From Dehalococcoidia bacterium (GTDB lineage Bacteria > Chloroflexota > Dehalococcoidia > Lucifugimonadales > Australimonadaceae): DNA of 64,000 nt. Of the stretch, positions 1-64,000 are shown piece by piece. The stretch is taken from positions 1,460,248 through 1,524,247 of the forward strand of contig OZ241751.1 of the NCBI GenBank assembly GCA_965201135.1, in the 5' to 3' direction. Positions within the stretch are counted from its first letter, which is position 1. Each line of letters opens with the position of its first letter. A model generated the notes under the pieces. It searched no databases and was not told the DNA's origin. It saw nothing but the letters and a program-made list of their open reading frames with translations. The position numbers and the translations under genes were made by a program.

Positions 1-1
1 G

Positions 2-136
2 CAGGCCGTCGCATTCGCCGCCCCGCTCATAGGCTCCGGCGTCCTGAAGGCCGCCTACGTCCTCTCCCTCTGGGCGCTGTTCCGCACCGTCCGCCCGCCT
101 GAGGAGGGGGGCAGGTTCCCGCCTACGCGGGAATAA
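2..136 (+). CDS. 3' end of a window-truncated CDS with a hydrophobic C-terminus (probably a membrane/transport protein)
   Basis: Frame 2 is open from the window edge and reads QAVAFAAPLIGSGVLKAAYVLSLWALFRTVRPPEEGG... The stop TAA at 134-136 lies inside a hairpin repeat. It has no start in the window, so it is absent from the ORF track. Confidence 0.3.
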   Translation, partial: QAVAFAAPLIGSGVLKAAYVLSLWALFRTVRPPEEGGRFPPTRE

Positions 137-202
137 CGCGATGGGGTAGATTGCCGCTTTCGGCGGCAAGGCGCCTCCAGTAGGTTCCCGCTTTCGCGGG
201 AA
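116..202. repeat. two family-A hairpin repeats (consensus GTCATTCCCGC-N4-GCGGGAATGAC)
   Basis: ttcccgcctacgcgggaa at 116-133 and ttcccgctttcgcgggaa at 185-202. The same palindrome recurs 25 or more times in the window. Confidence 0.85.
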
Positions 203-249
203 TGACGGCGCAGGGGTAGGTTCTTGCCGCTTGCAGATGCGATTGCGCG

Positions 250-1107
250 TTATTTTCGGCTAGCGTCGCCGAATTCGCGGATGAGGTCGCACGCCCAGCG
301 TTTCGCTTCGGGGTAGTAGTCGCAGTCCAAGACGAACTCTTGGCCGCGCCCCACGCTCTGGAGGTAGACATGCTCAGGGTCGTCTTTCTTGGTCGTCCAG
401 CGATTGAACTTTGTGCGTTTGGGATCGTGATACGTCAGGGCGGACTTCCTGCCAGCAGGGTAAAACCACCGCGGCAACTTCCAGTGCGACTTGGACTGAC
501 CCGGCTCCGTGAGCAAGAGGCGATCATCGAAGCAAGGGAACACGCCCGCCCCTTTCACGCCCGTTCCCTTAAGGCCGCCGCATAGGTCCAGTTGGGCGGA
601 AGCCACGTAGCGCGTGTTGTTGTTGCAGCACATGCACCGCAACTTGTCCTCGCCTTCTTGCGGCCTGTGTTTTTCTCCGACTTGGAGCCAACCCCACAAG
701 ACGTGTTGCTCGGGGCACTGCGTATACCGCCAGCCGTCATTCGTCCGCGCAACGCGGCGGTAGAGGCCGAAGAACAGGAAGAGGTCGCCTTCCTTCACGC
801 CCTGGTTGTTGAGGTGCCCGACGGCGGCTTTCACTTGGTCAAACAACCTAGGGCAGCCGTCCGGTGGGTTGAGGTCAGGGCTCATGTGAACGGGGTGATT
901 GGCATTGATGCGACCCCGAGTGAGATTCTGCGCCAACTCCCCGATGTCCGCTTGGGGATGGCGCAGGTCTCCATAGGTGAGACGAGGGCGCCCGCTATCG
1001 GGTATCGGCAGCGAGAACATCGCGTCGTCATGGAAGATAGGGCTGGCGCAGCCCCCGGAATTCTCCCCGCTGTCAAAGCCCTTCCTGCTGAGGATGAGTT
1101 TCACCAT
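250..1107 (-). CDS. hypothetical protein, possibly Nmad3-like (nucleotide-modification-associated domain 3)
   Basis: Clean 285-aa ORF starting MVKLILSRKGFDSGENSGGCASPIF. From memory, this ILSRKGFDS..GG..SPI N-terminus resembles the Nmad3 family; this is recollection, not a search. The gene is somewhat AT-richer than its flanks and is bracketed by hairpin repeats at 185-202 and 1152-1176. Confidence 0.6.
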   Translation of the reverse strand: MVKLILSRKGFDSGENSGGCASPIFHDDAMFSLPIPDSGRPRLTYGDLRHPQADIGELAQNLTRGRINANHPVHMSPDLNPPDGCPRLFDQVKAAVGHLNNQGVKEGDLFLFFGLYRRVARTNDGWRYTQCPEQHVLWGWLQVGEKHRPQEGEDKLRCMCCNNNTRYVASAQLDLCGGLKGTGVKGAGVFPCFDDRLLLTEPGQSKSHWKLPRWFYPAGRKSALTYHDPKRTKFNRWTTKKDDPEHVYLQSVGRGQEFVLDCDYYPEAKRWACDLIREFGDASRK

Positions 1108-1151
1108 CGCCTCCTGCGCGTTGGGCGCATGATAGCAAGAAAGGGGGAGGG

Positions 1152-1176
1152 ATTCCCGCCTACGCCGGGAATGACG
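1152..1176. repeat. family-A hairpin repeat
   Basis: attcccgcctacgccgggaatgacg. Confidence 0.8.
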
Positions 1177-1218
1177 ATACTGGGGCGGGGACGGGACTAA
1201 GGGCGCAAGCAGGGCGGA

Positions 1219-1323
1219 TCAGAGGAAGCCGGTCCACGTGTCCGGGTCCGACGCGATGGCCGCGGCTATCTCAGCGTCCTCCTCCGGGGTGGGCCATATC
1301 GTTCCAGGCTTAAGGGGCGGCAT
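1219..1323 (-). pseudogene. brnA: truncated BrnA-type antitoxin (34 codons, RHH domain missing)
   Basis: My own translation gives [34 protein letters not shown]. This matches the N-terminal LKPGT..PT.EEDA.I.A.IA.DPD segment of BrnA-family antitoxins and stops before the DNA-binding part. The ATG at 1323-1321 overlaps the brnT stop. Too short for the ORF track. Confidence 0.55.
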
Positions 1324-1562
1324 AGCGTTCCATCTCCTTCCGCTCTGCCTTCCGCATGCTGATGATGCGGGCGTTCGCTCCCCAACCTATGTAGACGACG
1401 GCGTGCAAGCGGTCGCCGATGTAGCCCAGCGCAAGAACGCGCTCCTCGCCGTGCCGGACGCTGCGCTCGTAACGCGCGGTCGTCCAATCGAAGAGATGGA
1501 CGCTCTCGAAGTCTATGCCGTGCTTGGCGACGTTGCCGCCGCTCGTCCCGCTCGTAAGGCAT
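1310..1562 (-). pseudogene. brnT: BrnT-family (DUF497) toxin, frameshifted near the 5' end or lacking a canonical start
   Basis: One minus frame reads ..[76 protein letters not shown], which carries the KHG..F and RIIS.RKA hallmarks. The only ATG (1562, MPYERDER..) is in a different frame; 253 nt is not a multiple of 3. The ORF track shows only the out-of-frame Arg-rich read 1266..1562. Confidence 0.6.
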
Positions 1563-1631
1563 ACGTCTAGATTAGCCCCGCAAGCGCCGCGCCGTCAACC
1601 GGCCATTGTCCCTGACCGTCCCCTTACGACC

Positions 1632-1797
1632 GTCATTCCCGCGAAAGCGGGAACCTACCCCATAGGCCGCCGCCCCCCCATGCCCGTCATTCCGGCGTAG
1701 GCCGGAATCCATTCGGCGCGATAGCGCCATAGACGGGGTTGCGGCCCGTCTCCCCCGGTCCCCAGGCGCATCGTCATTCCCGCGAAAGCGGGAACCC
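1632..1797. repeat. three family-A hairpin repeats
   Basis: gtcattcccgcgaaagcgggaacc (1632-1655), gtcattccggcgtaggccggaatc (1685-1708) and gtcattcccgcgaaagcgggaacc (1773-1796). Confidence 0.85.
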
Positions 1798-1912
1798 ACC
1801 CCTGCCCAACTGCGACAAACACCCCTTGCGCGAACGCCCCCTATATCCCTACGATGAACCCGGTCGGTCGAGCAATGCGGGCGCGGATCGGCCGAGGCGG
1901 CTGGAGAGGGGC

Positions 1913-2012
1913 GCTCCATTCTGCCCCATTCCCGCCCCAAACGTCCCCATTTCCGCCCCAAAACAGCCCCGACGGCGCCCTAAAGCGAACCCGGCGCTAG
2001 GAGTAAATGGTG
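1913..2012 (+). repeat. family-D intergenic element; inverted partner at 5878-5985
   Basis: Shares the blocks ctccatt, gccccaaaac.gcccc and gcgc.aggagtaaatgg.gc with the reverse complement of 5878-5985. The 11-nt ggagtaaatgg at 2000-2010 matches ccatttactcc at 5881-5891. Confidence 0.5.
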
Positions 2013-2100
2013 CAAAATGGCGCAAAATGGCGCAGCCCTTAAAGGCGGGGCGCTCACGCAAGGCTGCTCAATAGGAACACGCCGCAAAGGAGGCGCGCTC

Positions 2101-2226
2101 GTGAAAGACATCATCTGGCCGTTCGCCAACGCCGAGGACATCGGCTACATCCTCTGGCCCGTCGCCGCCGGAGGCGTGATCAGCCTCGGCGCGCTGCTCA
2201 TCGTCCTCAGCTTCGTCTGGCCGTAG
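2101..2226 (+). CDS. possible small (41 aa) membrane protein
   Basis: A GTG at 2101 lies 7 nt after the aaaggagg Shine-Dalgarno (2086-2093). It reads VKDIIWPFANAEDIGYILWPVAAGGVISLGALLIVLSFVWP, with one clear TM helix. It ends 7 nt before the hydrolase gene. Confidence 0.35.
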   Translation: MKDIIWPFANAEDIGYILWPVAAGGVISLGALLIVLSFVWP

Positions 2227-2233
2227 GCGCGCC

Positions 2234-3202
2234 GTGGGCGAGACGCGCTTCGCAACCGTCAACGGCGTCCGCGCCGCATACGAGACGTCCGGCGACGGCT
2301 TCCCCTTGCTCTTGCTGCACGGATTCCCCCGAACGCGCAGGACGTGGGAGAAGGCCGCGCCCGCGCTCGCCGAGCGCTTCGCCGTCGTCGCGCCCGACCG
2401 CCGCGGCTACGGCGAGTCCGACGCTCCCGCCGACCCGGCGGCCTACGCGCTCGGCGATATGGCGGCGGACGCCGTCGCGCTGATGGACCATCTCGGCCAC
2501 GAGCGGTTCATCGTCGTCGGGCACGACAAGGGCGCGCCGACCGCCCGCCGCGTCGCCGCCGACCTGCCGGAGCGCGTCGCCGGGATGGTTCAGATCGACG
2601 CGGCGCCGCAGGGAGTGGGCGAGGAGCGGCGCGACCCCGGCGGGCGGCAGTGGTACTTCGATTTCTTCCGCCAGCGGAACGTCGCCGAGCCGATCGTCAA
2701 CGCCATTCCCGAACTCTTCTTCGGCCTCTTCCTCGACCGCAACCCGCACCTTACGCCGGAGGAGCGCGCGTTCTACGTCGCGTCGTACTCGCGCCCCGGC
2801 GTCGCGGACGCCGTAATCCAGGACTACCGCCTCGCCCTCGAGGAAGACCCCGCCTACTGGCGGGCGGAGTTGGGGGCGGGGCGCAAGGTTCGCGTCCCGA
2901 CGCTGTGCGTCTGGGGGGCGTCCGGCCCCTCGGCGGGCTTGGACATGCTGGGGCTATGGCGGCAAGCGGCGGACGACGTTCGCGGCTGGCCTATCGAAGG
3001 CAGCGCGCACTATGTGCAGGAGCAGCGTCCGGACGCCGTCGCCGCCGCCATCATCGCTTTCGCCGACGAGTTGGGCGTAGGGCAAGGCGGTCATTGCGAG
3101 CGGCTTGCGGCGCGTCGTTGGCCTCCTCGCGTTGGACGAATCGCGCTCGTTGCGCTTGCTCAGCAGGCAACGCAGACGAGCGGATCGGCAAGGGGCGTAT
3201 AA
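2234..3202 (+). CDS. alpha/beta-fold hydrolase (epoxide hydrolase / haloacetate dehalogenase-like)
   Basis: Motifs LLLLHGFPRTRRTW, RGYGESD, nucleophile elbow VVGHDKGA (Asp type) and C-terminal GSAHYVQEQ. GTG start. The last ~45 codons run through a repeat-like segment and may be a non-functional tail. Confidence 0.8.
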   Translation: MGETRFATVNGVRAAYETSGDGFPLLLLHGFPRTRRTWEKAAPALAERFAVVAPDRRGYGESDAPADPAAYALGDMAADAVALMDHLGHERFIVVGHDKGAPTARRVAADLPERVAGMVQIDAAPQGVGEERRDPGGRQWYFDFFRQRNVAEPIVNAIPELFFGLFLDRNPHLTPEERAFYVASYSRPGVADAVIQDYRLALEEDPAYWRAELGAGRKVRVPTLCVWGASGPSAGLDMLGLWRQAADDVRGWPIEGSAHYVQEQRPDAVAAAIIAFADELGVGQGGHCERLAARRWPPRVGRIALVALAQQATQTSGSARGV

Positions 3203-3203
3203 T
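3198..3203 (+). promoter_or_regulatory. candidate -10 box TATAAT, 7 nt upstream of the moaD-moaE ATG (possibly a leaderless mRNA)
   Basis: Sequence gcgTATAATcacgcctATG. There is no Shine-Dalgarno sequence between the box and the ATG. Confidence 0.35.
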
Positions 3204-3210
3204 CACGCCT

Positions 3211-3951
3211 ATGGATGTTCTGTTGCGGCTGTACGCTTCCTACCGCGAGAGCGCGGGGGTTGACCGCGTTGCGCTCGCGCTGCCCGCCGGCGCGACGGTC
3301 GCGGACGCCATCGCATCGCTGCTCGAGGCCGCGCCGTCGCTGCCGCGCGATTTCCGTCCGCATCTTATCGCGGTCAACGAGGAGTTCGCCAATCCCGCCT
3401 ATCCGCTGAGCGACGGCGACGACGTGGCTCTGTATCCGCCCGTGAGCGGCGGGGCGGCGGACGCGCTGGTGGGGACGGACGAAATCGACGCGCGGGAGGC
3501 CGCCGACGCGGTTCGCCGGGCGTTCAACGGCGCGGTGGTGACGTTCGAGGGGACGACGCGCGACAACACGGGAGGCCGCCCCGTGCTGCGCTTGGAGTAC
3601 GAGGCGGACGAGCGGGCGGCGGAGCGCGTGATCGGGCAGATACTCGTCGAGACGATGGCGCGGTTCGGCGTTCCGGCGATGACGGCGCGCCACCGGGTGG
3701 GGCGGCTCGATATCGGCGACGTGAGCCTCGTGGTGGCGGCGGGGGCGCCGCACCGGGCGGAGGCGTATTTGGCGGGGCTGTACGTCGTCGACCGGATCAA
3801 GCATATCGTTCCCGTTTGGAAGAAGGAGCATTTCGCGGACGGGGAGGTGTGGGTGGGGGCGGCGTGCGATCCGGAGACGCACGAGCTGCATCTCGCGGAG
3901 GCTCCTTACGCGGGCTTTCTCGCGGAGCGCGAGGGGGCAGTTCACGCTTAG
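3211..3951 (+). CDS. moaD-moaE: MoaD-MoaE fusion (molybdopterin synthase sulfur-carrier plus catalytic subunit)
   Basis: Internal ATG at 3211 of the 535-aa track ORF. The N-terminal ~80 aa end in ..VALYPPVSGG (the MoaD C-terminal Gly-Gly). This is followed by MoaE-like ..AVVTFEGTTRDN..SLVVAAGAPHRAEA..IKHIVPVWKKEHF... The upstream 290 codons of the track ORF are out-of-frame overlap with the hydrolase gene. Confidence 0.85.
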   Translation: MDVLLRLYASYRESAGVDRVALALPAGATVADAIASLLEAAPSLPRDFRPHLIAVNEEFANPAYPLSDGDDVALYPPVSGGAADALVGTDEIDAREAADAVRRAFNGAVVTFEGTTRDNTGGRPVLRLEYEADERAAERVIGQILVETMARFGVPAMTARHRVGRLDIGDVSLVVAAGAPHRAEAYLAGLYVVDRIKHIVPVWKKEHFADGEVWVGAACDPETHELHLAEAPYAGFLAEREGAVHA

Positions 3952-4006
3952 GCGCCTCGCGCAACCCCGCCTCCCCTTCTCGCAGCGCCTTTTTCCTGCC
4001 TCCACT

Positions 4007-4027
4007 GTCATTCCCGCCTACGCGGTC
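4007..4027. repeat. partial family-A hairpin
   Basis: gtcattcccgcctacgcggtc. Confidence 0.6.
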
Positions 4028-4075
4028 AGGGCAACTCCCCTAAATGCTCGCCGCCGCTTCGCGGATGAGGATTGC

Positions 4076-5794
4076 TCACTCTCCCTCTTTCCCCCGCGCG
4101 GCCGCCGCCAGCATCTCCCGCGCCGCTTGCTCGAGGCGGGCGCCGCCGCCCAGCATTCCGGCGATTTCGGCGACGCGCTCCTCTTCGTCCAGCGCCTCCG
4201 CGCCGGAGTACGCCCGCCCGCCGCGCACGGCCTTCCCCACGCGGTAGTGCGCGTCCGCCCACGCCGCTATCTGCGGAAGGTGCGTCACGCACAGCGTCTG
4301 CGCGCTCCGCCCCACCGTCCATAGTTTCCTGCCGACCGCCTCGCCGGCGCGCGCGCCTATCCCCGCGTCCACCTCGTCGAACACGAGCGAGGCCGCGCCG
4401 GACGCGGAGCGCAGCGCGCCGTTGAGCGCCAGCATCATCCGCGACGTCTCGCCGCCCGACGCGATCTTCGCCAACGGCCTCGCCGCCTCGCCGGGGTTCG
4501 TCCGCGCCGTGAACGTCACGCGGTCGACGCCGCCATGCTGGGGGACGAGCGTTCGCCCGTCCGGCGCGGGCAGGCCGTCCTCGTCCTCTTCCTGCTCCAC
4601 GAGGACGGCGATTTCGGCGCGCTCCATCCCCAACTCGCGCAACTCGACGGCGACGGCTTCGCGGAGCGCGTCCGCCGCGGCGCTCCGCGCCTGCGACAGT
4701 TCCCACGCGAGCGCGCCGGCCTCGCGGAGGGCGCTCCGCAGCGCCTGATCCAACGCGGCGCGGCGGGCGTCCGCGCTCTCGATGCTCTCCAAGCGGCGCC
4801 GCGCGTCCTCTCCGAACGCGACGACGGCGGCCTCGTCGCCGCCGTACTTGCGCTTGAGGCGGCGCAGCGTCTCAACGCGCTCCTCGATCTCCGCGAGGCG
4901 GGCCGGGTCGGGCTCGGCGGACTCCGCGACGGCGCGGATTTCGCGGGCCGCGTCGGCGATTTGCGCGGCGGCGGATTCGACGGCGTCGGCGGGGGCGCGC
5001 AGCAGGTCGCCGGCGCCGGGCGCGTGGCGGAGACGGCGCGCCGCCTCTCCGGCGAGGCCGGCGGCGTTCGCCTCGCCCTCGCTCAGCGCAAGCCACGCGG
5101 CCTCGCACGCCTCGCGGACGGACTCCGCGTTTCGCAGCAAGTCGCGCTCGCGGATAAGCGCGTCCTCCTCGCCCTCCGTCGGCGCGGCGGCTTCGATCTC
5201 GTTCGCCTGAAACTCCAGCAGGTCGCGCCGGTGCTCCGCCTCCTGCGCGGCGGCTTCGGCGTCGGCGGCTTCGCGCCTCTTGCGCCGCGCCTCCGCGACC
5301 GCGCTCTCGACGGCGGCCCGGCGCTCCGCGAGGCCGGCGAACGCGTCCAGCGCGCGCAGTTGGAAGCGCGGATCGAGCAGCGAGAGGCTTTCGCCTTGCC
5401 CGTGGATGTCCACGAGCGCGGCGCCGGCGCTTCGCAGAACGCTCGCGGGCGCGGCGCGGCCGTTCAGGCGGGAGACGGCGCGGCCTTCCCGATGCGTTTC
5501 GCGGTAGAGCGCCACGACGCCGTCATCGCCGTCGGTTTCGACGCCGAGTTCCGCGAGGCGCTCTCGCGCAAGGGGCGCGCCGCGCGCGTCGAACACGGCC
5601 TCGACGCTCATAGACGCCGCTCCGCTCCGCATCATTCCCTTGTCCGCCGGGCCGCCGAGCGCGAACGCGAGCGCGTCCACCAGCAGCGACTTTCCGGCGC
5701 CCGTCTCGCCCGTGATGACGTTGAGCCCGGGCCCGAACGCGAGGCGGGTCTCTTCAATAACGGCGAGGTTGCGGACGGCGAGTTCGACGAGCAT
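4076..5794 (-). CDS. recN: DNA repair protein RecN
   Basis: 572 aa. N-terminal MLVELAVRNLAVIEE..ITGETGAGKS (Walker A), a long coiled-coil middle, and C-terminal ASGGETSR signature plus LVFDEVDAG (Walker B). Confidence 0.95.
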   Translation of the reverse strand: MLVELAVRNLAVIEETRLAFGPGLNVITGETGAGKSLLVDALAFALGGPADKGMMRSGAASMSVEAVFDARGAPLARERLAELGVETDGDDGVVALYRETHREGRAVSRLNGRAAPASVLRSAGAALVDIHGQGESLSLLDPRFQLRALDAFAGLAERRAAVESAVAEARRKRREAADAEAAAQEAEHRRDLLEFQANEIEAAAPTEGEEDALIRERDLLRNAESVREACEAAWLALSEGEANAAGLAGEAARRLRHAPGAGDLLRAPADAVESAAAQIADAAREIRAVAESAEPDPARLAEIEERVETLRRLKRKYGGDEAAVVAFGEDARRRLESIESADARRAALDQALRSALREAGALAWELSQARSAAADALREAVAVELRELGMERAEIAVLVEQEEDEDGLPAPDGRTLVPQHGGVDRVTFTARTNPGEAARPLAKIASGGETSRMMLALNGALRSASGAASLVFDEVDAGIGARAGEAVGRKLWTVGRSAQTLCVTHLPQIAAWADAHYRVGKAVRGGRAYSGAEALDEEERVAEIAGMLGGGARLEQAAREMLAAAARGKEGE

Positions 5795-5877
5795 CGGCGC
5801 GCCGATTATACGTTGCGGCGGCTAGGCGAGAGCGAGGGATTGGTTCCCGCTCACGTGGACAGGGCGGCATCCAGTAG

Positions 5878-5985
5878 GCGCCATTTACTCCTGCGCTCCG
5901 GCGGGTGATGAGGCCAGATTGGGGCCGAAACGGGGCGTTTTGGGGCTGAATGAGGCCGAAATGAGGCCAAATGGAGCCACTGCCG
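5878..5985 (-). repeat. family-D intergenic element (inverted partner of 1913-2012)
   Basis: See 1913-2012. Also contains short internal repeats ggcc(t/c)cat(t). Confidence 0.5.
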
Positions 5986-6091
5986 TCGCGGGGGCGTCCA
6001 GGCCGCCGTTGGGTTCGGAGCGCGAGGTCATAGGGGCAGCGTAGGGGAGAGGGGGCGGACGGCGCAAGGGGCGAATGGCAGAGGGGAGGGA

Positions 6092-6634
6092 TCAGCGCGG
6101 GGGCGGCTCCAAGCCGAACAGGCCGAACATCTCCTCTCGGTTCAACTGCGCGGAGAGGTCGAGCGACACGTCGTCTATGAGTTGGTCGAACAGCCCCTGC
6201 TTGCGCTCCAGTATCCGGTCTATGCGCTCCTCAATGGTGTCGACGCAGGAGTATTTGATCACGTTCACCTTGACCGTTTGGCCGATGCGATGGCTGCGGT
6301 CCTCCGCTTGGCGCTCGACGGCGGGGTTCCACCACCTGTCGAGGTGAAACACGTAGGACGCCTCCTGCAGATTCAGCCCCAAGCCTCCGACGCGGAGGGA
6401 GAGGACGAGCGCCTTATGCTCGCCGCGGGATTTGAAGCGCTCGATGATGGGAGTTCGCTCTTCCTGCGGCGTGGCGCCGGTGATGGCGAGCGGGGCGAAC
6501 TCGCGCAGGCGGTTGACGACCGCCTCCACGCCCGCCTCGCGGGTTACGTATTGCGAGAACACCAACGCCTTGTGCCCTTGCGCCGAGAGGAGTTCAACAG
6601 TTAGGGCCGCGCGAGTGGCGGCGGGGCGGCCGGC
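6092..6634 (-). pseudogene. 3' fragment of an SNF2-family helicase gene (Helicase_C part only)
   Basis: The frame is open only from the TAG at 6635-6637. It reads ..RAALTVELLSAQGHKALVFSQY.. (motif IV), SLRVGGLGLNLQEA, DRWWNPAVERQAEDRSHRIGQ (motifs V-VI). The entire SNF2_N ATPase lobe is absent; the next sequence upstream is the divergent methyltransferase gene. Confidence 0.8.
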
Positions 6635-6753
6635 CTATGGACGAATAGACGCGCATTAGGATACGATTGCGCCTGTGGTGGACTTCAACCGGAATGCCCA
6701 ACTCCTTGCCAGCCGTTGGCCCTCACGGGCGGGGCGATAGGAGCGAGGGCGCG

Positions 6754-9700
6754 ATGGCGAACGCGGCGGACGCGCTCCGGCGCTACTTGGACGAGTTGCA
6801 GGCGAACATCGCCCAGGGCAACGCGACGGAGCACACGCACCGCCCCGCGCTCAAGGCGCTGCTCGAATCGCTCGGCGGGGATGTCGTCGCCACCAACGAG
6901 CCCGCGCATATCGCCGTCGGCGCGCCCGACTTCGTCGTCTCTCGAACCAGCGGGGCGCGCCTCACCGTCGGCTACGTCGAGGCCAAAGACGTCGGCGTCG
7001 ATCTGAACGCCATTGAGAAGGACGCCGCCCGCGCCCGGCCGTCCACGCCCAACGGCGAGCAACTCAAGCGCTACAAGGAGAACCTCCCCAACCTGCTGCT
7101 GACGAATTACACGGAGTTCCGTTGGTGCGTCGACGGCGAGCGGCGCATGACGGCGGTCCTCGCCGAGACGGACGAGCGCGGACGGCTCGCGGGGAGCGCG
7201 GCGGCGGCGGAATCGGCGGAGCAACTGCTCGACGCTTTCCTGCGCCACAGCCTCGTCAAGGTCGCCACGGCGATGGAACTCGCGCAGCGCATGGCGCAGA
7301 TCACGCGGCTAGTCCGTGACGCCGTCCGGCGCGGCTTCGAAAACAATTCGGTGTCGCAGCCCTTGCGCGACTTCTACGCGGCGTCCGAAAGCGTCCTGAC
7401 GCCCGGGCAGGAGCCGGCGGAGTTCGCCGATATGTTCGCGCAAACGCTCGCCTACGGACTCTTCGCCGCCCGCGTGAACGACCGCCCCGGCACATTCCGC
7501 CGCGAGGTCGCCGCTCACCGCATACCGGCGGCCAACCCCTTCCTCCAACAACTCTTCAACACCGTCGCAGGGCCGGACCTCAGCGCGGAGCCGTTCGTGA
7601 ACTTCGTGGACGACCTGACGCAACTCCTCGACCAGGCGGAGATGGACAAGGTTCTGGACGGCTTCGGGAACCGCGACGCGAAGGAAGACCCGATTCTCCA
7701 CTTCTACGAGACGTTCCTCGCTGTCTACGACCCAACCCAGCGTGAGCGCAGAGGCGTCTACTACACGCCGGAGCCCGTCGTCTCCTACATCGTCCGCTCC
7801 GTCGACCTCCTGCTGCGCGACCGCTTCGATCTCCGAGAAGGGCTCGGCGACCACTCCACGACTCAATATCAGCAGGACGACGGCGACGGCGGCGCGGTCA
7901 AGAAAAAGGCGCACCGCGTCTTGATTCTCGACCCCGCCTGCGGAACGGGGACGTTCTTGTACGCGGTGATAGACCTCCTGCGCGAGAGGTTTTTCGCTAG
8001 CGGCAACGCCGGGATGTGGAATCCGTCGTACATACGAGAGGCGCTCCTGCCTCGCCTGTTCGGATTCGAGTTGCTGATGGCGCCCTACGCGATGGCGCAC
8101 CTCAAGTTGGGCATGCAACTCGCCGCGATGGATATGCCGAAAGCGCGCCGCGCCACGTGGGGATACAAGTTTCGGCAGGGGGAACGGCTCGGCGTCTACC
8201 TCACCAACGCGCTGGAGCAGGAGGAGCGGCAGGTTCAGGCCGCGTTCGGCCCGATGCGCGCCATCACCGACGAGGCCAACGCCGCATCAGGCATTAAGCG
8301 CGACCTCCCCATTATGGTCGTGCTCGGCAACCCGCCGTATTCCGGCCACTCCGCCAACGCCAGTTGGCGCAACGGCAAGCGAACGTGGATCGGCCGCGCC
8401 ATCGAGGACTACAAGCGCGTGGACGGCCAGCCGCTTGGCGAAAAGAATCCCAAGTGGCTGCAGGACGACTACGTCAAGTTCATCCGCTTTGGCCAGTGGC
8501 GCATTGAGCAGTCGGGCGGAGGCGTTCTCGCCTTCATCACCAACCACGCCTACCTCGACAACCCGACGTTCCGCGGTATGCGCCAGCAGTTGATGGAGAC
8601 GTTCACCGACGTCTACGCGCTCGATCTGCACGGCAACGCCCGCTCCAGAGAGTCCGCGCCGGACGGCGGCCCGGACCAGAACGTCTTCGACATTCAGCAG
8701 GGCGTCGCCATCGCGCTCTTCGTCAAAGAGCCGAACAGGAGCGGCCCCGCCGAAGTGCGCCACGCCGAAATTTGGGGGACGCGGCAGGCCAAGTATGAAA
8801 CGCTCGCCGCGTCCGACGTCGCGACGACCAATTGGACGCGCCTCGCGCCCGCCTCGCCCAACTACCTCTTCAAACCGTGGGACACGACGCTCGAGGAGGA
8901 ATACCGCCAATGGCCAAGCGTGACGGAGATAATGCCCCTCAACTCCGTCGGCGTGGTGACCGCCCGCGACGAATTGACCATCCGCTGGACGAGCGAGGAG
9001 GCTTTCGACGTCGCGCGGGACTTCGCCGCCTTGCCGCCCGACGCGGCGCGGGCGCGGTACCGGCTGCCTAAGGACACGCGGGATTGGCAAGTCCCCCTCG
9101 CTCAGGAGGACGTTAGGGACTCCGGGGTGAACAAAGATTTGATCGCGCCGATCCAGTACCGTCCGTTCGACGCGCGCTACACCTACTACACGGGGAATAG
9201 CCGAGGATTCCTCTGTATGCCGCGCCCCGAAGTGATGCGGCATATGCTGGCGAACGGGAGGCGCAACATTGCGCTGATCGCCTGCAGGCAGCAGTCCCGC
9301 GCAGGCGAGCCGTGGAACCTCTGCGGCGTCAGCGACACGATCATCGAGGCGTGCGCCATCTCCAACATTACGAGCGAGATCAATTCGCTCTTCCCGCTCT
9401 ACCTCTACCCTTCCGAGCAGGAGGCGGCGCAGGGGCTCTACGAGCCCGGTTCGCGGCGCGCCAACCTCTCCCCCGACTTCATCGCCTCCGTCGAGGAACG
9501 AACCGGCTTGCGGTTCATCGCGGACGGACGCGGCGACTTGCAAGCGGAATTCGGGCCGGAGGACATCCTGCATTACGTCTACGCCGTTTTCCACGCGCCG
9601 TCCTACCGCGAGCGTCACGGGCAGTTCCTCCGCGCCGATTTCCCCCGCGTTCCGCCGCCTGCCAACGCGCCCATCTTCCGCGCGCTCGCGGAGGTAGGAG

Positions 9701-10122
9701 CCGCGCTGACATCCGCGCATCTGCTGGACGCCGCCGCGCTGGACGTCTCCGACCTCCGCTTCCCCGTCGTCGGCGAGGGAACCATTGAGAAAGGCTTCCC
9801 CCGCTACTATCCGCCGGGGGAGACTCCGCCAGGCGGAGACAGCCCGCTCGAGCAGGGCAGGGTCTACGTCAACGACAGCGACCTTCTGCAGTACGGACAG
9901 TACTTCGAAGGGGTCGCGCCGGAGGTATGGGCGTTCCGCGTCGGCGGCAATCAGCCGATGGAGAAATGGCTGCGCGACCGCGTCGGGCGACCGCTCTCTT
10001 TCGATGACCAGCAGCGTTACATACAGATGGCCGCCGCCTTGCGCGACACCGTCCGGCTGATGGGCGAGGCGGACGCGGCCATCGCCGCGCACGGCGGCCT
10101 CTGGGGGGAGGGGGAGGGGTAG
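6754..10122 (+). CDS. fused PD-(D/E)xK nuclease-like / N6-adenine DNA methyltransferase / target-recognition protein (type IIG or helicase-less ISP-like)
   Basis: 1122 aa from ATG 6754 (aggag sits 12 nt upstream). N-terminus ..HTHRPALKALLE..GAPDFVV..GYVEAKDVG.. (HsdR-N-like PD..ExK). SAM motif LILDPACGTGTFL, catalytic VVLGNPPYSG, and a C-terminus ..FEGVAPEVWAFRVGGNQPMEKWLRDRVGRPLSFDD.. like the type-ISP/MmeI-family specificity-domain end. Confidence 0.85.
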   Translation: MANAADALRRYLDELQANIAQGNATEHTHRPALKALLESLGGDVVATNEPAHIAVGAPDFVVSRTSGARLTVGYVEAKDVGVDLNAIEKDAARARPSTPNGEQLKRYKENLPNLLLTNYTEFRWCVDGERRMTAVLAETDERGRLAGSAAAAESAEQLLDAFLRHSLVKVATAMELAQRMAQITRLVRDAVRRGFENNSVSQPLRDFYAASESVLTPGQEPAEFADMFAQTLAYGLFAARVNDRPGTFRREVAAHRIPAANPFLQQLFNTVAGPDLSAEPFVNFVDDLTQLLDQAEMDKVLDGFGNRDAKEDPILHFYETFLAVYDPTQRERRGVYYTPEPVVSYIVRSVDLLLRDRFDLREGLGDHSTTQYQQDDGDGGAVKKKAHRVLILDPACGTGTFLYAVIDLLRERFFASGNAGMWNPSYIREALLPRLFGFELLMAPYAMAHLKLGMQLAAMDMPKARRATWGYKFRQGERLGVYLTNALEQEERQVQAAFGPMRAITDEANAASGIKRDLPIMVVLGNPPYSGHSANASWRNGKRTWIGRAIEDYKRVDGQPLGEKNPKWLQDDYVKFIRFGQWRIEQSGGGVLAFITNHAYLDNPTFRGMRQQLMETFTDVYALDLHGNARSRESAPDGGPDQNVFDIQQGVAIALFVKEPNRSGPAEVRHAEIWGTRQAKYETLAASDVATTNWTRLAPASPNYLFKPWDTTLEEEYRQWPSVTEIMPLNSVGVVTARDELTIRWTSEEAFDVARDFAALPPDAARARYRLPKDTRDWQVPLAQEDVRDSGVNKDLIAPIQYRPFDARYTYYTGNSRGFLCMPRPEVMRHMLANGRRNIALIACRQQSRAGEPWNLCGVSDTIIEACAISNITSEINSLFPLYLYPSEQEAAQGLYEPGSRRANLSPDFIASVEERTGLRFIADGRGDLQAEFGPEDILHYVYAVFHAPSYRERHGQFLRADFPRVPPPANAPIFRALAEVGAALTSAHLLDAAALDVSDLRFPVVGEGTIEKGFPRYYPPGETPPGGDSPLEQGRVYVNDSDLLQYGQYFEGVAPEVWAFRVGGNQPMEKWLRDRVGRPLSFDDQQRYIQMAAALRDTVRLMGEADAAIAAHGGLWGEGEG

Positions 10123-10328
10123 GCGGCGGCGGACACATTCGCGTCCACGGCGCCGACCGAGTCGCCGAGCCGGCTTTGCAACCGTTTGATAGCGGCGATG
10201 TTCCCCTCTTTGGCGGCCTTCTGCAGGTCCTTCGCCAACTTCGTGAGGGCGGACGCCGACTTCAGCGCGGCGTCCGCCGCGTTCTCCACGTCGGCGAACG
10301 CTTGCTCCAATCCGCCTATTCTGCCCAT
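10017..10328 (-). CDS. small coiled-coil ORF, probably the 5' fragment of a disrupted gene
   Basis: ATG at 10328 with gggaga 9 nt upstream. The first 68 codons (MGRIGGLEQAFADVENAADAALKSASALTKLAKDLQKAAKEGNIAAIKRLQSRLGDSVG..) look protein-like. From 10122 downward the frame merely overlaps the converging methyltransferase 3' end and turns low-complexity. Confidence 0.3.
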   Translation of the reverse strand: MGRIGGLEQAFADVENAADAALKSASALTKLAKDLQKAAKEGNIAAIKRLQSRLGDSVGAVDANVSAAAYPSPSPQRPPCAAMAASASPISRTVSRKAAAICM

Positions 10329-10417
10329 ATCTTCGCGTCTCCCGCTAATGCGCCTCGCGGAATATAGCACACGCGGCGCGGGGAACGCAACGGCCGGGCG
10401 GCCGGGCGCCTAGTCCC

Positions 10418-11161
10418 CTACCTGCGACGCGCGCGCCATAGGAAGGCGGCCCCCGCCGCGCCGAGCGCGACCGCAGCGGCGACCGCCGCCCACGCGATGG
10501 CCGCGCCTGAGCCGCCCGCATCGGGCGCGTCGGGCGTCGCCGTGGGAACGGCGGCGGCCGTGGGAGGCGGCGCGAGCGTCGAGGCCGGGGCAAGCGCGGT
10601 CGCGGCGGCGGTAGGCGTCGGAGGATGAGTCGCCGTCGGCGTGGGCGTTGGGGCGGGCGTCGCCGTTGGCGTTGGAATCGGCGTAGGCGTCGGGGTGGGC
10701 ACGACGCTCTCCGGGCACGGCGCGGCGACGGGCGGAGCGGCGCCCTCGCCGAAGCGCAGCGTGACCGGCTCGCTCACGAGGCACGGCGTTCCCAGCAGAG
10801 GGAAGGCGTAGGTCAGATCGGCCTGCAGGTCCCCGTTCAGGAGAAAAACGACCGGCTCTCCCGCGTAGTCGAATCCGGGAGGGCCCACGAGCAGGCAGAG
10901 AGCGCCGCATCCGAACCCTCCGTCGCGCACGGGAATCGCCGTCGGACGCTCCCAGTCGCCCACGCGGACGATCAACTCGCCCTCCGCGATAGGCTCGCCG
11001 TCGAGCAGCGCTATGCCGCCCTCCCCGTAGACGATTGGAAACGGCGGAAAGCCGCCGGGGGGAGCGTCTCCGTCCTGCGCGAGAAGAGCGGGCGCGAGCG
11101 CGAACGCCGCAGCGAGCAGCGCCGCGGCGGCGATGACGAGCGGGCGGGAGAGACGAACCAT
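10418..11161 (-). CDS. secreted/cell-surface protein with a Pro/Thr-rich linker and a C-terminal anchor
   Basis: Signal-peptide-like MVRLSRPLVIAAAALLAAAFALAPALLAQ, a globular ~130 aa, the linker PTPTPTPIPTPTATPAPTPTPTAT.., then GGSG plus a hydrophobic helix plus WRARRR. Confidence 0.7.
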   Translation of the reverse strand: MVRLSRPLVIAAAALLAAAFALAPALLAQDGDAPPGGFPPFPIVYGEGGIALLDGEPIAEGELIVRVGDWERPTAIPVRDGGFGCGALCLLVGPPGFDYAGEPVVFLLNGDLQADLTYAFPLLGTPCLVSEPVTLRFGEGAAPPVAAPCPESVVPTPTPTPIPTPTATPAPTPTPTATHPPTPTAAATALAPASTLAPPPTAAAVPTATPDAPDAGGSGAAIAWAAVAAAVALGAAGAAFLWRARRR

Positions 11162-11170
11162 GGGGAGTGG

Positions 11171-11176
11171 ATTGTA
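11171..11176 (-). promoter_or_regulatory. candidate -10 box TACAAT, 9 nt upstream of the ATG at 11161
   Basis: The minus strand reads cgccgcctagcgcTACAATccactccccATG. Confidence 0.3.
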
Positions 11177-11338
11177 GCGCTAGGCGGCGCGGGCGGCGGG
11201 CGCGGGGGATTCCGCCTGCGCGGGCAGGATGGCGCGCCTCCCTTCGCGCCTTCTCCGCCTTCCCGCCCCCCTTGCCCGCGCGCCTGATTCGCGGTTAGTA
11301 TCATTAGCCTTGCATTCCCGCCGCCCGGAGTTCTCCCT

Positions 11339-14038
11339 ATGATCGCCAACCCGCCCCGCGAGCCCCTTCCCAAAGCCTACGACCACGCCCAGGTCGAGCG
11401 CAGGCTCTACGAGTGGTGGGAGCGCTCCGGCTACTTCAGGGCGGTCCCGGACCCGGACAAGCAGCCCTTCGCCATCATTATGCCGCCCCCGAACGTGACG
11501 GGCGAACTGCACCTCGGCCACGCAATGACCGCCGCCATTGAGGACGCGCTCATCCGCCATCGCAGAATGAAGGGCGACGCCGCGCTCTACCTCCCCGGAA
11601 CCGACCACGCCGGCATCGCCACGCAAGTCGTCGTCGAGCGCCAACTCGCAGCCGAGGAGACGACGCGCCACGACATCGGCCGCGAGGCGTTCCTCGAGCG
11701 CGTGTGGGAGTGGGTCGGCAAGACCGGCGACACGATAGACAACCAGCACCGCCGGCTCGGCGCGTCGTGCGACTGGGAGCGCAAGACGTTCACGCTCGAC
11801 CCGGGGCCCGTCCGCGCCGTCCGAACGACGTTCAAAAACCTCTACGACGAAGGGCTGATCTACCGCGGCGAGCGCATCATCAACTGGTGCGTCAGTTGCC
11901 GCACCGCCCTCTCCGACCTGGAGGTGGAGCACGCGGAGGAGCAGGGCAGCCTCTACTACATCCGCTACCCCTACGAGGACGGCTCCGGCCACCTCGCGGT
12001 CGCCACGACGCGCCCCGAAACGCTGCTCGGCGACGTCGCCGTCGCGGTCAATCCCGGCGACGCGCGATACGCCGGCGCGGTCGGCAAGCGCGTCCGCCTG
12101 CCCGTGCTGGGGCGCCTCATTCCCGTCATCGCCGACGAGGCCGTCTCCGCCGAGTTCGGCGCCGGCGCGCTCAAGATAACGCCCGGACACGACCCCAACG
12201 ACTTCGCCATCGGCGAGCGGCACGGCCTCCCCGTCGTCAACGTCCTCAACGAGGACGGAACGCTCAGCGATGCGGCCGGCCCATACGCCGGCATGGAGCG
12301 ATTCGCGGCCCGCGAGGCCGTCGCCGCCCAACTGGAGCGCGAGGGGCTGCTGGAGAAGATCGAGCCGCGCGTCCACTCCGTCGGCCACTGCCAGCGCAGC
12401 GGCGACGTCGTCGAGCCCATCGTCTCGCTCCAATGGTTCGTGAGGATCGCCCCCATCGCCGACCCCGCCCTCGCCGCCGTCCGCGACGGACGCATCCGCA
12501 TCGTGCCGGAGCGCTTCGTCCGCGTCTACGAGAACTGGATGGAGAACATCCGCGACTGGTGCGTCTCCCGCCAACTCTGGTGGGGGCACCGCATCCCCGT
12601 CTGGTATTGCGCCGCCTGCGCCCATCCCACCGTCGCCGCGGACGACCCGTCGCAGTGCGAGTCGTGCGGCGGGCGAGACCTCGCGCAGGACGAGGACGTC
12701 CTCGACACGTGGTTCTCCTCCGCTCTCTGGACGCACTCCACGCTCGGCTGGCCCGACGCCAACCCCGACCTCGACTACTTCTATCCCACCTCCGTGATGG
12801 AGACGGGCTACGACATCCTCTTCTTTTGGGTCGCCCGGATGATTATGATGGGGATGAAGAATATGGGCGACGTTCCCTTCCGAACCGTCTACCTGCACGG
12901 CCTCGTCCGCGACGAGCGCGGGCAGAAGATGAGCAAGACGAAGGGGAACGTCCGCGACCCGATAGACGCCATCGAGCGCTACGGCGCCGACGCCCTCCGC
13001 TTCGCGCTCACCACGGGCAGCGCGCCGGGCAACGATCTGCGCTTCGGCGACGACCGCCTCGAGGCCGCCCGCAACTTCGCCAACAAACTCTGGAACGTCG
13101 GGCGCTTCGTCATCGCGCAGGTCGAAGGCCGGGACGACCTCGACGGCTGGAACGACCCCGCGCGCCTGCGCGACCACCGGCAAGACCGCTGGATCCTCTC
13201 CAAAGCGCAGCAGACCGCCGTCCGCGTCAACGACCTCATCGCCGAATTCCAACTCGGCGAGGCCGAGCGCGTTCTCCACGACTTCCTCTGGAGCGACTTC
13301 GCCGACTGGCACATCGAACTCGCCAAAATCCGCCTGCGGAACGGCGACGACCGCCCCCGCCGCGTCCTCGCCCACGTGCTGGAGCGCTCCCTCCGCCTCC
13401 TCCATCCCTTTATGCCCTTCGTAACGGAGGAGATCTGGCGCCGCCTGACCGCCATCCTCCCCAACGAGGCCAACCTCCCCGAATCCATAATGATCGCCCC
13501 CTATCCCGACCCGAAGGCGCGCCTCTCCGCCGAGCAACTGAACGCCCGCCGCGAGGAGGACGCCCCCGCCTCGGACGAGGTCGAACTGCTCATCGACGTC
13601 GTTCGCGCCATACGCAACGTCCGCGCCGAGTTCAAGGTCGACCCCCGCGTTTCGCTCGACGCCGCCGTCGCCGCGCCGCCCGCGGCGGCCGCCGCGCTGG
13701 AGGACGAGCGCGACGCGATACGCGCCCTCGCCCGCGTCGGCGATATTCGCTTCGGAGAGGCGGACGCCGGGCCCGACAAGGTCCGCCTCGTCGCGCGCAA
13801 CGCCGCCATCGCGCTCGACGTCGTCGGCGCGGTCGACTTGCGCGCCGAGCGCGAGCGGCTGGAGGGCGAGGCGGAGCAGGAGCGGACGCGCCTCGCCGGG
13901 CTCGAGGGGCGCCTCGCCAACTCGCAGTTCGTCGAGAAGGCGCCCCCCGACGTCGTGGAGCGCGAGCGCGCCAGGCTGCGGGACGGGCGTGAGCGCTTGG
14001 AGCGCATCGCGCAACTCCTGCGCGAGATAGGCGCGTAG
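11339..14038 (+). CDS. valS: valine--tRNA ligase
   Basis: 899 aa. Class I signatures GELHLGHAMT (HIGH) and QKMSKTKGN (KMSKS), an editing-domain region, and a C-terminal coiled coil. Confidence 0.97.
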   Translation: MIANPPREPLPKAYDHAQVERRLYEWWERSGYFRAVPDPDKQPFAIIMPPPNVTGELHLGHAMTAAIEDALIRHRRMKGDAALYLPGTDHAGIATQVVVERQLAAEETTRHDIGREAFLERVWEWVGKTGDTIDNQHRRLGASCDWERKTFTLDPGPVRAVRTTFKNLYDEGLIYRGERIINWCVSCRTALSDLEVEHAEEQGSLYYIRYPYEDGSGHLAVATTRPETLLGDVAVAVNPGDARYAGAVGKRVRLPVLGRLIPVIADEAVSAEFGAGALKITPGHDPNDFAIGERHGLPVVNVLNEDGTLSDAAGPYAGMERFAAREAVAAQLEREGLLEKIEPRVHSVGHCQRSGDVVEPIVSLQWFVRIAPIADPALAAVRDGRIRIVPERFVRVYENWMENIRDWCVSRQLWWGHRIPVWYCAACAHPTVAADDPSQCESCGGRDLAQDEDVLDTWFSSALWTHSTLGWPDANPDLDYFYPTSVMETGYDILFFWVARMIMMGMKNMGDVPFRTVYLHGLVRDERGQKMSKTKGNVRDPIDAIERYGADALRFALTTGSAPGNDLRFGDDRLEAARNFANKLWNVGRFVIAQVEGRDDLDGWNDPARLRDHRQDRWILSKAQQTAVRVNDLIAEFQLGEAERVLHDFLWSDFADWHIELAKIRLRNGDDRPRRVLAHVLERSLRLLHPFMPFVTEEIWRRLTAILPNEANLPESIMIAPYPDPKARLSAEQLNARREEDAPASDEVELLIDVVRAIRNVRAEFKVDPRVSLDAAVAAPPAAAAALEDERDAIRALARVGDIRFGEADAGPDKVRLVARNAAIALDVVGAVDLRAERERLEGEAEQERTRLAGLEGRLANSQFVEKAPPDVVERERARLRDGRERLERIAQLLREIGA

Positions 14039-14074
14039 CGGGGCGCGGGAGAGGGAACCTCGCCCTTATTTTGA

Positions 14075-14301
14075 GGCGCGCAAGCGCCGAAATCCCCCTC
14101 TCCCTATAAGGGGAGAGGACGCCGCGAACGCGGCGGGAGAGGGTACTGCGGACGGGGCGCGACGCGCCCCGTCTCCCTCGTCCCCCAGGCGCCTCGTCAT
14201 TCCCGCGAAGCGGGGACCTACCCCGCCCCCCCATGACCGTCATTCCCGCCCTTCTCCGTCATTCTCGCCCCTTCTCCGTCATTCCCGCGTAGGCGGGAAT
14301 C
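14075..14301. repeat. composite hairpin mosaic in inverted order: GC hairpin, family C, family B, then family-A copies
   Basis: ggcgcgcaagcgcc; ccccctctccctataaggggagaggacgccgcgaacgcggcgggagagggtactgcg (C, inverted); gacggggcgcgacgcgccccgtc (B); gtcattcccgcgaagcgggg..; two partial cttctccgtcattc units; gtcattcccgcgtaggcgggaatc. Confidence 0.85.
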
Positions 14302-14330
14302 TCGTATCCGTCGCATCGCATTGCCATCGC

Positions 14331-16190
14331 CTAGAACCTGATGAAGAACCTGTCGAGGGGGACGTCGCCCGGGTTTGGGGGCGCGGGCGCGTCGCCCGCG
14401 CCTTCTGGATTCCGGCCTACGCCGGAATGACGGTTTATGTCGCCATCGTCGGGCGCGTCCGTAGGCGGGGCGCCGCCAGTACCCTCTCCCGCCGCTTCGC
14501 GGCCTCCTCTCCCCTTATAGGGAGAGGGGGATCCGGCGCCCGCGTTCGCGGGCGCGGCGGCGGCGGCGTTGCGCTCCGCGCCGTTGGGGGCGGGATTCCC
14601 GCCTTCGCGGGAATGACGGTCATTATGGGCGGCGCCATTGCCGTCCGCGCCATACCCGGCGCCAACGCCGTCCGTCGCGCGCCTTTTGCCGTCCGGCGCA
14701 TGCCCATCGCCATCGTAGGCGCCGTTGCGCTCCGCGCCGGTGGGGGCGGGGCGCTGGGGGACGGGCACGCCTATGCCGTTCACGCCGGCGGCGCCGTTGC
14801 GCGCGGCGCGGAGGAAGGGCTCGTTGCCCGTCCAGATTTGCAAGGACGGCGGGCGCATAAACGCCATCGCGAGCGCGTCGGCCAGGTCGGGCGAGGGCAG
14901 GCCCTTCGTCCGCATCGCCTTCTTGCTCTCCAACTTCACTTGGCCGGAACTCGACACGTCGTAGCGCAAGGTCAGCAACTGCCCGGCGAGGGCGTCGTCG
15001 TTCGGCAGCGCGATCAGGCGCTCCTCCAGCAGGCGCCGCAACTCCCAGAAGATCTCCGAGCGCAGGTTGCCGAACTGCACCGGATGCGGAGCGCGACCGC
15101 CGAACTGCACGCCGTAGACGGGCGCGCCCAACTCGCGCAACCGGTCAACGACGCCCCCGCCGACGCCCGTCTCGTCGACGAACACCGCCTCGGCGCCCAA
15201 CTCGCGCGCCATCGAAGACGCCTCCCATGACAGCCTCATCGTGTCCATGCCGACGAACGCCTTCATGGCGATCACGCGCTGCCCGCGACGGGCGATCAGC
15301 GCCGACTTGTCGTAGCCGAACCGCGCCACGTCAACCCCGATGTAGACCGGCTGGAGCGCGTCCTCCTCCGCCGTGGGGGCGCCCTCGCCGCTTGGGGCGT
15401 CGTCCGCCATCGCCGCGTCCACCGCCTTCCGCCCCGTGAGCGAGTCGTCCTGCGCGTCCGGGAACTCCGCCAGCACGCCCGCCATAAACAAAGGATGGTC
15501 GCGCCCCGTGTCCGCCTCCCTGTCCGCGATGTCCTCCTCGTTCATCAGCCCGTATATCTCGATGGGCTCGCCCGTGAAAGCCGGCGTGTCGTAGGCGGAT
15601 ATCTTGACGCGCTTGTAGCGGCTGCGGAGCGCGCGGTGCGACTCGTAGAACTCCCCGCTCGTGGAGAGCGCGTTGCCGACCAGCAGCACTTTGGACGGGT
15701 TGAGGCGTTTCAGCGCTTCCTCGAACGCGGGCTTCATGCCGTGCGCCTCGGTGACGACGACCATCATATTGGGCGAGTGGAAGCCCTGCAGGTTCTCCGG
15801 CCTGTTGGTCGAGAAGCCGATGGCGAAGCGGTCGTCGTCGATTTCATACCGGTTGCGGAGCATCTTGCCGGACAACGGGACGCTCGCCGATTTGTAGGCG
15901 ATCCGCATTTCGCGCCAGACGATCTCCTCGATCTGCCGCTGCGTCGGCCCCGTCACCACCACTTTGGCGTGGGGGCGGGTTTCGAGCCACCAGAGGATGG
16001 CGCGGGCGGCTGTCCAGTCTTTGCCGGAGGCGTAGCAGCCGACGACGGAGGTCTTGCGTTCCTGCGCGAGGAGTTCGAGCGTCTCGCGCTGCTTTTCGTA
16101 GGGCTCGCCGGAGTCTGGGAGGACGTCGCGGACGAAGGCGACGGGGTCGTCGCGGTATCGGGCGAGGGGGATGTGGGGCTCTGGGGGCAT
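14331..16190 (-). CDS. phage terminase large subunit-like protein (ATPase plus RNase H-like nuclease) with a repeat-derived C-terminal tail
   Basis: 619 aa. Contains KTSVVGCYASGKDW (Walker A-like), MMVVVTEAHG (Walker B-like) and nuclease-type acidic motifs YIGVDVARFG, VFVDETGVGG, SPDLADALAMAF. Residues after ~450 are Gly/Ala/Pro low complexity translated from hairpin repeats at 14409-14621. Confidence 0.75.
   Translation of the reverse strand: MPPEPHIPLARYRDDPVAFVRDVLPDSGEPYEKQRETLELLAQERKTSVVGCYASGKDWTAARAILWWLETRPHAKVVVTGPTQRQIEEIVWREMRIAYKSASVPLSGKMLRNRYEIDDDRFAIGFSTNRPENLQGFHSPNMMVVVTEAHGMKPAFEEALKRLNPSKVLLVGNALSTSGEFYESHRALRSRYKRVKISAYDTPAFTGEPIEIYGLMNEEDIADREADTGRDHPLFMAGVLAEFPDAQDDSLTGRKAVDAAMADDAPSGEGAPTAEEDALQPVYIGVDVARFGYDKSALIARRGQRVIAMKAFVGMDTMRLSWEASSMARELGAEAVFVDETGVGGGVVDRLRELGAPVYGVQFGGRAPHPVQFGNLRSEIFWELRRLLEERLIALPNDDALAGQLLTLRYDVSSSGQVKLESKKAMRTKGLPSPDLADALAMAFMRPPSLQIWTGNEPFLRAARNGAAGVNGIGVPVPQRPAPTGAERNGAYDGDGHAPDGKRRATDGVGAGYGADGNGAAHNDRHSREGGNPAPNGAERNAAAAAPANAGAGSPSPYKGRGGREAAGEGTGGAPPTDAPDDGDINRHSGVGRNPEGAGDAPAPPNPGDVPLDRFFIRF
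14409..14621. repeat. family A - family C - linker - family A mosaic inside the 3' end of the terminase-like ORF
   Basis: attccggcctacgccggaatgacgg (14409-14433); ccagtaccctctcccgccgcttcgcggcctcctctccccttatagggagagggggatccgg (14477-14536); gattcccgccttcgcgggaatgacggtc (14594-14621). Confidence 0.85.
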
Positions 16191-16225
16191 GGCGTCCTCC
16201 TTTCGTTTGTGGGTTGCGGGGGCGG

Positions 16226-16347
16226 GGTTCCCGCTTTCGCGGGAATGACGGTGAGGGTGGGGAATGACGGGGCGCTTGCGCGCCCCGACTGCAGTACCCT
16301 CTCCCGCCGCGTTCGCGGCGTCCTCTCCCCTTATAGGGAGAGGGGGA
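16226..16347. repeat. A-B-C composite hairpin mosaic
   Basis: gttcccgctttcgcgggaatgacgg; gacggggcgcttgcgcgccccgac; gcagtaccctctcccgccgcgttcgcggcgtcctctccccttatagggagaggggg. Confidence 0.85.
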
Positions 16348-16378
16348 CAGGGCGGCGTTGCGTTGTGTCATTGATATG

Positions 16379-16407
16379 ACTATACGCTTAGGCGGCGCGA
16401 ATTGCAA
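16379..16407 (-). promoter_or_regulatory. near-consensus sigma70-type promoter (TTGCAA-N17-TATAGT) facing the terminase-like gene
   Basis: The minus strand reads ccaTTGCAAttcgcgccgcctaagcgTATAGTcat. The spacer is exactly 17 nt. A transcript would carry the A-B-C mosaic in a ~190-nt 5' UTR before the ATG at 16190. Confidence 0.45.
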
Positions 16408-16461
16408 TGGGGCGCTGTCATATTGGGGACGATTAGGGGGGGATTGAGGGCGAGGCGCCCA

Positions 16462-16533
16462 AGACGGGGCGCCGTGCGCCCGTCTCCCTATTCTCCCCGG
16501 GGCCTCGTCATTCCCGCGAAAGCGGGAACCTAC
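16462..16533. repeat. family B plus family A hairpins
   Basis: agacggggcgccgtgcgcccgtct and gtcattcccgcgaaagcgggaacctac. Confidence 0.8.
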
Positions 16534-16595
16534 TGGAGGGCCGCCCGCCTACGTGTAGCGGGAACCTACCCCATTCGCCCGACTATGGATACGGG

Positions 16596-16876
16596 ATTCC
16601 CGCCTACGCGGGAATGACGGTCGTGGGGCGCTATCGCGGCGAATGGATTCCCGCCTACGCGGGAATGACAGTCATGGGGCGCTATCGCGGCGAATGGATT
16701 CCCGCCTACGCGGGAATGACGGTCATGGGGCGCTATCGCGGCGAATGGGTTCCCGCCTACGCGGGAATGACGGTCATGGGGCGCTATCGCGGCGAATGGG
16801 TTCCCGCCTACGCGGGAATGACGGTCATGGGGCGCTATCGCGGCGAATGGATTCCCGCCTACGCGGGAATGACGGT
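16596..16876. repeat. tandem array: 5.5 copies of a 51-bp unit (24-bp family-A hairpin plus 27-bp linker)
   Basis: Hairpins start at 16596, 16647, 16698, 16749, 16800 and 16851, an exact 51-bp period. The unit is attcccgcctacgcgggaatgacggtcatggggcgctatcgcggcgaatgg, with 1-3 substitutions between copies. Confidence 0.95.
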
Positions 16877-16888
16877 AAGGGTAAGGAA

Positions 16889-16996
16889 TGACGGAACGCT
16901 ACGCGCCCCGTCTCCACTACTCCACCGGGGCCGCGTCATTCCCGCGAAAGCGGGAACCTACCCTCTGTCCCCGTCATTCCCGCGTAGGCGGGAATC
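16889..16996. repeat. family B plus two family-A hairpins
   Basis: gacggaacgctacgcgccccgtc; gtcattcccgcgaaagcgggaacc; gtcattcccgcgtaggcgggaatc. Confidence 0.8.
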
Positions 16997-17139
16997 TCGC
17001 CACCTGCGACAAAACGCCCCTTGCGCGGACGCCCCCTCTCTCCCTTACGATGGCTCCCGTCGCGCGCAGGCGGAGCGGACGAGAGGCAAGAGCGGCGCCT
17101 CCGCCAACCTCCTCTTCCCTAAAATCGCGCTCGTTCGCG

Positions 17140-17145
17140 TAGAAT
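17140..17145 (+). promoter_or_regulatory. candidate -10 box TAGAAT upstream of the MFS gene
   Basis: Sequence gcgTAGAATcgcggatagattATG; 12 nt separate the box from the ATG at 17158. Confidence 0.3.
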
Positions 17146-17157
17146 CGCGGATAGATT

Positions 17158-18411
17158 ATGCGAAGGGCTCCCTCAAAGAACGCCGCCGCCGGAAGGCTCC
17201 GACCCGAACTCATCATCATCGTCGGCGGGCTGGTCTCCGCCGCGCACGCCTCGATGATGATCGTGACCCCGGTGATGCCGGAGTTCATCCACCTCATCGG
17301 CGGAAGCGTCTTCACGCTCGGGCTCGCCTTCTCGTTCTACGGCGTCGGCAGGTTCATCACCAACATTCCGGCGGGCGCGCTCTCCGAAAAAGTCGGGCGC
17401 AAGTGGATCATCACCATCGGCGGACTCGGCGTCGCGGTGTTCGCCACGCTCAGCGGCGTCGCCGAGAATATCCCCACCTTCCTCGCGTTCCGCTTCTTCT
17501 GCGGCGTCGCCAGTTCTATGACCATCGTCATGGCGAATGTCGTGGCCGCCGATCTGAGCACCGTTGAGAACCGGGGCCGCGTGCTCGGCCTGATGCACGG
17601 CATGCAACTGGTGGTCGGCACGGGCAGCCCGGCGCTGGGGGGGCTCGTCGGCGAACTGTTCGGGGCGCGGGCGCCCTTCTACGTGTGCGGCGTCGCCGTG
17701 CTGCTGTTCGCGCTCTGGGGCATCGTCCGCCTCCCGGAGACGCGCCCGGCGCCCGGAAGCGAAGGCTCCGGCGAGCGCCCGCGGCATGGCAACTCCCCGC
17801 GGGGCGCCCTCTTCCTGCTGCGCGACGCCAGTTTCTTCATCGTCTGCGTAACCGGCTTCACGACGTTCTTCCTGCGCGGCGGCATGGCGACCACCCTGAT
17901 CCCCGAGTTCGCCTACGACGTCCTCGACCTCGGACCGGGCGCCATCGGTCTGCTCTTCACCTTCTCCTCGCTGCTGCACGGCTCGCTGATCTATCCGGCG
18001 GGCGCGATTGCGGACAAGCACGGGCGCAAGATCATCATCGTCCCGGCGGGGATCCTCGCCGGCGTCGCCATCGTCGCGCTGCCGTTCGCGGAGACGCTGA
18101 CTCCGTTCGTGGGCGCGTTCATTCTGCTGCACGTCGCGCAGGGATGGGGCGGGCAGGCGCCCGTCGCCTACGTCGCCGACCTCGCGCCGCCGGGGATGCG
18201 CGGCATGGCCATCGGCCTCTACCGGACGTTCGGCGACGCGGCGGGATTCATCGGCCCCGTGATCTCGACGAGCCTCGTCGCGTTCTCGTATCACGCGGCG
18301 TTCGGATTCAACGCGGCGATATGGACGCTCTCCATCGTCGCGTTCGCCTACGTCGCGGCGGAGACGGCGGGCAAGCGCCGCAAGCGCGGCCCCATCGCCG
18401 CCCCGGCGTAA
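17158..18411 (+). CDS. MFS transporter
   Basis: 417 aa with ~12 hydrophobic segments. MFS motif A-like GALSEKVGRKW, with a second copy GAIADKHGRK in the C-terminal half. Confidence 0.9.
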   Translation: MRRAPSKNAAAGRLRPELIIIVGGLVSAAHASMMIVTPVMPEFIHLIGGSVFTLGLAFSFYGVGRFITNIPAGALSEKVGRKWIITIGGLGVAVFATLSGVAENIPTFLAFRFFCGVASSMTIVMANVVAADLSTVENRGRVLGLMHGMQLVVGTGSPALGGLVGELFGARAPFYVCGVAVLLFALWGIVRLPETRPAPGSEGSGERPRHGNSPRGALFLLRDASFFIVCVTGFTTFFLRGGMATTLIPEFAYDVLDLGPGAIGLLFTFSSLLHGSLIYPAGAIADKHGRKIIIVPAGILAGVAIVALPFAETLTPFVGAFILLHVAQGWGGQAPVAYVADLAPPGMRGMAIGLYRTFGDAAGFIGPVISTSLVAFSYHAAFGFNAAIWTLSIVAFAYVAAETAGKRRKRGPIAAPA

Positions 18412-18680
18412 GGGGGGGCGGCGCCCAACGAATCTAGGGCCCCGATGAGGCGCCCGCCCAGATTGCCGCTGAATTCCCTAGCCGGGGGTTGCGCCCTGTC
18501 CAACCGCGCCGAGTCGTTCACGTCGCCTGTCCGGGGCATCGGCGGAGGCTCCTCGAACGCCTCCCCGCAGCCCGCGCCGCCAGCGTACGCTCCAGCCAAG
18601 CGTCCCACCCCGCGTCCCCGAGTCGCGCTCCCATCCGCGAGGCCCGTCAAGCGGCCTCCCATGGGGCCATCCCGCCGCCT

Positions 18681-20690
18681 TTACGCATTGCCGAACGTCG
18701 CTTCCCATAATTCGCCTTCGCCGGGGGTGAATTGTCCTGTCCTAATCCCGGCGATTGGGTAATCGGGCAGCGGAACGCGCGCCGCGCACATGCCGTCAAC
18801 GGAGGCGTCCCACCAAGCGAGGTGGAAATCCATGTTGTCAAAGCCATGCTCCTTGCGCCGTGCAGGCAAGTCGTCCGCCCGTTCGGGGAAAATGTGCAGG
18901 AAGAACCTCGGCTCGAGATCGGGGTCGCACCTCTCCTCTTTCACATAGACCAACGCTTCCTCGCCGATGTAGACGTCGTAGGCCCCGCGGGCGGCGGGCG
19001 TTCCTGAAGAGACGACGGAGTTGAGCCACGCGCGCTGAACGTCCGATGGATGCGCTCCTTTTTCGTAGAGGAACACGAATTCGTTTTCCGGCGTGGCGAG
19101 AGGAGACACGGCGTCGCGGGCATGAGGGATGAGCGCGAAGTCGTATCGAGCGGGCAATCCATCCTCTAAGTAGCGGATGCGGCTTCCCGCGAGAAGAAGG
19201 TATAACGCGCTGTGCTCTCCGTAGAGATCGAAATTCTTCCTCCTTGGATGAGCAATGAGCACGTTCTTCCCTTGAGTCGCTTTGCGAACGCTCGCCAGGT
19301 CGGAGAAGGCCGCTTCTCTGCGATCCGCCGTCCTTTCGTCAACACTCAACGCCATTAATTGGCCCGCGGAGAGCGCGAAAGCCGCCAGGGCAACGGCGGC
19401 GGCGACCGGCAGGAGGGGCGCGGCTCTCGACCGGCTCGCCCGCAAGAGAAGCAGGGTCACCAGCGTCAGCGGAACGCCGACGTAGAAGATCGCCATATAT
19501 TCGTGGGGCGGGTAGGAGACATAGTTGCGCGCCAGCAGCGCCCAAATGAAGCCGGACAGCGCGAGAGACGTCAGCAACATTCGGTTGCGGCGGCAACGCA
19601 ACAGCAAGGCTGCGCATAAGCCGGTCAGGAGAACGCCGACGGCTGCGTACAGGAGCGCTCGGCCGTCCGTGGACGCCCCCTCGACGGCTGGCCGCCGCGT
19701 CAGGGCGTAAGGGAGGGAGGCCGAGGCGATCCTCTGGAACTGCTGCGAAAGGAAGGGCGTCCACGCGGAGCCGCCGCCGGGAATCAACTCTTGCTCTCCG
19801 CCCAGTTTCCTCAGCATAGACTGGACGGATGGCAGTTCGGCGAAGGGCGTTTCGGCGTTCAGCGCTTGGCGCTCGCCGACGAAGTTGAACGCGAGCAGCG
19901 CGGCGCCGAACAACAAGGCGACGGCGCCCAGCAGCGAGTAGCGGCTTCTCAAGGCGGCCGCCGCGGCCCTCTTCGCCGTTTGACCGGAAGGAGCGGGGGC
20001 TCTCAATTGTTGGATGATTTCGCTTGCCAGACCCAAGACAACGAAAGGCGCCAGCAAAACATAGACTTTCCACCCTATGAGCAGAGCTACGCACGTTTTG
20101 ATCAATAGTTGCCGGAACCGCCCTTCTTGCGCGAAAATGACCATGCCGTGGAACGTCAGCATTACGGCGAACAAGTCCATCATAAACTCGACTGAAACCC
20201 AATTGCCGTAGCGCAGAATATAATACGATGAGAACGCGAACAACACGGCGGTTAGAGCGATCCATCCATTGGAGGCTATCCGCGCTATGGAGCGGTACGC
20301 CAAGAAAGCGGATAGCGCGAGAAACGCCAGCATCAGCATCCGCGCCGCGAAGACTTTCGCCAGCATGTTCTCGCCGAACGGGAGCGCGGCTAATTTAATC
20401 AACGCGAAGCCGCCGACGGGGAATCGGTTGTACGCCTCGTAGGAAGGCTCCCCGTTGTCGTCGAACGATTGGTATATGAACATTCCTGAGTAATTCCGCG
20501 GCGAGAGGTTCTCGGCGATGGCCATGTTCTTCACGGTCTCCCAATCGAGGGGCGCGTAGTAATGGGCGCGGTCGGCGTTGAGCAGAAGCGTCCACGCGAG
20601 CGCAAGCCCCAAAAGGAGCGGCGGCAAGCGAGTCGACGCGAGAACGCGCGCGGCGCGAGCAGGCGTCTTCGCGGCAAGAGCGTTGGTCAT
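18681..20690 (-). CDS. polytopic ArnT/PMT-like (GT-C) glycosyltransferase with an extracytoplasmic C-terminal domain
   Basis: 669 aa. Many TM helices over ~450 aa are followed by a soluble ~200 aa. The last ~100 aa are homologous to two repeats in the 60964-63282 protein. Several 60-nt lines are markedly AT-richer than the window average. Confidence 0.65.
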   Translation of the reverse strand: MTNALAAKTPARAARVLASTRLPPLLLGLALAWTLLLNADRAHYYAPLDWETVKNMAIAENLSPRNYSGMFIYQSFDDNGEPSYEAYNRFPVGGFALIKLAALPFGENMLAKVFAARMLMLAFLALSAFLAYRSIARIASNGWIALTAVLFAFSSYYILRYGNWVSVEFMMDLFAVMLTFHGMVIFAQEGRFRQLLIKTCVALLIGWKVYVLLAPFVVLGLASEIIQQLRAPAPSGQTAKRAAAAALRSRYSLLGAVALLFGAALLAFNFVGERQALNAETPFAELPSVQSMLRKLGGEQELIPGGGSAWTPFLSQQFQRIASASLPYALTRRPAVEGASTDGRALLYAAVGVLLTGLCAALLLRCRRNRMLLTSLALSGFIWALLARNYVSYPPHEYMAIFYVGVPLTLVTLLLLRASRSRAAPLLPVAAAVALAAFALSAGQLMALSVDERTADRREAAFSDLASVRKATQGKNVLIAHPRRKNFDLYGEHSALYLLLAGSRIRYLEDGLPARYDFALIPHARDAVSPLATPENEFVFLYEKGAHPSDVQRAWLNSVVSSGTPAARGAYDVYIGEEALVYVKEERCDPDLEPRFFLHIFPERADDLPARRKEHGFDNMDFHLAWWDASVDGMCAARVPLPDYPIAGIRTGQFTPGEGELWEATFGNA

Positions 20691-20796
20691 AATCCCGTCG
20701 CGCCCTCCTCGCAGCGCGGCGAGTTTATTCTACGCTACGCGCCCTCCTGCAGGCAGGCGGGATTGGGGGTAGGGATGATGGGGCGGACAGGGAGTA

Positions 20797-21075
20797 GGTT
20801 CCCGCCTACGCGGGAATGACGGTAAGAGGGAGAATGACGGCAAGGGGGCGCGGGCGCGGCGCCTGGGGGTAGGTTCCCGCTTTAGCGGGAATGACGCAGC
20901 GCCTGGGGATTAGGGGAGACGGGGCGCGTTGCGCCCCGTCCGCAGTACCCTCTCCCGCCGCTTTGCGGCGTCCTCTCCCCTCATAGGGAGAGGGGATTCG
21001 GCGCCCGCGTTGGCCGTCCGCGCCGTCCAGCGCGGCGTTGGGGGCGAGATTCCCCCCTGCGCGGGAATGACGGTC
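20797..21075. repeat. hairpin mosaic A, A-B-C-linker-A
   Basis: ggttcccgcctacgcgggaatgac; ggttcccgctttagcgggaatgac; gacggggcgcgttgcgccccgtc; cgcagtaccctctcccgccgctttgcggcgtcctctcccctcatagggagagggg; gattcccccctgcgcgggaatgacggtc. Confidence 0.85.
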
Positions 21076-21196
21076 ATTATGAGGTCGCGCCGGCATAGGT
21101 AGGTTCCCTCCTATTCCCATATGGCGAACGAGTACTCTTCCATTGACGCCCGGCGGAGTATATGGTTAGGGCGACAACTCCATAGGAGGAACGCCG

Positions 21197-21985
21197 ATGT
21201 CGCGCGAGATAGACGAGATCAAGCACGAGGTGGCCATGGCCACCCGCATCCTCTCCCATATGGGCCTCGCCACGGGCGTCACCGCCGCGCTGGGCCACGT
21301 GAGCATGCGCGTCCCCAACCAGCCCGACAAGTTCGTGGTCAAAGGCCGCGGCTACGCCATAGACGCCCTCGAGGAGATGCAGTACTACGACATGATCGTC
21401 TGCGACCTCGAGGGCTACAAGATCGACGGCCCCGCCCGCTCGACCCAGTGCTCCGAGGTCAAGATCCACTCCTGCATCTACAAAACGCGCCCCGACGTCC
21501 AGTCCGTCGTGCACGTCCACCCCCGCAACGTCGTGCTGATGACCGTGCTGGGCGAGCCGATCAAGCCGATGGCGCAGGAGGGCGCGCCGATGGTGCAGGC
21601 GCAGCCCCACGCCCTCTATCCCCACACCAAGACGGTGTGGAGCGACGAGGAGGGCATGGAACTCGCCAACACGCTCGGCTCCCGCAAGTTCGTGCTGATG
21701 CAAGGACACGGCGCGTCAATGACCGGCAAGTCCCCGGAGGACGCGGTCGTGAGCATGCTCCAATTGGAGGAGCAGGCGCGAATGAACTACTGGGCGCTCG
21801 TGGCGAAGGGCCCGGACCACCCCTTTATCCCCGACGCGCTCGTCAACGAAATCACCGACAGGCCGCCGCAAGACTCGCACCCCCACTTCAAGGAGTTGAT
21901 GCGCAGCATCGGAGGCAACCCCCCGCGCGACGGCGTGTGGAACTCCTACAAGAAGAAGGTGTCCGGCAATATGGTCGCCCCGTAG
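21197..21985 (+). CDS. class II aldolase/adducin-domain protein
   Basis: 262 aa. Contains ..ATRILSHMGL..GHVSMRV.. and the His cluster SVVHVHPRNVV typical of the zinc site. An aggagg Shine-Dalgarno lies upstream. Confidence 0.85.
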   Translation: MSREIDEIKHEVAMATRILSHMGLATGVTAALGHVSMRVPNQPDKFVVKGRGYAIDALEEMQYYDMIVCDLEGYKIDGPARSTQCSEVKIHSCIYKTRPDVQSVVHVHPRNVVLMTVLGEPIKPMAQEGAPMVQAQPHALYPHTKTVWSDEEGMELANTLGSRKFVLMQGHGASMTGKSPEDAVVSMLQLEEQARMNYWALVAKGPDHPFIPDALVNEITDRPPQDSHPHFKELMRSIGGNPPRDGVWNSYKKKVSGNMVAP

Positions 21986-21987
21986 CC

Positions 21988-22911
21988 ATGGGAGACCTGC
22001 TGAAAGGCAAAGTCGCCGTCGTCACCGGCGCGGGGCGCGGCATCGGGCGGGCGCACGCAATCGCGCTCGCCGAGGAGGGCGCGAGCGTCGTCGTCAACGA
22101 CCTCGGCGTCGAGCGCGACGGCTCCGGGGGCGGACGCGCTCCCGCCGACGAGGCCGTCGCCTTCATCCGCGAGAACGGCGGCGAGGCCGTCGCCAACTAC
22201 GCCGATATCTCGGACTACGAGTCGGCGGGCGGTCTGATCCGCGCCGCGACGGACGCCTACGGGCGGCTGGACATCCTCGTCAACAACGCCGGCACGTTCC
22301 AATACCGCCTCTTCCACCAACTCACGGAGGCGGAGTGGGACGGGCTGATGGGCGTCCACCTGTTCGGAACGTTCAACACGTGCCATCACGCCGTCCCCCT
22401 GATGATGGCGCAGCGCTGGGGGCGCGTCATCAACACCGCGTCCAGCCAGTGGCGCAACCCGGAGGGGCGCGCGAACTACGGCGCGGCGAAGGGCGCGGTC
22501 GTCTCGCTCACGTGGGGCCTCGCCTTCGAGTTGCGGAACCACGGGATCACGGCGAACGCGATAGCGCCGATGGCCGCGACGCGCAGTTTCGGCGACGATA
22601 CCTACCGCAATATGCTGGCGGAGGCGGGGCTCGACCGCAAGAAGAATCCGGCGGAGCAGGGAGACAACCGCGCCGGCCCCGAGTTCGTCTCGCCGCTGGT
22701 GGTCTGGCTCGCGTCGGACCAAGCGGCGGACGTCAACGGCGTCGTCTTCCGCGCCGGGTCGGGAAAGATCGGGCGCTACAGCCATCCGACGGAGGCGCGG
22801 ACGCTCTACCGCGAGGCGGGGAACGGCGCGCCGTGGACGCTCGACGAACTCGACGCCGCGCTCCCGTCGTCCGTGATGGGCGGCGAGACGAAAGCGCCGT
22901 TCATCCCCTAG
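21988..22911 (+). CDS. short-chain dehydrogenase/reductase (SDR)
   Basis: Internal ATG at 21988, 3 nt after the aldolase stop. Motifs KVAVVTGAGRGIG, ILVNNAG and catalytic YGAAKGAV. Confidence 0.9.
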   Translation: MGDLLKGKVAVVTGAGRGIGRAHAIALAEEGASVVVNDLGVERDGSGGGRAPADEAVAFIRENGGEAVANYADISDYESAGGLIRAATDAYGRLDILVNNAGTFQYRLFHQLTEAEWDGLMGVHLFGTFNTCHHAVPLMMAQRWGRVINTASSQWRNPEGRANYGAAKGAVVSLTWGLAFELRNHGITANAIAPMAATRSFGDDTYRNMLAEAGLDRKKNPAEQGDNRAGPEFVSPLVVWLASDQAADVNGVVFRAGSGKIGRYSHPTEARTLYREAGNGAPWTLDELDAALPSSVMGGETKAPFIP

Positions 22912-23123
22912 CGGCGGAGAATGGACTGCAGCCTGCGCCTCAGGGAGATGCGGCGGCATCCTCAAAGCCGACCGCTCGATCTGCCTGCGCTGCGGACTAC
23001 GACGTCGCCGCGTTTCGGCAGACACTAGTCGGCGCCGTTGACGGCGACTACGCGGACTACATCGAAGCGACGTTCAGGCCCGGAGTTGCCGCAAGGCTAG
23101 GGCGGGGCGTCGCCCGCCGCTCC

Positions 23124-24044
23124 TCACGCGGGGCGGCGCGCGGTGGAGTCCGGCCCCATATAGACGCCGCGCTCCCACACGCGCTTGAGCGGGTCGGCCA
23201 CGTGCACGGCCATCTTGCCGATGCGCTCGATCTCGATCTCCGCCGTCTCCCCGTCCTGCAAAGGACCGAGCCCCTCGTGATTCGTGCCGCAACTGAGCAC
23301 GTCTCCTGACCGCAGCGTCATAATGCTGGAGGCGAACGCGATCAGTTCCGGAACGCGGTGCTCCATATCGTCCGTGTTGTAGTCGTGGCGCAGTTGGCCG
23401 TCGTTCCACAAACGGACGCGCAGATTGTTGGGGTCGGGAATCTCGTCGGCGGTGACGATGACCGGGCCGAGCGGCGCGAACGTGTCGAACGACTTGCCCA
23501 TCCAACTCCCGGCGCGCCACGTCCTGCGCCCCTCGCCCCGCGCCGACACGTCGATCAGCGCCGTATAGCCGAAAACGGCGTCGGCGTAGTTCTCCTCCCG
23601 CACGTCCTTCGCCGGCCCCTTGATGACCACCGCCAACTCCGCCTCGTGCTGAAACACCCACGGCTCGGTCGTCGCCGGCAGCGTCACCGTGTCGCCCGGG
23701 CCGATCACCGCGTCGGGGTTCTTGAGGAACATATTGATCGGGCGCGGCTCCCGCTCCGCGTGCTCCCAGTAGTTGCCGATGCAGCAGAGCATCTTGCCGG
23801 GCTTCGGATGCGGCGACAGCAGACGGAACTCGCCGTCCGGCAAGGTCGGCTCCCCGGCCGCGACGCGCTCGATGTCCTCCCGCGCTTCCTCGAAGTCGCG
23901 GATGATCGACGCCATCCGCGTCTCGTCCCCAAGCATCCACTTGAGGCCCAACGCGGGGGCGAGGTCCGCCACGCCCCCTTCGACGAGGACTCCCGTCCGC
24001 GTGTCCCACGGAAAGTTCAATTGCTTGTACAGGCACAGTTTCAT
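23124..24044 (-). CDS. fumarylacetoacetate hydrolase (FAH) family protein
   Basis: MKLCLYKQ.. start at 24044, preceded by ggaaggag. Contains ..CIGNYWEHA.., HEAELAVVIG-like QHEAELAVVIKG, and ..GDVLSCGTNHEG... The track start at 24062 is 6 codons further upstream. Confidence 0.85.
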   Translation of the reverse strand: MKLCLYKQLNFPWDTRTGVLVEGGVADLAPALGLKWMLGDETRMASIIRDFEEAREDIERVAAGEPTLPDGEFRLLSPHPKPGKMLCCIGNYWEHAEREPRPINMFLKNPDAVIGPGDTVTLPATTEPWVFQHEAELAVVIKGPAKDVREENYADAVFGYTALIDVSARGEGRRTWRAGSWMGKSFDTFAPLGPVIVTADEIPDPNNLRVRLWNDGQLRHDYNTDDMEHRVPELIAFASSIMTLRSGDVLSCGTNHEGLGPLQDGETAEIEIERIGKMAVHVADPLKRVWERGVYMGPDSTARRPA

Positions 24045-24090
24045 CGGCGGCTCCTTCCTCATCGGTCGAGGCTTGGAGATAGTGTACGCT

Positions 24091-24158
24091 CATTCGCGCC
24101 GCCCCCGCCCGATGACAGACACCCCCTTACGCGGTAGGCGGCGCGAATGCTAGCATTC
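24091..24158. promoter_or_regulatory. 13-bp perfect inverted repeat plus a 14-bp perfect palindrome in the divergent FAH/methyltransferase intergenic region
   Basis: cattcgcgccgcc (24091-24103) and ggcggcgcgaatg (24137-24149) are exact reverse complements. GAATGCTAGCATTC (24145-24158) is a perfect palindrome ending 4 nt before the ATG at 24163 and includes a -10-like TAGCAT. Confidence 0.5.
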
Positions 24159-24162
24159 CCCT

Positions 24163-25797
24163 ATGGCCGACTGGCGCAACAAACTCTACTTTGGGGACAA
24201 CCTCCCCATCCTGCGCGAGCGCGTCGCGGACGAGAGCGTCGATCTGATCTACCTCGATCCGCCGTTCAACTCCAACGCGACCTACAACGTGCTCTTCCGG
24301 GAGGCGGCCGGCGAACTCTCGACGGCGCAGATCCAGGCGTTCGACGACACGTGGCATTGGACCATCGAGGCAGAACTCGCCTACGAGGAGATCGTCGCCG
24401 ACGCTCCGCAAGACGTCGTGAACCTCATCGGCGCGATGCGCGGCTTCCTGGGCCGGAACGATATGATGGCCTACCTTACGATGATGACGCCCCGCATCAT
24501 CGAACTGCGCCGCGCGCTCAAGCCGGGGGGCAGCGTCTATCTCCACTGCGACCCCACGGCCAGCCACTACCTCAAACTGCTGATGGACGCCGTGTTCGGC
24601 AAGACGCGATTCCGCAACGAAATTACGTGGAAGCGCACGAGCGCCCACAGCGACGCGCGTCGCTTCGGGCGCGTGCACGACGTCATTCTGTACTACGCGC
24701 GGGACTCGCGTCCGCTTTGGAACGCTCCGCGCCAGCCCTATGACGAAGAGTACATGAGGGACTACTACCGCCGCTCCGATGACGACGGCAGGCGATGGAT
24801 GTCCGACAACCTCAGCGCGGCCGGGCTTACGGGCGGCGGGTACGAATACGAATGGAACGGCGTGAGCCGCGTCTGGCGCGTCCCGAAAGAAACAATGGAG
24901 CGGCTCAGCAGCGAAGGCCGCCTCTTCCACACGGCCAGCGGAATGCCCCGCAGGAAGCGCTACCTCGACGAAATGCCCGGCGTTCCCCTGCAGGACGTCT
25001 GGACGGACATTCCGCCCATCGGATCCCGCGCCCGCGAGCGGCTCGGTTATCCGACGCAGAAGCCGGAGGCGCTGCTGGAGCGCGTCATTCTCTCGTCCAG
25101 CAATGAGGGCGACGTCGTCCTCGACCCCTTCTGCGGATGCGGAACCGCCATCGCCGTCGCAGAGCGCCTCAACCGCCGCTGGATCGGCGTGGACATCACC
25201 CACCTCGCCGTCTCTCTGATGAAGCACCGCCTCGCCGACTCGTTCGGCGAGCGCCTCTCGCCCTACGACGTCGTCGGCGCTCCGCAAGACGTCGCGTCCG
25301 CCCGCGCCCTAGCGTTGGCGAGCGAGCACGACGGGCGCTATCAGTTCGAGTACTGGGCGCTCGGTCTCGTGGAGGCGCGCCCCGCCCACGACCGCCGCAG
25401 AGGAGCGGACGCCGGGGTTGACGGCTACGTCAACTTTCTCGACGACGATTCGGGCAAGATCAAGCGCGTCATCGTGCAAGTGAAGAGCGGGAGGGTCGGG
25501 CGCGCCCACATTGCGACGCTGCGCGGAGATATGGAGCGGCAAGAGGCGGAGATGGGCTTGTTCATCACGCTGGAGCGTCCGACGGAGCCGATGGTCCGCG
25601 ACGCGCTCGCCGCGGGATTCTACGAGCCGCGCCACTTCCCGGGTCGCCGCTTCCCCCGCGTTCAGATACGGACGGTGGAGGAGTTGCTCGCGGGGAACGC
25701 GCCCGAAATCCCCCGGCTTGGCCTTGCCGGCGACCCCACCTTCCGCCGAGCCCCGCGCCGCGCAAGCGCTCCCGGCCCCGTCGAACCCATGCTGTGA
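24163..25797 (+). CDS. beta-class N4/N6 DNA methyltransferase fused to a C-terminal Mrr-like restriction endonuclease domain
   Basis: 544 aa. Catalytic LIYLDPPFNS precedes the SAM motif VLDPFCGCGTA, which is the beta-class order. The C-terminal ~150 aa read ..GADAGVDGYVNF..RVIVQVKSGRV..GLFITLE.., matching an Mrr/PD-QxK-type core. Confidence 0.85.
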   Translation: MADWRNKLYFGDNLPILRERVADESVDLIYLDPPFNSNATYNVLFREAAGELSTAQIQAFDDTWHWTIEAELAYEEIVADAPQDVVNLIGAMRGFLGRNDMMAYLTMMTPRIIELRRALKPGGSVYLHCDPTASHYLKLLMDAVFGKTRFRNEITWKRTSAHSDARRFGRVHDVILYYARDSRPLWNAPRQPYDEEYMRDYYRRSDDDGRRWMSDNLSAAGLTGGGYEYEWNGVSRVWRVPKETMERLSSEGRLFHTASGMPRRKRYLDEMPGVPLQDVWTDIPPIGSRARERLGYPTQKPEALLERVILSSSNEGDVVLDPFCGCGTAIAVAERLNRRWIGVDITHLAVSLMKHRLADSFGERLSPYDVVGAPQDVASARALALASEHDGRYQFEYWALGLVEARPAHDRRRGADAGVDGYVNFLDDDSGKIKRVIVQVKSGRVGRAHIATLRGDMERQEAEMGLFITLERPTEPMVRDALAAGFYEPRHFPGRRFPRVQIRTVEELLAGNAPEIPRLGLAGDPTFRRAPRRASAPGPVEPML

Positions 25798-25812
25798 TGG
25801 GGCGACGCGCTC

Positions 25813-27231
25813 CTACCCATCCTCCGCGAGGGGAGGCCAGCGATGCGACCACGGGCGGGCGCGCTCTATCGCGGCGGCGGCGCGCAGGACGCCCACGTCG
25901 TCATGCAGCTGCCCGACGATCTGGACGGCGAGAGGCAGTCCGTTCGAGTGAAATCCCACGGGGACGGCGGCGGCGGGGTTGTAGGCGTGGTTGAACGGCG
26001 TGTTGAAACTTTGCGGCGGGCGCGACCTGTCCGGCAGGCGGACGTCCTCTATCCGCTGCGCGGGGCCCGACTGCGGGCTGAGCAGCAGGTCGTAGTCGCG
26101 GAACCACTCCTGAACGCGGAGGGAGTAGGCGCGGTTGCGGCGGACGACGCGCCGATATTGCCACGCTTTGGCGCGCGGCCCCGCCTCGTAGACCGGACGG
26201 GCGACCTCGCTCAGGTCGTCCAGATGCTTTTCGAGGAAGCCGGGAATCATCGCCTCGGCGGCGGCGTAGTGGTCGCCGGAGTAGGCCCAAACGCCGGGCT
26301 CCAGTTCCTCCGGCTCTTCGATGGTCGGCGGATCGGCCTCCGTAACGACGCAGCCGGCGTCCTCGAAGAATCGCGCCGTCTCCCGCGTGAAGGCGACCGC
26401 CTCGGCGTCCATTGCGAAGCCGCGTCCGAAGTCGTAACTCACGGCGACGCGGAGGCCGCGCAGGTCGCCCGAGGCGAACGCGAAGTAATCGGCGACGGGC
26501 GGCAGGTTGGAGTCGGCGTCGCGGGGGTCCGCGCCGGCGAGCGCATTGAGGACGAGGGCGGCGTCGCGGACGGTTCGCGTGAGCGGGCCGTTGTGGGAGC
26601 GGCCGGGAGCGGCGCGCCACGTTTGGACGGACGGCATGCGCTGGTAGGTCGGCTTGAGGCCAAACACTCCGTTGATCGCGGCGGGCATCCGCACGGAGCC
26701 GCCGGAGTCCGTTCCGATTGCGAGGGGGCCAAGTCCAGCGGCGACCTGCGCTCCGGCGCCCCCGCTGGAGCCGCCGCAGGTATGCTCCGGGCTCCACGGG
26801 TTGCGCCCCGGCGGGCTGAGGCGGTTGTCGACCGCGCCGTGCAGGGCGAACTCCGGCAGGTTCGTTTTGCCGATGAGAACGCCGCCCTCGCGCCGGACGC
26901 GCCGCGCGATTTCGGAGTCCGGCTGGCGGTTGTCCGCGAACGGCAGCGAGCCGTAGGTGGTGGGGAGCCCCGCCATCTCGATGCTGTCTTTCAGCGAGAT
27001 CGGGACGCCGCAGAGCAGGCCGCGCTCGCCGGATCCGAGCCACGCGGCTTCCGCCGCCTGCGCCGCCCGCTCCGCGCCGTCCGGGTTGAGCGCGAGGAAC
27101 GCGCTCAACGTCGGATCGAGGCGCTCGACGCGCTCGAAGACCTCTCGAACGACCTCTACGGGCGAGAAGTCGCGCCGCCGATAGCCGTCCAGCAGTTCGA
27201 CGGCGGAGAGCCGCCAGAAGCCGCCGCTCAC
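25813..27231 (-). CDS. amidase (amidase-signature family)
   Basis: GTG at 27231 overlaps the upstream TGA (GTGA). The AS signature GGSSGGAGAQVAAGLGPLAIGTDSGGSVRMPAA and ..PISLKDS.. are present. The N-terminal 140 codons of the 615-aa track ORF are out-of-frame overlap. Confidence 0.9.
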   Translation of the reverse strand: MSGGFWRLSAVELLDGYRRRDFSPVEVVREVFERVERLDPTLSAFLALNPDGAERAAQAAEAAWLGSGERGLLCGVPISLKDSIEMAGLPTTYGSLPFADNRQPDSEIARRVRREGGVLIGKTNLPEFALHGAVDNRLSPPGRNPWSPEHTCGGSSGGAGAQVAAGLGPLAIGTDSGGSVRMPAAINGVFGLKPTYQRMPSVQTWRAAPGRSHNGPLTRTVRDAALVLNALAGADPRDADSNLPPVADYFAFASGDLRGLRVAVSYDFGRGFAMDAEAVAFTRETARFFEDAGCVVTEADPPTIEEPEELEPGVWAYSGDHYAAAEAMIPGFLEKHLDDLSEVARPVYEAGPRAKAWQYRRVVRRNRAYSLRVQEWFRDYDLLLSPQSGPAQRIEDVRLPDRSRPPQSFNTPFNHAYNPAAAVPVGFHSNGLPLAVQIVGQLHDDVGVLRAAAAIERARPWSHRWPPLAEDG

Positions 27232-27791
27232 GACGCCGCCAGTTGCTCTTTGAGGAGCGCGGTCTGCTTCGCCATCGGCACGCCCGCCCAGAGCGGCTCG
27301 CGGTCTTCGCGCTCGATGACGAGTTCGATGAGCGTCGGCCCAGGCGCCGCCCATATCTCCGGAAGGCGCTCGATGAGGTCTTCCGCCTTCTCGACGCGGA
27401 GCGCGTTCGCGTAGCCCGCCGCTTTGGCGAGCGCGACCCAGTCGAACCGCCCCGCCGCGGGCAGTTGCTGGTTGCCGGTGCTCTGATGCAGGCCGTTGGC
27501 GAACACGAAGTGCCGGAAGTTCTCCGGCGCCTGTCCGGCGATGGTGACGAGCGAGCCGAGTTGCATCAGCAAACTGCCGTCGCCGTCCAGAACCATCACG
27601 TTTTTGTCGGGGCGCGCCAGCGCGAGCCCGAGCCCGATGGACGACGCGCTGCCCATGCACTGCGAGGCGTCAATGTGCAGCGTCTCGCCCTGCCCGGCCT
27701 GGTGCCACGGATGCACCGATTGCATCGTGACGACGGACACGGCGCCGCCGCGCCCCTCCGCGAGAATTGCTATGGCTTCGTTGCGCTGCAT
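27228..27791 (-). CDS. TPP-dependent decarboxylase, beta (pyrophosphate-binding) subunit; sulfopyruvate/phosphonopyruvate decarboxylase-like
   Basis: 187 aa. TPP motif VLDGDGSLLMQLGSL..FANGLHQSTG (GDG-X-N). Confidence 0.8.
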   Translation of the reverse strand: MQRNEAIAILAEGRGGAVSVVTMQSVHPWHQAGQGETLHIDASQCMGSASSIGLGLALARPDKNVMVLDGDGSLLMQLGSLVTIAGQAPENFRHFVFANGLHQSTGNQQLPAAGRFDWVALAKAAGYANALRVEKAEDLIERLPEIWAAPGPTLIELVIEREDREPLWAGVPMAKQTALLKEQLAAS

Positions 27792-27794
27792 TGG

Positions 27795-28820
27795 CTAGCC
27801 TGCCCTCTGGAGCTCTTGTCCGTTAGCCTTGGCGGGCGGCAACGCGGACTCAGGGAAGTCCTGGTCTATCCGCTCGACCAAAGCCAACGCCCTCTCCGCC
27901 ACCCGCCTAGCGGCGTCACGCACGCGGAACTGGTAACTTGCGGCAGCGGAAATGTCGTGCACCAGCCCTGTGTGCACTACGACCTCCCAACCCTGCTCCC
28001 ACTTTACGCAAGCGGACAAAAACTCTTCAACGCGCTCGTCCAGCGGAGGTTCGTGTCCTTTCTGGTAAGGAGTCCGAGTGTACTGTCGCCACCCTCCTAC
28101 TCTGGCGTGCTCGAAAGCCTGAGCAAGGCTTGCCTCTTGATGCTCGAGGAGATAGGGCACCATCTCGGTGGAGAAGAAACGCCCATTTATCTTGTTGGCC
28201 ACAATGAATTCGGCTGCGGGGGCTTGGAGGTCAGCCGGCAACCGCCCAACCGATTGAGCAATCGTGAAATTAATCGCGCCCGATTCCAACATAACCCGCA
28301 CTGTCGGTTTGAGTTGCAACACGCGAACCAACTGCGGCCACTCTTGCCCCCCCCCAAGCCTTTCCCGGTAGTCATCCCACAACTCGGGGCGCTCTATGAG
28401 GCCGAGTTGGCCGAGAGCCTTCTCTAGCCCCGCTATCTTCGTGTTTGGGCTCAGCGACCTCGTCTGCATGACCCTGCTGACTTTCTTGTACAGCAGGTCT
28501 TCGTCCGACGGGCGAGAGATAACCTTAGCCCTGAGCGCAGGGATCCCGACCAACTGGGCCGCGCGCCAGCGCCGCTCTCCATCGTGGAGATCGAAGAAGC
28601 CTGCCCAGCCGCCATCGTCTCTCAGCAACGGGAAGACCGTTATCTCGTCGAACTGTCCCAACAGTTCGATGTTTTTGCCCAGGTCCATCAAGTCCGCCTC
28701 GTCGAACTCCTGGCGAAGGTTCTCCGGGTCAGGCTTGATGAGCTGAACGGGCATGTCAACGACGAGCCCGTACCAGGAAGATACGGGCGCCAACGCCAAG
28801 TGGTCCATGGTCGTAGTCAT
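27795..28820 (-). CDS. ParB/Srx-domain protein with a canonical arginine patch and a unique C-terminus
   Basis: 341 aa. Reads ..VQLIKPDPENLRQEFDEADLMDLGKNIELLGQFDEITVF..DLHDGERRWRAAQLVGIPALRAKVI.., then QTRSLSPNTKIAGLEKAL and an HTH-like INFTIAQSVGRL. The ATG overlaps the upstream stop (ATGA at 28817-28820). The stop lies 3 nt before the ATG of the beta subunit. Confidence 0.8.
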   Translation of the reverse strand: MTTTMDHLALAPVSSWYGLVVDMPVQLIKPDPENLRQEFDEADLMDLGKNIELLGQFDEITVFPLLRDDGGWAGFFDLHDGERRWRAAQLVGIPALRAKVISRPSDEDLLYKKVSRVMQTRSLSPNTKIAGLEKALGQLGLIERPELWDDYRERLGGGQEWPQLVRVLQLKPTVRVMLESGAINFTIAQSVGRLPADLQAPAAEFIVANKINGRFFSTEMVPYLLEHQEASLAQAFEHARVGGWRQYTRTPYQKGHEPPLDERVEEFLSACVKWEQGWEVVVHTGLVHDISAAASYQFRVRDAARRVAERALALVERIDQDFPESALPPAKANGQELQRAG

Positions 28821-29608
28821 GGCCTTCTCCCCATACTGCCAAGCCTGTCCGCGGCATCTTGCAACGCTAGTTCCTGGTAATTGCGCGGTAAGCCTGTCTG
28901 GAGCATAACCCAGTTCATCAGCTCACGGCTCACACGCGCCTGAGCTTGGCGCAAACGCCTCTGGTACCGCCTGATCTCTCTTGCGGTTTGCTGGAAGCTC
29001 AGCGTGAGGTTTCCGAACGTTTGCTCGGGCAATTGCGGCAGTATCTCTTGGATGTCGGCATATGGGATTCCGTGAAGACCCGTCAGGGTCTCTCCGAGGG
29101 ACTCATCCTCGGCCATACTGTCATGGATTGCCTGAAGCGTTCGGTAGTCGCCTCTTTGGAGCGCTTGGCGTTGCTCTTCGATGTTTGAGGCAGCCCGGAT
29201 GGACCTAGCGGTATTCCTCCGCGTAGACAGGTCCTTGTCCCTAGCGCGCTGCATAGGCGCCAAGTCGCCTGCGAGCAGGGGAACGGTCTGAGCCTCGCCA
29301 GTCTGAGGGTTGGTCCAGACGTACCACAGCGCCTTGTAGAGGAATATCCGGCCAAACGGCACAGCGTTGAAGGTGAAGTAGCCAGGCGCCCTGGCCTTGA
29401 GTTTGTCTCTCCCGATGGCCTGAGCCCTCCTGAAGCGGCGCTCATAGGACTCGTAGGGATACGCCGGGGCGCCGACATCATAGCCCAACGCCACTTCGAT
29501 CACTCGCTCAATCCGAACGCCGTAGGTGTTCGCGGCAAGGTATATGCCGATCTGGAGGTTGTCGCGCTGTTCTTCGACGCTTGGGGTTCTCGCAACCATA
29601 CTAACCAC
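28817..29608 (-). CDS. hypothetical protein with no recognisable motif; partner of the ParB-like gene
   Basis: Clean 263-aa ORF with protein-like composition, an alpha/beta-looking N-terminal half and a helical, Arg/Gln-rich C-terminal half (..REIRRYQRRLRQAQARVSRE..). It starts 13 nt after the alpha-subunit stop. Confidence 0.7.
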   Translation of the reverse strand: MVSMVARTPSVEEQRDNLQIGIYLAANTYGVRIERVIEVALGYDVGAPAYPYESYERRFRRAQAIGRDKLKARAPGYFTFNAVPFGRIFLYKALWYVWTNPQTGEAQTVPLLAGDLAPMQRARDKDLSTRRNTARSIRAASNIEEQRQALQRGDYRTLQAIHDSMAEDESLGETLTGLHGIPYADIQEILPQLPEQTFGNLTLSFQQTAREIRRYQRRLRQAQARVSRELMNWVMLQTGLPRNYQELALQDAADRLGSMGRRP

Positions 29609-29621
29609 CCTGCTCCATATC

Positions 29622-30170
29622 TTACAATGTCGGGGCGCCGACGATCAAGGCGGCGGGGCCCATCGTCTCGTGGGCGCGGTCGTAGGCGGCCCGGATATTG
29701 CCGACGTCCTCCGGGCCCTCCAGCCGGTAGTGGGGAACGCCCCAGACGTCCAGCGTCGGCTCCACCATACGCACGGCGCGCGACTTGCTCTCCTCTATGG
29801 GAAGCATGGGGTCACGCTGGTACTGTCCCACGAAGATGAGCGTCGGCACGCGGGCGTCCAGCGGAATCGCCTTGATCGTGTTGATGGAGGCGAATATCCC
29901 GTTGTTCTGGATGAGGAGCATCGGGTTCTTGCCGCCGACGTAGAGGCCCGCGTTGATCCCCATCGCCTCGTCCTCCGTGCACGCCGTGACGAAGCGGATC
30001 GCGGGGTCGTCCTGCAGGAGGGCGATGAGCGTCTTCTGATACGAGTCGGGGATGCAGACGACGTGGTCGATTCCCAACGCGCGCAACTCCGCCGCGATGA
30101 CGGACGCCTCAACGCCCCGCGCGACCGGCTCGGCCGGAGCCGCTTCCGCCGGAGTCGTTCCCGTAGTCAT
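29622..30170 (-). CDS. TPP-dependent decarboxylase, alpha (pyrimidine-binding) subunit; sulfopyruvate/phosphonopyruvate decarboxylase-like
   Basis: ATG at 30170 (MTTGTTPAEA..). Reads ..LGIDHVVCIPDSYQKTL..ACTEDEAMGINAGLYVGG..LLIQNNG.., the PYR domain with the catalytic Glu. The rest of the 596-aa track ORF is out-of-frame overlap with the RidA-like gene. Confidence 0.8.
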   Translation of the reverse strand: MTTGTTPAEAAPAEPVARGVEASVIAAELRALGIDHVVCIPDSYQKTLIALLQDDPAIRFVTACTEDEAMGINAGLYVGGKNPMLLIQNNGIFASINTIKAIPLDARVPTLIFVGQYQRDPMLPIEESKSRAVRMVEPTLDVWGVPHYRLEGPEDVGNIRAAYDRAHETMGPAALIVGAPTL

Positions 30171-30172
30171 CG

Positions 30173-31348
30173 CTACGCTCCCGCGATGCAGGAGAGTTCG
30201 ACCTCGGCGTTGCCCGCCAAGTCCACGCCCACGATATTCATCGTCGGCGGGTCGGCGCCGAAGAATTCGCCCGCGATCTCGACGAACTCGTCCTCGAAGT
30301 AGATGTCGTCGAGGAAGACGTCGAGGCGCAGGACGCTCTCCAACGACGAGTCGAACCGGTTGAGCGCGGCGTCCAAGCGGCGGAGCGCCTGCCGCGCCTG
30401 CCCCTGCCGGTCGCCGTGCAAATCTTGCCGGACGGCGCCGGAGCGCTCGTCGGCGAGCCCGGACGCGCCGGACGCGAACACGAGGCCGTTGGCGCGGACG
30501 GCCTGCGCCCGGTTGGGGTCTTCGGAAAGCCAAGCGGTCTCTTTCGCCGCGCCGGGATTGACGGCGACCCCGCCGATCTCCATCAGGCCGCGCCCGCCGA
30601 GGAGCGTTCCGACGGAGTAGGCGGCGAACGGAACGCTCCCGCCGAACCGCCGCTTGAGGGAGGCGTAGTAGGGGGCGGCGTCGCCGACGCGCTTGAGCGC
30701 GCAGTCCGTCCGAACGAGGTCGTCCAAACTCCCGCCGCCCTTCTCCAAGTGCGAGCGCAGCCACTCGTATGTGTAGAGCAACTCCGTCTCGAACTGCTCC
30801 GGGACTTCCTCTTGCGCCTCCTCGTCGGTGAACGGGTTGGAGCGTCCGCGCACGCCGATGACGTAGGTGAAGTCGCCGCAGCGGGTGATGCGCGAGGCGC
30901 GGCCCCGGTGGGGCTGATGCACGAAGACATGGCGCTCGAGGTCGGGCGTCATCGCCATCACGACGGCAGTGAGCATATTGACGCCGGCCATCTTGCACTG
31001 CGCGCCGAAACTCACCGCGAGTTTGTGCCCCTCCTCGCCGAAGTGGTCGGGCCAGGTCGCCATGCGCTCCAGCCGCCACGACTGCCCGGACGTGAAGTTC
31101 TCGATCCAAACCGCCGCGTCGCCGCCGTAGCCGACCTGCTCGAGGCGGCGCGCCTGCCTCCCGTAGGCGTTGTTGCATTGCGGAACGGCCTGCCCGTCCA
31201 GTTCCGGATCGACGCGCTGCGTGACCAGGTCGCGGTGGCCGTCGGAGGAGGAGAGGAACACGTAGGGGCCGTACCGGAGGACGGCGGCCATGTTGCGGTT
31301 GCGCTCGTCGGCGAGCAGCGTCTCTTTCTTGTAGCGGTTCTCGGCCAC
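30173..31348 (-). CDS. multi-domain RidA/YjgF-like protein
   Basis: 391 aa with a GTG start. The C-terminal domain ..NGLVFASGASG..GQARQALRRLDAALNRFDSSLESVLRLDVFLDD..VELSCIA fits the RidA pattern, and two further similar-length segments lie upstream. Confidence 0.6.
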   Translation of the reverse strand: MAENRYKKETLLADERNRNMAAVLRYGPYVFLSSSDGHRDLVTQRVDPELDGQAVPQCNNAYGRQARRLEQVGYGGDAAVWIENFTSGQSWRLERMATWPDHFGEEGHKLAVSFGAQCKMAGVNMLTAVVMAMTPDLERHVFVHQPHRGRASRITRCGDFTYVIGVRGRSNPFTDEEAQEEVPEQFETELLYTYEWLRSHLEKGGGSLDDLVRTDCALKRVGDAAPYYASLKRRFGGSVPFAAYSVGTLLGGRGLMEIGGVAVNPGAAKETAWLSEDPNRAQAVRANGLVFASGASGLADERSGAVRQDLHGDRQGQARQALRRLDAALNRFDSSLESVLRLDVFLDDIYFEDEFVEIAGEFFGADPPTMNIVGVDLAGNAEVELSCIAGA

Positions 31349-31350
31349 GT

Positions 31351-32559
31351 CTACGCTCCGTTCGGGCCGCGGATCCCGAATATCCGCTGCGCGCGCGCCC
31401 AGACGACCTCATGCACCAGGTCGGGGTCGGTTCCGGTGAACATGCGCTCCATCGCGGGCGTCGCGTCCGGCCACGTCTGCCCCTGCTCGTGGGGGTAGTC
31501 GCAGCCCCATATCACGCTGTCCCGGATGAGGAACTCGGGGTCGGGGATCATCTTCGCGCCGATGTAGTCCTCCTCGAAGGTGAAGGACATATTGCGCTGC
31601 AGGTAGACCAGCGGATCCTCCTTGAGCGGGTGGATGGAGTCCGGCATGCGGTCGTTGTGGCAGCGCCGCATCCACTGGAAGAGGAACGGCAGCCATCCGA
31701 TGCGGCACTCCGCGACGGAGACGTGCAGGCTGGGATGGCGGTCGAATATCCCGCTGAACACGAACTGGGCGATGTGCTTGCCCGCCGGATTGAACGGCAC
31801 TTGCGAGAAGTGCGCGAGCGACTGCCCGCGCTCGTTCGGGGGGTAGGGCGTTCCCGCCGCGTCCCCGATGTGCGTGCAGACCGTCGTTCCCGTCTCCACC
31901 GCCGCCTCCCAAACGGGCTCCCAAACGGGCGACCAGACGCCCTCCGCCATGTCGTTCGGGCTCAGTTCGACGGCGCGGACGCCCTGATCGGCGAGGCGGC
32001 GCAGTTCGGCGGCGCAGGTCTCGGGGAACGCCGCGTGCAGCCAGGGGAGGACGAACAGGCGGTCGGGCGCGCGCGCGCAAGTCTCCATCGCCCAGTCGTT
32101 GAACGCGCGGTAGACCGCCTTCTCCAACTCCTTGTCCTTGAACGTCCACTTCCGCGTGTTGCCGTAGAACACGCCGGCGTACAACTCGCCGATGTCCATG
32201 TGCTGCAGAAGCACGTCGGGGTCCGAGGGCGGCAACTTGCCCTCCTCGACCTCAACGGGATCGAACCGCTTGGCGTACTTCGGCCAGTCCTTCCCGTCCG
32301 CCGCGAAGGCGTGGATGTCGCCCTCCCACTGCCACGCCGTGCCCTTGTCGGACTCGACGACTTTGGGCGCGGCGTCCTTGAACTTCGCGGGAATGCGCGA
32401 CTGGATGACGTCGCGGGGGTACCACACCAGGTCGATGTGGTTGTCCGCCGATATGTACTTGTAGGCGGCCTCGTCCCCGGCGCGCGTCTCGCGGACGCTG
32501 TCGTTGCGCCTGCGGGCCGTGCCGCCGAGTTTGTCGGCGCGGACGTTCTCTTCCGGCAT
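31351..32559 (-). CDS. amidohydrolase-2 (PF04909/ACMSD-like) family protein
   Basis: 402 aa. N-terminal metal-site-like YISADNHIDL, ..LSPNDM.., and C-terminal ..WGCDYPHEQG... Confidence 0.8.
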   Translation of the reverse strand: MPEENVRADKLGGTARRRNDSVRETRAGDEAAYKYISADNHIDLVWYPRDVIQSRIPAKFKDAAPKVVESDKGTAWQWEGDIHAFAADGKDWPKYAKRFDPVEVEEGKLPPSDPDVLLQHMDIGELYAGVFYGNTRKWTFKDKELEKAVYRAFNDWAMETCARAPDRLFVLPWLHAAFPETCAAELRRLADQGVRAVELSPNDMAEGVWSPVWEPVWEAAVETGTTVCTHIGDAAGTPYPPNERGQSLAHFSQVPFNPAGKHIAQFVFSGIFDRHPSLHVSVAECRIGWLPFLFQWMRRCHNDRMPDSIHPLKEDPLVYLQRNMSFTFEEDYIGAKMIPDPEFLIRDSVIWGCDYPHEQGQTWPDATPAMERMFTGTDPDLVHEVVWARAQRIFGIRGPNGA

Positions 32560-32632
32560 AATGGCTTCCTTCCCCCCGCGCGCCGCTAGCCCGCGCGGGA
32601 CATGGGAATCGTAGGATTGATTCGCCTCAGTG

Positions 32633-33619
32633 TCAAGGACGGGGCAGGCGCTCGGCCGACCGCGCGTCGTCCTCGCTTCGGCGGCGCGCCTCTTGCGGGG
32701 ACGGATGGCGCAGATAGGCCATCCGCTTCAACTCGCGCCTCCCCCGATTCACGCTGTCGAGGATGACGCCCGAGAGAAAACTCCCCAGCGCGGCGAGCCC
32801 TAGCCCTACGCATAAGACGGCGGTGGGAAGGCGGGGGACCAAGCCCGTTTCCCAAAACGTCGAGAGAAGGGGGATGCCCAAGCCCACTGCGGCCAAACCC
32901 AGCAGCGCGCTCGTGAACGTGAAGAAGCGAAACGGGTGGAACTCCTTGAGCAGCAACCCGATGGTGAAGAGAGCGCGCGCGCCGTCGTGGAACGTCCTGA
33001 GTTTGCTGAGGCTTCCCTCCGGCCTCTCGACGTACTTCGTCGGCGTCTCGCCGGCGGGCAAGCGCAGATGGGCGCAATGCGCCGCCAATTCGGGCTCGAT
33101 CTCGAAATGCTGCGACGTTGCGGGGAACGACTTGACGAACCGCCGCGACATGACGCGGTAGCCGGAACTGATGTCCGTGAAATTCCCGCCGAACTGCGCG
33201 TTGATCAACCAGTTCAGCAACGCGTTGCCGAGCCGGTGCCCCCGCCTGTAGGCGTTCCGCCCGTCCGCGACGCGCGCTCCGACGACCATATCGAGGTTCT
33301 CGGAGACGAGCTGCTCGACCATAGCGGGGGCCGCCTCCGCCTCGTAAGTGCCGTCGCCGTCCACGAGCACGTAGACGTCCGCCTCGACGTCGGCGAACAT
33401 TCGGCGGACGACGTTGCCTTTGCCTGCGGCGGGCTCGGACCGGACTATCGCGCCGGCGGCGCGGGCTTCGTCCGCGGTGCGGTCGGTGGACGCGTTGTCG
33501 TAGACGTAGAAGAGCGCGTCCGGGAGCGCGTTCCGAAAAGACTCGACGACTCCCGCAATCGTCTTCTCCTCGTTCCGGCAGGGCGCGAGCACGGCGATGG
33601 CCAACGGATTGGTCGTCAT
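32633..33619 (-). CDS. family 2 glycosyltransferase (polyprenyl-phosphate sugar synthase-like, with C-terminal TM helices)
   Basis: MTTNPLAIAVLAPCRNEE..YVYDNASTDRT..VLVDGDGTY (DXD), then two hydrophobic helices. The ATG at 33619 overlaps the upstream TGA (ATGA). The track start at 33640 is 7 codons upstream. Confidence 0.85.
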   Translation of the reverse strand: MTTNPLAIAVLAPCRNEEKTIAGVVESFRNALPDALFYVYDNASTDRTADEARAAGAIVRSEPAAGKGNVVRRMFADVEADVYVLVDGDGTYEAEAAPAMVEQLVSENLDMVVGARVADGRNAYRRGHRLGNALLNWLINAQFGGNFTDISSGYRVMSRRFVKSFPATSQHFEIEPELAAHCAHLRLPAGETPTKYVERPEGSLSKLRTFHDGARALFTIGLLLKEFHPFRFFTFTSALLGLAAVGLGIPLLSTFWETGLVPRLPTAVLCVGLGLAALGSFLSGVILDSVNRGRRELKRMAYLRHPSPQEARRRSEDDARSAERLPRP

Positions 33620-35382
33620 TCGGATTTCCATGCCTCGCATTGTCTACGATAAGCCTGCTGGTTTTCCATCCGGCTCCAAGCCTGCTCCATCGCCCAATTA
33701 ATCAGCAGGAATCCGCAGAGCGCGAGCGCGGGCAGCATAACGAGCGCGTAGCGCGGCGTGGCCACGCCGGTCAGCCCGATCAAGAGAAAGTGCCCGTGAA
33801 CGGCGAGCCCTGAGAGGGCGGCGGCGGCCAGCCGCCCGTCGGCGGCCCGCGCGCTCCCTCGAAGCCGACGCCCCGCGGCGAGCGCGGTCGCGGCTAATGA
33901 GACCGCCAAGCCCGCAAGCATCATTAGACGGACTCTGCGCCCCGCTTGCGGCAGGGGCTGGAACACGCGGGCATCGGCGAAGAGGTCGGTCTTCTCCAAA
34001 TCTTCCGTGTACGCTTTGTAGGATGCGATGAAATCCGGGCGGTAGGCCCAGTAGGCCGTCCAAAGCCCCCAGTAGTGCGTAAGGGCGTTCAGCGCCCAAG
34101 CGCCCGGCGCTCCCCGCATCGCGGCCCAGCCGGCCTGGCCGAGGAAGTCGCCTTCTTCGATCCCGCGCTCGTCCCAAATTGGCCATAGGGTCGGCGCCAA
34201 CTCGCGGAAGTACGTGGGATATTGAGCCGCCACCTCGAAGTTTCGCAACAGAAGCGCGCGCGTTTGCAAGTTAGGCGCGCCCGCGATCAACTCCCGCCCC
34301 GGCTCCATCGCCGCTCTCCCGTAATCGAGCGCAGCCGCGAGTTCGGGGTCGTCCAAGCGCGGATCCGGCGCGATGAGCAACGCTTTGGCGAACATATGCC
34401 GGTTCACGAGCCCGTCCGGCGCGCCCGCCCCGTGCCGCGTTTGCCATATCGCGCTCTCGGCCCCGATGCACAGCGCAACCGGGATGACCGCCGCCGCCGT
34501 CAAACGCATCCGCTGACCGGCGGTCCGGGGCCAGATTAGCCATAACGCGATTGGGAAGAGGGGCAAGAGGCTTATTGCGGCGGGCCGAACCGTTATCGCC
34601 AGCCCGCAAGCGAGAGCGGCGGCGGCGGTCGTTCGCCAATCGGGGCGTCTCGCCGTCAGCGCGAGGCAGCCGAGCGTGACGCACAGCAACGAAACGAACA
34701 CGGACTCCGTCATAACCTGAGCGTTCAACTCCGTCAGATCGGGAATAGTCATCAGCAAAGCGGCCAGAGCGACCCCGGCGAGGAGCGACCCGAAAGCGCG
34801 GCGGACGCTCCATCCGAGAAAGGCGAACGCCGCCGCCGCGAGGAGAACCTGAGCGTTCGGAACCGCCGCGTCTCCGTCTGAAATGGAGCGGACGGCCTCT
34901 AGGAAAATGGGATATCCGGACGTCCGCGCGTTGTGAAATTCGAGATAGCCGCGGCTGTCCGGCGTCAGGACTGCGGGAGTTGACCACGCGGCCGCCGCGT
35001 AGCCGGCGGCCATGAGAACGAAGATCCCCGGCGCTATGGAACGGGCCCGCCCTGAACGCCGCTGAAGGGCGCCGCGGATCCGGTCTCGATGCCGCGCGAA
35101 TCTCTTCGGCGTAACGGATTCCGAAATAGGAGCGGGCGCGAGGAGAACGGCGCCCAAGAACGTCGCGGCGAAAATCCCCGCGCCCGCCAAGAACGACCAG
35201 CCGAGAGACCCGGTGAGCGCTCCAAATGCGAAAGCGGCGGTAACGCCGGCGGCCAATAATGAGAGAAACAGACGTTGCAGGATTGGCGGCCCTGAGCGAA
35301 TGAGGGCGGCGTAGAGAGAAGCGGCGAGCGTTCCAAGCATAACGGCGGCGGACGCAACCGCGACGAGAAAGGGGAAGGCCAT
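33616..35382 (-). CDS. polytopic membrane protein, ArnT/PMT-like (GT-C) glycosyltransferase candidate
   Basis: 588 aa with more than 10 hydrophobic segments. It is translationally coupled to the GT2 gene, the usual donor-synthase plus GT-C pairing. Confidence 0.6.
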   Translation of the reverse strand: MAFPFLVAVASAAVMLGTLAASLYAALIRSGPPILQRLFLSLLAAGVTAAFAFGALTGSLGWSFLAGAGIFAATFLGAVLLAPAPISESVTPKRFARHRDRIRGALQRRSGRARSIAPGIFVLMAAGYAAAAWSTPAVLTPDSRGYLEFHNARTSGYPIFLEAVRSISDGDAAVPNAQVLLAAAAFAFLGWSVRRAFGSLLAGVALAALLMTIPDLTELNAQVMTESVFVSLLCVTLGCLALTARRPDWRTTAAAALACGLAITVRPAAISLLPLFPIALWLIWPRTAGQRMRLTAAAVIPVALCIGAESAIWQTRHGAGAPDGLVNRHMFAKALLIAPDPRLDDPELAAALDYGRAAMEPGRELIAGAPNLQTRALLLRNFEVAAQYPTYFRELAPTLWPIWDERGIEEGDFLGQAGWAAMRGAPGAWALNALTHYWGLWTAYWAYRPDFIASYKAYTEDLEKTDLFADARVFQPLPQAGRRVRLMMLAGLAVSLAATALAAGRRLRGSARAADGRLAAAALSGLAVHGHFLLIGLTGVATPRYALVMLPALALCGFLLINWAMEQAWSRMENQQAYRRQCEAWKSE

Positions 35383-35416
35383 AGGCGCAGGATACCATAG
35401 CCTCGTCCATCCCCCG

Positions 35417-36670
35417 TCACCGCAGCGAGCGGAGCGTCCTCGACGCGAGCATCTCCCACGCGCCGTAGAGCACGATGATGCCGCCCGCCGTCCCCAGCGC
35501 CGCGCGCCCGCCGAAGACCTCCGCGAGGCCGGTCACGCCCAGCGCCGCGATCGGGATCAGCCCGCCCATCATCGCGTTCAACGCCTGCACGCGCCCGCGC
35601 ATCTCGTCCTCGGAGTGCGCCTGCAGCGCCGTGAGGTGCGCCACCGTCCGCCCGGAGTGCCCGACGCCGACGGGGAGCATCAGCAAAAGCGAAAGCCAGT
35701 ACCAACTCGACGCGGCGAACGCGGCGACGCCCAGCCCGAACAGCGTGAAGAACCCCATGAGCAGCAGACCCTTCCGCTGAAAGTCGCCGAGCGACGCCGC
35801 AGTCGTCGAGCCGAGCAGCGACCCTAGCCCGAAGAAGGTGAAGAGCAGGCCGACGCCGTCCGCCTCTATGTTGAGGAACTCCTGCGCGAGCGGCAGCAAG
35901 TGCTGAAACGGCTGTCCGAACACGGTCGCGACGAGGCCGACGAGCAGGAGGTTGCGGATGATCGGCGACTGCCGCGCGTAGCGGAATCCCTCCCACGGCG
36001 AGCCGCTGCGCCGCCGCTTCCGCGCCGCGCCCGTCCCCCGCGCCGGCGTGAGGAAGAGGAGCGACAGCGCGACGACGTAGAGCGCGATGATCAGTAGGTA
36101 CGCCCACTCCGGTCCGACGCGGGCGAACAGCGCGCCCGCCGCGAGGGGCATCAGCATGCGGTTCACGTTCTGCGACATCGTGTGCAGGCCGGTGGCGTTG
36201 AGCAGCCTCCCCTCGTCCACGAGACTGGGAATGATGGCGCGCCGCGTCGGGGTGATGAAGACCATCACGGAGCCCTGGAGCGCGCCGATGATCGTGACGT
36301 GGATCCACGTGAGCGCGCCCGCGGCGACGCCGACTGCGGTTACGGCGGCGAAGAGCGTCATCAGCGCCGCCGCGCCGATGAGGATGTTCCGCATCGGGGC
36401 GCGGTCGGCCAGCGCGCCCGCGAACGGCGAGAGCGCGAGCGACGGGGCGTTGTTCGCCGCTATGGCGACGCCGAGCGCGATGGGGGCGCGGTCGGCCAGT
36501 TCGAACGCGAGGATGGGGCGGACGAGGACGGTCGCCTGCATCGCGCCAAAGTAGAAGAGCATCGCGATGAAATAGTTGCGGTAGGCGGGCGCGCCGAGCG
36601 CGTCGAACGTCCGCAGCCAGCGTCGGCGGCGCGGCGGGGGCTGCTCGGTCGCGGGGGATGCGTCGGCCAT
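35417..36670 (-). CDS. MFS transporter
   Basis: Likely start MADASPATEQPPPRRRRWLRTFDALGAPAYRNYF.. at 36670, with 12 TM-like segments. The track ORF extends 88 codons further upstream through an AT-rich patch. Confidence 0.85.
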   Translation of the reverse strand: MADASPATEQPPPRRRRWLRTFDALGAPAYRNYFIAMLFYFGAMQATVLVRPILAFELADRAPIALGVAIAANNAPSLALSPFAGALADRAPMRNILIGAAALMTLFAAVTAVGVAAGALTWIHVTIIGALQGSVMVFITPTRRAIIPSLVDEGRLLNATGLHTMSQNVNRMLMPLAAGALFARVGPEWAYLLIIALYVVALSLLFLTPARGTGAARKRRRSGSPWEGFRYARQSPIIRNLLLVGLVATVFGQPFQHLLPLAQEFLNIEADGVGLLFTFFGLGSLLGSTTAASLGDFQRKGLLLMGFFTLFGLGVAAFAASSWYWLSLLLMLPVGVGHSGRTVAHLTALQAHSEDEMRGRVQALNAMMGGLIPIAALGVTGLAEVFGGRAALGTAGGIIVLYGAWEMLASRTLRSLR

Positions 36671-37179
36671 GCCGCCGATGCTACGCGTCCGCGCGCTCCG
36701 CCGCCAGCGCCGCGATTGCGGGGCGATGGCGTTGAACGCGCTCCAAAGGACTACCGGTCTTCTCCGATCCTGGCTACGAGCAGTATGTGTGGACTGGAAA
36801 AAAGAGAGCGATGTCGGATGGACTCTTGCATTAGGCATAGGATTCGCAGACATAGTAAGGAAGGTCTGCACGGCCTCCTGCAAGGCGCGAGGCTCGATGC
36901 CCGCAAGGATGCCGGAGGCGAAGGCAGGACTCAATGGCCGCCCTCAACGCCCTCATTGCGTCGGCTCCATAGCCAAGCGTTGCCTGCCTCAGCGCAAGTA
37001 TTGTCGCCATGTCTCGTCTCTCTGCTCTGGTTGCAGTCTCGCCCTCCTCGCCCCGCGTCCCCACGCCCCACGCCCCCCACGCGACACGCGCCTATTGACT
37101 ATCTCCGCCGCTTTGGATAAGAGTTAGCGGCTCCCGCGCAGGCGAGTTTAGGCGGGCGCGGACTGCGAGGCTTTGAGCA

Positions 37180-39063
37180 GTGACTTCGCATCGGAACGAG
37201 CAGACGCGGACGGACGGCCTGCGCGCGCTCCTCAAAGAGCATTTCGGCTACGACGAGTTTCGTCCGCAGCAAGAGCGCGTCATCGCCAACGCTCTCGCTG
37301 GACGGCACAGTCTCGTGATTATGCCCACGGGCGGCGGCAAGTCGCTCTGCTATCAACTTCCGGCGCTGGCGTTGGACGGACTGACGCTCGTCGTGTCGCC
37401 GCTGATCGCCCTGATGAAAGATCAGGTGGACGGCCTGCGGGCCAATGGCGTTCCCGCCGCTTGCATCCACGGCGGCCTGCCGCTCGCCGAGCAGTCGGAG
37501 GCGCGGCGCGGCGCGCTGTCCGGGCGGCTCAAACTCCTCTACGCCGCTCCCGAGCGCGTGAACGCGCCGGACTTCCTGCAATTCCTGGGCCGCCTGCGCC
37601 TCGGCCTCATCGCCATAGACGAGGCGCACTGCATCAGCGAGTGGGGGCACGACTTCCGCCCCGACTACCGCAAGTTGGCCGGCCTGCGGAGCCGCTTCCC
37701 CGACGTTCCCGTTATGGCGCTCACCGCGACCGCCGCCGAGCGCGCGCGGGAGGACATCGTCCGCCAGTTGCGGCTTGACGGCTGCGAGCGGTTCGTCTCC
37801 AGTTTCGACCGCCCCAATCTCACGTACTCCGTCAAGTCGAAGAGCCGGGCGTGGGAAGACCTATTGGAGGCGCTCGACGCCCGAAAGGGAGAATCCGCCA
37901 TCGTCTATTGCTTCTCCCGGCGCGAGACGGAGGAACTGGCCGAGCGGCTAACGCGGAGCGGACACCGGGCGTTGGCCTATCACGCCGGGCTCGACGCCGA
38001 AGCCAGGCGGACCGCGCAGGAGCGGTTCATAGACGGCGAGGTTCCCATCGCGACGGCCACCATCGCGTTCGGAATGGGCATAGACAAGCCCGACGTCCGC
38101 CTCGTCGTTCACGATACGCTGCCGAAATCCATAGAGGGCTACTACCAGGAAACAGGCCGCGCGGGGCGGGACGGGCAGCCGAGCGATTGCGTCCTGTTCT
38201 TCTCGGAGGGCGACTCCCGCAAGCATCTCTATTTCATCAGGCGAATAGAGGATGAGGACGCTCGGGGCGCGGCGGAGCGGCAGTTGCGGGAAATGGCGGA
38301 CTACGCCCGTCTGCGCTCCTGCCGCCGCAAGCGTCTGCTGGCCTACTTCGGCGAGGCGATGGAGGGAGCGGCCTGCGGGCGCTGCGACGTCTGCCTAACG
38401 GAACGCCATGCGACGGACATCACCGTGGTCGCCCAGAAGATGCTCTCCGCCGCGATCCGCACCGGCGAGCAGTACGGAGTCGCCTACCTCAGCAACGTGC
38501 TCCTCGGCGGGGCGGACAAACGCATACGAGAGCGAGGCCACGACCGATTGAGCGTCTACGGCATCGTCGGCGACTACGACCGGAAAGGACTGCGCGCCGT
38601 CGCCGGGGAGATGGAGAGCAGCGGACTGCTCGAGCGCGGGGAATACGCCGAGATCAAGGCGACGTCGGCGGGGCGCGAGTGGCTGCGCGAACGCCGCAGT
38701 TTGATCGCGCATGCGCCCGCCGGAGCGTTCGCGCCTATGCGGACGGGGCGCAGCCGGGGCGGGAGCGCTCAGGCTGCGCTGGACCGGAGCGAATCGGGCG
38801 CACCGGAGTCCGAGCGCGACGAGGCGCTCTTCGCGTCGCTGCGGGCGCTGCGCCGACGATTGGCGGACGAGGAAGGCGTCCCCGCGTTCGTCGTGTTCAA
38901 CGACGCGACGCTCCGGGCTCTCGCCGCCCGCAAGCCCTCGACGCCCGATGCGATGCTGCGCGTGAGCGGCGTGGGGCCGGCGAAACTAGCCCGCTACGCC
39001 GACCCGTTCCTGCAAGCCGTCGCCGCCCATCAGGCGCGCGACGCCCCGCCCCCGTCCCCTTAG
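37180..39063 (+). CDS. recQ: ATP-dependent DNA helicase RecQ
   Basis: 627 aa with a GTG start. Reads FGYDEFRPQQ, MPTGGGKSLCYQLPA, DEAHCISEWGHDFRPDY, a zinc-binding CRRK..C..CDVC, and a C-terminal HRDC (..VPAFVVFNDATLRALA..). Confidence 0.95.
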   Translation: MTSHRNEQTRTDGLRALLKEHFGYDEFRPQQERVIANALAGRHSLVIMPTGGGKSLCYQLPALALDGLTLVVSPLIALMKDQVDGLRANGVPAACIHGGLPLAEQSEARRGALSGRLKLLYAAPERVNAPDFLQFLGRLRLGLIAIDEAHCISEWGHDFRPDYRKLAGLRSRFPDVPVMALTATAAERAREDIVRQLRLDGCERFVSSFDRPNLTYSVKSKSRAWEDLLEALDARKGESAIVYCFSRRETEELAERLTRSGHRALAYHAGLDAEARRTAQERFIDGEVPIATATIAFGMGIDKPDVRLVVHDTLPKSIEGYYQETGRAGRDGQPSDCVLFFSEGDSRKHLYFIRRIEDEDARGAAERQLREMADYARLRSCRRKRLLAYFGEAMEGAACGRCDVCLTERHATDITVVAQKMLSAAIRTGEQYGVAYLSNVLLGGADKRIRERGHDRLSVYGIVGDYDRKGLRAVAGEMESSGLLERGEYAEIKATSAGREWLRERRSLIAHAPAGAFAPMRTGRSRGGSAQAALDRSESGAPESERDEALFASLRALRRRLADEEGVPAFVVFNDATLRALAARKPSTPDAMLRVSGVGPAKLARYADPFLQAVAAHQARDAPPPSP

Positions 39064-39074
39064 CCCGCCGCCCC

Positions 39075-39083
39075 TGCTATACT
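39075..39083 (+). promoter_or_regulatory. candidate extended -10 (TGcTATACT)
   Basis: ccccTGCTATACTcccgcc, 60 nt upstream of the ATG at 39143. Confidence 0.3.
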
Positions 39084-39142
39084 CCCGCCGACCAGGCGGG
39101 AGCCCGCGTTGCCATGGCGTCCTGCGGAAGGAGCGTTGCGCG

Positions 39143-39835
39143 ATGAAGGACGAGGAACTCCAGGGAACGGAGAAGAAGTCGAACCTGTTCAAGCGCGCCG
39201 AAGGGCACGTGCAAGGGCGGACGATCGACGGCCTCATGGAGTTGGTGCCGTTCATCCTCACCATCGTGGTCGTCGGGTTCATCGTCGGCTGGGCCGACGG
39301 CGCCATCAGGCCGGTCCTCCCGGACGGGCCGTGGGACTTCCCCGGGGTGGGGGTCATTATCTCCGCCATCATCTTCTACCTGACGGGGCTGCTCATCAAG
39401 ACGAGCGCGGGGCGCGGGCTGATGATCGTCAAAGACCGCGCGCTGCGGATCATTCCGGTCGTCCGCTCGATCTTCGGCGTGGCGGAGCAGATCACGAGTT
39501 CGCTCTCGACCCAGTACAACTTCAGCCGGGTCGTGTTCTTGGAGTGGCCGCGCGAGGGGATGCTCGCGATGGGCTTCGTCACGGGGCGCGCCGTCTCCTC
39601 CGACCGCTCCATCGTGATGGTCTACATCCCGACGGTGCCGAACCCGACCTCCGGCAACCTCGCGTTCGTGGACGAGGACGACGTGATGGAGACGGACATG
39701 GACGTGGAGAAGGCGATGAAGGTCGTGTTCTCCGGCGGCATCGTGCTGCCGGACGCGATTTCGCTCGCCCGCGTGCCCATCGAGAAGAGCCCGGAGGACA
39801 TCGGCATCGTCGGCCAGTTCACGACCGGGAAGTGA
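39143..39835 (+). CDS. DUF502-family membrane protein
   Basis: 230 aa. ggaaggag Shine-Dalgarno, two N-terminal TM helices, and ..SIFGVAEQ..VVFLEWPREGM..GFVTG..VYIPTVPNPTSGNL.., which is typical of DUF502. Confidence 0.75.
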   Translation: MKDEELQGTEKKSNLFKRAEGHVQGRTIDGLMELVPFILTIVVVGFIVGWADGAIRPVLPDGPWDFPGVGVIISAIIFYLTGLLIKTSAGRGLMIVKDRALRIIPVVRSIFGVAEQITSSLSTQYNFSRVVFLEWPREGMLAMGFVTGRAVSSDRSIVMVYIPTVPNPTSGNLAFVDEDDVMETDMDVEKAMKVVFSGGIVLPDAISLARVPIEKSPEDIGIVGQFTTGK

Positions 39836-39922
39836 CAGGGCGGTCGATTGATACTCCCCGCGCAGGGAAATCCGAGCGCGCCTACGCTCGCAGGCAGGAT
39901 GAGCAGGCTGTGACGACAGCGT

Positions 39923-41671
39923 ATGACCGATAGCCCGACGCCGCTCATCGCTCCCTATGGCGGAGCGCTCGTGAACCTTCTCGTCCCCCCGGAGGAGCGC
40001 GAGGAGTTGCGCGCCTACGCCGGACGCCTTCCCTCCGCGCAACTCTCCGACAGGGCGGTCTGCGATCTGGAGGCGATGGCCGTCGGCGGCTTCTCCCCGC
40101 TCGACAGGTTCCTCGGCGAGGAGGACTACGCCCGCGTCTTGGAGGAGATGCGCCTCGCGGACGGGCGCCTGTGGCCGATTCCGATAACGCTGCCCCTCGA
40201 TCCGTCCGACGTCCGGTTGGACGGAGAGATCGCGCTGCGCGACGCAAAGAACAACATCCTCGCGACCCTGACGATAGAGGAAGCCTACGATTGGGACAAG
40301 GCGGAGGCGGCGCAGCGGATTTGCGGAACGCAAGACGCCCGTCACCCGCTGGTCGCGGAGATGGCGCGCTGGGGCGGCGTGAACGTATCGGGGCGCCTGC
40401 GCGTCATTGACCTCCCGCTGCATTACGACTTCCGCGACCTGCGGCTCACGCCCGCGCAGTGCCGCGAGCGGCTCGAGGCGATGGGCGCCGGGAACGTCGT
40501 CGCCTTTCAGACGCGCAACCCTATGCACCGCGCCCACGAGGAACTCACCAAACGCGCCGCCTCCGCCGTCAACGGCGTCCTTCTCCTCCATCCGGTGGTC
40601 GGGCTCACGAAACCCGGCGACGTGGACTACTACACCCGCGTCCGCGCCTACCGCGCGCTGACGGAGCGCCATTACGACCCTAGGAGCGTTCTGCTGTCGC
40701 TGCTTCCGCTTGCGATGCGGATGGCCGGCCCGCGCGAGGCGTTGTGGCACGCGCTGATCCGACGAAACTACGGCGCGAATCACCTCATCGTCGGGCGCGA
40801 CCACGCGGGGCCGGGGAACGATTCGACAGGCAAGCCGTTCTACGGACCCTACGACGCGCAGGAAATGGTCGAGGCGTTCGCGGACGAGACGGGCGTAGGA
40901 GCCGCGCGCTTTCAGGAACTCGTCTACTTGCCCGACGAAGACCGCTACGAAGAGGCGGGGCGCGTCCCTCCGGGCGCGGCGACGGCCTCTTTGTCGGGGA
41001 CGCAAGCGCGGGACGAGTATCTCAACAAAGGCGTCCGTCTCCCGTCGTGGTTCACCCGCCCGGAAGTCGCGGAGATCCTGGCGGAGAGTTATCCGCCCCG
41101 TCACGCGCAGGGAGTCTGCGTATGGTTCACCGGCCTCAGCGGATCCGGGAAGTCCACTACGGCGGAGGCGCTCATCGCGCTGCTGATGGAGGAAGGGCGC
41201 CGCGTCACCGCGCTGGACGGCGACGTCGTCCGGACGCACCTCTCGAAAGGTCTGGGGTTCAGCAAGGAAGACCGCGACGCGAACATCCTGCGGATCGGAT
41301 TCGTCGCGTCGGAGGTCGTCCGCGCGGGCGGGGTCGCCGTCTGCGCCGCCGTTAGCCCCTACGCCGCCGCCCGCGCCGCCGTTCGCGGAATGGTGGAGTC
41401 GGACGCGAGCGGGGACAATTTCGTCGAGGCGTACGTGAACACGCCGCTCGAGGTGTGCGAGGCGCGGGACTCCAAGGGAATGTACGCGAAAGCGCGGCGG
41501 GGCGAGATCACGGGCTTCACGGGCATAGACGACCCCTACGAGGCGCCCGCCGCGCCGGAGTTGGAGTTGGAGACGACGGCCTCCTCGCCGGAGGAGAACG
41601 CGCGCCGCATCATCGGCGAATTGCGCCGCCGAGGGTTCCTGCGCGGCGAGGGAAGGGCGGCAGGCGCTTGA
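39923..41671 (+). CDS. sat/cysC: bifunctional sulfate adenylyltransferase / adenylylsulfate kinase
   Basis: 582 aa. ATP sulfurylase motifs FQTRNPMHRAHEEL and LIVGRDHAGPG, and a C-terminal APS kinase with P-loop WFTGLSGSGKST. Confidence 0.92.
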   Translation: MTDSPTPLIAPYGGALVNLLVPPEEREELRAYAGRLPSAQLSDRAVCDLEAMAVGGFSPLDRFLGEEDYARVLEEMRLADGRLWPIPITLPLDPSDVRLDGEIALRDAKNNILATLTIEEAYDWDKAEAAQRICGTQDARHPLVAEMARWGGVNVSGRLRVIDLPLHYDFRDLRLTPAQCRERLEAMGAGNVVAFQTRNPMHRAHEELTKRAASAVNGVLLLHPVVGLTKPGDVDYYTRVRAYRALTERHYDPRSVLLSLLPLAMRMAGPREALWHALIRRNYGANHLIVGRDHAGPGNDSTGKPFYGPYDAQEMVEAFADETGVGAARFQELVYLPDEDRYEEAGRVPPGAATASLSGTQARDEYLNKGVRLPSWFTRPEVAEILAESYPPRHAQGVCVWFTGLSGSGKSTTAEALIALLMEEGRRVTALDGDVVRTHLSKGLGFSKEDRDANILRIGFVASEVVRAGGVAVCAAVSPYAAARAAVRGMVESDASGDNFVEAYVNTPLEVCEARDSKGMYAKARRGEITGFTGIDDPYEAPAAPELELETTASSPEENARRIIGELRRRGFLRGEGRAAGA

Positions 41672-41792
41672 CGACGCCTCCCCGACCGCCTCTCTCTCCT
41701 GTGTCCTCCGCCTCAGTGACGCATCGAGAAGGCCCCGGACGTCCCAATTTCCCTTGTAGAGCGCCGCGCCGACGCGCAGTTGCCGCGCCCGC

Positions 41793-42809
41793 CTAAGCGT
41801 CGAGACCCAGCGCGGCCATCAGTTCGCGCCATTCGCGAGGGGACATGCCGAGGGCGTCGGGGTCCGGCTCTTCGCCGGCGAGCATTCGTTTGACGGCGGC
41901 GAGCCCCTCCGCGCTGAGGCGGACGCCGCCGAGCCTGTGCCGACGGAAGGCTTTCGCGGCGAGCGGAACCCATAGGTCGACGATGTCGAGAATGACGCGG
42001 GCGTACTCCCGAATCTCCCACTGGGCGTGCTCGTCGATGCGGAGCGTGATGAAGCGGAGGAGGTTGTGGAGGTCGGTCTTCCAGTACCACTGCGTGTAGG
42101 CACTGAGGGGCAGGCCGATGCGGGCTGTCTCGCGGGCGAAGCCGGCGGAATGGAGGTTTTCGTAGAGGTCGAAGGAGCGCTCCGCGTCCGCTTGGATGGA
42201 CTCGCGCGCCCGCTGCGTTTCAACGCGCCGCGCCGCGATACTCTGCTCTTCAGCCTCTCGTTCCTTTTTCGTTTTCTTGCGGCGGCCGCCCGAAGGCGGC
42301 GGCGGCGCCTCGACGGCGAGTTGGTGCGCGAGTTGCTGTCCCACGCTCGCCTCGCCCCGCCCCTGCGCGTTCGCGCTCGATTGGATCCTTAGTTGGCTCT
42401 CCGGCGGAACGTAGAACTCGCGGTCGAGGATGGAGTAGCGGGCAGAGTATTCGTTGACGCTGGCAGTGCGGTGGCGAATCCACTGGCGCGCGACGAAGAT
42501 CGGCAGTTTGACGTGCAGTTTGATCTCGCACATTTCGAACGGCGAGGTGTGGTCGTTCCGCATCAGATAGTTGATGAGGCCCTGGTCGTCGCGGGAGCGC
42601 TTGGTTCCGCGTCCGTAGGAGACGCGGGCGGCCTGCACAATGGCCGCGTCGTCGCCCATATAGTCCACGACGCGGACGAAGCCGTGGTCGAGCACGGGGA
42701 GAGGCTGATAGAGGATGTCCTCGACGGCGGGGACGGTCGCCCTTCGGGTTTCGGCGCGCTCGGCGCGGAGCGCGTCTATCTCGGCTTGCTGCTGCGGGGT
42801 GACATGCAT
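41793..42809 (-). CDS. thyX: FAD-dependent thymidylate synthase ThyX (long form)
   Basis: ATG at 42809 (MHVTPQQQ..). ThyX motif QWIRHRTASVNEYSARYS. 338 aa, with a charged insert and a C-terminal extension. The upstream 290 codons of the track ORF overlap korB out of frame. Confidence 0.9.
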   Translation of the reverse strand: MHVTPQQQAEIDALRAERAETRRATVPAVEDILYQPLPVLDHGFVRVVDYMGDDAAIVQAARVSYGRGTKRSRDDQGLINYLMRNDHTSPFEMCEIKLHVKLPIFVARQWIRHRTASVNEYSARYSILDREFYVPPESQLRIQSSANAQGRGEASVGQQLAHQLAVEAPPPPSGGRRKKTKKEREAEEQSIAARRVETQRARESIQADAERSFDLYENLHSAGFARETARIGLPLSAYTQWYWKTDLHNLLRFITLRIDEHAQWEIREYARVILDIVDLWVPLAAKAFRRHRLGGVRLSAEGLAAVKRMLAGEEPDPDALGMSPREWRELMAALGLDA

Positions 42810-42856
42810 CGCGGGTTTTCGCGGAGGCGGGCGAATCGCCCGCCTCCGCGAAGGCG

Positions 42857-43744
42857 CTACATCATCCGCTGGAGGATGCGGTCGGCCTGCTCTTCGGTGA
42901 GGCCGCCCTCGCGCTTTGCGACGGGGCCGTCGCGGAGGACGGGCTCGAGGTCGGTGAGGGACTCCTTGTCGTTCTCGAGGTGGTAGAACTTGCCGATGTA
43001 GATCTCGTCGCCCCAGGCCATCGCCCTCTCGCAGGCCGTAGCCCAGTCGGAGGGATCGTGGCCTTCGTCCTCCAACTTGCGGATGCGGGCTTTGAAGAAG
43101 TTGTGCGAGTTGTCGAGGTTGAACGTCACGCAGGGGCTGAAGACGTCGATGAGGGCGAAGCCCTTGTGCTGGACGCCGCCCTTGATGAGGTCGGTCATGT
43201 GCCTGATCTCGCCGGAGTAGGCGCGGGCGACGTAGGTCGCGCCGTTCATAATGGCGGAGGTGATGGGGTTGATGGGGTACTCGACGCTGCCGAACGGCGT
43301 GCTCTTGGTCTTTTGGCCCACCCTGCTGGTGGGGGAGACCTGGCCGGTGGTGAGGCCGTAGATCTGGTTGTTCATCACCACGTACGTGAGGTCGACGTTG
43401 CGGCGGGCGGTGTGCGTGAAGTGGTTGCCGCCGATGCCGTAGCCGTCCCCGTCGCCGCCGGTCGCGATGACGGCGAGGTCGTGGTTGGCCATCTTGACGC
43501 CGGTCGCGAAGGCGAGGGAGCGCCCGTGCAGCGTGTGCGCGCCGTAGGTGTTGATGTAGCCGGGGAGGTTGGACGAGCAGCCGATGCCGGAGACGGTGAC
43601 GATCTCGTGCGGATGGAGGCCGAGTTCGGCGGCGGCGCGCTGGAGCGCGCTGAGGACGCCGAAGTCGCCGCAGCCGGGGCACCAATCGGGGTCGACCTTG
43701 CCCTTGAAGTCCTTCGGGGTGAGTTCGATGGTCGTGGTGGTCAT
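42857..43744 (-). CDS. korB: 2-oxoacid:ferredoxin oxidoreductase, beta subunit
   Basis: 295 aa. Reads WCPGCGDFGVL and the TPP motif ATGGDGDGYGIGGNHF..MNNQIYGLT. Confidence 0.92.
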   Translation of the reverse strand: MTTTTIELTPKDFKGKVDPDWCPGCGDFGVLSALQRAAAELGLHPHEIVTVSGIGCSSNLPGYINTYGAHTLHGRSLAFATGVKMANHDLAVIATGGDGDGYGIGGNHFTHTARRNVDLTYVVMNNQIYGLTTGQVSPTSRVGQKTKSTPFGSVEYPINPITSAIMNGATYVARAYSGEIRHMTDLIKGGVQHKGFALIDVFSPCVTFNLDNSHNFFKARIRKLEDEGHDPSDWATACERAMAWGDEIYIGKFYHLENDKESLTDLEPVLRDGPVAKREGGLTEEQADRILQRMM

Positions 43745-43765
43745 TGCGCGCTCCTTACGGTACGG

Positions 43766-45547
43766 CTAAACGATGATTTCCTGGCTGGGGACGAAGACGC
43801 CGCCCTCGCCGCCGAGCAGGTCCGCGACGCCGTCGGCGACGTGATGGGGCGCGAACGGCTCGCCGTCGTACTTGCGGACGTGCCCGTAGGCGCTGAGGCC
43901 GGTCTCGCTCCGCAAGTAGCGGGCGAACTGGCCGGAGTAGTTGTTCTCGACGATGACGAACTTGCGCCCGCCCAGGGCGGCGGCGACCTCGTCGGCGTGG
44001 AAGGGGATAAGCCACTTGACGGCGAGGCGGTTGGCGGTCACGCCGCGCTCGGCGAGGAGTTCGATGGACTCCGCGATGACCCCGGCCGTGGAGCCCCACC
44101 CGACGAGCGTGACGTCGGCGTCGGCGGGGCCTTCGATTTCGGGCGGGGCGATCAGGCCGACGGCGTCTTGGAACTTGCGCGCGCGCTTCTCGACGGAGGC
44201 GCGCCTGCGGTGGGGGTTGGTGAACTCGTCGGAGAGGAGCATAGAGTCTTCGTCGTGCTCGTCGGTGGCGACGGTGTGGACGCGCCCGGGCGTACCGGGG
44301 AGCGCGCGCGGGGAGATTCCGCTGGGGGTGTCCTTGTAGCGCAGGTACTCTTCGCCGTTGGCCCCGTCCTCCGACGCCAGCGCGCCGCGGTCGATGGCGG
44401 GGTGGAAGTCGATGTCGCGCGGGTTGATGGTGTACCTGCCCTCGGAGATGAGGAGGTCGGAGAGGATGATGCCCGGGCACTGGAGTTTGTCGGCGAGGTT
44501 GAAGAGTTCCGGGACGGTGTTGTAGGCGTCGCGGGCGTCGATGGGGCTGACGACGAAGCGCTCGAAGTCGCCCTGGCTGGCGCCCAGCGCTTGCCAAAGG
44601 TCGCCCTGCTCGGTCTTCGTCGGAACGCCGGTGGAGGGGCCCGCGCGCTGGACGTTGATGAAAACGCAGGGGATCTCCATCATCGAGGCGGCGCCGACGG
44701 CCTCCGTCATCAGAGCGAAGCCGCCGCCGGAGGTGGCGCACATCGCCCGCGCCCCCGCGTAGGCCGCGCCGACCACCATATTCGCGACGCCGATCTCGTC
44801 CTCGACTTGGCGCACCATAATGCCGAGGCTTCGGGCGTTTTGGGCGAACCAGTGGAGGACGCCAGTCGAGGGGCTCATCGGATAGGCGGCGTAGAACTTG
44901 ACGCCCGCCGCCGCGCCCCCCATCGCAAGCGCCTCGTTGCCCGACCAAACCGCGAGGGGCTCGCCGCCCTCCGGCATCGGGTCGGGGAAGGGAACGAAGT
45001 TCTCCTGCGCGTGAGCGTATCCGGCGAGGGCGACGCGGACGTTTTCGTTGACGATGTCCTCGCCTTTGCGGGCGAACTGCTCCGTGATGCTCGTCTCCAG
45101 CAAGGAGAAGTCCATGCCGAGGAGGTGCATCATCGCGCCGAGCGCGACGGTGTTCTGGTTGAGGCCGACGCGCTGGAGCCCGGTGATCTCCTTGACGGGA
45201 AGAGGGCAGAGTTGGACGCCGTCGGCGGCGTCGCCCGGGGAAACGTCGTCGCTGTTGTAGAGGGCCGCCGCGCCGGAGCCCAGGAGCCGGAGGTGCCTGT
45301 CCATCGTGTCCTGGTTGAGGGCGAGCAGCATATCCAGTTTGTCGCCGTGGCTGTGAACTTCCTTCTCCGCGATGCGGACAGTGAGGAAGATGTGGCCGCC
45401 CCTGATGATGGACTGGTAGGCGTTGTAGGTGGACAGGTGAAGCCCCCGCCTTGCGACGATGCGGGCGAGCGTGTCGCCCGGGGTGGCGATGCCCTGCCCC
45501 GCCGAGCCCCCTATCGCAAGCGCGAAGTCGAAACTGCCGTTGGTCAT
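43766..45547 (-). CDS. korA: 2-oxoacid:ferredoxin oxidoreductase, alpha subunit
   Basis: 593 aa. Reads IGGSAGQGI.., ..AAYPMSPST.., and lies directly upstream of korB. Confidence 0.9.
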   Translation of the reverse strand: MTNGSFDFALAIGGSAGQGIATPGDTLARIVARRGLHLSTYNAYQSIIRGGHIFLTVRIAEKEVHSHGDKLDMLLALNQDTMDRHLRLLGSGAAALYNSDDVSPGDAADGVQLCPLPVKEITGLQRVGLNQNTVALGAMMHLLGMDFSLLETSITEQFARKGEDIVNENVRVALAGYAHAQENFVPFPDPMPEGGEPLAVWSGNEALAMGGAAAGVKFYAAYPMSPSTGVLHWFAQNARSLGIMVRQVEDEIGVANMVVGAAYAGARAMCATSGGGFALMTEAVGAASMMEIPCVFINVQRAGPSTGVPTKTEQGDLWQALGASQGDFERFVVSPIDARDAYNTVPELFNLADKLQCPGIILSDLLISEGRYTINPRDIDFHPAIDRGALASEDGANGEEYLRYKDTPSGISPRALPGTPGRVHTVATDEHDEDSMLLSDEFTNPHRRRASVEKRARKFQDAVGLIAPPEIEGPADADVTLVGWGSTAGVIAESIELLAERGVTANRLAVKWLIPFHADEVAAALGGRKFVIVENNYSGQFARYLRSETGLSAYGHVRKYDGEPFAPHHVADGVADLLGGEGGVFVPSQEIIV

Positions 45548-45586
45548 TCGTTCCCTCCCGAACCCGTTATGGAGCGCCCTGCCGCC

Positions 45587-46948
45587 CTAGCGTTGAGCGG
45601 CGAGCGCGGCTTCTTTCACCGCTTCGGACATGCTGGGATGGACGTTGACCATACGCCCGACCTCATAGTCCGTTCCGTCGAGCAGCCGCGTCATGCTGAG
45701 TTCCCCCAGCAACTCGGCTACCTCGTGGCCGACGAGATGCGCGCCAAGCAGTTCGCCCGTATCCGCGTCGGCGACAATTTTAGCGAATCCTTCCTTATGG
45801 CCCGCGGCGAGCGCTTTGCCGTTGGCGATAAAGGGGAATTTGCCCACTCTCACGGCGCCGCCCCGCTCTCGCGCCTCGGCCTCCGTGAGGCCCATCCCGG
45901 CCGCCTGCGGGTCGCAGTAGGCTACGCGAGGCATCGCCTGATAGTCGAGAGGCTGCGGGTCGAGCCCGGCGGCGCGCTCCGCCGCGTAGACGCCCTCGGC
46001 CTGCGCGACGTGCGCCAGAGGAAGGCGTCCATTGACGTCGCCGACGGCGTAGACGTTCGCGCCGTTGGCGCGGAGCCGTGCGTCCACCCTGATGAACCCG
46101 CGCTCGAGCGTCGCGCCGGCGTTCTCCGCGCCGAGTCCGTCAGTGTTGGGAATGACGCCGGCGGCGATGAGCGCGCGGTCCGCGTCAAGGACGACCTCGC
46201 CCTCCGGCGCGTCTATCGTGATCCGCGCCTCGCCGCCCTGCGCGTCTAGGCGGGCGACGGTCGCGTTCACGAGGATGCGAACGCCTTGGCTCTCCAGCGC
46301 CCGCGTGAGCGACTGCGTGACCTCAGCGTCCTCTTTCGGAAGAATGCGGGGCATGCTCTCGACGAGCGTCGTCTCCGCGCCGTAGGCGTTGTAGAGATAA
46401 GCGAACTCGACGCCGGTCGCCCCGGCGCCGACGATGACCACGCGGTCGGGGACGCTCTCGTCCAGGATGGCCTCGCGGTAGGTCATCACGACCTCGCCGT
46501 CGGCCTCAATGGGGGCGGGGACGGCGGGGCGGGCGCCGGTTGCGATGACGAGCGCGCCGCAGCCGATGCGCTCGCCGTTCACGGCGACCGCCTCCGCGCC
46601 CTCTATAAAGGCGTCGCCCTCAATATAAGCGACGTCGTGCTGGCGGAAGAGATGCGCGACGCCCTTCCGCAAGCGATCCACGACGCCCCGGCTTCGGGCG
46701 ACGCCGGCGGCGTAGTCGGCCTCGACGCCGCTCACGCGGATCCCGTACTCGCCGGCGCCTCTGACGGCGCGCAGCGCCTCGGCGTTCCGCAGCAGCGCCT
46801 TCGAGGGAATGCACCCCAGATTGAGGCAGACGCCCCCTAGCGTCTCGCGCTCGACGCAGACGGCGCGCAGCCCCAGTTGGGCGGCGCGAACGGCGGCGGA
46901 GTAGCCGCCGGGGCCTGAGCCGATTACCGCAACGTCGTAGTCCGCCAT
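45587..46948 (-). CDS. lpd: dihydrolipoyl dehydrogenase
   Basis: ATG at 46948 (MADYDVAVIGSGPGGY). Redox-active GGVCLNLGCIPSKALL, NAD site VIVGAGATGVE, and a C-terminal HPSMSE interface motif. Confidence 0.92.
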   Translation of the reverse strand: MADYDVAVIGSGPGGYSAAVRAAQLGLRAVCVERETLGGVCLNLGCIPSKALLRNAEALRAVRGAGEYGIRVSGVEADYAAGVARSRGVVDRLRKGVAHLFRQHDVAYIEGDAFIEGAEAVAVNGERIGCGALVIATGARPAVPAPIEADGEVVMTYREAILDESVPDRVVIVGAGATGVEFAYLYNAYGAETTLVESMPRILPKEDAEVTQSLTRALESQGVRILVNATVARLDAQGGEARITIDAPEGEVVLDADRALIAAGVIPNTDGLGAENAGATLERGFIRVDARLRANGANVYAVGDVNGRLPLAHVAQAEGVYAAERAAGLDPQPLDYQAMPRVAYCDPQAAGMGLTEAEARERGGAVRVGKFPFIANGKALAAGHKEGFAKIVADADTGELLGAHLVGHEVAELLGELSMTRLLDGTDYEVGRMVNVHPSMSEAVKEAALAAQR

Positions 46949-47118
46949 CGCCTGATTCTTACTCGCAGCCGCGCCGCCCGCCCGGATTGGAGCGAGGCCG
47001 CGGCATAGGGGAATGCCATGCGCCGCGAAAGCGCAGCGGGGAGTATACCTCGTCCCGCCGGCTTCGGCAAACGCAGGGGCTCGTCCCCTAAACGCGGGAG
47101 AAGAGCGGAGCGCTAGGG

Positions 47119-47508
47119 TTACTCCTGCGCGCGGACATAGGGGCGTATCCGCTCGTATGTCGCCGGCCCGATGCCGGACACGGCCATCACCTGATCGATG
47201 CGGGCGAACGGGCCGTTCTTCTCGCGCCACGCGATGATGCGCCCCGCCAGAACCTCGCCGATGCCGGGCAGTTCCGCTAGTTCGTCGGCGGAGGCGGCGT
47301 TGAGGTTCACGGAGAGCAGCGAGGCGTCCTGGTCGAGGGAGGCCCCGGCGGACGCGGAGGCGGCAGGCGCAAGGTCTGCGACTTCGGTGGGGGGGATGAT
47401 CTCGATGCCGGGGCTTGGTTGCGGCGCGACGATCAGCCACAGAGCCCCAGCGAACGCGATGAGCGCAATAACGCTGAGGGAGATTTGGTAACCGCCGCGC
47501 CAATCCAT
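47119..47508 (-). CDS. comEA: ComEA-family helix-hairpin-helix DNA-binding protein
   Basis: 129 aa. An N-terminal TM helix, then VNLNAASADELAELPGIGEVLAGRIIAWRE..VSGIGPATYERI. Confidence 0.8.
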   Translation of the reverse strand: MDWRGGYQISLSVIALIAFAGALWLIVAPQPSPGIEIIPPTEVADLAPAASASAGASLDQDASLLSVNLNAASADELAELPGIGEVLAGRIIAWREKNGPFARIDQVMAVSGIGPATYERIRPYVRAQE

Positions 47509-48097
47509 CCGGCGGAATTTAGCACAAGCGGAAGCGCGCCGTCGGAAGGCGACGTCCCCATTATATGTGTATGAGCGCGTACACTCATTCCCCTTCTCTT
47601 CTCGCCCTTGCCTTACCCCAATTCCCCTCCCTCTCCCTCCTACCCTCGCAACCGGACAGCCGCCCCTTGCGCGGCGCGCCCCTAGCCGAGCTATCGTATC
47701 CCCACGCGCCAGGAGGTTTGCCTCTAGTGACGATGCTCGCCCCGCCGCCCGCCGAGTCCCCCGTGAGGAGCGAATCCTCTTGGGAGACGGCGCCGTCGCC
47801 CATCATCAGCATAGGGTCGGAGCGCGTCTGGCGTTCAATGGCCTGATGAAAGACCTAGGCGACAAGACGTTCGCGCTCGTCGGCGGGAGGGAGTACCTAG
47901 CGCGCTTGAACCGGATGGCGAGCGCGGAACGCTCATTGTCACGGAAGATTCCGCTGACGGCGGAATTGATTCCGAGGCGGTCGCGCGGCTGATCGGCGAT
48001 CTGTTCGGGGTTTAGCCTAGTAACGCCCTGAATTGGCCGCGCCACGCCATTCGCGCAGCCGCCGGCCACCCCGTTCCCCTTGCCGCCCCGCCCCTGA

Positions 48098-48103
48098 TAG
48101 AAT
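48098..48103 (+). promoter_or_regulatory. candidate -10 box TAGAAT upstream of the GYD gene
   Basis: cccctgaTAGAATcgcagg, followed by ataggagg and the ATG at 48145. Confidence 0.3.
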
Positions 48104-48144
48104 CGCAGGGCGCGGCGAGGATCTCCGCGCGATAGGAGGCGGCG

Positions 48145-48489
48145 ATGGCGAACTACATCCTCCTGATGACGCTCACCCCCGACGGGCAGCGGGCAGTGCT
48201 CGAGAATCCGGGCTCCGTCGCCGAGGCCGCCGCCCAAGCGCAGGTCGCCGACGTCACGGGGCTCGGCCTCTACGGCGTGCTCGGCCCCTACGACTTCGTC
48301 GGCATCGTTCAGGCGCCCGACAACGAGGCGGCGGCCCGCTACTCCGTCCAACTGGGCGTGCGGGTCGGAGCGCACATCACCACGCTCCCCGCCGTTCCCA
48401 TATCCCTGCTCAGCGAGCCGAACGAGCCCGACATAGACGCGCTGCTCGCCGGAACGAGCCTGCCCAGGCCCGAGGGCGCCTTGCGCTAG
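48145..48489 (+). CDS. GYD-domain protein
   Basis: 114 aa. Reads MANYILLMTLTPDG.. and GPYDFVGIVQAPDNEAA. Confidence 0.75.
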   Translation: MANYILLMTLTPDGQRAVLENPGSVAEAAAQAQVADVTGLGLYGVLGPYDFVGIVQAPDNEAAARYSVQLGVRVGAHITTLPAVPISLLSEPNEPDIDALLAGTSLPRPEGALR

Positions 48490-48496
48490 CCGCGCC

Positions 48497-48598
48497 GAGG
48501 GCGCGCAAGCGCCAAATTCCCCCTCTCCCTATAAGGGGGGAGGACGCCGCGAAGCAGCGGGAGAGGGTACTGCGGACGGAGGCGCAATCGCGCCCCGT
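48497..48598. repeat. inverted mosaic: GC hairpin - family C - family B
   Basis: gagggcgcgcaagcgcc; aattccccctctccctataaggggggaggacgccgcgaagcagcgggagagggtactgcg; gacggaggcgcaatcgcgccccgt. Confidence 0.8.
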
Positions 48599-48620
48599 TT
48601 CCCATCCCCGGGGCCGCGTC

Positions 48621-48629
48621 TGCTAGAAT
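48621..48629 (+). promoter_or_regulatory. candidate extended -10 (TGcTAGAAT)
   Basis: gtcTGCTAGAATcgg, 53 nt upstream of the ATG at 48682, which has an aaggagg Shine-Dalgarno. Confidence 0.35.
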
Positions 48630-48681
48630 CGGCGCCGACGACGCGGCGGGCGCGCGACACGCAACGCAAGGAGGCGGCGCT

Positions 48682-49791
48682 ATGACGACGGCCACGGCCA
48701 ACCTGGAAATCATCGTTGACGGCGACGGGCACATCATGGAGGACATCAAGGCGATGGCCGAGTTCCTTCCGCCCAAGTTCCGCGACAACCCCGCGCGCGG
48801 GCTCAACGCCTCGCTCTTCCCGCCCCTCGACCACCTCCACGCCGGCCACTTCGTCGAAACCCCGGGACGCCGCGACCGCAAGGGCGCGTTCGTCGGGCCC
48901 GACGGCTGGGAGGTCTTCCTCAGCGAAGTCGGCATAGACGCCACCGTCCTCTACCCGACGCAGGCCCTCTCCTACGGCAAGATCGTCAGCCGCGACTGGG
49001 CCATCGCCGCCGCCCAGGCCTACAACAACTGGCTCTCCGAAACGTACTGCAAGCGCGACGCCCGATTCCACGGCGTCGGCCTCATCCCTATGCAGGAGCC
49101 CGCCGAGGCCGTCGTCGAACTGCGCCGCTGCGTCGAAGACCTCGGCTTCGTCGGCGCGATGCTCCCTTCCTTCGGCCTGCCCGACCACCTCGGCTCCAAA
49201 CTCTACTGGCCGGTCTACGAGGAGGCCGACCGGCTCGGGTGCGCCATCGCCGTGCACGGGGGCGCGCACAGCGGCATCGGCCTCGACCATATGAACGTCT
49301 ACGCGCCGATTCACGCGCTCGGCCACCCTGCGGGCCAGGCCATCGCGCTCGCGGGCATGGTCTTCAACGGGGTGTTCGAGCGCTTTCCCAACGCCCGGTT
49401 CGGATTCCTCGAGGGCGGCATCGGCTGGTTCGTTATGTGCCTCGAGCGCTTCGACCGCTCCCACAGCACCCATATGGAGTACCAGTTGCGCGACGACGAT
49501 ATGCCCGGCCCGAAGATCGGCGACAGCGTGGCCGAATACATCCAGCGCCAGATCGACAACGACCGCCTCTTCATCGGCTGCGAGGGCGAAGAGCCCGCGC
49601 TCGCGTTCGCCGTCAGCCAGGTCGGCGCCAAGCCCTTCTTCTTCTCCACCGACTTCCCCCACGAGGTCACGACCGACTCCTGCCGCGAGGAGTTGCAGGA
49701 ACTGCTCGACAACGACGCTCTCTCCGCCGAGGACAAAGAGGCCATCCTGCACAAGAACGCACGCCGCTTCTACCGCCTGGGCGGAGCGTAG
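48682..49791 (+). CDS. amidohydrolase-2 (PF04909-like) family protein
   Basis: 369 aa. Reads IIVDGDGHIME.., ..AIAVHGG.., ..FSTDFPHE... Confidence 0.8.
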   Translation: MTTATANLEIIVDGDGHIMEDIKAMAEFLPPKFRDNPARGLNASLFPPLDHLHAGHFVETPGRRDRKGAFVGPDGWEVFLSEVGIDATVLYPTQALSYGKIVSRDWAIAAAQAYNNWLSETYCKRDARFHGVGLIPMQEPAEAVVELRRCVEDLGFVGAMLPSFGLPDHLGSKLYWPVYEEADRLGCAIAVHGGAHSGIGLDHMNVYAPIHALGHPAGQAIALAGMVFNGVFERFPNARFGFLEGGIGWFVMCLERFDRSHSTHMEYQLRDDDMPGPKIGDSVAEYIQRQIDNDRLFIGCEGEEPALAFAVSQVGAKPFFFSTDFPHEVTTDSCREELQELLDNDALSAEDKEAILHKNARRFYRLGGA

Positions 49792-49814
49792 GCCGGGCGG
49801 AGCGTAGGCCGCCG

Positions 49815-50831
49815 GTGGCGAGCGAAGCGTCCAAAGCCGAGACGTTGGCCTTCGTTCTGCGCGAGGGGTTCCGGCAGGCCGCGCCCAGATGGAGAGGCAA
49901 CATCCTCAACGAAGCGGGGACGCTCTCGTTGCTGATCCTCCCCGTCCTGACGGAACTCGGCTACCCGCCGTCCCACCGCATCCCGCAGCACGGAGCGGGG
50001 CGCAACTTCATCGACGAGGCGTGCTTTCTGCGCGAGGTGGGCAGCAGCGCGGGGCAAGCCGCGCTCATCGTCGAGGCCAAAGAGTACAAAACCGACTTCG
50101 ACTCCGGGCAAGGGCGCTCCGACTCCCCCGACCGCCAACTCCAGCGCTATCTCAAGCAGCACGACGCCAGCGGGCCGGGCACGCTAGGGGTCTTGACCGA
50201 CGGCGTCAAGTGGCGCGTCTACCGCCGGACGAGCAACCCGGCCAACCCCGACCTCGAATTCATCGTCGAGCGCGACTTCAGCGCCGTCGCCCAAGAGGGC
50301 AAGGCCGCCCTCGAGTCGGAGGAAGTCCGCGAACTGCTGGCCGGCTTCTACGCCTTGCTCGCTCGGGAGCGCATCGAGGCGAGGCTCAAGCCGGCGGCCG
50401 CGGCGAAGGCGGCCAACCCCGCCGACTCGCTGTTCGCGGACATCGCCCAGAACAGGCTCCCCGAATACCTCGCTTGCGCGATGCTGAACGACCCCGCCGC
50501 CCTCGTCCAATCCGACCTGACGGAGGACGTGACGCTGTTGGGCGTTCGCAAAGACGCCCACGACACCGATTGGGAAGCCTACGCCTACGCCCACGGGCCC
50601 GCGCTGCGCTCCTCCAGCCCCAGTTTGGCCGGCAAGCGCGTCGTCGTCGCGGCGGTGAACTTCCGCCACGACCCCGCCTACGGACTTCCCCGGTGGGACA
50701 CGGCGGTCTGCGCCCGAACATTCGCAAGCGTCAACGAATCCGGCGCGGCGGTCGTGCTGGCCCGCTGCGCGGCGCCCGACGGCGGCATCGAAGCGCGCCT
50801 CGCCGTCGCCGCAGGCGGGCAGGTCATATGA
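49815..50831 (+). CDS. PD-(D/E)xK nuclease-like protein (HsdR N-terminal-like domain), stand-alone
   Basis: In frame with track ORF 49239..50831, but that frame only leaves the amidohydrolase gene at 49791. First start is GTG 49815 (or TTG 49845). Reads ..LILPVLTELGYPP..NFIDEACFL..AALIVEAKEY..LQRYL..GVLTDGVKWRVYRR, then ~200 aa with no recognisable motif. The stop overlaps the next ATG (ATGA at 50828-50831). Confidence 0.7.
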   Translation: MASEASKAETLAFVLREGFRQAAPRWRGNILNEAGTLSLLILPVLTELGYPPSHRIPQHGAGRNFIDEACFLREVGSSAGQAALIVEAKEYKTDFDSGQGRSDSPDRQLQRYLKQHDASGPGTLGVLTDGVKWRVYRRTSNPANPDLEFIVERDFSAVAQEGKAALESEEVRELLAGFYALLARERIEARLKPAAAAKAANPADSLFADIAQNRLPEYLACAMLNDPAALVQSDLTEDVTLLGVRKDAHDTDWEAYAYAHGPALRSSSPSLAGKRVVVAAVNFRHDPAYGLPRWDTAVCARTFASVNESGAAVVLARCAAPDGGIEARLAVAAGGQVI

Positions 50832-53485
50832 CCGCCGCGTTCGATCCGACGCTGCCCTCCCCGTCCGCCCGCGCCGCCGTCGCCAAACTCCTGCTCCTTC
50901 TCCGCGCCGGCGACGGCGCGCTCACCGCCGACGGCTTGCTGTCTCCTCTGGAGGCCGCTCCGCTCCGCCAGCAGTTCTACAAGGACGTCGCGGAATGGAC
51001 GGGGCGGATGCAGGCGGGGAAGGACTTGCGGGAGCGGCAAACCGTCTTGCGGCACTTGGTGCGCGTGATGTTCGCGTGGATCCTCAAAGAGGAGAGCATC
51101 ATCCCGCAGGAACTGTTCGAGCGCGCCTTCGCCGAAGGCAACCTGCCCGACCTCGACCGCTACCACGAGGACACGCTGGGCTTCCTCTTCCATCGCCGCC
51201 TGAACGTCGAGCCGGACAAGCGCGAGCCTCATCCGATTCGCGCCCTAGACCAGGCGCTGGGGCAGGCGCCGTTCCTCAACGGGTCGCTCTTCGCCGAGCA
51301 CATAGACGACCACGCCCTCGACCTCTCCTCCGCCGCGTACTGGAGCGCGGACGAGCACGAGCCCGGCCTCTTCACGATCCTCTCCCGCTACCACTGGACG
51401 ATGGACGAGCACCGCCCCGGCGAAAGCGAGCAGACGCTCGACCCGGAGTTGCTCAGCAACCTCTTCGAGCGGCTCATCGCGCCCACCGAGAAGGGCGAAG
51501 CCCCCCTCCGCCAGCCGCAGGGAACCTACTACACGCCCGCCGACGTCGCCGACGAAATGGTGAAGGACGCGCTGGCCGCCGCCGTCAAGAACGCCGCGCC
51601 CCCGAATATGAGCGAGGCGCAATTGCTCGCCCTGTTCGACGGCGTCGACGCTCCGCCGCCGGAGTTGACGGACGCCCAGAGGGACGCGCTCGCCGACCGC
51701 GTCGCGGAACTGCGGATCTTCGACCCCGCCGTCGGCTCCGGCGAGTTCCTCTTCAGCGCGCTCCTCGCGCTCCAACGCGCCCTCCGCAACCTCGGGCGGG
51801 ACGCGGACGCATCCCCCGGGCGCGTTATCAAGGAGCAACTCCTCGGGCAGGACATTCACCCGCTCGCCGTCCAAATCGCCAGGCTCCGCCTCTTCATCGC
51901 CATAACCGCCGCCCGCGCGACGGACGAGCCTCTCCCCAACTTGGAGGCGCGCATCGTCTGCGCCGACACCCTCGAGACGGTCGCCAACCACGAGTGGCGC
52001 CCGGACCGGCCCCGGCGGCTCGACGCCGCCGACCCGGAACTGATCGCCGCGCTGACCGCCGTCGCCGAGAACCGCGCCCGCTGGTTCGACGCCTACACGG
52101 AGGACGAGAAGCAGCGCCTTCTGGGGCGCGACGCCGAACTCCGCAACGCTTTGCGATTCCTCCTCCAACGCAAGGGCGAAATCGCAAGCCCCGAACTCGA
52201 ACGGTTCGCGGAGTCCGAGATCTTCGCCGCCACGCCCGACCCGGCCCGCGCCGACGCCCGCCTCCTCTTCTACGAAAACCCCTGGCGCGGCTTCGACGTC
52301 GTCATCGGCAACCCGCCCTACGAGGCGTTGAGCAAGTCAATGACCCCCGAGCGGATCAAAACGCTCGGAGTCGAAACGCTCAAACCGGACGAGCAGTACA
52401 AAGCGTGGATCAAAACGCTCGAAGAGGACAAGCGCTACCAAACCACGAAGATCAAAGACCTGTACCCGCTCTTCTGCGAGGCCGCGCTCGCCCTAGCCAA
52501 CCCGGACGGAGGCGTCGTCACGCTCGTCACGCCGCTCTCCATCGCCTTCGGACAATCGGAAATCGCGATCAGGAAAGTCATAAAGGAGCGGTGCCGCGAG
52601 ATCAGCCTCCGGCACTACAACATCATACCCGACGCGATCTTCAACGGCGCGCCGACGCTCAAGGGTTGGAAGAACCGGCAGCGGGCGACCATCATTTGCG
52701 CCGTCTTAGGGGACGGCGAGACCGCGGTCACGTCAACCGGACTGCAGACGTGGCCAACGGCGGAGCGGGAAGGCGTTTTGGCCCAAAGGCCGGCGACGCG
52801 CCTCGTTCGGCTAGGCGAAAGCGTGGACAAGCGGGTCAGCAAGCAGTGGCTCCGAACGCCCACGGAAGAAGTCGCCCGCCTGTCGCTCGCCATCGCCGAG
52901 CAATCTCGAACCGTCGAAAGTTACCGGCTGAAACCCAACGGCGACGAACCTAAAAATCCCCAGCGGCTCGCTCTTCCCCAAACTGCGGCGTACTTCCTCG
53001 GCTGCATTCCCGAGGGAGCGGTCTCTCCCAGGAGAGAGAACGCCTTCAGCGTCGAGGACGGCGACGCGCTGCGCCTGCTGATGGCGGTTCTGAACGGACA
53101 CGTGGGCTACGCCTGGTGGTCCCAGGTCGGAGACGGATTTCACATCAAATCCGTCTCCGACCTGGGACAGCTCACCGTCCCTGACGCGTGGGTTGCGAAC
53201 CCGGAGCCCGCCGTCGCGCTGGGGGAGCGGCTGATCCAGGCTATGCCGGACTGCGTGACGGAGAAGAAGAACAGCGGCAAGGTCTGGCGGAACGTGAACT
53301 TCCACCTCAAGCCGGACTTGATCGAGGAGTTGGACAAACTCCACATCGCCGCGTTGGGGCTGGCGGAGGAGCCGTTGCTGACGCACCTGCGAATAATGCG
53401 CTCCAGCAGCAGTTGGGACTTCAGCCGCGCCTGGTCGCCGGATAGCGATGGCGGCGAGCCTGACGATGGCGGCGGCGAGGTTTAG
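50828..53485 (+). CDS. Eco57I/type IIG-like gamma-class N6-adenine DNA methyltransferase with a C-terminal target-recognition region
   Basis: 885 aa from ATG 50828. Reads ..APFLNGSLF.., SAM motif RIFDPAVGSGEFLF, catalytic VVIGNPPYEA, and a ~400-aa C-terminal TRD-like half. Confidence 0.85.
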   Translation: MTAAFDPTLPSPSARAAVAKLLLLLRAGDGALTADGLLSPLEAAPLRQQFYKDVAEWTGRMQAGKDLRERQTVLRHLVRVMFAWILKEESIIPQELFERAFAEGNLPDLDRYHEDTLGFLFHRRLNVEPDKREPHPIRALDQALGQAPFLNGSLFAEHIDDHALDLSSAAYWSADEHEPGLFTILSRYHWTMDEHRPGESEQTLDPELLSNLFERLIAPTEKGEAPLRQPQGTYYTPADVADEMVKDALAAAVKNAAPPNMSEAQLLALFDGVDAPPPELTDAQRDALADRVAELRIFDPAVGSGEFLFSALLALQRALRNLGRDADASPGRVIKEQLLGQDIHPLAVQIARLRLFIAITAARATDEPLPNLEARIVCADTLETVANHEWRPDRPRRLDAADPELIAALTAVAENRARWFDAYTEDEKQRLLGRDAELRNALRFLLQRKGEIASPELERFAESEIFAATPDPARADARLLFYENPWRGFDVVIGNPPYEALSKSMTPERIKTLGVETLKPDEQYKAWIKTLEEDKRYQTTKIKDLYPLFCEAALALANPDGGVVTLVTPLSIAFGQSEIAIRKVIKERCREISLRHYNIIPDAIFNGAPTLKGWKNRQRATIICAVLGDGETAVTSTGLQTWPTAEREGVLAQRPATRLVRLGESVDKRVSKQWLRTPTEEVARLSLAIAEQSRTVESYRLKPNGDEPKNPQRLALPQTAAYFLGCIPEGAVSPRRENAFSVEDGDALRLLMAVLNGHVGYAWWSQVGDGFHIKSVSDLGQLTVPDAWVANPEPAVALGERLIQAMPDCVTEKKNSGKVWRNVNFHLKPDLIEELDKLHIAALGLAEEPLLTHLRIMRSSSSWDFSRAWSPDSDGGEPDDGGGEV

Positions 53486-53555
53486 GGGCGGCGGCGAGGC
53501 TTAGGAGGTTCGCGGCGGCGGCAAGGGCCGCCGCTACCGCGTTTAGGGGCGGGGT

Positions 53556-53580
53556 TCCTGCCTACGCGGGAATGACGGTC
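53556..53580. repeat. family-A hairpin
   Basis: gttcctgcctacgcgggaatgacgg. Confidence 0.75.
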
Positions 53581-53668
53581 ACGGGGGCGGGAGCCGGAGG
53601 TGGGGCTGCGCCCGCCGCCCCCGCCCTCTCCCCTCACTCCAGCGAAAGCAAGCGTATACTCCGCCGCG

Positions 53669-54979
53669 CTACGCGTTCAGGGTGGCTTGCGCCTCCGCCC
53701 AGGGCTTCTCGCCCGCCCACGTGCTCAGCACGCGCTCAATCGTCGACACCAGTTCGGGCGGCTCTCCCTGCTGCAACGGCATATAGCGCGTCATCCACGA
53801 CACGTCCGAGAGCGCTTGCCACTTCTCCAGCGGCAGGTCTATCCGCTCGTTGACCGCCGGGTCGCGGACGACGCCCATCGGCTCGCCGCCGTCCTCCACG
53901 ATGCGCGCCTGCTCGCGCAGAACCTTGCGGTAGAGAATGACGCCGCGGTCGGACTCTCCCAACTTCTCCCGCTCGCGCTCCGCGTTCGGCCCCTGCGTGA
54001 TCCACGCGACGAAATCCTGATGGTTCACGAGATCGGGGATGAGGTCGCCCCGCTCGTCGTAGAGGTTCACGTTCCAGTACGGGACGCGCTCCTGCTTCGG
54101 CGGCTCCGAGCCCTCCGCGCCGCGATAGAAGAACCACGTGATGTGCATCGTATGCGTATCGTCCACCGGAACGCGGTACTGCAGGTTGCAGTTGACTACG
54201 CTGCCGACGAAGAGCACGTTGGGAAACAGCACGGGATGGCCGACCGCCCAGTCGTGGTCTTCCTCCGTCGTGCCCTCCACGACCCGGCGCTTGATCAGGC
54301 CGTAGTCGAACACGTCGAAGCCGATTTTTTGGTGCTTGCGCGGCACGGTGGGGAAGGTGTCCGCCTCCGCGAGCCCCATGCGGACGGCCTTGTCCTGCTG
54401 CTGGCGCACGCCCCAATAGCCGTGCAGCCACTCCAGGTGCACCGGGTCCATCGAGTTCTCCATGCACTGCAGCCAGTTGCACGGCAACTCGACGATGCCT
54501 ATGTCGCTCCAGCCGCCCTCCCACTCGAACGTTTCCCAATGGGGCAGCAGCGGCGCGGGCGCAGGGCCCAGGTACGCGAAGACCAAGCCGCCGTAGGACT
54601 GCACGGGATAGCCCGCGACCTTCACCTTCTCTTTGAACCGCCCGTCCGGATGGACCGTCTCCTCGAACGGCTGCTCGATGCACTGGCCCGTCTCGTCCAT
54701 CATCCAGCCGTGGTACATACAGCGCAGGCCGTTCTCCTCGGGGATGCCGTAGGAGAGGTCGACGCGGCGGTGGGGGCAGAAGCGCTCGATGAGGCCGAGC
54801 GTCCCCGACTTGTCCTTATAGAGGACGAGGTCTTCGCCGAGGATGCGGACGGCCTTCGTCGGATGGTCGTCGAGTTCGGCGGTCGCGGCGATGGGGTGCC
54901 AGTAGCGGCGGAAGAGTTCGCCCATCGGCGTCCCCGGCATCACGCTCGTGAGTTCCTTGTTCTCCTGCGCGGTCAGCAT
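53669..54979 (-). CDS. Rieske [2Fe-2S] aromatic-ring-hydroxylating oxygenase, alpha subunit
   Basis: 436 aa. Rieske motif CPHRRVDLSYG..LRCMYHGW and a mononuclear-iron region ..ENSMDPVHLEWLHG... Confidence 0.9.
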   Translation of the reverse strand: MLTAQENKELTSVMPGTPMGELFRRYWHPIAATAELDDHPTKAVRILGEDLVLYKDKSGTLGLIERFCPHRRVDLSYGIPEENGLRCMYHGWMMDETGQCIEQPFEETVHPDGRFKEKVKVAGYPVQSYGGLVFAYLGPAPAPLLPHWETFEWEGGWSDIGIVELPCNWLQCMENSMDPVHLEWLHGYWGVRQQQDKAVRMGLAEADTFPTVPRKHQKIGFDVFDYGLIKRRVVEGTTEEDHDWAVGHPVLFPNVLFVGSVVNCNLQYRVPVDDTHTMHITWFFYRGAEGSEPPKQERVPYWNVNLYDERGDLIPDLVNHQDFVAWITQGPNAEREREKLGESDRGVILYRKVLREQARIVEDGGEPMGVVRDPAVNERIDLPLEKWQALSDVSWMTRYMPLQQGEPPELVSTIERVLSTWAGEKPWAEAQATLNA

Positions 54980-55048
54980 CGCGCTCCTCCTTGCGACTCG
55001 CTCGCGGCTCGCTTGCGGACGAGCCGATTGTAGCGCCTGCGCGGCGCG

Positions 55049-56089
55049 TCAGGCGCGCTTGGCGGACGCGAACGCGTCGGCGAGGCGCTTCGCGGCGGCG
55101 CGGGGGTCGTCGGCGAGCGTCACGGCGGCGATAACGCATATGCCGTCCGCCCCGGCGCGGGCGACTTCCGGCGCGTTTTCCGGCGTGACGCCGCCTATCG
55201 CCAGCAGCGGAGGCCCGCCCTCCGGCAAGGCGCTCCGGACGGCGCGCAGCGTCTCCGGCCCGGCGGGGCGGGTGTCCGTCTTCGAGTTGGTGGGGAACAT
55301 TCGCCCGACGGCGACGTAGTCCGCGCCTTGCGCGGCGGAGGCGAGCGCCTCGTCCAGCAGCGCGTTGGACGTTCCGGCGATTTGCCAGGGGCGGAGGGCG
55401 GCGCGGGCGGCGGACAGGGGGAGGTCGCCTTGCCCCAGGTGAACGCCGTCCGCGTCCGCCGCCGCCGCGACGTCGGGGTGGTCGTTGACGATGAAGGCGG
55501 CGCCGGCGCCGGCGCAGAGGGCGCGGAAGTCGCGGGCGAGGGGAAGCCAGCGCCCTTTGGCGTCGTCTTTCACGCGCAGTTGGACGGCGGACGCGCCTCC
55601 GGCGACCGCCTGCTCCGCGACTTGGAGGGGGCTGCGCCCGCCCGTGAGCGCCGGGTCAACGATGACGTAGAGGCCGCGCAGGCGCTCCGCGGCGCGGCGT
55701 CGGGCGGCGGACGCGGCGGCAAGTTCGGCGCGCGCCATCGCGTCGGCGAGGTAGGCGAGATGGGGGCGGTCCGGCTCTTGCGGATTGAATGCCGCCGACG
55801 CATCGGCGAGGGCGCGGAGCGCGCCGATCAAGGCGGCGTAGCGCGCCTCCAGCCCGCCCGGCCACTCGAGGCGCGGGACTTCTTCGATGGCGCGGTCTAT
55901 CGCGGCGAGCGCGTCGGCGGCGAGGGCGTCCAGTCCGAGGCGCCGCGCCGCCTCCAGCCTTGCGAGGGCGCGGTCGCCGTCCGCCTCGCCGGAGCGCGCG
56001 GCCTCGAAGTCGCCACGGACGTAGCGTAGCGCGCTCATCAGCCATTCGCGGGTGAAGTGGGGCGCTTCGGTTGGGGTCGACATTCGCAT
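55049..56089 (-). CDS. thiE: thiamine-phosphate synthase with a ~150-aa N-terminal extension
   Basis: The C-terminal ~200 aa read LYVIVDP..VQLRVKD..FIVNDHPDVA..GVHLGQGD..GTSNA..ADYVAVG..FPT.SK..IGGV... Start ATG at 56089 or 56083. The track start at 56239 lies inside a hairpin mosaic. Confidence 0.8.
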   Translation of the reverse strand: MRMSTPTEAPHFTREWLMSALRYVRGDFEAARSGEADGDRALARLEAARRLGLDALAADALAAIDRAIEEVPRLEWPGGLEARYAALIGALRALADASAAFNPQEPDRPHLAYLADAMARAELAAASAARRRAAERLRGLYVIVDPALTGGRSPLQVAEQAVAGGASAVQLRVKDDAKGRWLPLARDFRALCAGAGAAFIVNDHPDVAAAADADGVHLGQGDLPLSAARAALRPWQIAGTSNALLDEALASAAQGADYVAVGRMFPTNSKTDTRPAGPETLRAVRSALPEGGPPLLAIGGVTPENAPEVARAGADGICVIAAVTLADDPRAAAKRLADAFASAKRA

Positions 56090-56106
56090 AACCTCTGGGC
56101 TTCCGT

Positions 56107-56203
56107 CCGCAGCACCCTCTCCCGTCGCGTTCGCGGCGTCCTCTTCCCTTCTAGGGAGAGGGGGATCCGGCGCTCGCGCGCTGGATTCCCGTCTGCGCGG
56201 GGG
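56107..56203. repeat. family C plus a degenerate family-A hairpin
   Basis: ccgcagcaccctctcccgtcgcgttcgcggcgtcctcttcccttctagggagagggggatccgg ... gattcccgtctgcgcggggg. Confidence 0.75.
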
Positions 56204-56221
56204 CCGGAATTTGGCGAAAAA

Positions 56222-56238
56222 GCGCTCATTCGCGCTCA
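56222..56238. promoter_or_regulatory. two inverted copies (GCGCTCA) of the TGAGCGC heptamer, 10 bp apart
   Basis: aGCGCTCAttcGCGCTCAttc. Confidence 0.5.
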
Positions 56239-56440
56239 TTCGCTTCCCTGCGGGGCGGGGCAGCGCCCTTGATTACGGTCCATCGTAGCAGGGCAGGCGC
56301 GTCCGCGCTACGGGCTCGTGTCATATAATTGGATAGGCGTTCGTTAGGAGAGCGCGGAGGCGAGATTTCCGCCTGCGCGGGAATGCCATTATGGGGCTCG
56401 GAGGTCAAGCGGCAAGGGGGGGAGGGCGGGGCAGGGGCAA

Positions 56441-56523
56441 TGAGCGCTCGTGAGCGCCAAATGAGCGCCGTTTGAGCGCTTTGTGAGCGCTGAATGAGCG
56501 CTTTTGAGCGCCGAATGAGCACG
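56441..56523. promoter_or_regulatory. array of eight direct TGAGCGC heptamers with 10-11 bp phasing (iteron-like)
   Basis: Heptamers start at 56441, 56451, 56462, 56473, 56484, 56495, 56506 and 56517 (the last is TGAGCAC). The 3-4 nt spacers all differ (tcg, caaa, cgtt, tttg, tgaa, tttt, cgaa). Confidence 0.6.
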
Positions 56524-56535
56524 GGTTGGGAGGTA

Positions 56536-56770
56536 GGTTCCCGCCTACGCGGGAATGACGAGGCGCCTGGGGTTAGGGGAGACGGGGCGCTACGCGCCCC
56601 GTCCGCAGCACCCTCTCCCGCCCCTTCGCGGCGTCCTCTCCCCTTATAGGAGACCTTTGCATAATTCCATATTCAGCCCGCAATTCCTCACGATGTTAGG
56701 AGTGAATTGAGGCGCCCCGGCTCTGTAGCGGGGGGTTATGCAAAGGACTCTATAGGGAGAGGGGGATGGC
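56536..56770. repeat. A-B-C mosaic whose family-C terminal hairpin is split by a 101-bp insertion
   Basis: ggttcccgcctacgcgggaatgac; gacggggcgctacgcgccccgtc; cgcagcaccctctcccgccccttcgcggcgtcctctccccttatag | insertion | tatagggagagggggatgg. Confidence 0.85.
56650..56750. mobile_element. 101-bp MITE-like element with 15-bp imperfect TIRs and a 5-bp target-site duplication
   Basis: TIRs are gagacctttgcataa (56650-56664) and ttatgcaaaggactc (56736-56750), a 14/15 match. They are flanked by tatag (56645-56649) and tatag (56751-56755). The interior is AT-rich relative to the host. Confidence 0.7.
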
Positions 56771-56796
56771 AGCGCTTGCGCGCCTCAATGGGGCGG

Positions 56797-57000
56797 GATT
56801 CCCGCCTACGCGGGAATGACGGAACGCTACGCGCCCCGTCCGCAGTACCCTCTCCCGCCGCTTCGCGGCGACCTCTCCCCTTATAGGAGACCTTTGCATA
56901 ATTCCATATTCAGCCCGCAATTCCTGAAAGGCCTCCTTAATGAGCGAATTGGGCGTCACGTCTCTGTATGGGGTTATGCAAGGGTTAGGAAGAGGCGGAT
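56797..57000. repeat. second A-B-C mosaic carrying a diverged copy of the same insertion (tandem segmental duplicate of 56536-56770)
   Basis: gattcccgcctacgcgggaatgac; gacggaacgctacgcgccccgtc; cgcagtaccctctcccgccgcttcgcggcgacctctccccttatag | insertion | degenerate right arm taggaagaggcggatc. Confidence 0.8.
56887..56982. mobile_element. diverged copy of the MITE-like element
   Basis: The first 39 nt are identical to 56650-56688 (gagacctttgcataattccatattcagcccgcaattcct). The right half is diverged but retains ctctgta..ggggttatgcaa. Confidence 0.6.
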
Positions 57001-57038
57001 CTGGCTGGGGGTTAGCCGTCCCCCCCGCCCTGCGTCCC

Positions 57039-58424
57039 CTATCCCCAAACCCCGCGCTTTCGCAGCCATCTGCGGGCGAAGGCGAACGCGGCCCAGGCGA
57101 GCGCCCACGCGAAGACGGAGCGCAGCCCCGCCTTGGACGCGGGCGGCTTGGGCGGCCTCGCGACGAGCATCATCGCCGCCGCCGCGAGAAAGAGCCCCGC
57201 GAACACCGTGAACGCGAGTTCGTAACTATCGCGCGCGTCACGAATCCATCCGGCGGCGAGCGGCCCCACCGGGTTGATGAAGGCGGTCATCAGCCCCATC
57301 TGCCCGCGTATCGCTCCCACCGAACTCCGCCCGAAGTAGTTCGGCACGACGAGCCGCTGGCAGAGCGTCCATCCCCCCTGCGCGACGCCGAACACGACGC
57401 CGAACGCCACCGCCCCGCCGAACGTGGACGCGTTGACGATGATGAGCATCGAGACGAAGTAGATCAGCGCGACGACGGCGATGACGTAGCGAACGTGAAC
57501 GCGGTCCATAACCCATCCCCAGGGAATGGTCGTCACGGCGGAGACCGACGCGAAGGTGAACACGACGAGCACGGAGTTTTCGAAGGCGACGCCTCGCGTT
57601 TGGAAGTGGGGCGCGGCGTGGAGATTCGTCGCCGTCTGCGCGAAGAACATCACCGACATCGTGAGGAGGATGAGCCAGAAGGCGAGCGTCCCCCGCGCCG
57701 CGCCGGAGGTCCAGGTCGACTCCTGGGGGGCGCTCGCCCTCGCGCCCCGGGCGCCGGGCGCCCCGGTCGGCGCGGGCGCGTCGCCGTCGGGAAGCAGGCC
57801 GTAGTCTTCGGGGCGTCGGCGCAGATAGACGAGCGCGGGCGCGGTGATGAGGAGCAGCGCGGAGACGGCGAGAAGCCCGTAGGCCCAGCGCCAACTGAAT
57901 AGAACGATGAGCGCCGCCGCCGCGAGCGGAACGGCCGCTTGTCCGGCGCGCAGGCCGAGCCCGGCGAGCGAGGTGGCGCGCCCGCGCTTGCGGATGAACC
58001 AGTTGGCGATGGCGACGGTGGTCCCGAGTTGCACGCCCGCGATGGCGAACGCCCGCCCCGTTCCGAAGAATATCCACATCTGCCACGGCGCCTGAATGAA
58101 CGCGAGGCCGAGCATGCAGCCGGCGAGGACCATCCCGGAGACCGCCATCAGCGTCCGCGCCCCGTAGCGGTCCATCGCCCTCCCGACGACCGCCGTGAGG
58201 ATGGAGCCCGCGAAACTGCCGATCGTGAACGACGCGGAGATTTCCCAGACTTTCCAGCCCGTCGCCTCGCGGATCGGCTCGACCCACACGCTGAGCACGG
58301 GGCCGTAGAAGACGGACGATGCGAAGGAGACGACGAGCGCGGTTCCGGCTATCGCCCAGCCGTAGTACGCGTCGAACGGCCAGAGCAAGCGCGCGGGCCG
58401 CCGGACGGGCGGATTGGCGGCCAC
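57039..58424 (-). CDS. MFS transporter
   Basis: 461 aa with 12 TM-like segments. Reads ..VVGRAMDRYGAR.. (motif A-like). Confidence 0.88.
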   Translation of the reverse strand: MAANPPVRRPARLLWPFDAYYGWAIAGTALVVSFASSVFYGPVLSVWVEPIREATGWKVWEISASFTIGSFAGSILTAVVGRAMDRYGARTLMAVSGMVLAGCMLGLAFIQAPWQMWIFFGTGRAFAIAGVQLGTTVAIANWFIRKRGRATSLAGLGLRAGQAAVPLAAAALIVLFSWRWAYGLLAVSALLLITAPALVYLRRRPEDYGLLPDGDAPAPTGAPGARGARASAPQESTWTSGAARGTLAFWLILLTMSVMFFAQTATNLHAAPHFQTRGVAFENSVLVVFTFASVSAVTTIPWGWVMDRVHVRYVIAVVALIYFVSMLIIVNASTFGGAVAFGVVFGVAQGGWTLCQRLVVPNYFGRSSVGAIRGQMGLMTAFINPVGPLAAGWIRDARDSYELAFTVFAGLFLAAAAMMLVARPPKPPASKAGLRSVFAWALAWAAFAFARRWLRKRGVWG

Positions 58425-58427
58425 GGG

Positions 58428-59591
58428 CTAGTTCCGCACGGGCAAGTGGAAGAAGTCCACGGCGTTTTGGACGATCATTTTGTAGACCTCGTCCTGCGGC
58501 ACGCCGGCGAAGTTGTGCTCCATCACCATATCGGAATGCGGCCAGTCGGACTCCTGATGCGGAAAGTCCGCGGCCCAGATGAGGCGGTCGACGTTCATCC
58601 GGTGGCGCAGTTCGACGCCGGAGCGGTCTTGCTGAAAGCCCCAGTAGAAGTATTCGTTGAGCAACTCGCTCGGCGGCGCCTTGAGCGGCTGGAAGCCGTT
58701 CATCGCCTGCGCCCAGTGGATATGGCGGTTGTAGCGGACGTCGGCGATTTCGAGGAAGAAGGGAACCCATCCGATGGAGGTTTCGGCGAGGCAGACGCGG
58801 AGGTCGGGGAAGCGGTCGAAGAGGCCGGAGAGAAGGAGTTGGACGGCGTTGGCGCCTCCGCCCCTGGCCGCGAACCGCTGCACCTGAAACGCGAGTTCCG
58901 TCGTGAGGCGCTCGTCCTCTTTGGGATAGTCGAGCAGTCTGCCGCCCCGCGCTCCGCTCCGCTCCAACTCCACGTGAATGGAGACGGGCATCCGCAGGTC
59001 GAGCGACGCCGCCCAGAAGCGGTCGTCCTCCGGCAGAGGCCGTCCGCCGCCGTTGGGGAACGTGAGGAGTTGGACGCCGGTCAGGCCGACGGCCTTGCAA
59101 TGCTCCAACTCCGCGACGGCGTCGTCGATCCCCGTGGCCGGAATCGCGCCGATGCCGAGGAGCCTGTCCGGAGCCTCCGCGCAGTACTCCTCGCCGAGCC
59201 AGGCGTTCCAGCCGTGAAAGATGGCCTTGTGCAGGCCGTCGTCCTTCGCCTGCATCCAGAGGCGCGGCCCGCAGACGACCGCCGGATAGAGGATCTCCGC
59301 GTCCAGCCCGTCCGTCTCCTGCTCGCGGACGCGCTGCTGAGGCGGGCCCGTGCCCGGGGTGGACTCGTAGGTCTGCCCGCCGGGATACCAGACGTCGCGC
59401 CCCTTGCCGCCGTAGAGGTCCATCGGGTTTTGGGCGGGCGCGAGGTCTTCGAGTTGCGTCGCGTCGGCGCCGGTGTCGAGTTTGACCGAGCGGGGGGCGC
59501 GGTCGCGGTAGGCGGGCTCGACGCGATGCGTCCAACGCTCGTTGGGGACTTCCAAGTGGGAGTCGCCGGAGATGCGCGTGTAAGGAGCCAT
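58428..59591 (-). CDS. amidohydrolase-2 (PF04909-like) family protein
   Basis: 387 aa. Reads ISGDSHLEVP.., ..PVSIHVE.., ..WAADFPHQESDWP... The stop lies 3 nt before the MFS ATG. Confidence 0.8.
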   Translation of the reverse strand: MAPYTRISGDSHLEVPNERWTHRVEPAYRDRAPRSVKLDTGADATQLEDLAPAQNPMDLYGGKGRDVWYPGGQTYESTPGTGPPQQRVREQETDGLDAEILYPAVVCGPRLWMQAKDDGLHKAIFHGWNAWLGEEYCAEAPDRLLGIGAIPATGIDDAVAELEHCKAVGLTGVQLLTFPNGGGRPLPEDDRFWAASLDLRMPVSIHVELERSGARGGRLLDYPKEDERLTTELAFQVQRFAARGGGANAVQLLLSGLFDRFPDLRVCLAETSIGWVPFFLEIADVRYNRHIHWAQAMNGFQPLKAPPSELLNEYFYWGFQQDRSGVELRHRMNVDRLIWAADFPHQESDWPHSDMVMEHNFAGVPQDEVYKMIVQNAVDFFHLPVRN

Positions 59592-59768
59592 AGCCGATGC
59601 GAGCCCTCCTCGCCCTTGCGCGGGCGGCGCCTAGTATAGCGGAGCGGCTAGCGGGCGGAGCGGCGGTTGGGCGCATGCCGGCTCTTTGGCCAGAGCGTCT
59701 CGAACGCCGCAGCGCTCCTATTTAGTCCCTGCGTCTCTTGGCGCGCGGCGCATGCGGCGCAATTCGGG

Positions 59769-59774
59769 TAGAAT
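59769..59774 (+). promoter_or_regulatory. candidate -10 box TAGAAT upstream of the bicupin gene
   Basis: cgggTAGAATagcccg, 30 nt before the ATG at 59805, with a ggagg in between. Confidence 0.3.
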
Positions 59775-59804
59775 AGCCCGCACATCACGGCGGAGGCGCG
59801 AAGC

Positions 59805-60962
59805 ATGGCGACGACGGCGGACCTGCGGGAAGCGGAAATCCCCGAAAAGATGGATATGTGGGAGGCGGGCGACCCCTACTTCGACTGGATCGAGCGCGAG
59901 GGGGTCAAGCGCATCGTCGAGTACAAGTTCGAGGACCTCGGCGACGTGGAACTGGGCGATTGGGAGCGCAAGGGCGGCAAGGGCGCCGTCATCAACATTC
60001 CGAATCCCCAACTCCCCAACGACGCGCACCTGGTCGAGATCAGGCCCGGCGGCAAGTCGGAGCCGGAGTCGCATATGTACGAGGAGGTGATGTACGTCGT
60101 CTCCGGGCGCGGCGCGACGAGCGTGTGGCTGGAGGAGGGGCAGAAGGCGACGTTCGAGTGGGCGGCGGGCAGCCTGCTGGTGATTCCGCTCAACGCCCGC
60201 TATCAGCACTTCAACGGGAGCGGGACGGAGCCCGCGCGGTACGTCTCGATGACGAACGCGCCGCCCGTGATGCGGCTGTTCCGCAGCGAGGAGTTCGTGT
60301 TCGGCAACGCGTTCCGCTTCACGGACCGGTTCTCCGGGGACGACGAGGACTTCTTCAGCGGGCAGGGGACGCTCTACCAGCGGAGGGGGACGAAGTTCGG
60401 GACGATCTGGAAGACGAACTTCGTGCCGAACGCGGACGTGATGCGGCTGTGGAAGTACCGCGACCGGGGCGCCGGGGGCATCAACACTCACTTCGACCTC
60501 GCGGGCAACGTGACGGGGGCGCACATCTCGGAGTTTCCCGTCGGCACCTACAAGAAGGGGCACCGGCACGGGCCCGGCGCGCATCTCGTGATTCTCGGCG
60601 GCGTCGGCTTCTCCGCGCTCTGGTGGGACAACGAGAAGAGGAACTACGAGATCGCGCCGTGGAAGAAGGGCGGGATGGTGATCGTTCCGGCGGACGCGAC
60701 GTTCCATCAGCACTTCAACACGGGGGCGGAGCCCGCGCGCTACCTCGCGCTTCGCAGCGGCGACGGCCAGCCGAGCCAGTGGGGCGAGTCGAACGTCAGC
60801 ATCAAGGAAGGCGGGATGCAGATCGAGTACGAGGACGAGGATCCGGAGATTCACCGCATCTTCGAGTCGGAACTCGCCAAGCACGGCGCGCCCTGCCGGA
60901 TGAAGGCGTTCATTCCCTACTGCTCCGGGGAGGTCGGCCCGACGAGCGAGCGCGACACATAG
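59805..60962 (+). CDS. bicupin protein (gentisate/ring-cleaving dioxygenase-like)
   Basis: 385 aa. Two cupin cores: ..ESHMYEEVMYVVSGRGAT.. and ..GHRHGPGAHLVILGGVGF..FHQHFN... Confidence 0.7.
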   Translation: MATTADLREAEIPEKMDMWEAGDPYFDWIEREGVKRIVEYKFEDLGDVELGDWERKGGKGAVINIPNPQLPNDAHLVEIRPGGKSEPESHMYEEVMYVVSGRGATSVWLEEGQKATFEWAAGSLLVIPLNARYQHFNGSGTEPARYVSMTNAPPVMRLFRSEEFVFGNAFRFTDRFSGDDEDFFSGQGTLYQRRGTKFGTIWKTNFVPNADVMRLWKYRDRGAGGINTHFDLAGNVTGAHISEFPVGTYKKGHRHGPGAHLVILGGVGFSALWWDNEKRNYEIAPWKKGGMVIVPADATFHQHFNTGAEPARYLALRSGDGQPSQWGESNVSIKEGGMQIEYEDEDPEIHRIFESELAKHGAPCRMKAFIPYCSGEVGPTSERDT

Positions 60963-60963
60963 G

Positions 60964-63282
60964 ATGCTCCTGCGCCCCATCGCGTTCCCAATGCTCCCGA
61001 TGAGCGGCGCCGCATTTTCGCGCTTGCGGGCGGCGCTCGCGCCGCATTGGGGGGCGCTGCTCGCGCTTGCGCTGTTTCTGGTCGCGGGGCTGGCCGTTCT
61101 TGACGACTACGGGCTTACGCTCGACGGGCCTTGGCAGAGAAGCGTCGTTCCCGGTCAGATTCGTTTCGTCCTCGGCGACTGGGACGCTCTCCCGATTGAC
61201 CACAATAGGTTCTACGGGGTCGCGTTCGAGGCGCCGCTCCTCTGGGCCGAGGGCGCGTTTGGGCTAACGGACAGCCGCAGCGTCTATCTGGCTCGACACC
61301 TGCTGATCCACCTCGCCTTTCTGTCCGGGGGACTCTTCGCCTATCTGCTGTCGAGGCGGCTGTTCGGCGCCGGGCTCCTCGGCCTATTCGCTGTGGCGCT
61401 TTTCTTGCTGCATCCCCGCCTTTACGCGCAGGCGTTTTTCAACAGCAAGGACATCCCGTTTCTCGCGGCGTTCATCATCGCTCTCTTCCTAACGCACCGG
61501 GCGTTGAGGAGAGACAAGATTTCGGCGTTCATCTTGCTTGGCGCGGCGGTCGGAATATTGATCAACCTCCGCATTATGGGGGTTGTCCTGCTCGCGGGGG
61601 TTCCGGCGCTGCGCGCGCTCGATTTCGCGCTGGCATCAGGATGGGAGGAGCGCAAGCGCGTTCTGCTGACGTCCGGTGGATTCGCGTTGTCCTGCGCCCT
61701 CGCGGTTTTCGCGGCTCTGCCGTACTTATGGGCCGACCCGTTCGGGCGCGCGGCGGAGTGGTGGGCAACCTTGTCTCAACACCCCGCCGCTCCCTTTGAA
61801 GTATTTCGCGGGACGCTTTACCGCACCTTGGACTTTCCGCCCGAGTACCTTCCGTTGTGGTTCTCGATCACGAGTCCGCCGTTCGCGTTGGCGTTGGGCG
61901 CGGCAGGAGGGGCGGCGGTTCTCGCGGGCTGCGCGCGGTCGTTTGGTCGAGCGCCGCGAAGCGTGGAGCCGCGGTTCGCTTGGCTGCTCGTTAGCTGCTT
62001 CGCGCTGCCCGTCTTCGCAGCGCTGCTGCTGGACGCGAATATGCAGAACGGCTGGCGGCAAATGTATTTTCTGTGGGCGCCATTCTCGCTCCTCGCCGTG
62101 TTCGGTTTGCATTGGGTCGCCTCGGCGTTCCGGCAAGCGCGTTGGCGAGTCGCGGTCTACGGGGCGACGGGCGCAGGCTTGGCGGCGACGGCCATTGCAA
62201 TGGCGCTCATTCATCCGAACGAGCAAGTCTATTTCAATTTCTTCGCAGACAGGGTCACGACGGAGCGCTTGCGGACGCAGTACGTTATGGACTACTCGGG
62301 CCACTCGGCGCGGCAAGCGCTGGAGCGGATTTTGGGCCAAAGCCGTTCCGCAGGCATCGCGGTGGGAACCGACCGTTCGGGCCTGCTTGAAAGCAACTTG
62401 CTCATAATGCCTCAAGCAGCGAGGGAGCGCGTATCTATTGATTCCGGCCCGGCGCCCTACCTTCAGTTCTATGCCGGAGAGCGGGGTGACGGCGCGCCGC
62501 AAGGGATTCGGGTCTACAACAATACGCTCGTGGATATCAGGGATTCGCCCCCGGAAGCGCCGGAGCCGTTGAGGGCGGCCTATGAGGCGGCCATCTTGCA
62601 AGAGCCGTACTTCCGGTCATCGTTCGATATCTTCCACGTAGACGGCGCGCTGGTTTATGTCAGAGAACCATGCGAACGGCGTACTTTCCCCGGCAGTTTC
62701 CAATTACTCGTCTACCCTGAGGACGCCGACGCGTTATTGAGAAGTGAGCGGGCTCTGGGGCGGGCTAACCTGAGTTTTCATTTCCCCCGATTCGGCGGGT
62801 TTTTCGACGGGAAGTGCGTCGCGGCGGTTCCTCTGCCCGAGTACGCCATCGCGGGGATATGGACAGGGCAGGACGAAGACGCTCCGTGGGAAGCCGCCTT
62901 TCCCTTGGCCGAACCGGGCGTCCACCGCGCTCTGCGCGGCGCCGTCGCATCCGAGGAGTCGCTTGCGCGCTCCGTATTCGATCTCTACGCAACCGGCGGG
63001 GAACTTGTATACGTCAAGGATCCTTGCGCGGAGTCGGACACCGAAGCGCGAGTCTTCCTGCACGTCGCGCCTGAGCGCCTAGACGATCTGCCGCAGGAGC
63101 GCCGCGGCGCGGGGTTCGACAACCTCGACTTCGATTTCTCTATCCGCGGGAGGCGTTTCGACGGCGCCTGCGTCGCCGCGGTTCCGCTGCCGGATTACCC
63201 CGTCGCGTCGATCCGAACGGGGCAATTCGTAAGCGGGGAAGGGGAGATTTGGAGCGCGGAGTTCGAGACCGGACGTAATTGA
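60964..63282 (+). CDS. polytopic ArnT/PMT-like (GT-C) glycosyltransferase with two copies of an uncharacterised ~100-aa Cys-containing C-terminal domain
   Basis: 772 aa. ~12 TM segments over ~480 aa, then a soluble region. The domain copies lie at nt 62617-62970 and 62971-63279. Confidence 0.65.
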   Translation: MLLRPIAFPMLPMSGAAFSRLRAALAPHWGALLALALFLVAGLAVLDDYGLTLDGPWQRSVVPGQIRFVLGDWDALPIDHNRFYGVAFEAPLLWAEGAFGLTDSRSVYLARHLLIHLAFLSGGLFAYLLSRRLFGAGLLGLFAVALFLLHPRLYAQAFFNSKDIPFLAAFIIALFLTHRALRRDKISAFILLGAAVGILINLRIMGVVLLAGVPALRALDFALASGWEERKRVLLTSGGFALSCALAVFAALPYLWADPFGRAAEWWATLSQHPAAPFEVFRGTLYRTLDFPPEYLPLWFSITSPPFALALGAAGGAAVLAGCARSFGRAPRSVEPRFAWLLVSCFALPVFAALLLDANMQNGWRQMYFLWAPFSLLAVFGLHWVASAFRQARWRVAVYGATGAGLAATAIAMALIHPNEQVYFNFFADRVTTERLRTQYVMDYSGHSARQALERILGQSRSAGIAVGTDRSGLLESNLLIMPQAARERVSIDSGPAPYLQFYAGERGDGAPQGIRVYNNTLVDIRDSPPEAPEPLRAAYEAAILQEPYFRSSFDIFHVDGALVYVREPCERRTFPGSFQLLVYPEDADALLRSERALGRANLSFHFPRFGGFFDGKCVAAVPLPEYAIAGIWTGQDEDAPWEAAFPLAEPGVHRALRGAVASEESLARSVFDLYATGGELVYVKDPCAESDTEARVFLHVAPERLDDLPQERRGAGFDNLDFDFSIRGRRFDGACVAAVPLPDYPVASIRTGQFVSGEGEIWSAEFETGRN

Positions 63283-63305
63283 GGGCGCGGCGCTTCGGCG
63301 CGGGG

Positions 63306-63491
63306 CTAGGCGGAGTAGTCCGGCGGAAGCAGGTTGGGAACGCCCCCGCGAATCGCGTAGGCCGCGTCGCAAGAGGCGCACGCGAGCGTTCCGGCGATGA
63401 CCTTGCCCTCCTCTCCCGCCTCCTCGACGGCGAGCGTCAGCGGAGCCTTGTCCGCCGGGCAAGCGAGCATATCCGCCAATTCGGGTTGCAT
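63306..63491 (-). CDS. Trm112-family small zinc-ribbon protein
   Basis: 61 aa. Reads LACPADKAPL...LACASCDAAYAIRGGVPNLLP. Confidence 0.7.
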   Translation of the reverse strand: MQPELADMLACPADKAPLTLAVEEAGEEGKVIAGTLACASCDAAYAIRGGVPNLLPPDYSA

Positions 63492-63501
63492 CGGAGTTCT
63501 C

Positions 63502-63966
63502 CTATTCGTCGAGCGCGGCGACGCGCAGAAGATCGGAGACGAGAAAGATGACGACGCCCAAGACGACGACCATATTGACGTGGCCGAGCGCGCGGACGAT
63601 TGCGCGAACGCGTCCGGCGGGCTTCGCCGCAGCCTCGACCAGCCTCTTCCGCCGGCTAATCACGATGAAGAACATCCACGCCGACAGCGCGACCTTGACG
63701 GCGATGAGCGCGACATAGCGGGGCGCGACGGACGGCTCGGAGACGCCGGCGAAGAAGAGCGCCGCGCCGCTTACGGCGATGACCCACATCGCGAAGACGG
63801 CGGCTCGCCCGAAGCGCTCGCCCACGGCGCGCGCGCTGTCAGCGGACAACGCGCCGGAGCGGACGCTGGGGCGGACGGCGACCCAGTAGAAGATTCCCCC
63901 GCCGACCCATGCGACGGCGGCGAGCGTGTGCGCCCAGCGAACAACGAGGAGAGCGGCGTCGGCCAT
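63502..63966 (-). CDS. four-TM membrane protein (CopD-like/unknown)
   Basis: 154 aa with four hydrophobic helices. The N-terminal ..VVRWAHTLAAVAWVGGGIFY.. resembles CopD/DUF-type membrane domains. Function not established. Confidence 0.45.
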   Translation of the reverse strand: MADAALLVVRWAHTLAAVAWVGGGIFYWVAVRPSVRSGALSADSARAVGERFGRAAVFAMWVIAVSGAALFFAGVSEPSVAPRYVALIAVKVALSAWMFFIVISRRKRLVEAAAKPAGRVRAIVRALGHVNMVVVLGVVIFLVSDLLRVAALDE

Positions 63967-64000
63967 AGGCCGTATGGTAGGCGAGCGCGAGGCGGTTCGG

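What the first reader, a model, noticed from the sequence alone, without database searches (positions are those of the whole stretch)
56222..56523. Eight helically phased TGAGCGC heptamers plus two inverted copies flanking an orphan TATAAT; iteron/centromere-like array in a gene-free region
TGAGCGC occurs eight times in direct orientation with spacings of 10, 11, 11, 11, 11, 11 and 11 bp (56441-56523). The heptamer is conserved while every 3-4 nt spacer differs. That pattern argues for selection on a binding site placed on one face of the helix rather than simple slippage. Because 11 is not a multiple of 3, it cannot encode a peptide repeat. Two inverted copies (GCGCTCA, 10 bp apart) lie at 56222-56238. 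A perfect TATAAT lies at 56324-56329 between the two sets, with no convincing ORF downstream. Arrays of ~11-bp iterons flanking a promoter are the architecture of type II plasmid centromeres (parC of R1) and of iteron-controlled origins or operators. The ~800-bp region between thiE and the MFS gene is otherwise filled with mosaic repeats.
Basis: partly seen in the sequence, partly recalled or inferred. Interest (0 to 1): 0.65.

Follow-up and report, generated by a model that had tools for sequence, protein, structure and literature searches.

The report
Conserved phased heptamer array upstream of thiE
A row of 8-13 copies of TGAGCGC, one per DNA turn, plus 2-3 inverted copies exactly about 202 bases away, is conserved upstream of a thiamine gene in an uncultured bacterial lineage; it looks like a two-part protein docking site around a promoter, not a plasmid centromere or replication origin.

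Summary
The array is real. There are seven exact TGAGCGC plus one TGAGCAC at 56441-56522, spaced 10/11 bp, and two inverted copies at 56222-56238. TATAAT lies between them.

The region is the upstream region of thiE, which is on the minus strand. The rest of the spacer is filled with Neisseria NTS/dRS3-like mosaic repeats.

Relatives carry the same module with 8, 10, 10 and 13 distal units and 2-3 proximal units. In the most distant carrier, L125, it sits upstream of an isochorismatase-thiE pair. There the DNA between the two sets is only 49% identical to the window. Even so, 12 of 13 heptamers are intact, the gap between the sets is again 202 nt, and an ATGACAC island sits at the same offsets.

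Best reading: a bipartite, helically phased binding array for an unidentified oligomerising DNA-binding protein, bracketing the operon promoter. Copy number drifts by slippage.

A centromere or iteron-origin reading is not supported. There are no par or rep genes, the context is chromosomal, and the module is missing in sister lineages. A neutral minisatellite, an RNA stem and an invertible promoter remain as weaker rivals. The binder, the promoter direction and any regulon are unknown.

The parts
56441..56522 (+). Distal array: 7 x TGAGCGC plus 1 x TGAGCAC, spaced 10/11 bp. It reads GCGCTCA on the thiE-sense (minus) strand. The extended core is TGAGCRCY, followed by 2-3 variable and mostly A/T bases.
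   Evidence: Alleles of 10, 13 and 10 units occur in L148, L117 and L125.
56222..56243 (-). Proximal inverted set: 2 x TGAGCGC on the minus strand, 10 bp apart. It has 3 copies in L117, L148, L125 and L123.
56239..56440 (.). Segment between the two sets, 202 nt long. It is 202, 201 and 202 nt in L148, L117 and L125. Its sequence is only 49% identical between the window and L125.
56318..56329 (.). Conserved island: GTGTCATATAAT on +, ATGACAC on -. L125 has GTGTCATAATA (TATTAT on the sense strand). The island lies 115-117 nt from the distal set and 78-79 nt from the proximal set in all four alleles. It is a candidate -10 region, direction unresolved.
   Evidence: It is not called as a full sigma-70 promoter by the scans.
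56388..56415 (-). Sigma-70-like match TTGCCG-16-CATAAT facing thiE, next to the distal array. It is kept in L117 and L148 but has no counterpart in L125, so it is lineage-specific at best.
56365..56384 (.). Degenerate dRS3/NTS-like hairpin (ATTTCCGCCTGCGCGGGAAT) inside the inter-set segment. L125 has an unrelated hairpin (GTCTTAC-GCCCC-GTGAGAC) in the same alignment columns.
56416..56438 (+). G-run (GGGGGGGAGGGCGGGGCAGGGGC) abutting the array. It is present in L117 and L148 and is not conserved in L125.
56533..56560 (-). NTS-like palindromic repeat 10 bp beyond the distal end of the array (56522). It marks where the dispersed mosaic begins. The upstream neighbours of the module differ between relatives beyond this point.
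   Evidence: Upstream contexts.
56094..56181 (.). Copy of a dispersed ~80-nt element lying between the proximal set and the thiE start.
55049..56083 (-). thiE (thiamine-phosphate synthase, TMP-TENI domain at residues 140-323, with an uncharacterised ~137-aa N-terminal helical domain). This is the gene downstream of the module.

Best explanation
The two heptamer sets form one bipartite cis-acting element in the promoter region of the thiE operon. In some relatives the operon is isochorismatase-thiE.

Proposed mechanism:
- A sequence-specific DNA-binding protein with a footprint of one helical turn or less per subunit occupies the TGAGCRCY sites. This could be a winged-helix regulator of the OmpR/PhoB type, or a ribbon-helix-helix or small helix-turn-helix protein.
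- Because the distal sites recur every 10-11 bp, the subunits line up along one face of the helix and bind cooperatively.
- The 2-3 proximal sites are inverted, and their first core lies 208-209 bp (about 20 turns) centre to centre from the last distal core. The same oligomer can therefore bridge the two sets and loop out the 202-nt segment that carries the -10-like island. This would control transcription of the operon.
- Unit number (8-13 distal, 2-3 proximal) changes by slipped-strand or unequal exchange without destroying the sites.

Shown: the array, its phasing, the constraint on the cores, the conserved geometry, copy-number variation, and linkage to thiE in four genomic contexts.

Inferred: that the constraint acts at the DNA level, that a protein binds, that a loop forms, and the sign of any regulation.
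For: 1. Constraint on the cores:
- Six of the seven heptamer positions are invariant in all 31 distal units of the window, L117 and L148. The only variable position is a CpG transition.
- L125 keeps 9 of 10 distal and 3 of 3 proximal heptamers exact. Its thiE differs from the window's at 24% of fourfold-degenerate sites, and the segment between the sets is only 49% identical (94/191).
- At that neutral rate, at most 1 change in 91 core positions has p = 1e-4. For the window's 70 positions p = 1e-3.
- Spacers are not homogenised. Concerted evolution alone therefore does not explain identical cores, and slippage cannot homogenise the inverted set with the distal one.

2. Conserved geometry:
- The gap between the sets is 202, 202, 201 and 202 nt.
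- The ATGACAC island lies 115-117 nt and 78-79 nt from the two sets.
- Indels between the window and L125 cancel out.

3. Phasing is 10 or 11 bp in every one of 37 distal intervals across the four alleles, and 10 bp in all proximal intervals.

4. The module stays attached to the operon while the upstream neighbour changes: MFS, abhydrolase, HIT/HD, B12-binding gene.

5. It is not coding, matches no Rfam family, and is not a copy of the dispersed repeats.

6. Precedents for 11-bp-period multi-site arrays bound cooperatively: Streptomyces PhoP 11-nt direct repeat units, with up to 6 per operator and up to 8 reported (PMC2275107), and R1 parC/ParR (PMC2241845).
Against: - No candidate binding protein is encoded next to the module in any context. 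tblastn of the L125 neighbour proteins finds no shared regulator, and Pfam finds none in the window's neighbours.
- The N-terminal domain of ThiE is a helical bundle with no DNA-binding fold match.
- No other phased TGAGCRC pair lies in an intergenic region in about 143 kb of this lineage, so no regulon is visible.
- The module is missing in L116, L118/L119, L149, L126 and L150, so it is dispensable.
- No full sigma-70 promoter is called at the conserved island, and its direction is ambiguous.
- Only one carrier is really divergent (L125, with partial L123). Tandem arrays with this same unit arise in unrelated organisms.
- The proximal set matches a stretch of the distal array including its spacers (14-20 nt exact inverted repeat). 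An inverted duplication maintained by gene conversion, or an RNA stem, would also give this.
Confidence: 0.5

Rival explanations
1. Neutral or selfish minisatellite (VNTR). An 11-bp unit (22-bp higher-order unit) is expanded by slippage inside a hypervariable, repeat-filled spacer. It has no dedicated function, and any effect on thiE is incidental.
For: - Copy number differs among close relatives (8, 10, 13), including a 54-nt block in L117 that repeats preceding units.
- The module is absent from sister lineages.
- It is embedded in NTS/dRS3-like mosaic repeats, next to which other short 10-20-bp arrays occur.
- Tandem arrays with the same unit arise in unrelated organisms. L130 has 118 copies, and many GC-rich genomes carry shorter ones.
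- Between the three close alleles, the absence of change at six core positions is only weakly significant (p = 0.02-0.04).
Against: - All seven spacers in the window differ, so there has been no recent expansion there.
- Cores are intact in L125 although the neutral divergence is at least 24% and the intervening DNA is 49% identical.
- The inverted proximal set is also conserved.
- The 202-nt gap and the island offsets are conserved.
- L130, which looks like a plain satellite, has variants in its core positions as well as its spacers.
Confidence: 0.15
2. The element acts at the RNA or single-strand level. Either a sense transcript spanning both sets folds into a long-range stem (distal units paired with the proximal inverted copies) that encloses the leader. 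Or outward transcripts from the central region both carry UGAGCGC motifs, 8-13 in a non-coding RNA and 2-3 in the mRNA leader, for an RNA-binding protein.
For: - Minus-strand RNA of 56205-56535 folds with z = -4.7. L125:3040-3400 folds with z = -5.9. In both, a 14-29-bp stem joins the two sets.
- The inverted repeat includes spacers: 14 nt exact in the window and 20 nt exact in L125.
- Apart from ACGCTCA in L125, the core variants are C-to-T changes on the sense strand (GTGCTCA, TGAGTGC). These would give G-U pairs in sense RNA.
- Read outward from the centre, both sets present the same motif (sequence).
Against: - Most distal units have no partner, yet all are conserved.
- Strict 10/11-bp spacing and a fixed 202-nt gap are not needed for an RNA stem or a motif sponge.
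- There is no compensatory double change, and no Rfam match.
- In L117 and L148 the upstream gene is divergent, so a transcript covering both sets would need an unseen promoter.
- The wobble in the central hairpin favours opposite strands in the window and in L125.
Confidence: 0.13
3. Invertible promoter switch. The two sets are the inverted repeats of a ~200-bp invertible segment carrying -10-like elements on both strands, flipped by a recombinase encoded elsewhere.
For: - Exact inverted repeats of 14-20 nt flank a 202-nt segment.
- The island reads TATAAT on one strand in the window and TATTAT on the other strand in L125.
Against: - All five independent assemblies (window/L121, L117, L148, L125, L123) have the same orientation relative to thiE.
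- No recombinase gene was found among the neighbours scanned.
- To my knowledge, tandem arrays of 8-13 units are not the usual form of inverton repeats.
Confidence: 0.05
4. One reading: a plasmid-type centromere (R1 parC-like) or an iteron-controlled origin or operator of a replicon.
For: - 11-bp period direct repeats in two sets around a promoter-like element resemble parC of R1.
- A ParB_N-domain protein exists in the window.
Against: - No parM/parR, parA/parB pair, rep gene, DnaA-box cluster or AT-rich region is found near it.
- The neighbours are metabolic genes, and close ThiE homologues are recorded on 2.9-Mb contigs.
- The sets are inverted, unequal and 202 nt apart.
- The module is absent in sister lineages.
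- The ParB_N hit is weak and 28 kb away.
Confidence: 0.03

Closest known systems
PHO-box type operators of OmpR/PhoB-family response regulators (Streptomyces PhoP 11-nt direct repeat units; E. coli PhoB pho boxes; ArcA direct repeats)
   Same: Head-to-tail direct repeats with an 11-nt period, made of a conserved part plus less conserved positions. One protein subunit binds per repeat on one face of the helix. Binding is cooperative and the number of repeats varies: up to 6 per complex operator, and up to 8 reported (PMC2275107). The 11-bp spacing of ArcA repeats is from my own knowledge (the paper PMC4173790 was listed but not read).
   Different: The core sequence is unrelated. Here there are 8-13 well-conserved units rather than 2-6 with weak extensions. 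A second, inverted set lies 202 nt away. No cognate regulator is known, and no other sites of this motif were found in about 143 kb.
parC centromere/operator of plasmid R1 (ParR-ParM type II partition)
   Same: 11-bp iterons in two sets flanking a promoter region. In R1 they are bound cooperatively, about one ParR dimer per iteron, and the DNA folds back on itself (PMC2241845).
   Different: R1 has 5+5 direct iterons around 39 bp, followed by parM and parR on a plasmid. Here there are 8-13 plus 2-3 inverted units around 202 nt, followed by thiE or isochorismatase-thiE on a chromosome. No par genes are present.
Looping operators with a fixed, helically phased separation (for example araO2-araI, about 210 bp; gal OE-OI). 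This comparison rests on my own knowledge.
   Same: Two operator elements about 200 bp apart bracket a promoter, and the separation is conserved at close to an integral number of turns (208-209 bp centre to centre).
   Different: Those operators are single dimer sites, not long phased arrays. Looping here is inferred, not shown.
Neisseria intergenic mosaic elements built from dRS3/NTS hairpin repeats (Ssn nuclease-associated motifs)
   Same: The surrounding spacer is built from palindromes matching CGTCATTCCCGCGMAVGCGGGAATCYRG. The window has 21 hits with at most 3 mismatches and 9 exact ATTCCC-N8-GGGAAT (motif from PMC11893778). Neighbouring DNA is rearranged between relatives.
   Different: The heptamer array is not one of these dispersed units. 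It is conserved where the mosaic is not. No GIY-YIG gene was seen in the window, by a crude motif test only.
Promoter-associated variable-number tandem repeats (contingency-type loci). This comparison rests on my own knowledge.
   Same: A tandem repeat in a promoter region whose copy number differs between close strains (8, 10, 13).
   Different: Units are 10-11 bp with distinct spacers rather than identical short units. No link between copy number and expression has been shown.

Membership tests
Type II plasmid centromere (parC of R1) | Two sets of direct ~11-bp iterons closely flanking the par promoter (5+5 around 39 bp) | tested here: not met
   The 11-bp period is met. However, the sets are 8-13 and 2-3 units, inverted relative to each other, and 201-202 nt apart (R1 architecture from PMC2241845).
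Type II plasmid centromere (parC of R1) | parM (actin-like ATPase) and parR (adaptor) genes immediately downstream | tested here: not met
   Downstream is thiE followed by a Rieske oxygenase. In L125 it is isochorismatase followed by thiE. No ParM/ParR-like domains appear in the genes scanned.
Type II plasmid centromere (parC of R1) | Located on a low-copy plasmid | tested here: not met
   The neighbours are metabolic genes. Close ThiE homologues (P0001, 95%; P0123, identical to the window's) are recorded on 2.9-Mb contigs.
Iteron-controlled replication origin | Iterons next to a rep gene, with DnaA boxes and an AT-rich unwinding region | tested here: not met
   There is no Rep domain nearby. 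The window has 2 near-DnaA boxes against 2.25 expected, and neither lies in the thiE-MFS spacer. GC is 0.58 or higher throughout the spacer.
Minisatellite / VNTR | Head-to-tail tandem units | tested here: met
   TRF gives period 11 with 7.6 copies, and period 22 with 86% matches.
Minisatellite / VNTR | Copy-number polymorphism between close relatives | tested here: met
   Distal units number 8, 10 and 13, and proximal units 2 or 3.
Minisatellite / VNTR | Sequence evolves without constraint on particular positions | tested here: not met
   Cores are invariant while spacers vary. Cores and geometry are kept in L125 against 49% identity of the intervening DNA.
OmpR/PhoB-type direct-repeat operator | Direct repeats of 10-11 nt period with conserved and variable parts | tested here: met
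   Definition from PMC2275107.
OmpR/PhoB-type direct-repeat operator | Position at or next to the -35 region of a mapped promoter | tested here: inconclusive
   A sigma-70-like match adjoins the array in the window lineage only and none is found in L125. The conserved -10-like island lies 115-117 nt away. No transcription start site data are available.
OmpR/PhoB-type direct-repeat operator | The same motif upstream of other genes (a regulon) | tested here: not met
   The only other phased pair in about 143 kb lies inside a coding region at about 53738. Whole genomes could not be scanned.
OmpR/PhoB-type direct-repeat operator | Binding by a winged-helix response regulator | not testable with these tools
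   No candidate protein has been identified.
NTS/dRS3 mosaic repeats (context of the array, not the array itself) | ATTCCC-N8-GGGAAT palindrome with oriented flanks CGTC...ATCYRG | tested here: met
   The window has 9 exact dRS3 and 21 NTS matches with at most 3 mismatches. Two of them lie in this spacer, at 56533 and 56794.
NTS/dRS3 mosaic repeats (context of the array, not the array itself) | Is the array itself a dispersed unit of this family? | tested here: not met
   BLAST of the spacer shows that 56182-56352 and 56386-56524 match only the orthologous loci.
Invertible promoter (inverton) | Both orientations of the segment present among genomes or reads | tested here: not met
   Five assemblies all have the same orientation. 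Reads were not available.

The most novel reading that the evidence does not exclude
This is a previously undescribed chromosomal regulatory architecture in an uncultured, NTS-repeat-rich lineage (probably Chloroflexota, judged only from the nearest named ThiE homologues). A long, copy-number-variable array of phased heptamers and a short inverted set are held exactly about 20 helical turns apart. They are bound by a new oligomeric DNA-binding protein, or read as a motif array in divergent RNAs. The element forms a fixed loop over the promoter of a thiamine-salvage operon, and slippage in the array tunes the strength of control.
Probability: 0.2. Interest if true: 0.65.

Novelty: new variant of a known kind. 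Interest (0 to 1): 0.5.

Why it matters
If the reading holds, this is a clean natural example of a promoter bracketed by a multi-site phased array and an inverted partner set at a conserved loop length, in a lineage with no genetics. It gives a defined DNA bait (TGAGCRCY at an 11-bp period) for finding the binding protein. It also shows thiE here controlled without a TPP riboswitch, since none was found. The comparison also shows how a functional array can survive inside a rapidly rearranging NTS/dRS3-type mosaic. If the reading is wrong, the case is a caution that tandem repeats can mimic binding-site arrays.

Tried and rejected
It returned only unrelated, mostly perfect minisatellites from many GC-rich phyla. 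This gave a base rate but not the source genome.
- The metagenome scan with a spacer-specific pattern found no contig of this lineage. It found only unrelated arrays (L130) and phage contigs (L133, L137).
- The viral scan gave unrelated short arrays.
- Exact look-ups of two window proteins found nothing. Orthologous loci were reached through ThiE homologues and cluster members instead.
- Rfam found no TPP riboswitch or other family.
- Coding potential was rejected. The 98-aa ORF has no Pfam hit, its array part changes frame in L117, and most differences in the shared part are non-synonymous.
- A MITE or transposon-end reading was rejected. L116 keeps the middle piece (56246-56300) but lacks both sets, and I saw no terminal inverted repeats at the indel boundaries when reading the aligned sequences.
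- Autoregulation by the N-terminal domain of ThiE found no support. There is no Pfam or PDB sequence match. The AlphaFold model (pLDDT 88) is a helical bundle with no Foldseek hit better than E = 2.8.
- A regulator shared among the genomic contexts was not found.
- A literature search for TGAGCGC as a known site gave only primers and unrelated text.
- Intrinsic curvature was not computed, because I did not have verified wedge parameters. By my own reading of the units listed, six of the seven spacer junctions carry 3-4 consecutive A/T bases in phase, and only two reach four.

Full report
**1. The observation**

Reading 55700-57100 and searching for the heptamer give the following.
- Exact TGAGCGC lies on the + strand at 56441, 56451, 56462, 56473, 56484, 56495 and 56505.
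- An eighth unit, TGAGCAC, lies at 56516-56522.
- Spacings are 10, 11, 11, 11, 11, 10, 11.
- Two copies on the minus strand lie at 56222 and 56232, inside an exact 10-bp duplication.
- TATAAT lies at 56324-56329.

The array is far beyond chance. Chains of four or more identical 5-mers at 9-12 bp occur 0.05 times per shuffled window, and this chain has eight. Cores deviate from consensus at 1 of 56 positions and spacers at 13 of 26 (p = 3e-7). Under a conservative 22-bp higher-order-unit model p is 0.003. The base after each heptamer is always C or T.

**2. Context**

Both flanking genes are on the minus strand.
- thiE is at 55049-56083. It has a TMP-TENI domain and an unannotated ~137-aa N-terminal domain.
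- An MFS transporter is at 57039-58424.

The 945-bp spacer is therefore the upstream region of thiE. BLAST of the spacer against the window and two related loci shows that most of it consists of dispersed repeats. Segments 56182-56352 and 56386-56524, which hold both heptamer sets and the TATAAT, match only orthologous loci.

The dispersed palindromes match the Neisseria NTS/dRS3 motif CGTCATTCCCGCGMAVGCGGGAATCYRG (PMC11893778). The window has 21 hits with at most 3 mismatches and 9 exact ATTCCC-N8-GGGAAT. No Rfam family, and in particular no TPP riboswitch, is found. The 98-aa ORF across the region is not a gene.

**3. Relatives**

Homologues of ThiE and members of its 90% cluster led to orthologous loci.

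| Locus | thiE DNA identity to window | Distal units | Proximal units | Upstream neighbour |
|---|---|---|---|---|
| L121 | 100% | 8 (same array as the window) | 2 | MFS |
| L117 | 94% | 13 | 3 | abhydrolase |
| L148 | not computed | 10 | 3 | HIT/HD genes |
| L116 | 96% | none | none (keeps only the piece matching 56246-56300) | different genes |
| L118, L119, L149 | L118 95%; others not computed | none | none | different genes |
| L126 | 84% | none | none | different genes |
| L150 | ThiE protein 75% | none | none | different genes |

Six of the seven core positions are invariant in all 31 distal units of the window, L117 and L148. The second position of GCGCTCA varies C/T.

**4. The decisive comparison**

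A scan of all fetched loci for phased pairs revealed the module in L125, whose thiE is 89% identical. There it lies upstream of an isochorismatase-family gene that precedes thiE. L123 shows the proximal half of the same arrangement.

L125 has ten distal units (nine GCGCTCA, one ACGCTCA) and three proximal TGAGCGC.

| Segment | Identity, window vs L125 |
|---|---|
| Distal array | 82% |
| Proximal set | 92% |
| Segment between the sets | 49% (94/191) |
| thiE fourfold-degenerate sites | 76% |

The geometry is nevertheless the same.
- The gap from the last distal core to the first proximal core is 202 nt in the window, L148 and L125, and 201 nt in L117.
- An island, ATGACAC on the sense strand, lies 115-117 nt from the distal set and 78-79 nt from the proximal set in all four.
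- The indels between the window and L125 cancel out.
In L125 it reads GTGTCATAATA, which is TATTAT on the sense strand.

At the fourfold-site rate, at most one change in 91 core positions has p = 1e-4.

Homogenisation within the array cannot be the whole explanation. The spacers are not homogenised, and slippage cannot align an inverted set with the distal one.

**5. What it most likely is**

The constrained features are these:
- an 8-nt site repeated once per helical turn;
- a second, inverted group of the same sites;
- a fixed separation of 208-209 bp centre to centre, about 20 turns;
- a -10-like island at fixed offsets between the two groups.

Together they are best explained by a DNA-level nucleoprotein architecture. 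In this reading a small sequence-specific protein binds cooperatively along one face of the distal array and bridges to the proximal sites. That would loop out the promoter region of the operon.

Precedents for 11-bp-period cooperative arrays include Streptomyces PhoP operators (PMC2275107) and ParR on parC (PMC2241845). Unit number changes by slippage, for example the 54-nt extra block in L117.

I give this reading a confidence of 0.5. The protein, the loop and the direction of regulation are all inferred. The sigma-70-like match next to the array in the window is not conserved in L125, so I do not rely on it.

**6. Rival explanations**

- **Neutral minisatellite.** It fits the copy-number variation, the losses, the mosaic setting, and the existence of arrays with the same unit in unrelated organisms. 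It does not explain the L125 comparison.
- **RNA-level reading.** There is some support. Sense-strand folds give z = -4.7 and -5.9, with a long stem joining the two sets. Apart from one ACGCTCA in L125, the core variants are wobble-compatible on the sense strand. However, most distal units have no partner, and strict phasing and gap length are unnecessary for RNA.
- **Invertible promoter.** It fits the inverted repeats. All five assemblies nevertheless share one orientation.
- **Centromere or iteron origin.** This fails its defining tests.

**7. Search for a binder**

No regulator is shared among the four contexts. The conserved N-terminal domain of ThiE was modelled with pLDDT 88. It is a helical bundle with no significant PDB fold match and no Pfam or PDB sequence match. 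It therefore gives no support to autoregulation.

**8. Verdict**

The element is a selected, phased binding-site array around a promoter-like island. It is not a centromere or a replication origin.
- It is a new variant of a known kind of element.
- Interest is moderate, because the conserved loop geometry combined with a variable array is unusual and testable. Function is still inferred, from only one truly divergent comparison.

Noticed in passing
window 16594-16876, 14277-14619, 20794-21073, 56533-56560, 56794-56821 and others: The dispersed palindromes of this genome match the Neisseria NTS/dRS3 motif linked to Ssn single-strand nucleases. The window has 21 hits with at most 3 mismatches and 9 exact ATTCCC-N8-GGGAAT, including a 51-bp unit repeated 5.5 times. 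No GIY-YIG gene was seen in the window, by a crude motif test only.
   Followed up: partly
window 55673-56083 (minus strand), ThiE residues 1-137: ThiE carries a conserved ~137-aa N-terminal domain with no Pfam or PDB sequence match. The AlphaFold model (pLDDT 88, six helices) has no Foldseek PDB hit better than E = 2.8. The domain is also present in relatives with only about 45% identity.
   Followed up: partly
window 56084-56239 (minus strand); L118:1190-1300: The reading frame of thiE stays open upstream through the repeat elements (a 396-aa ORF starting at 56239, inside the proximal heptamer set). Gene callers give 382-aa versions in relatives. The ribosome-binding-site spacing favours the 344-aa start at 56083.
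   Followed up: partly
window 1912-2034, 5900-5975, 14237-14288; L116:9603-9690; L122:300-370; L125:4190-4300: Other short arrays of 10-20-bp period lie in spacers, and several sit next to NTS hairpins. Examples are GCCCCATTC, AAATGGCGCA, AATGAGGCC, and NTS half-site units such as ACCGTCATTCC. Many share CATT/AATG. None reaches the length or core conservation of the TGAGCGC array.
   Followed up: partly
L125:3221-3239 versus window 56365-56384: A hairpin occupies the same alignment columns of the inter-set segment in both lineages, but with unrelated sequence (GTCTTAC-GCCCC-GTGAGAC against the dRS3-like ATTTCCGC-CTGC-GCGGGAAT). The wobble pair favours opposite strands in the two lineages.
   Followed up: no
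window 56416-56438 (+): The run GGGGGGGAGGGCGGGGCAGGGGC abuts the array. It has four or more G-tracts with short loops and so is quadruplex-capable by sequence. It is kept in L117 and L148 but not in L125.
   Followed up: no
L133:1-321 and L137:6305-6420: Two related phage contigs (anti-repressor, PAPS reductase, HNH endonuclease) carry 10-29 copies of an 11-bp unit, GCGCTCATTCT, just after an HNH endonuclease gene. A second 11-bp array, TGTGGAAAACT x 4, lies about 3 kb away. This may be a packaging or replication site. It is unrelated to the window's lineage.
   Followed up: partly
L130:1-1303: A metagenome contig carries about 118 copies of TGAGCGCCGAA, which matches one of the window's 11-bp array units. 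It has a 99-bp higher-order period and variants in its core positions as well as its spacers. It serves as a contrast case for an unconstrained satellite.
   Followed up: partly
L138:2130-2200: A viral contig has TGTGAGCGCTCACA twice, which from memory is the core of the symmetric lac operator. Between them are further GTGAGCGCT copies at 10-bp spacing, just upstream of a gene start. This looks like an operator-type array using the same half-site.
   Followed up: no
window 49889-53482 (+): A large Eco57I/MmeI-type restriction-modification gene lies two genes from the array. In L121 the corresponding region is called as two genes (514 and 696 aa).
   Followed up: no
L125 has an unrelated 204-aa protein with weak helix-turn-helix hits about 2 kb upstream of its module. 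It has no homologue in the window.
   Followed up: partly
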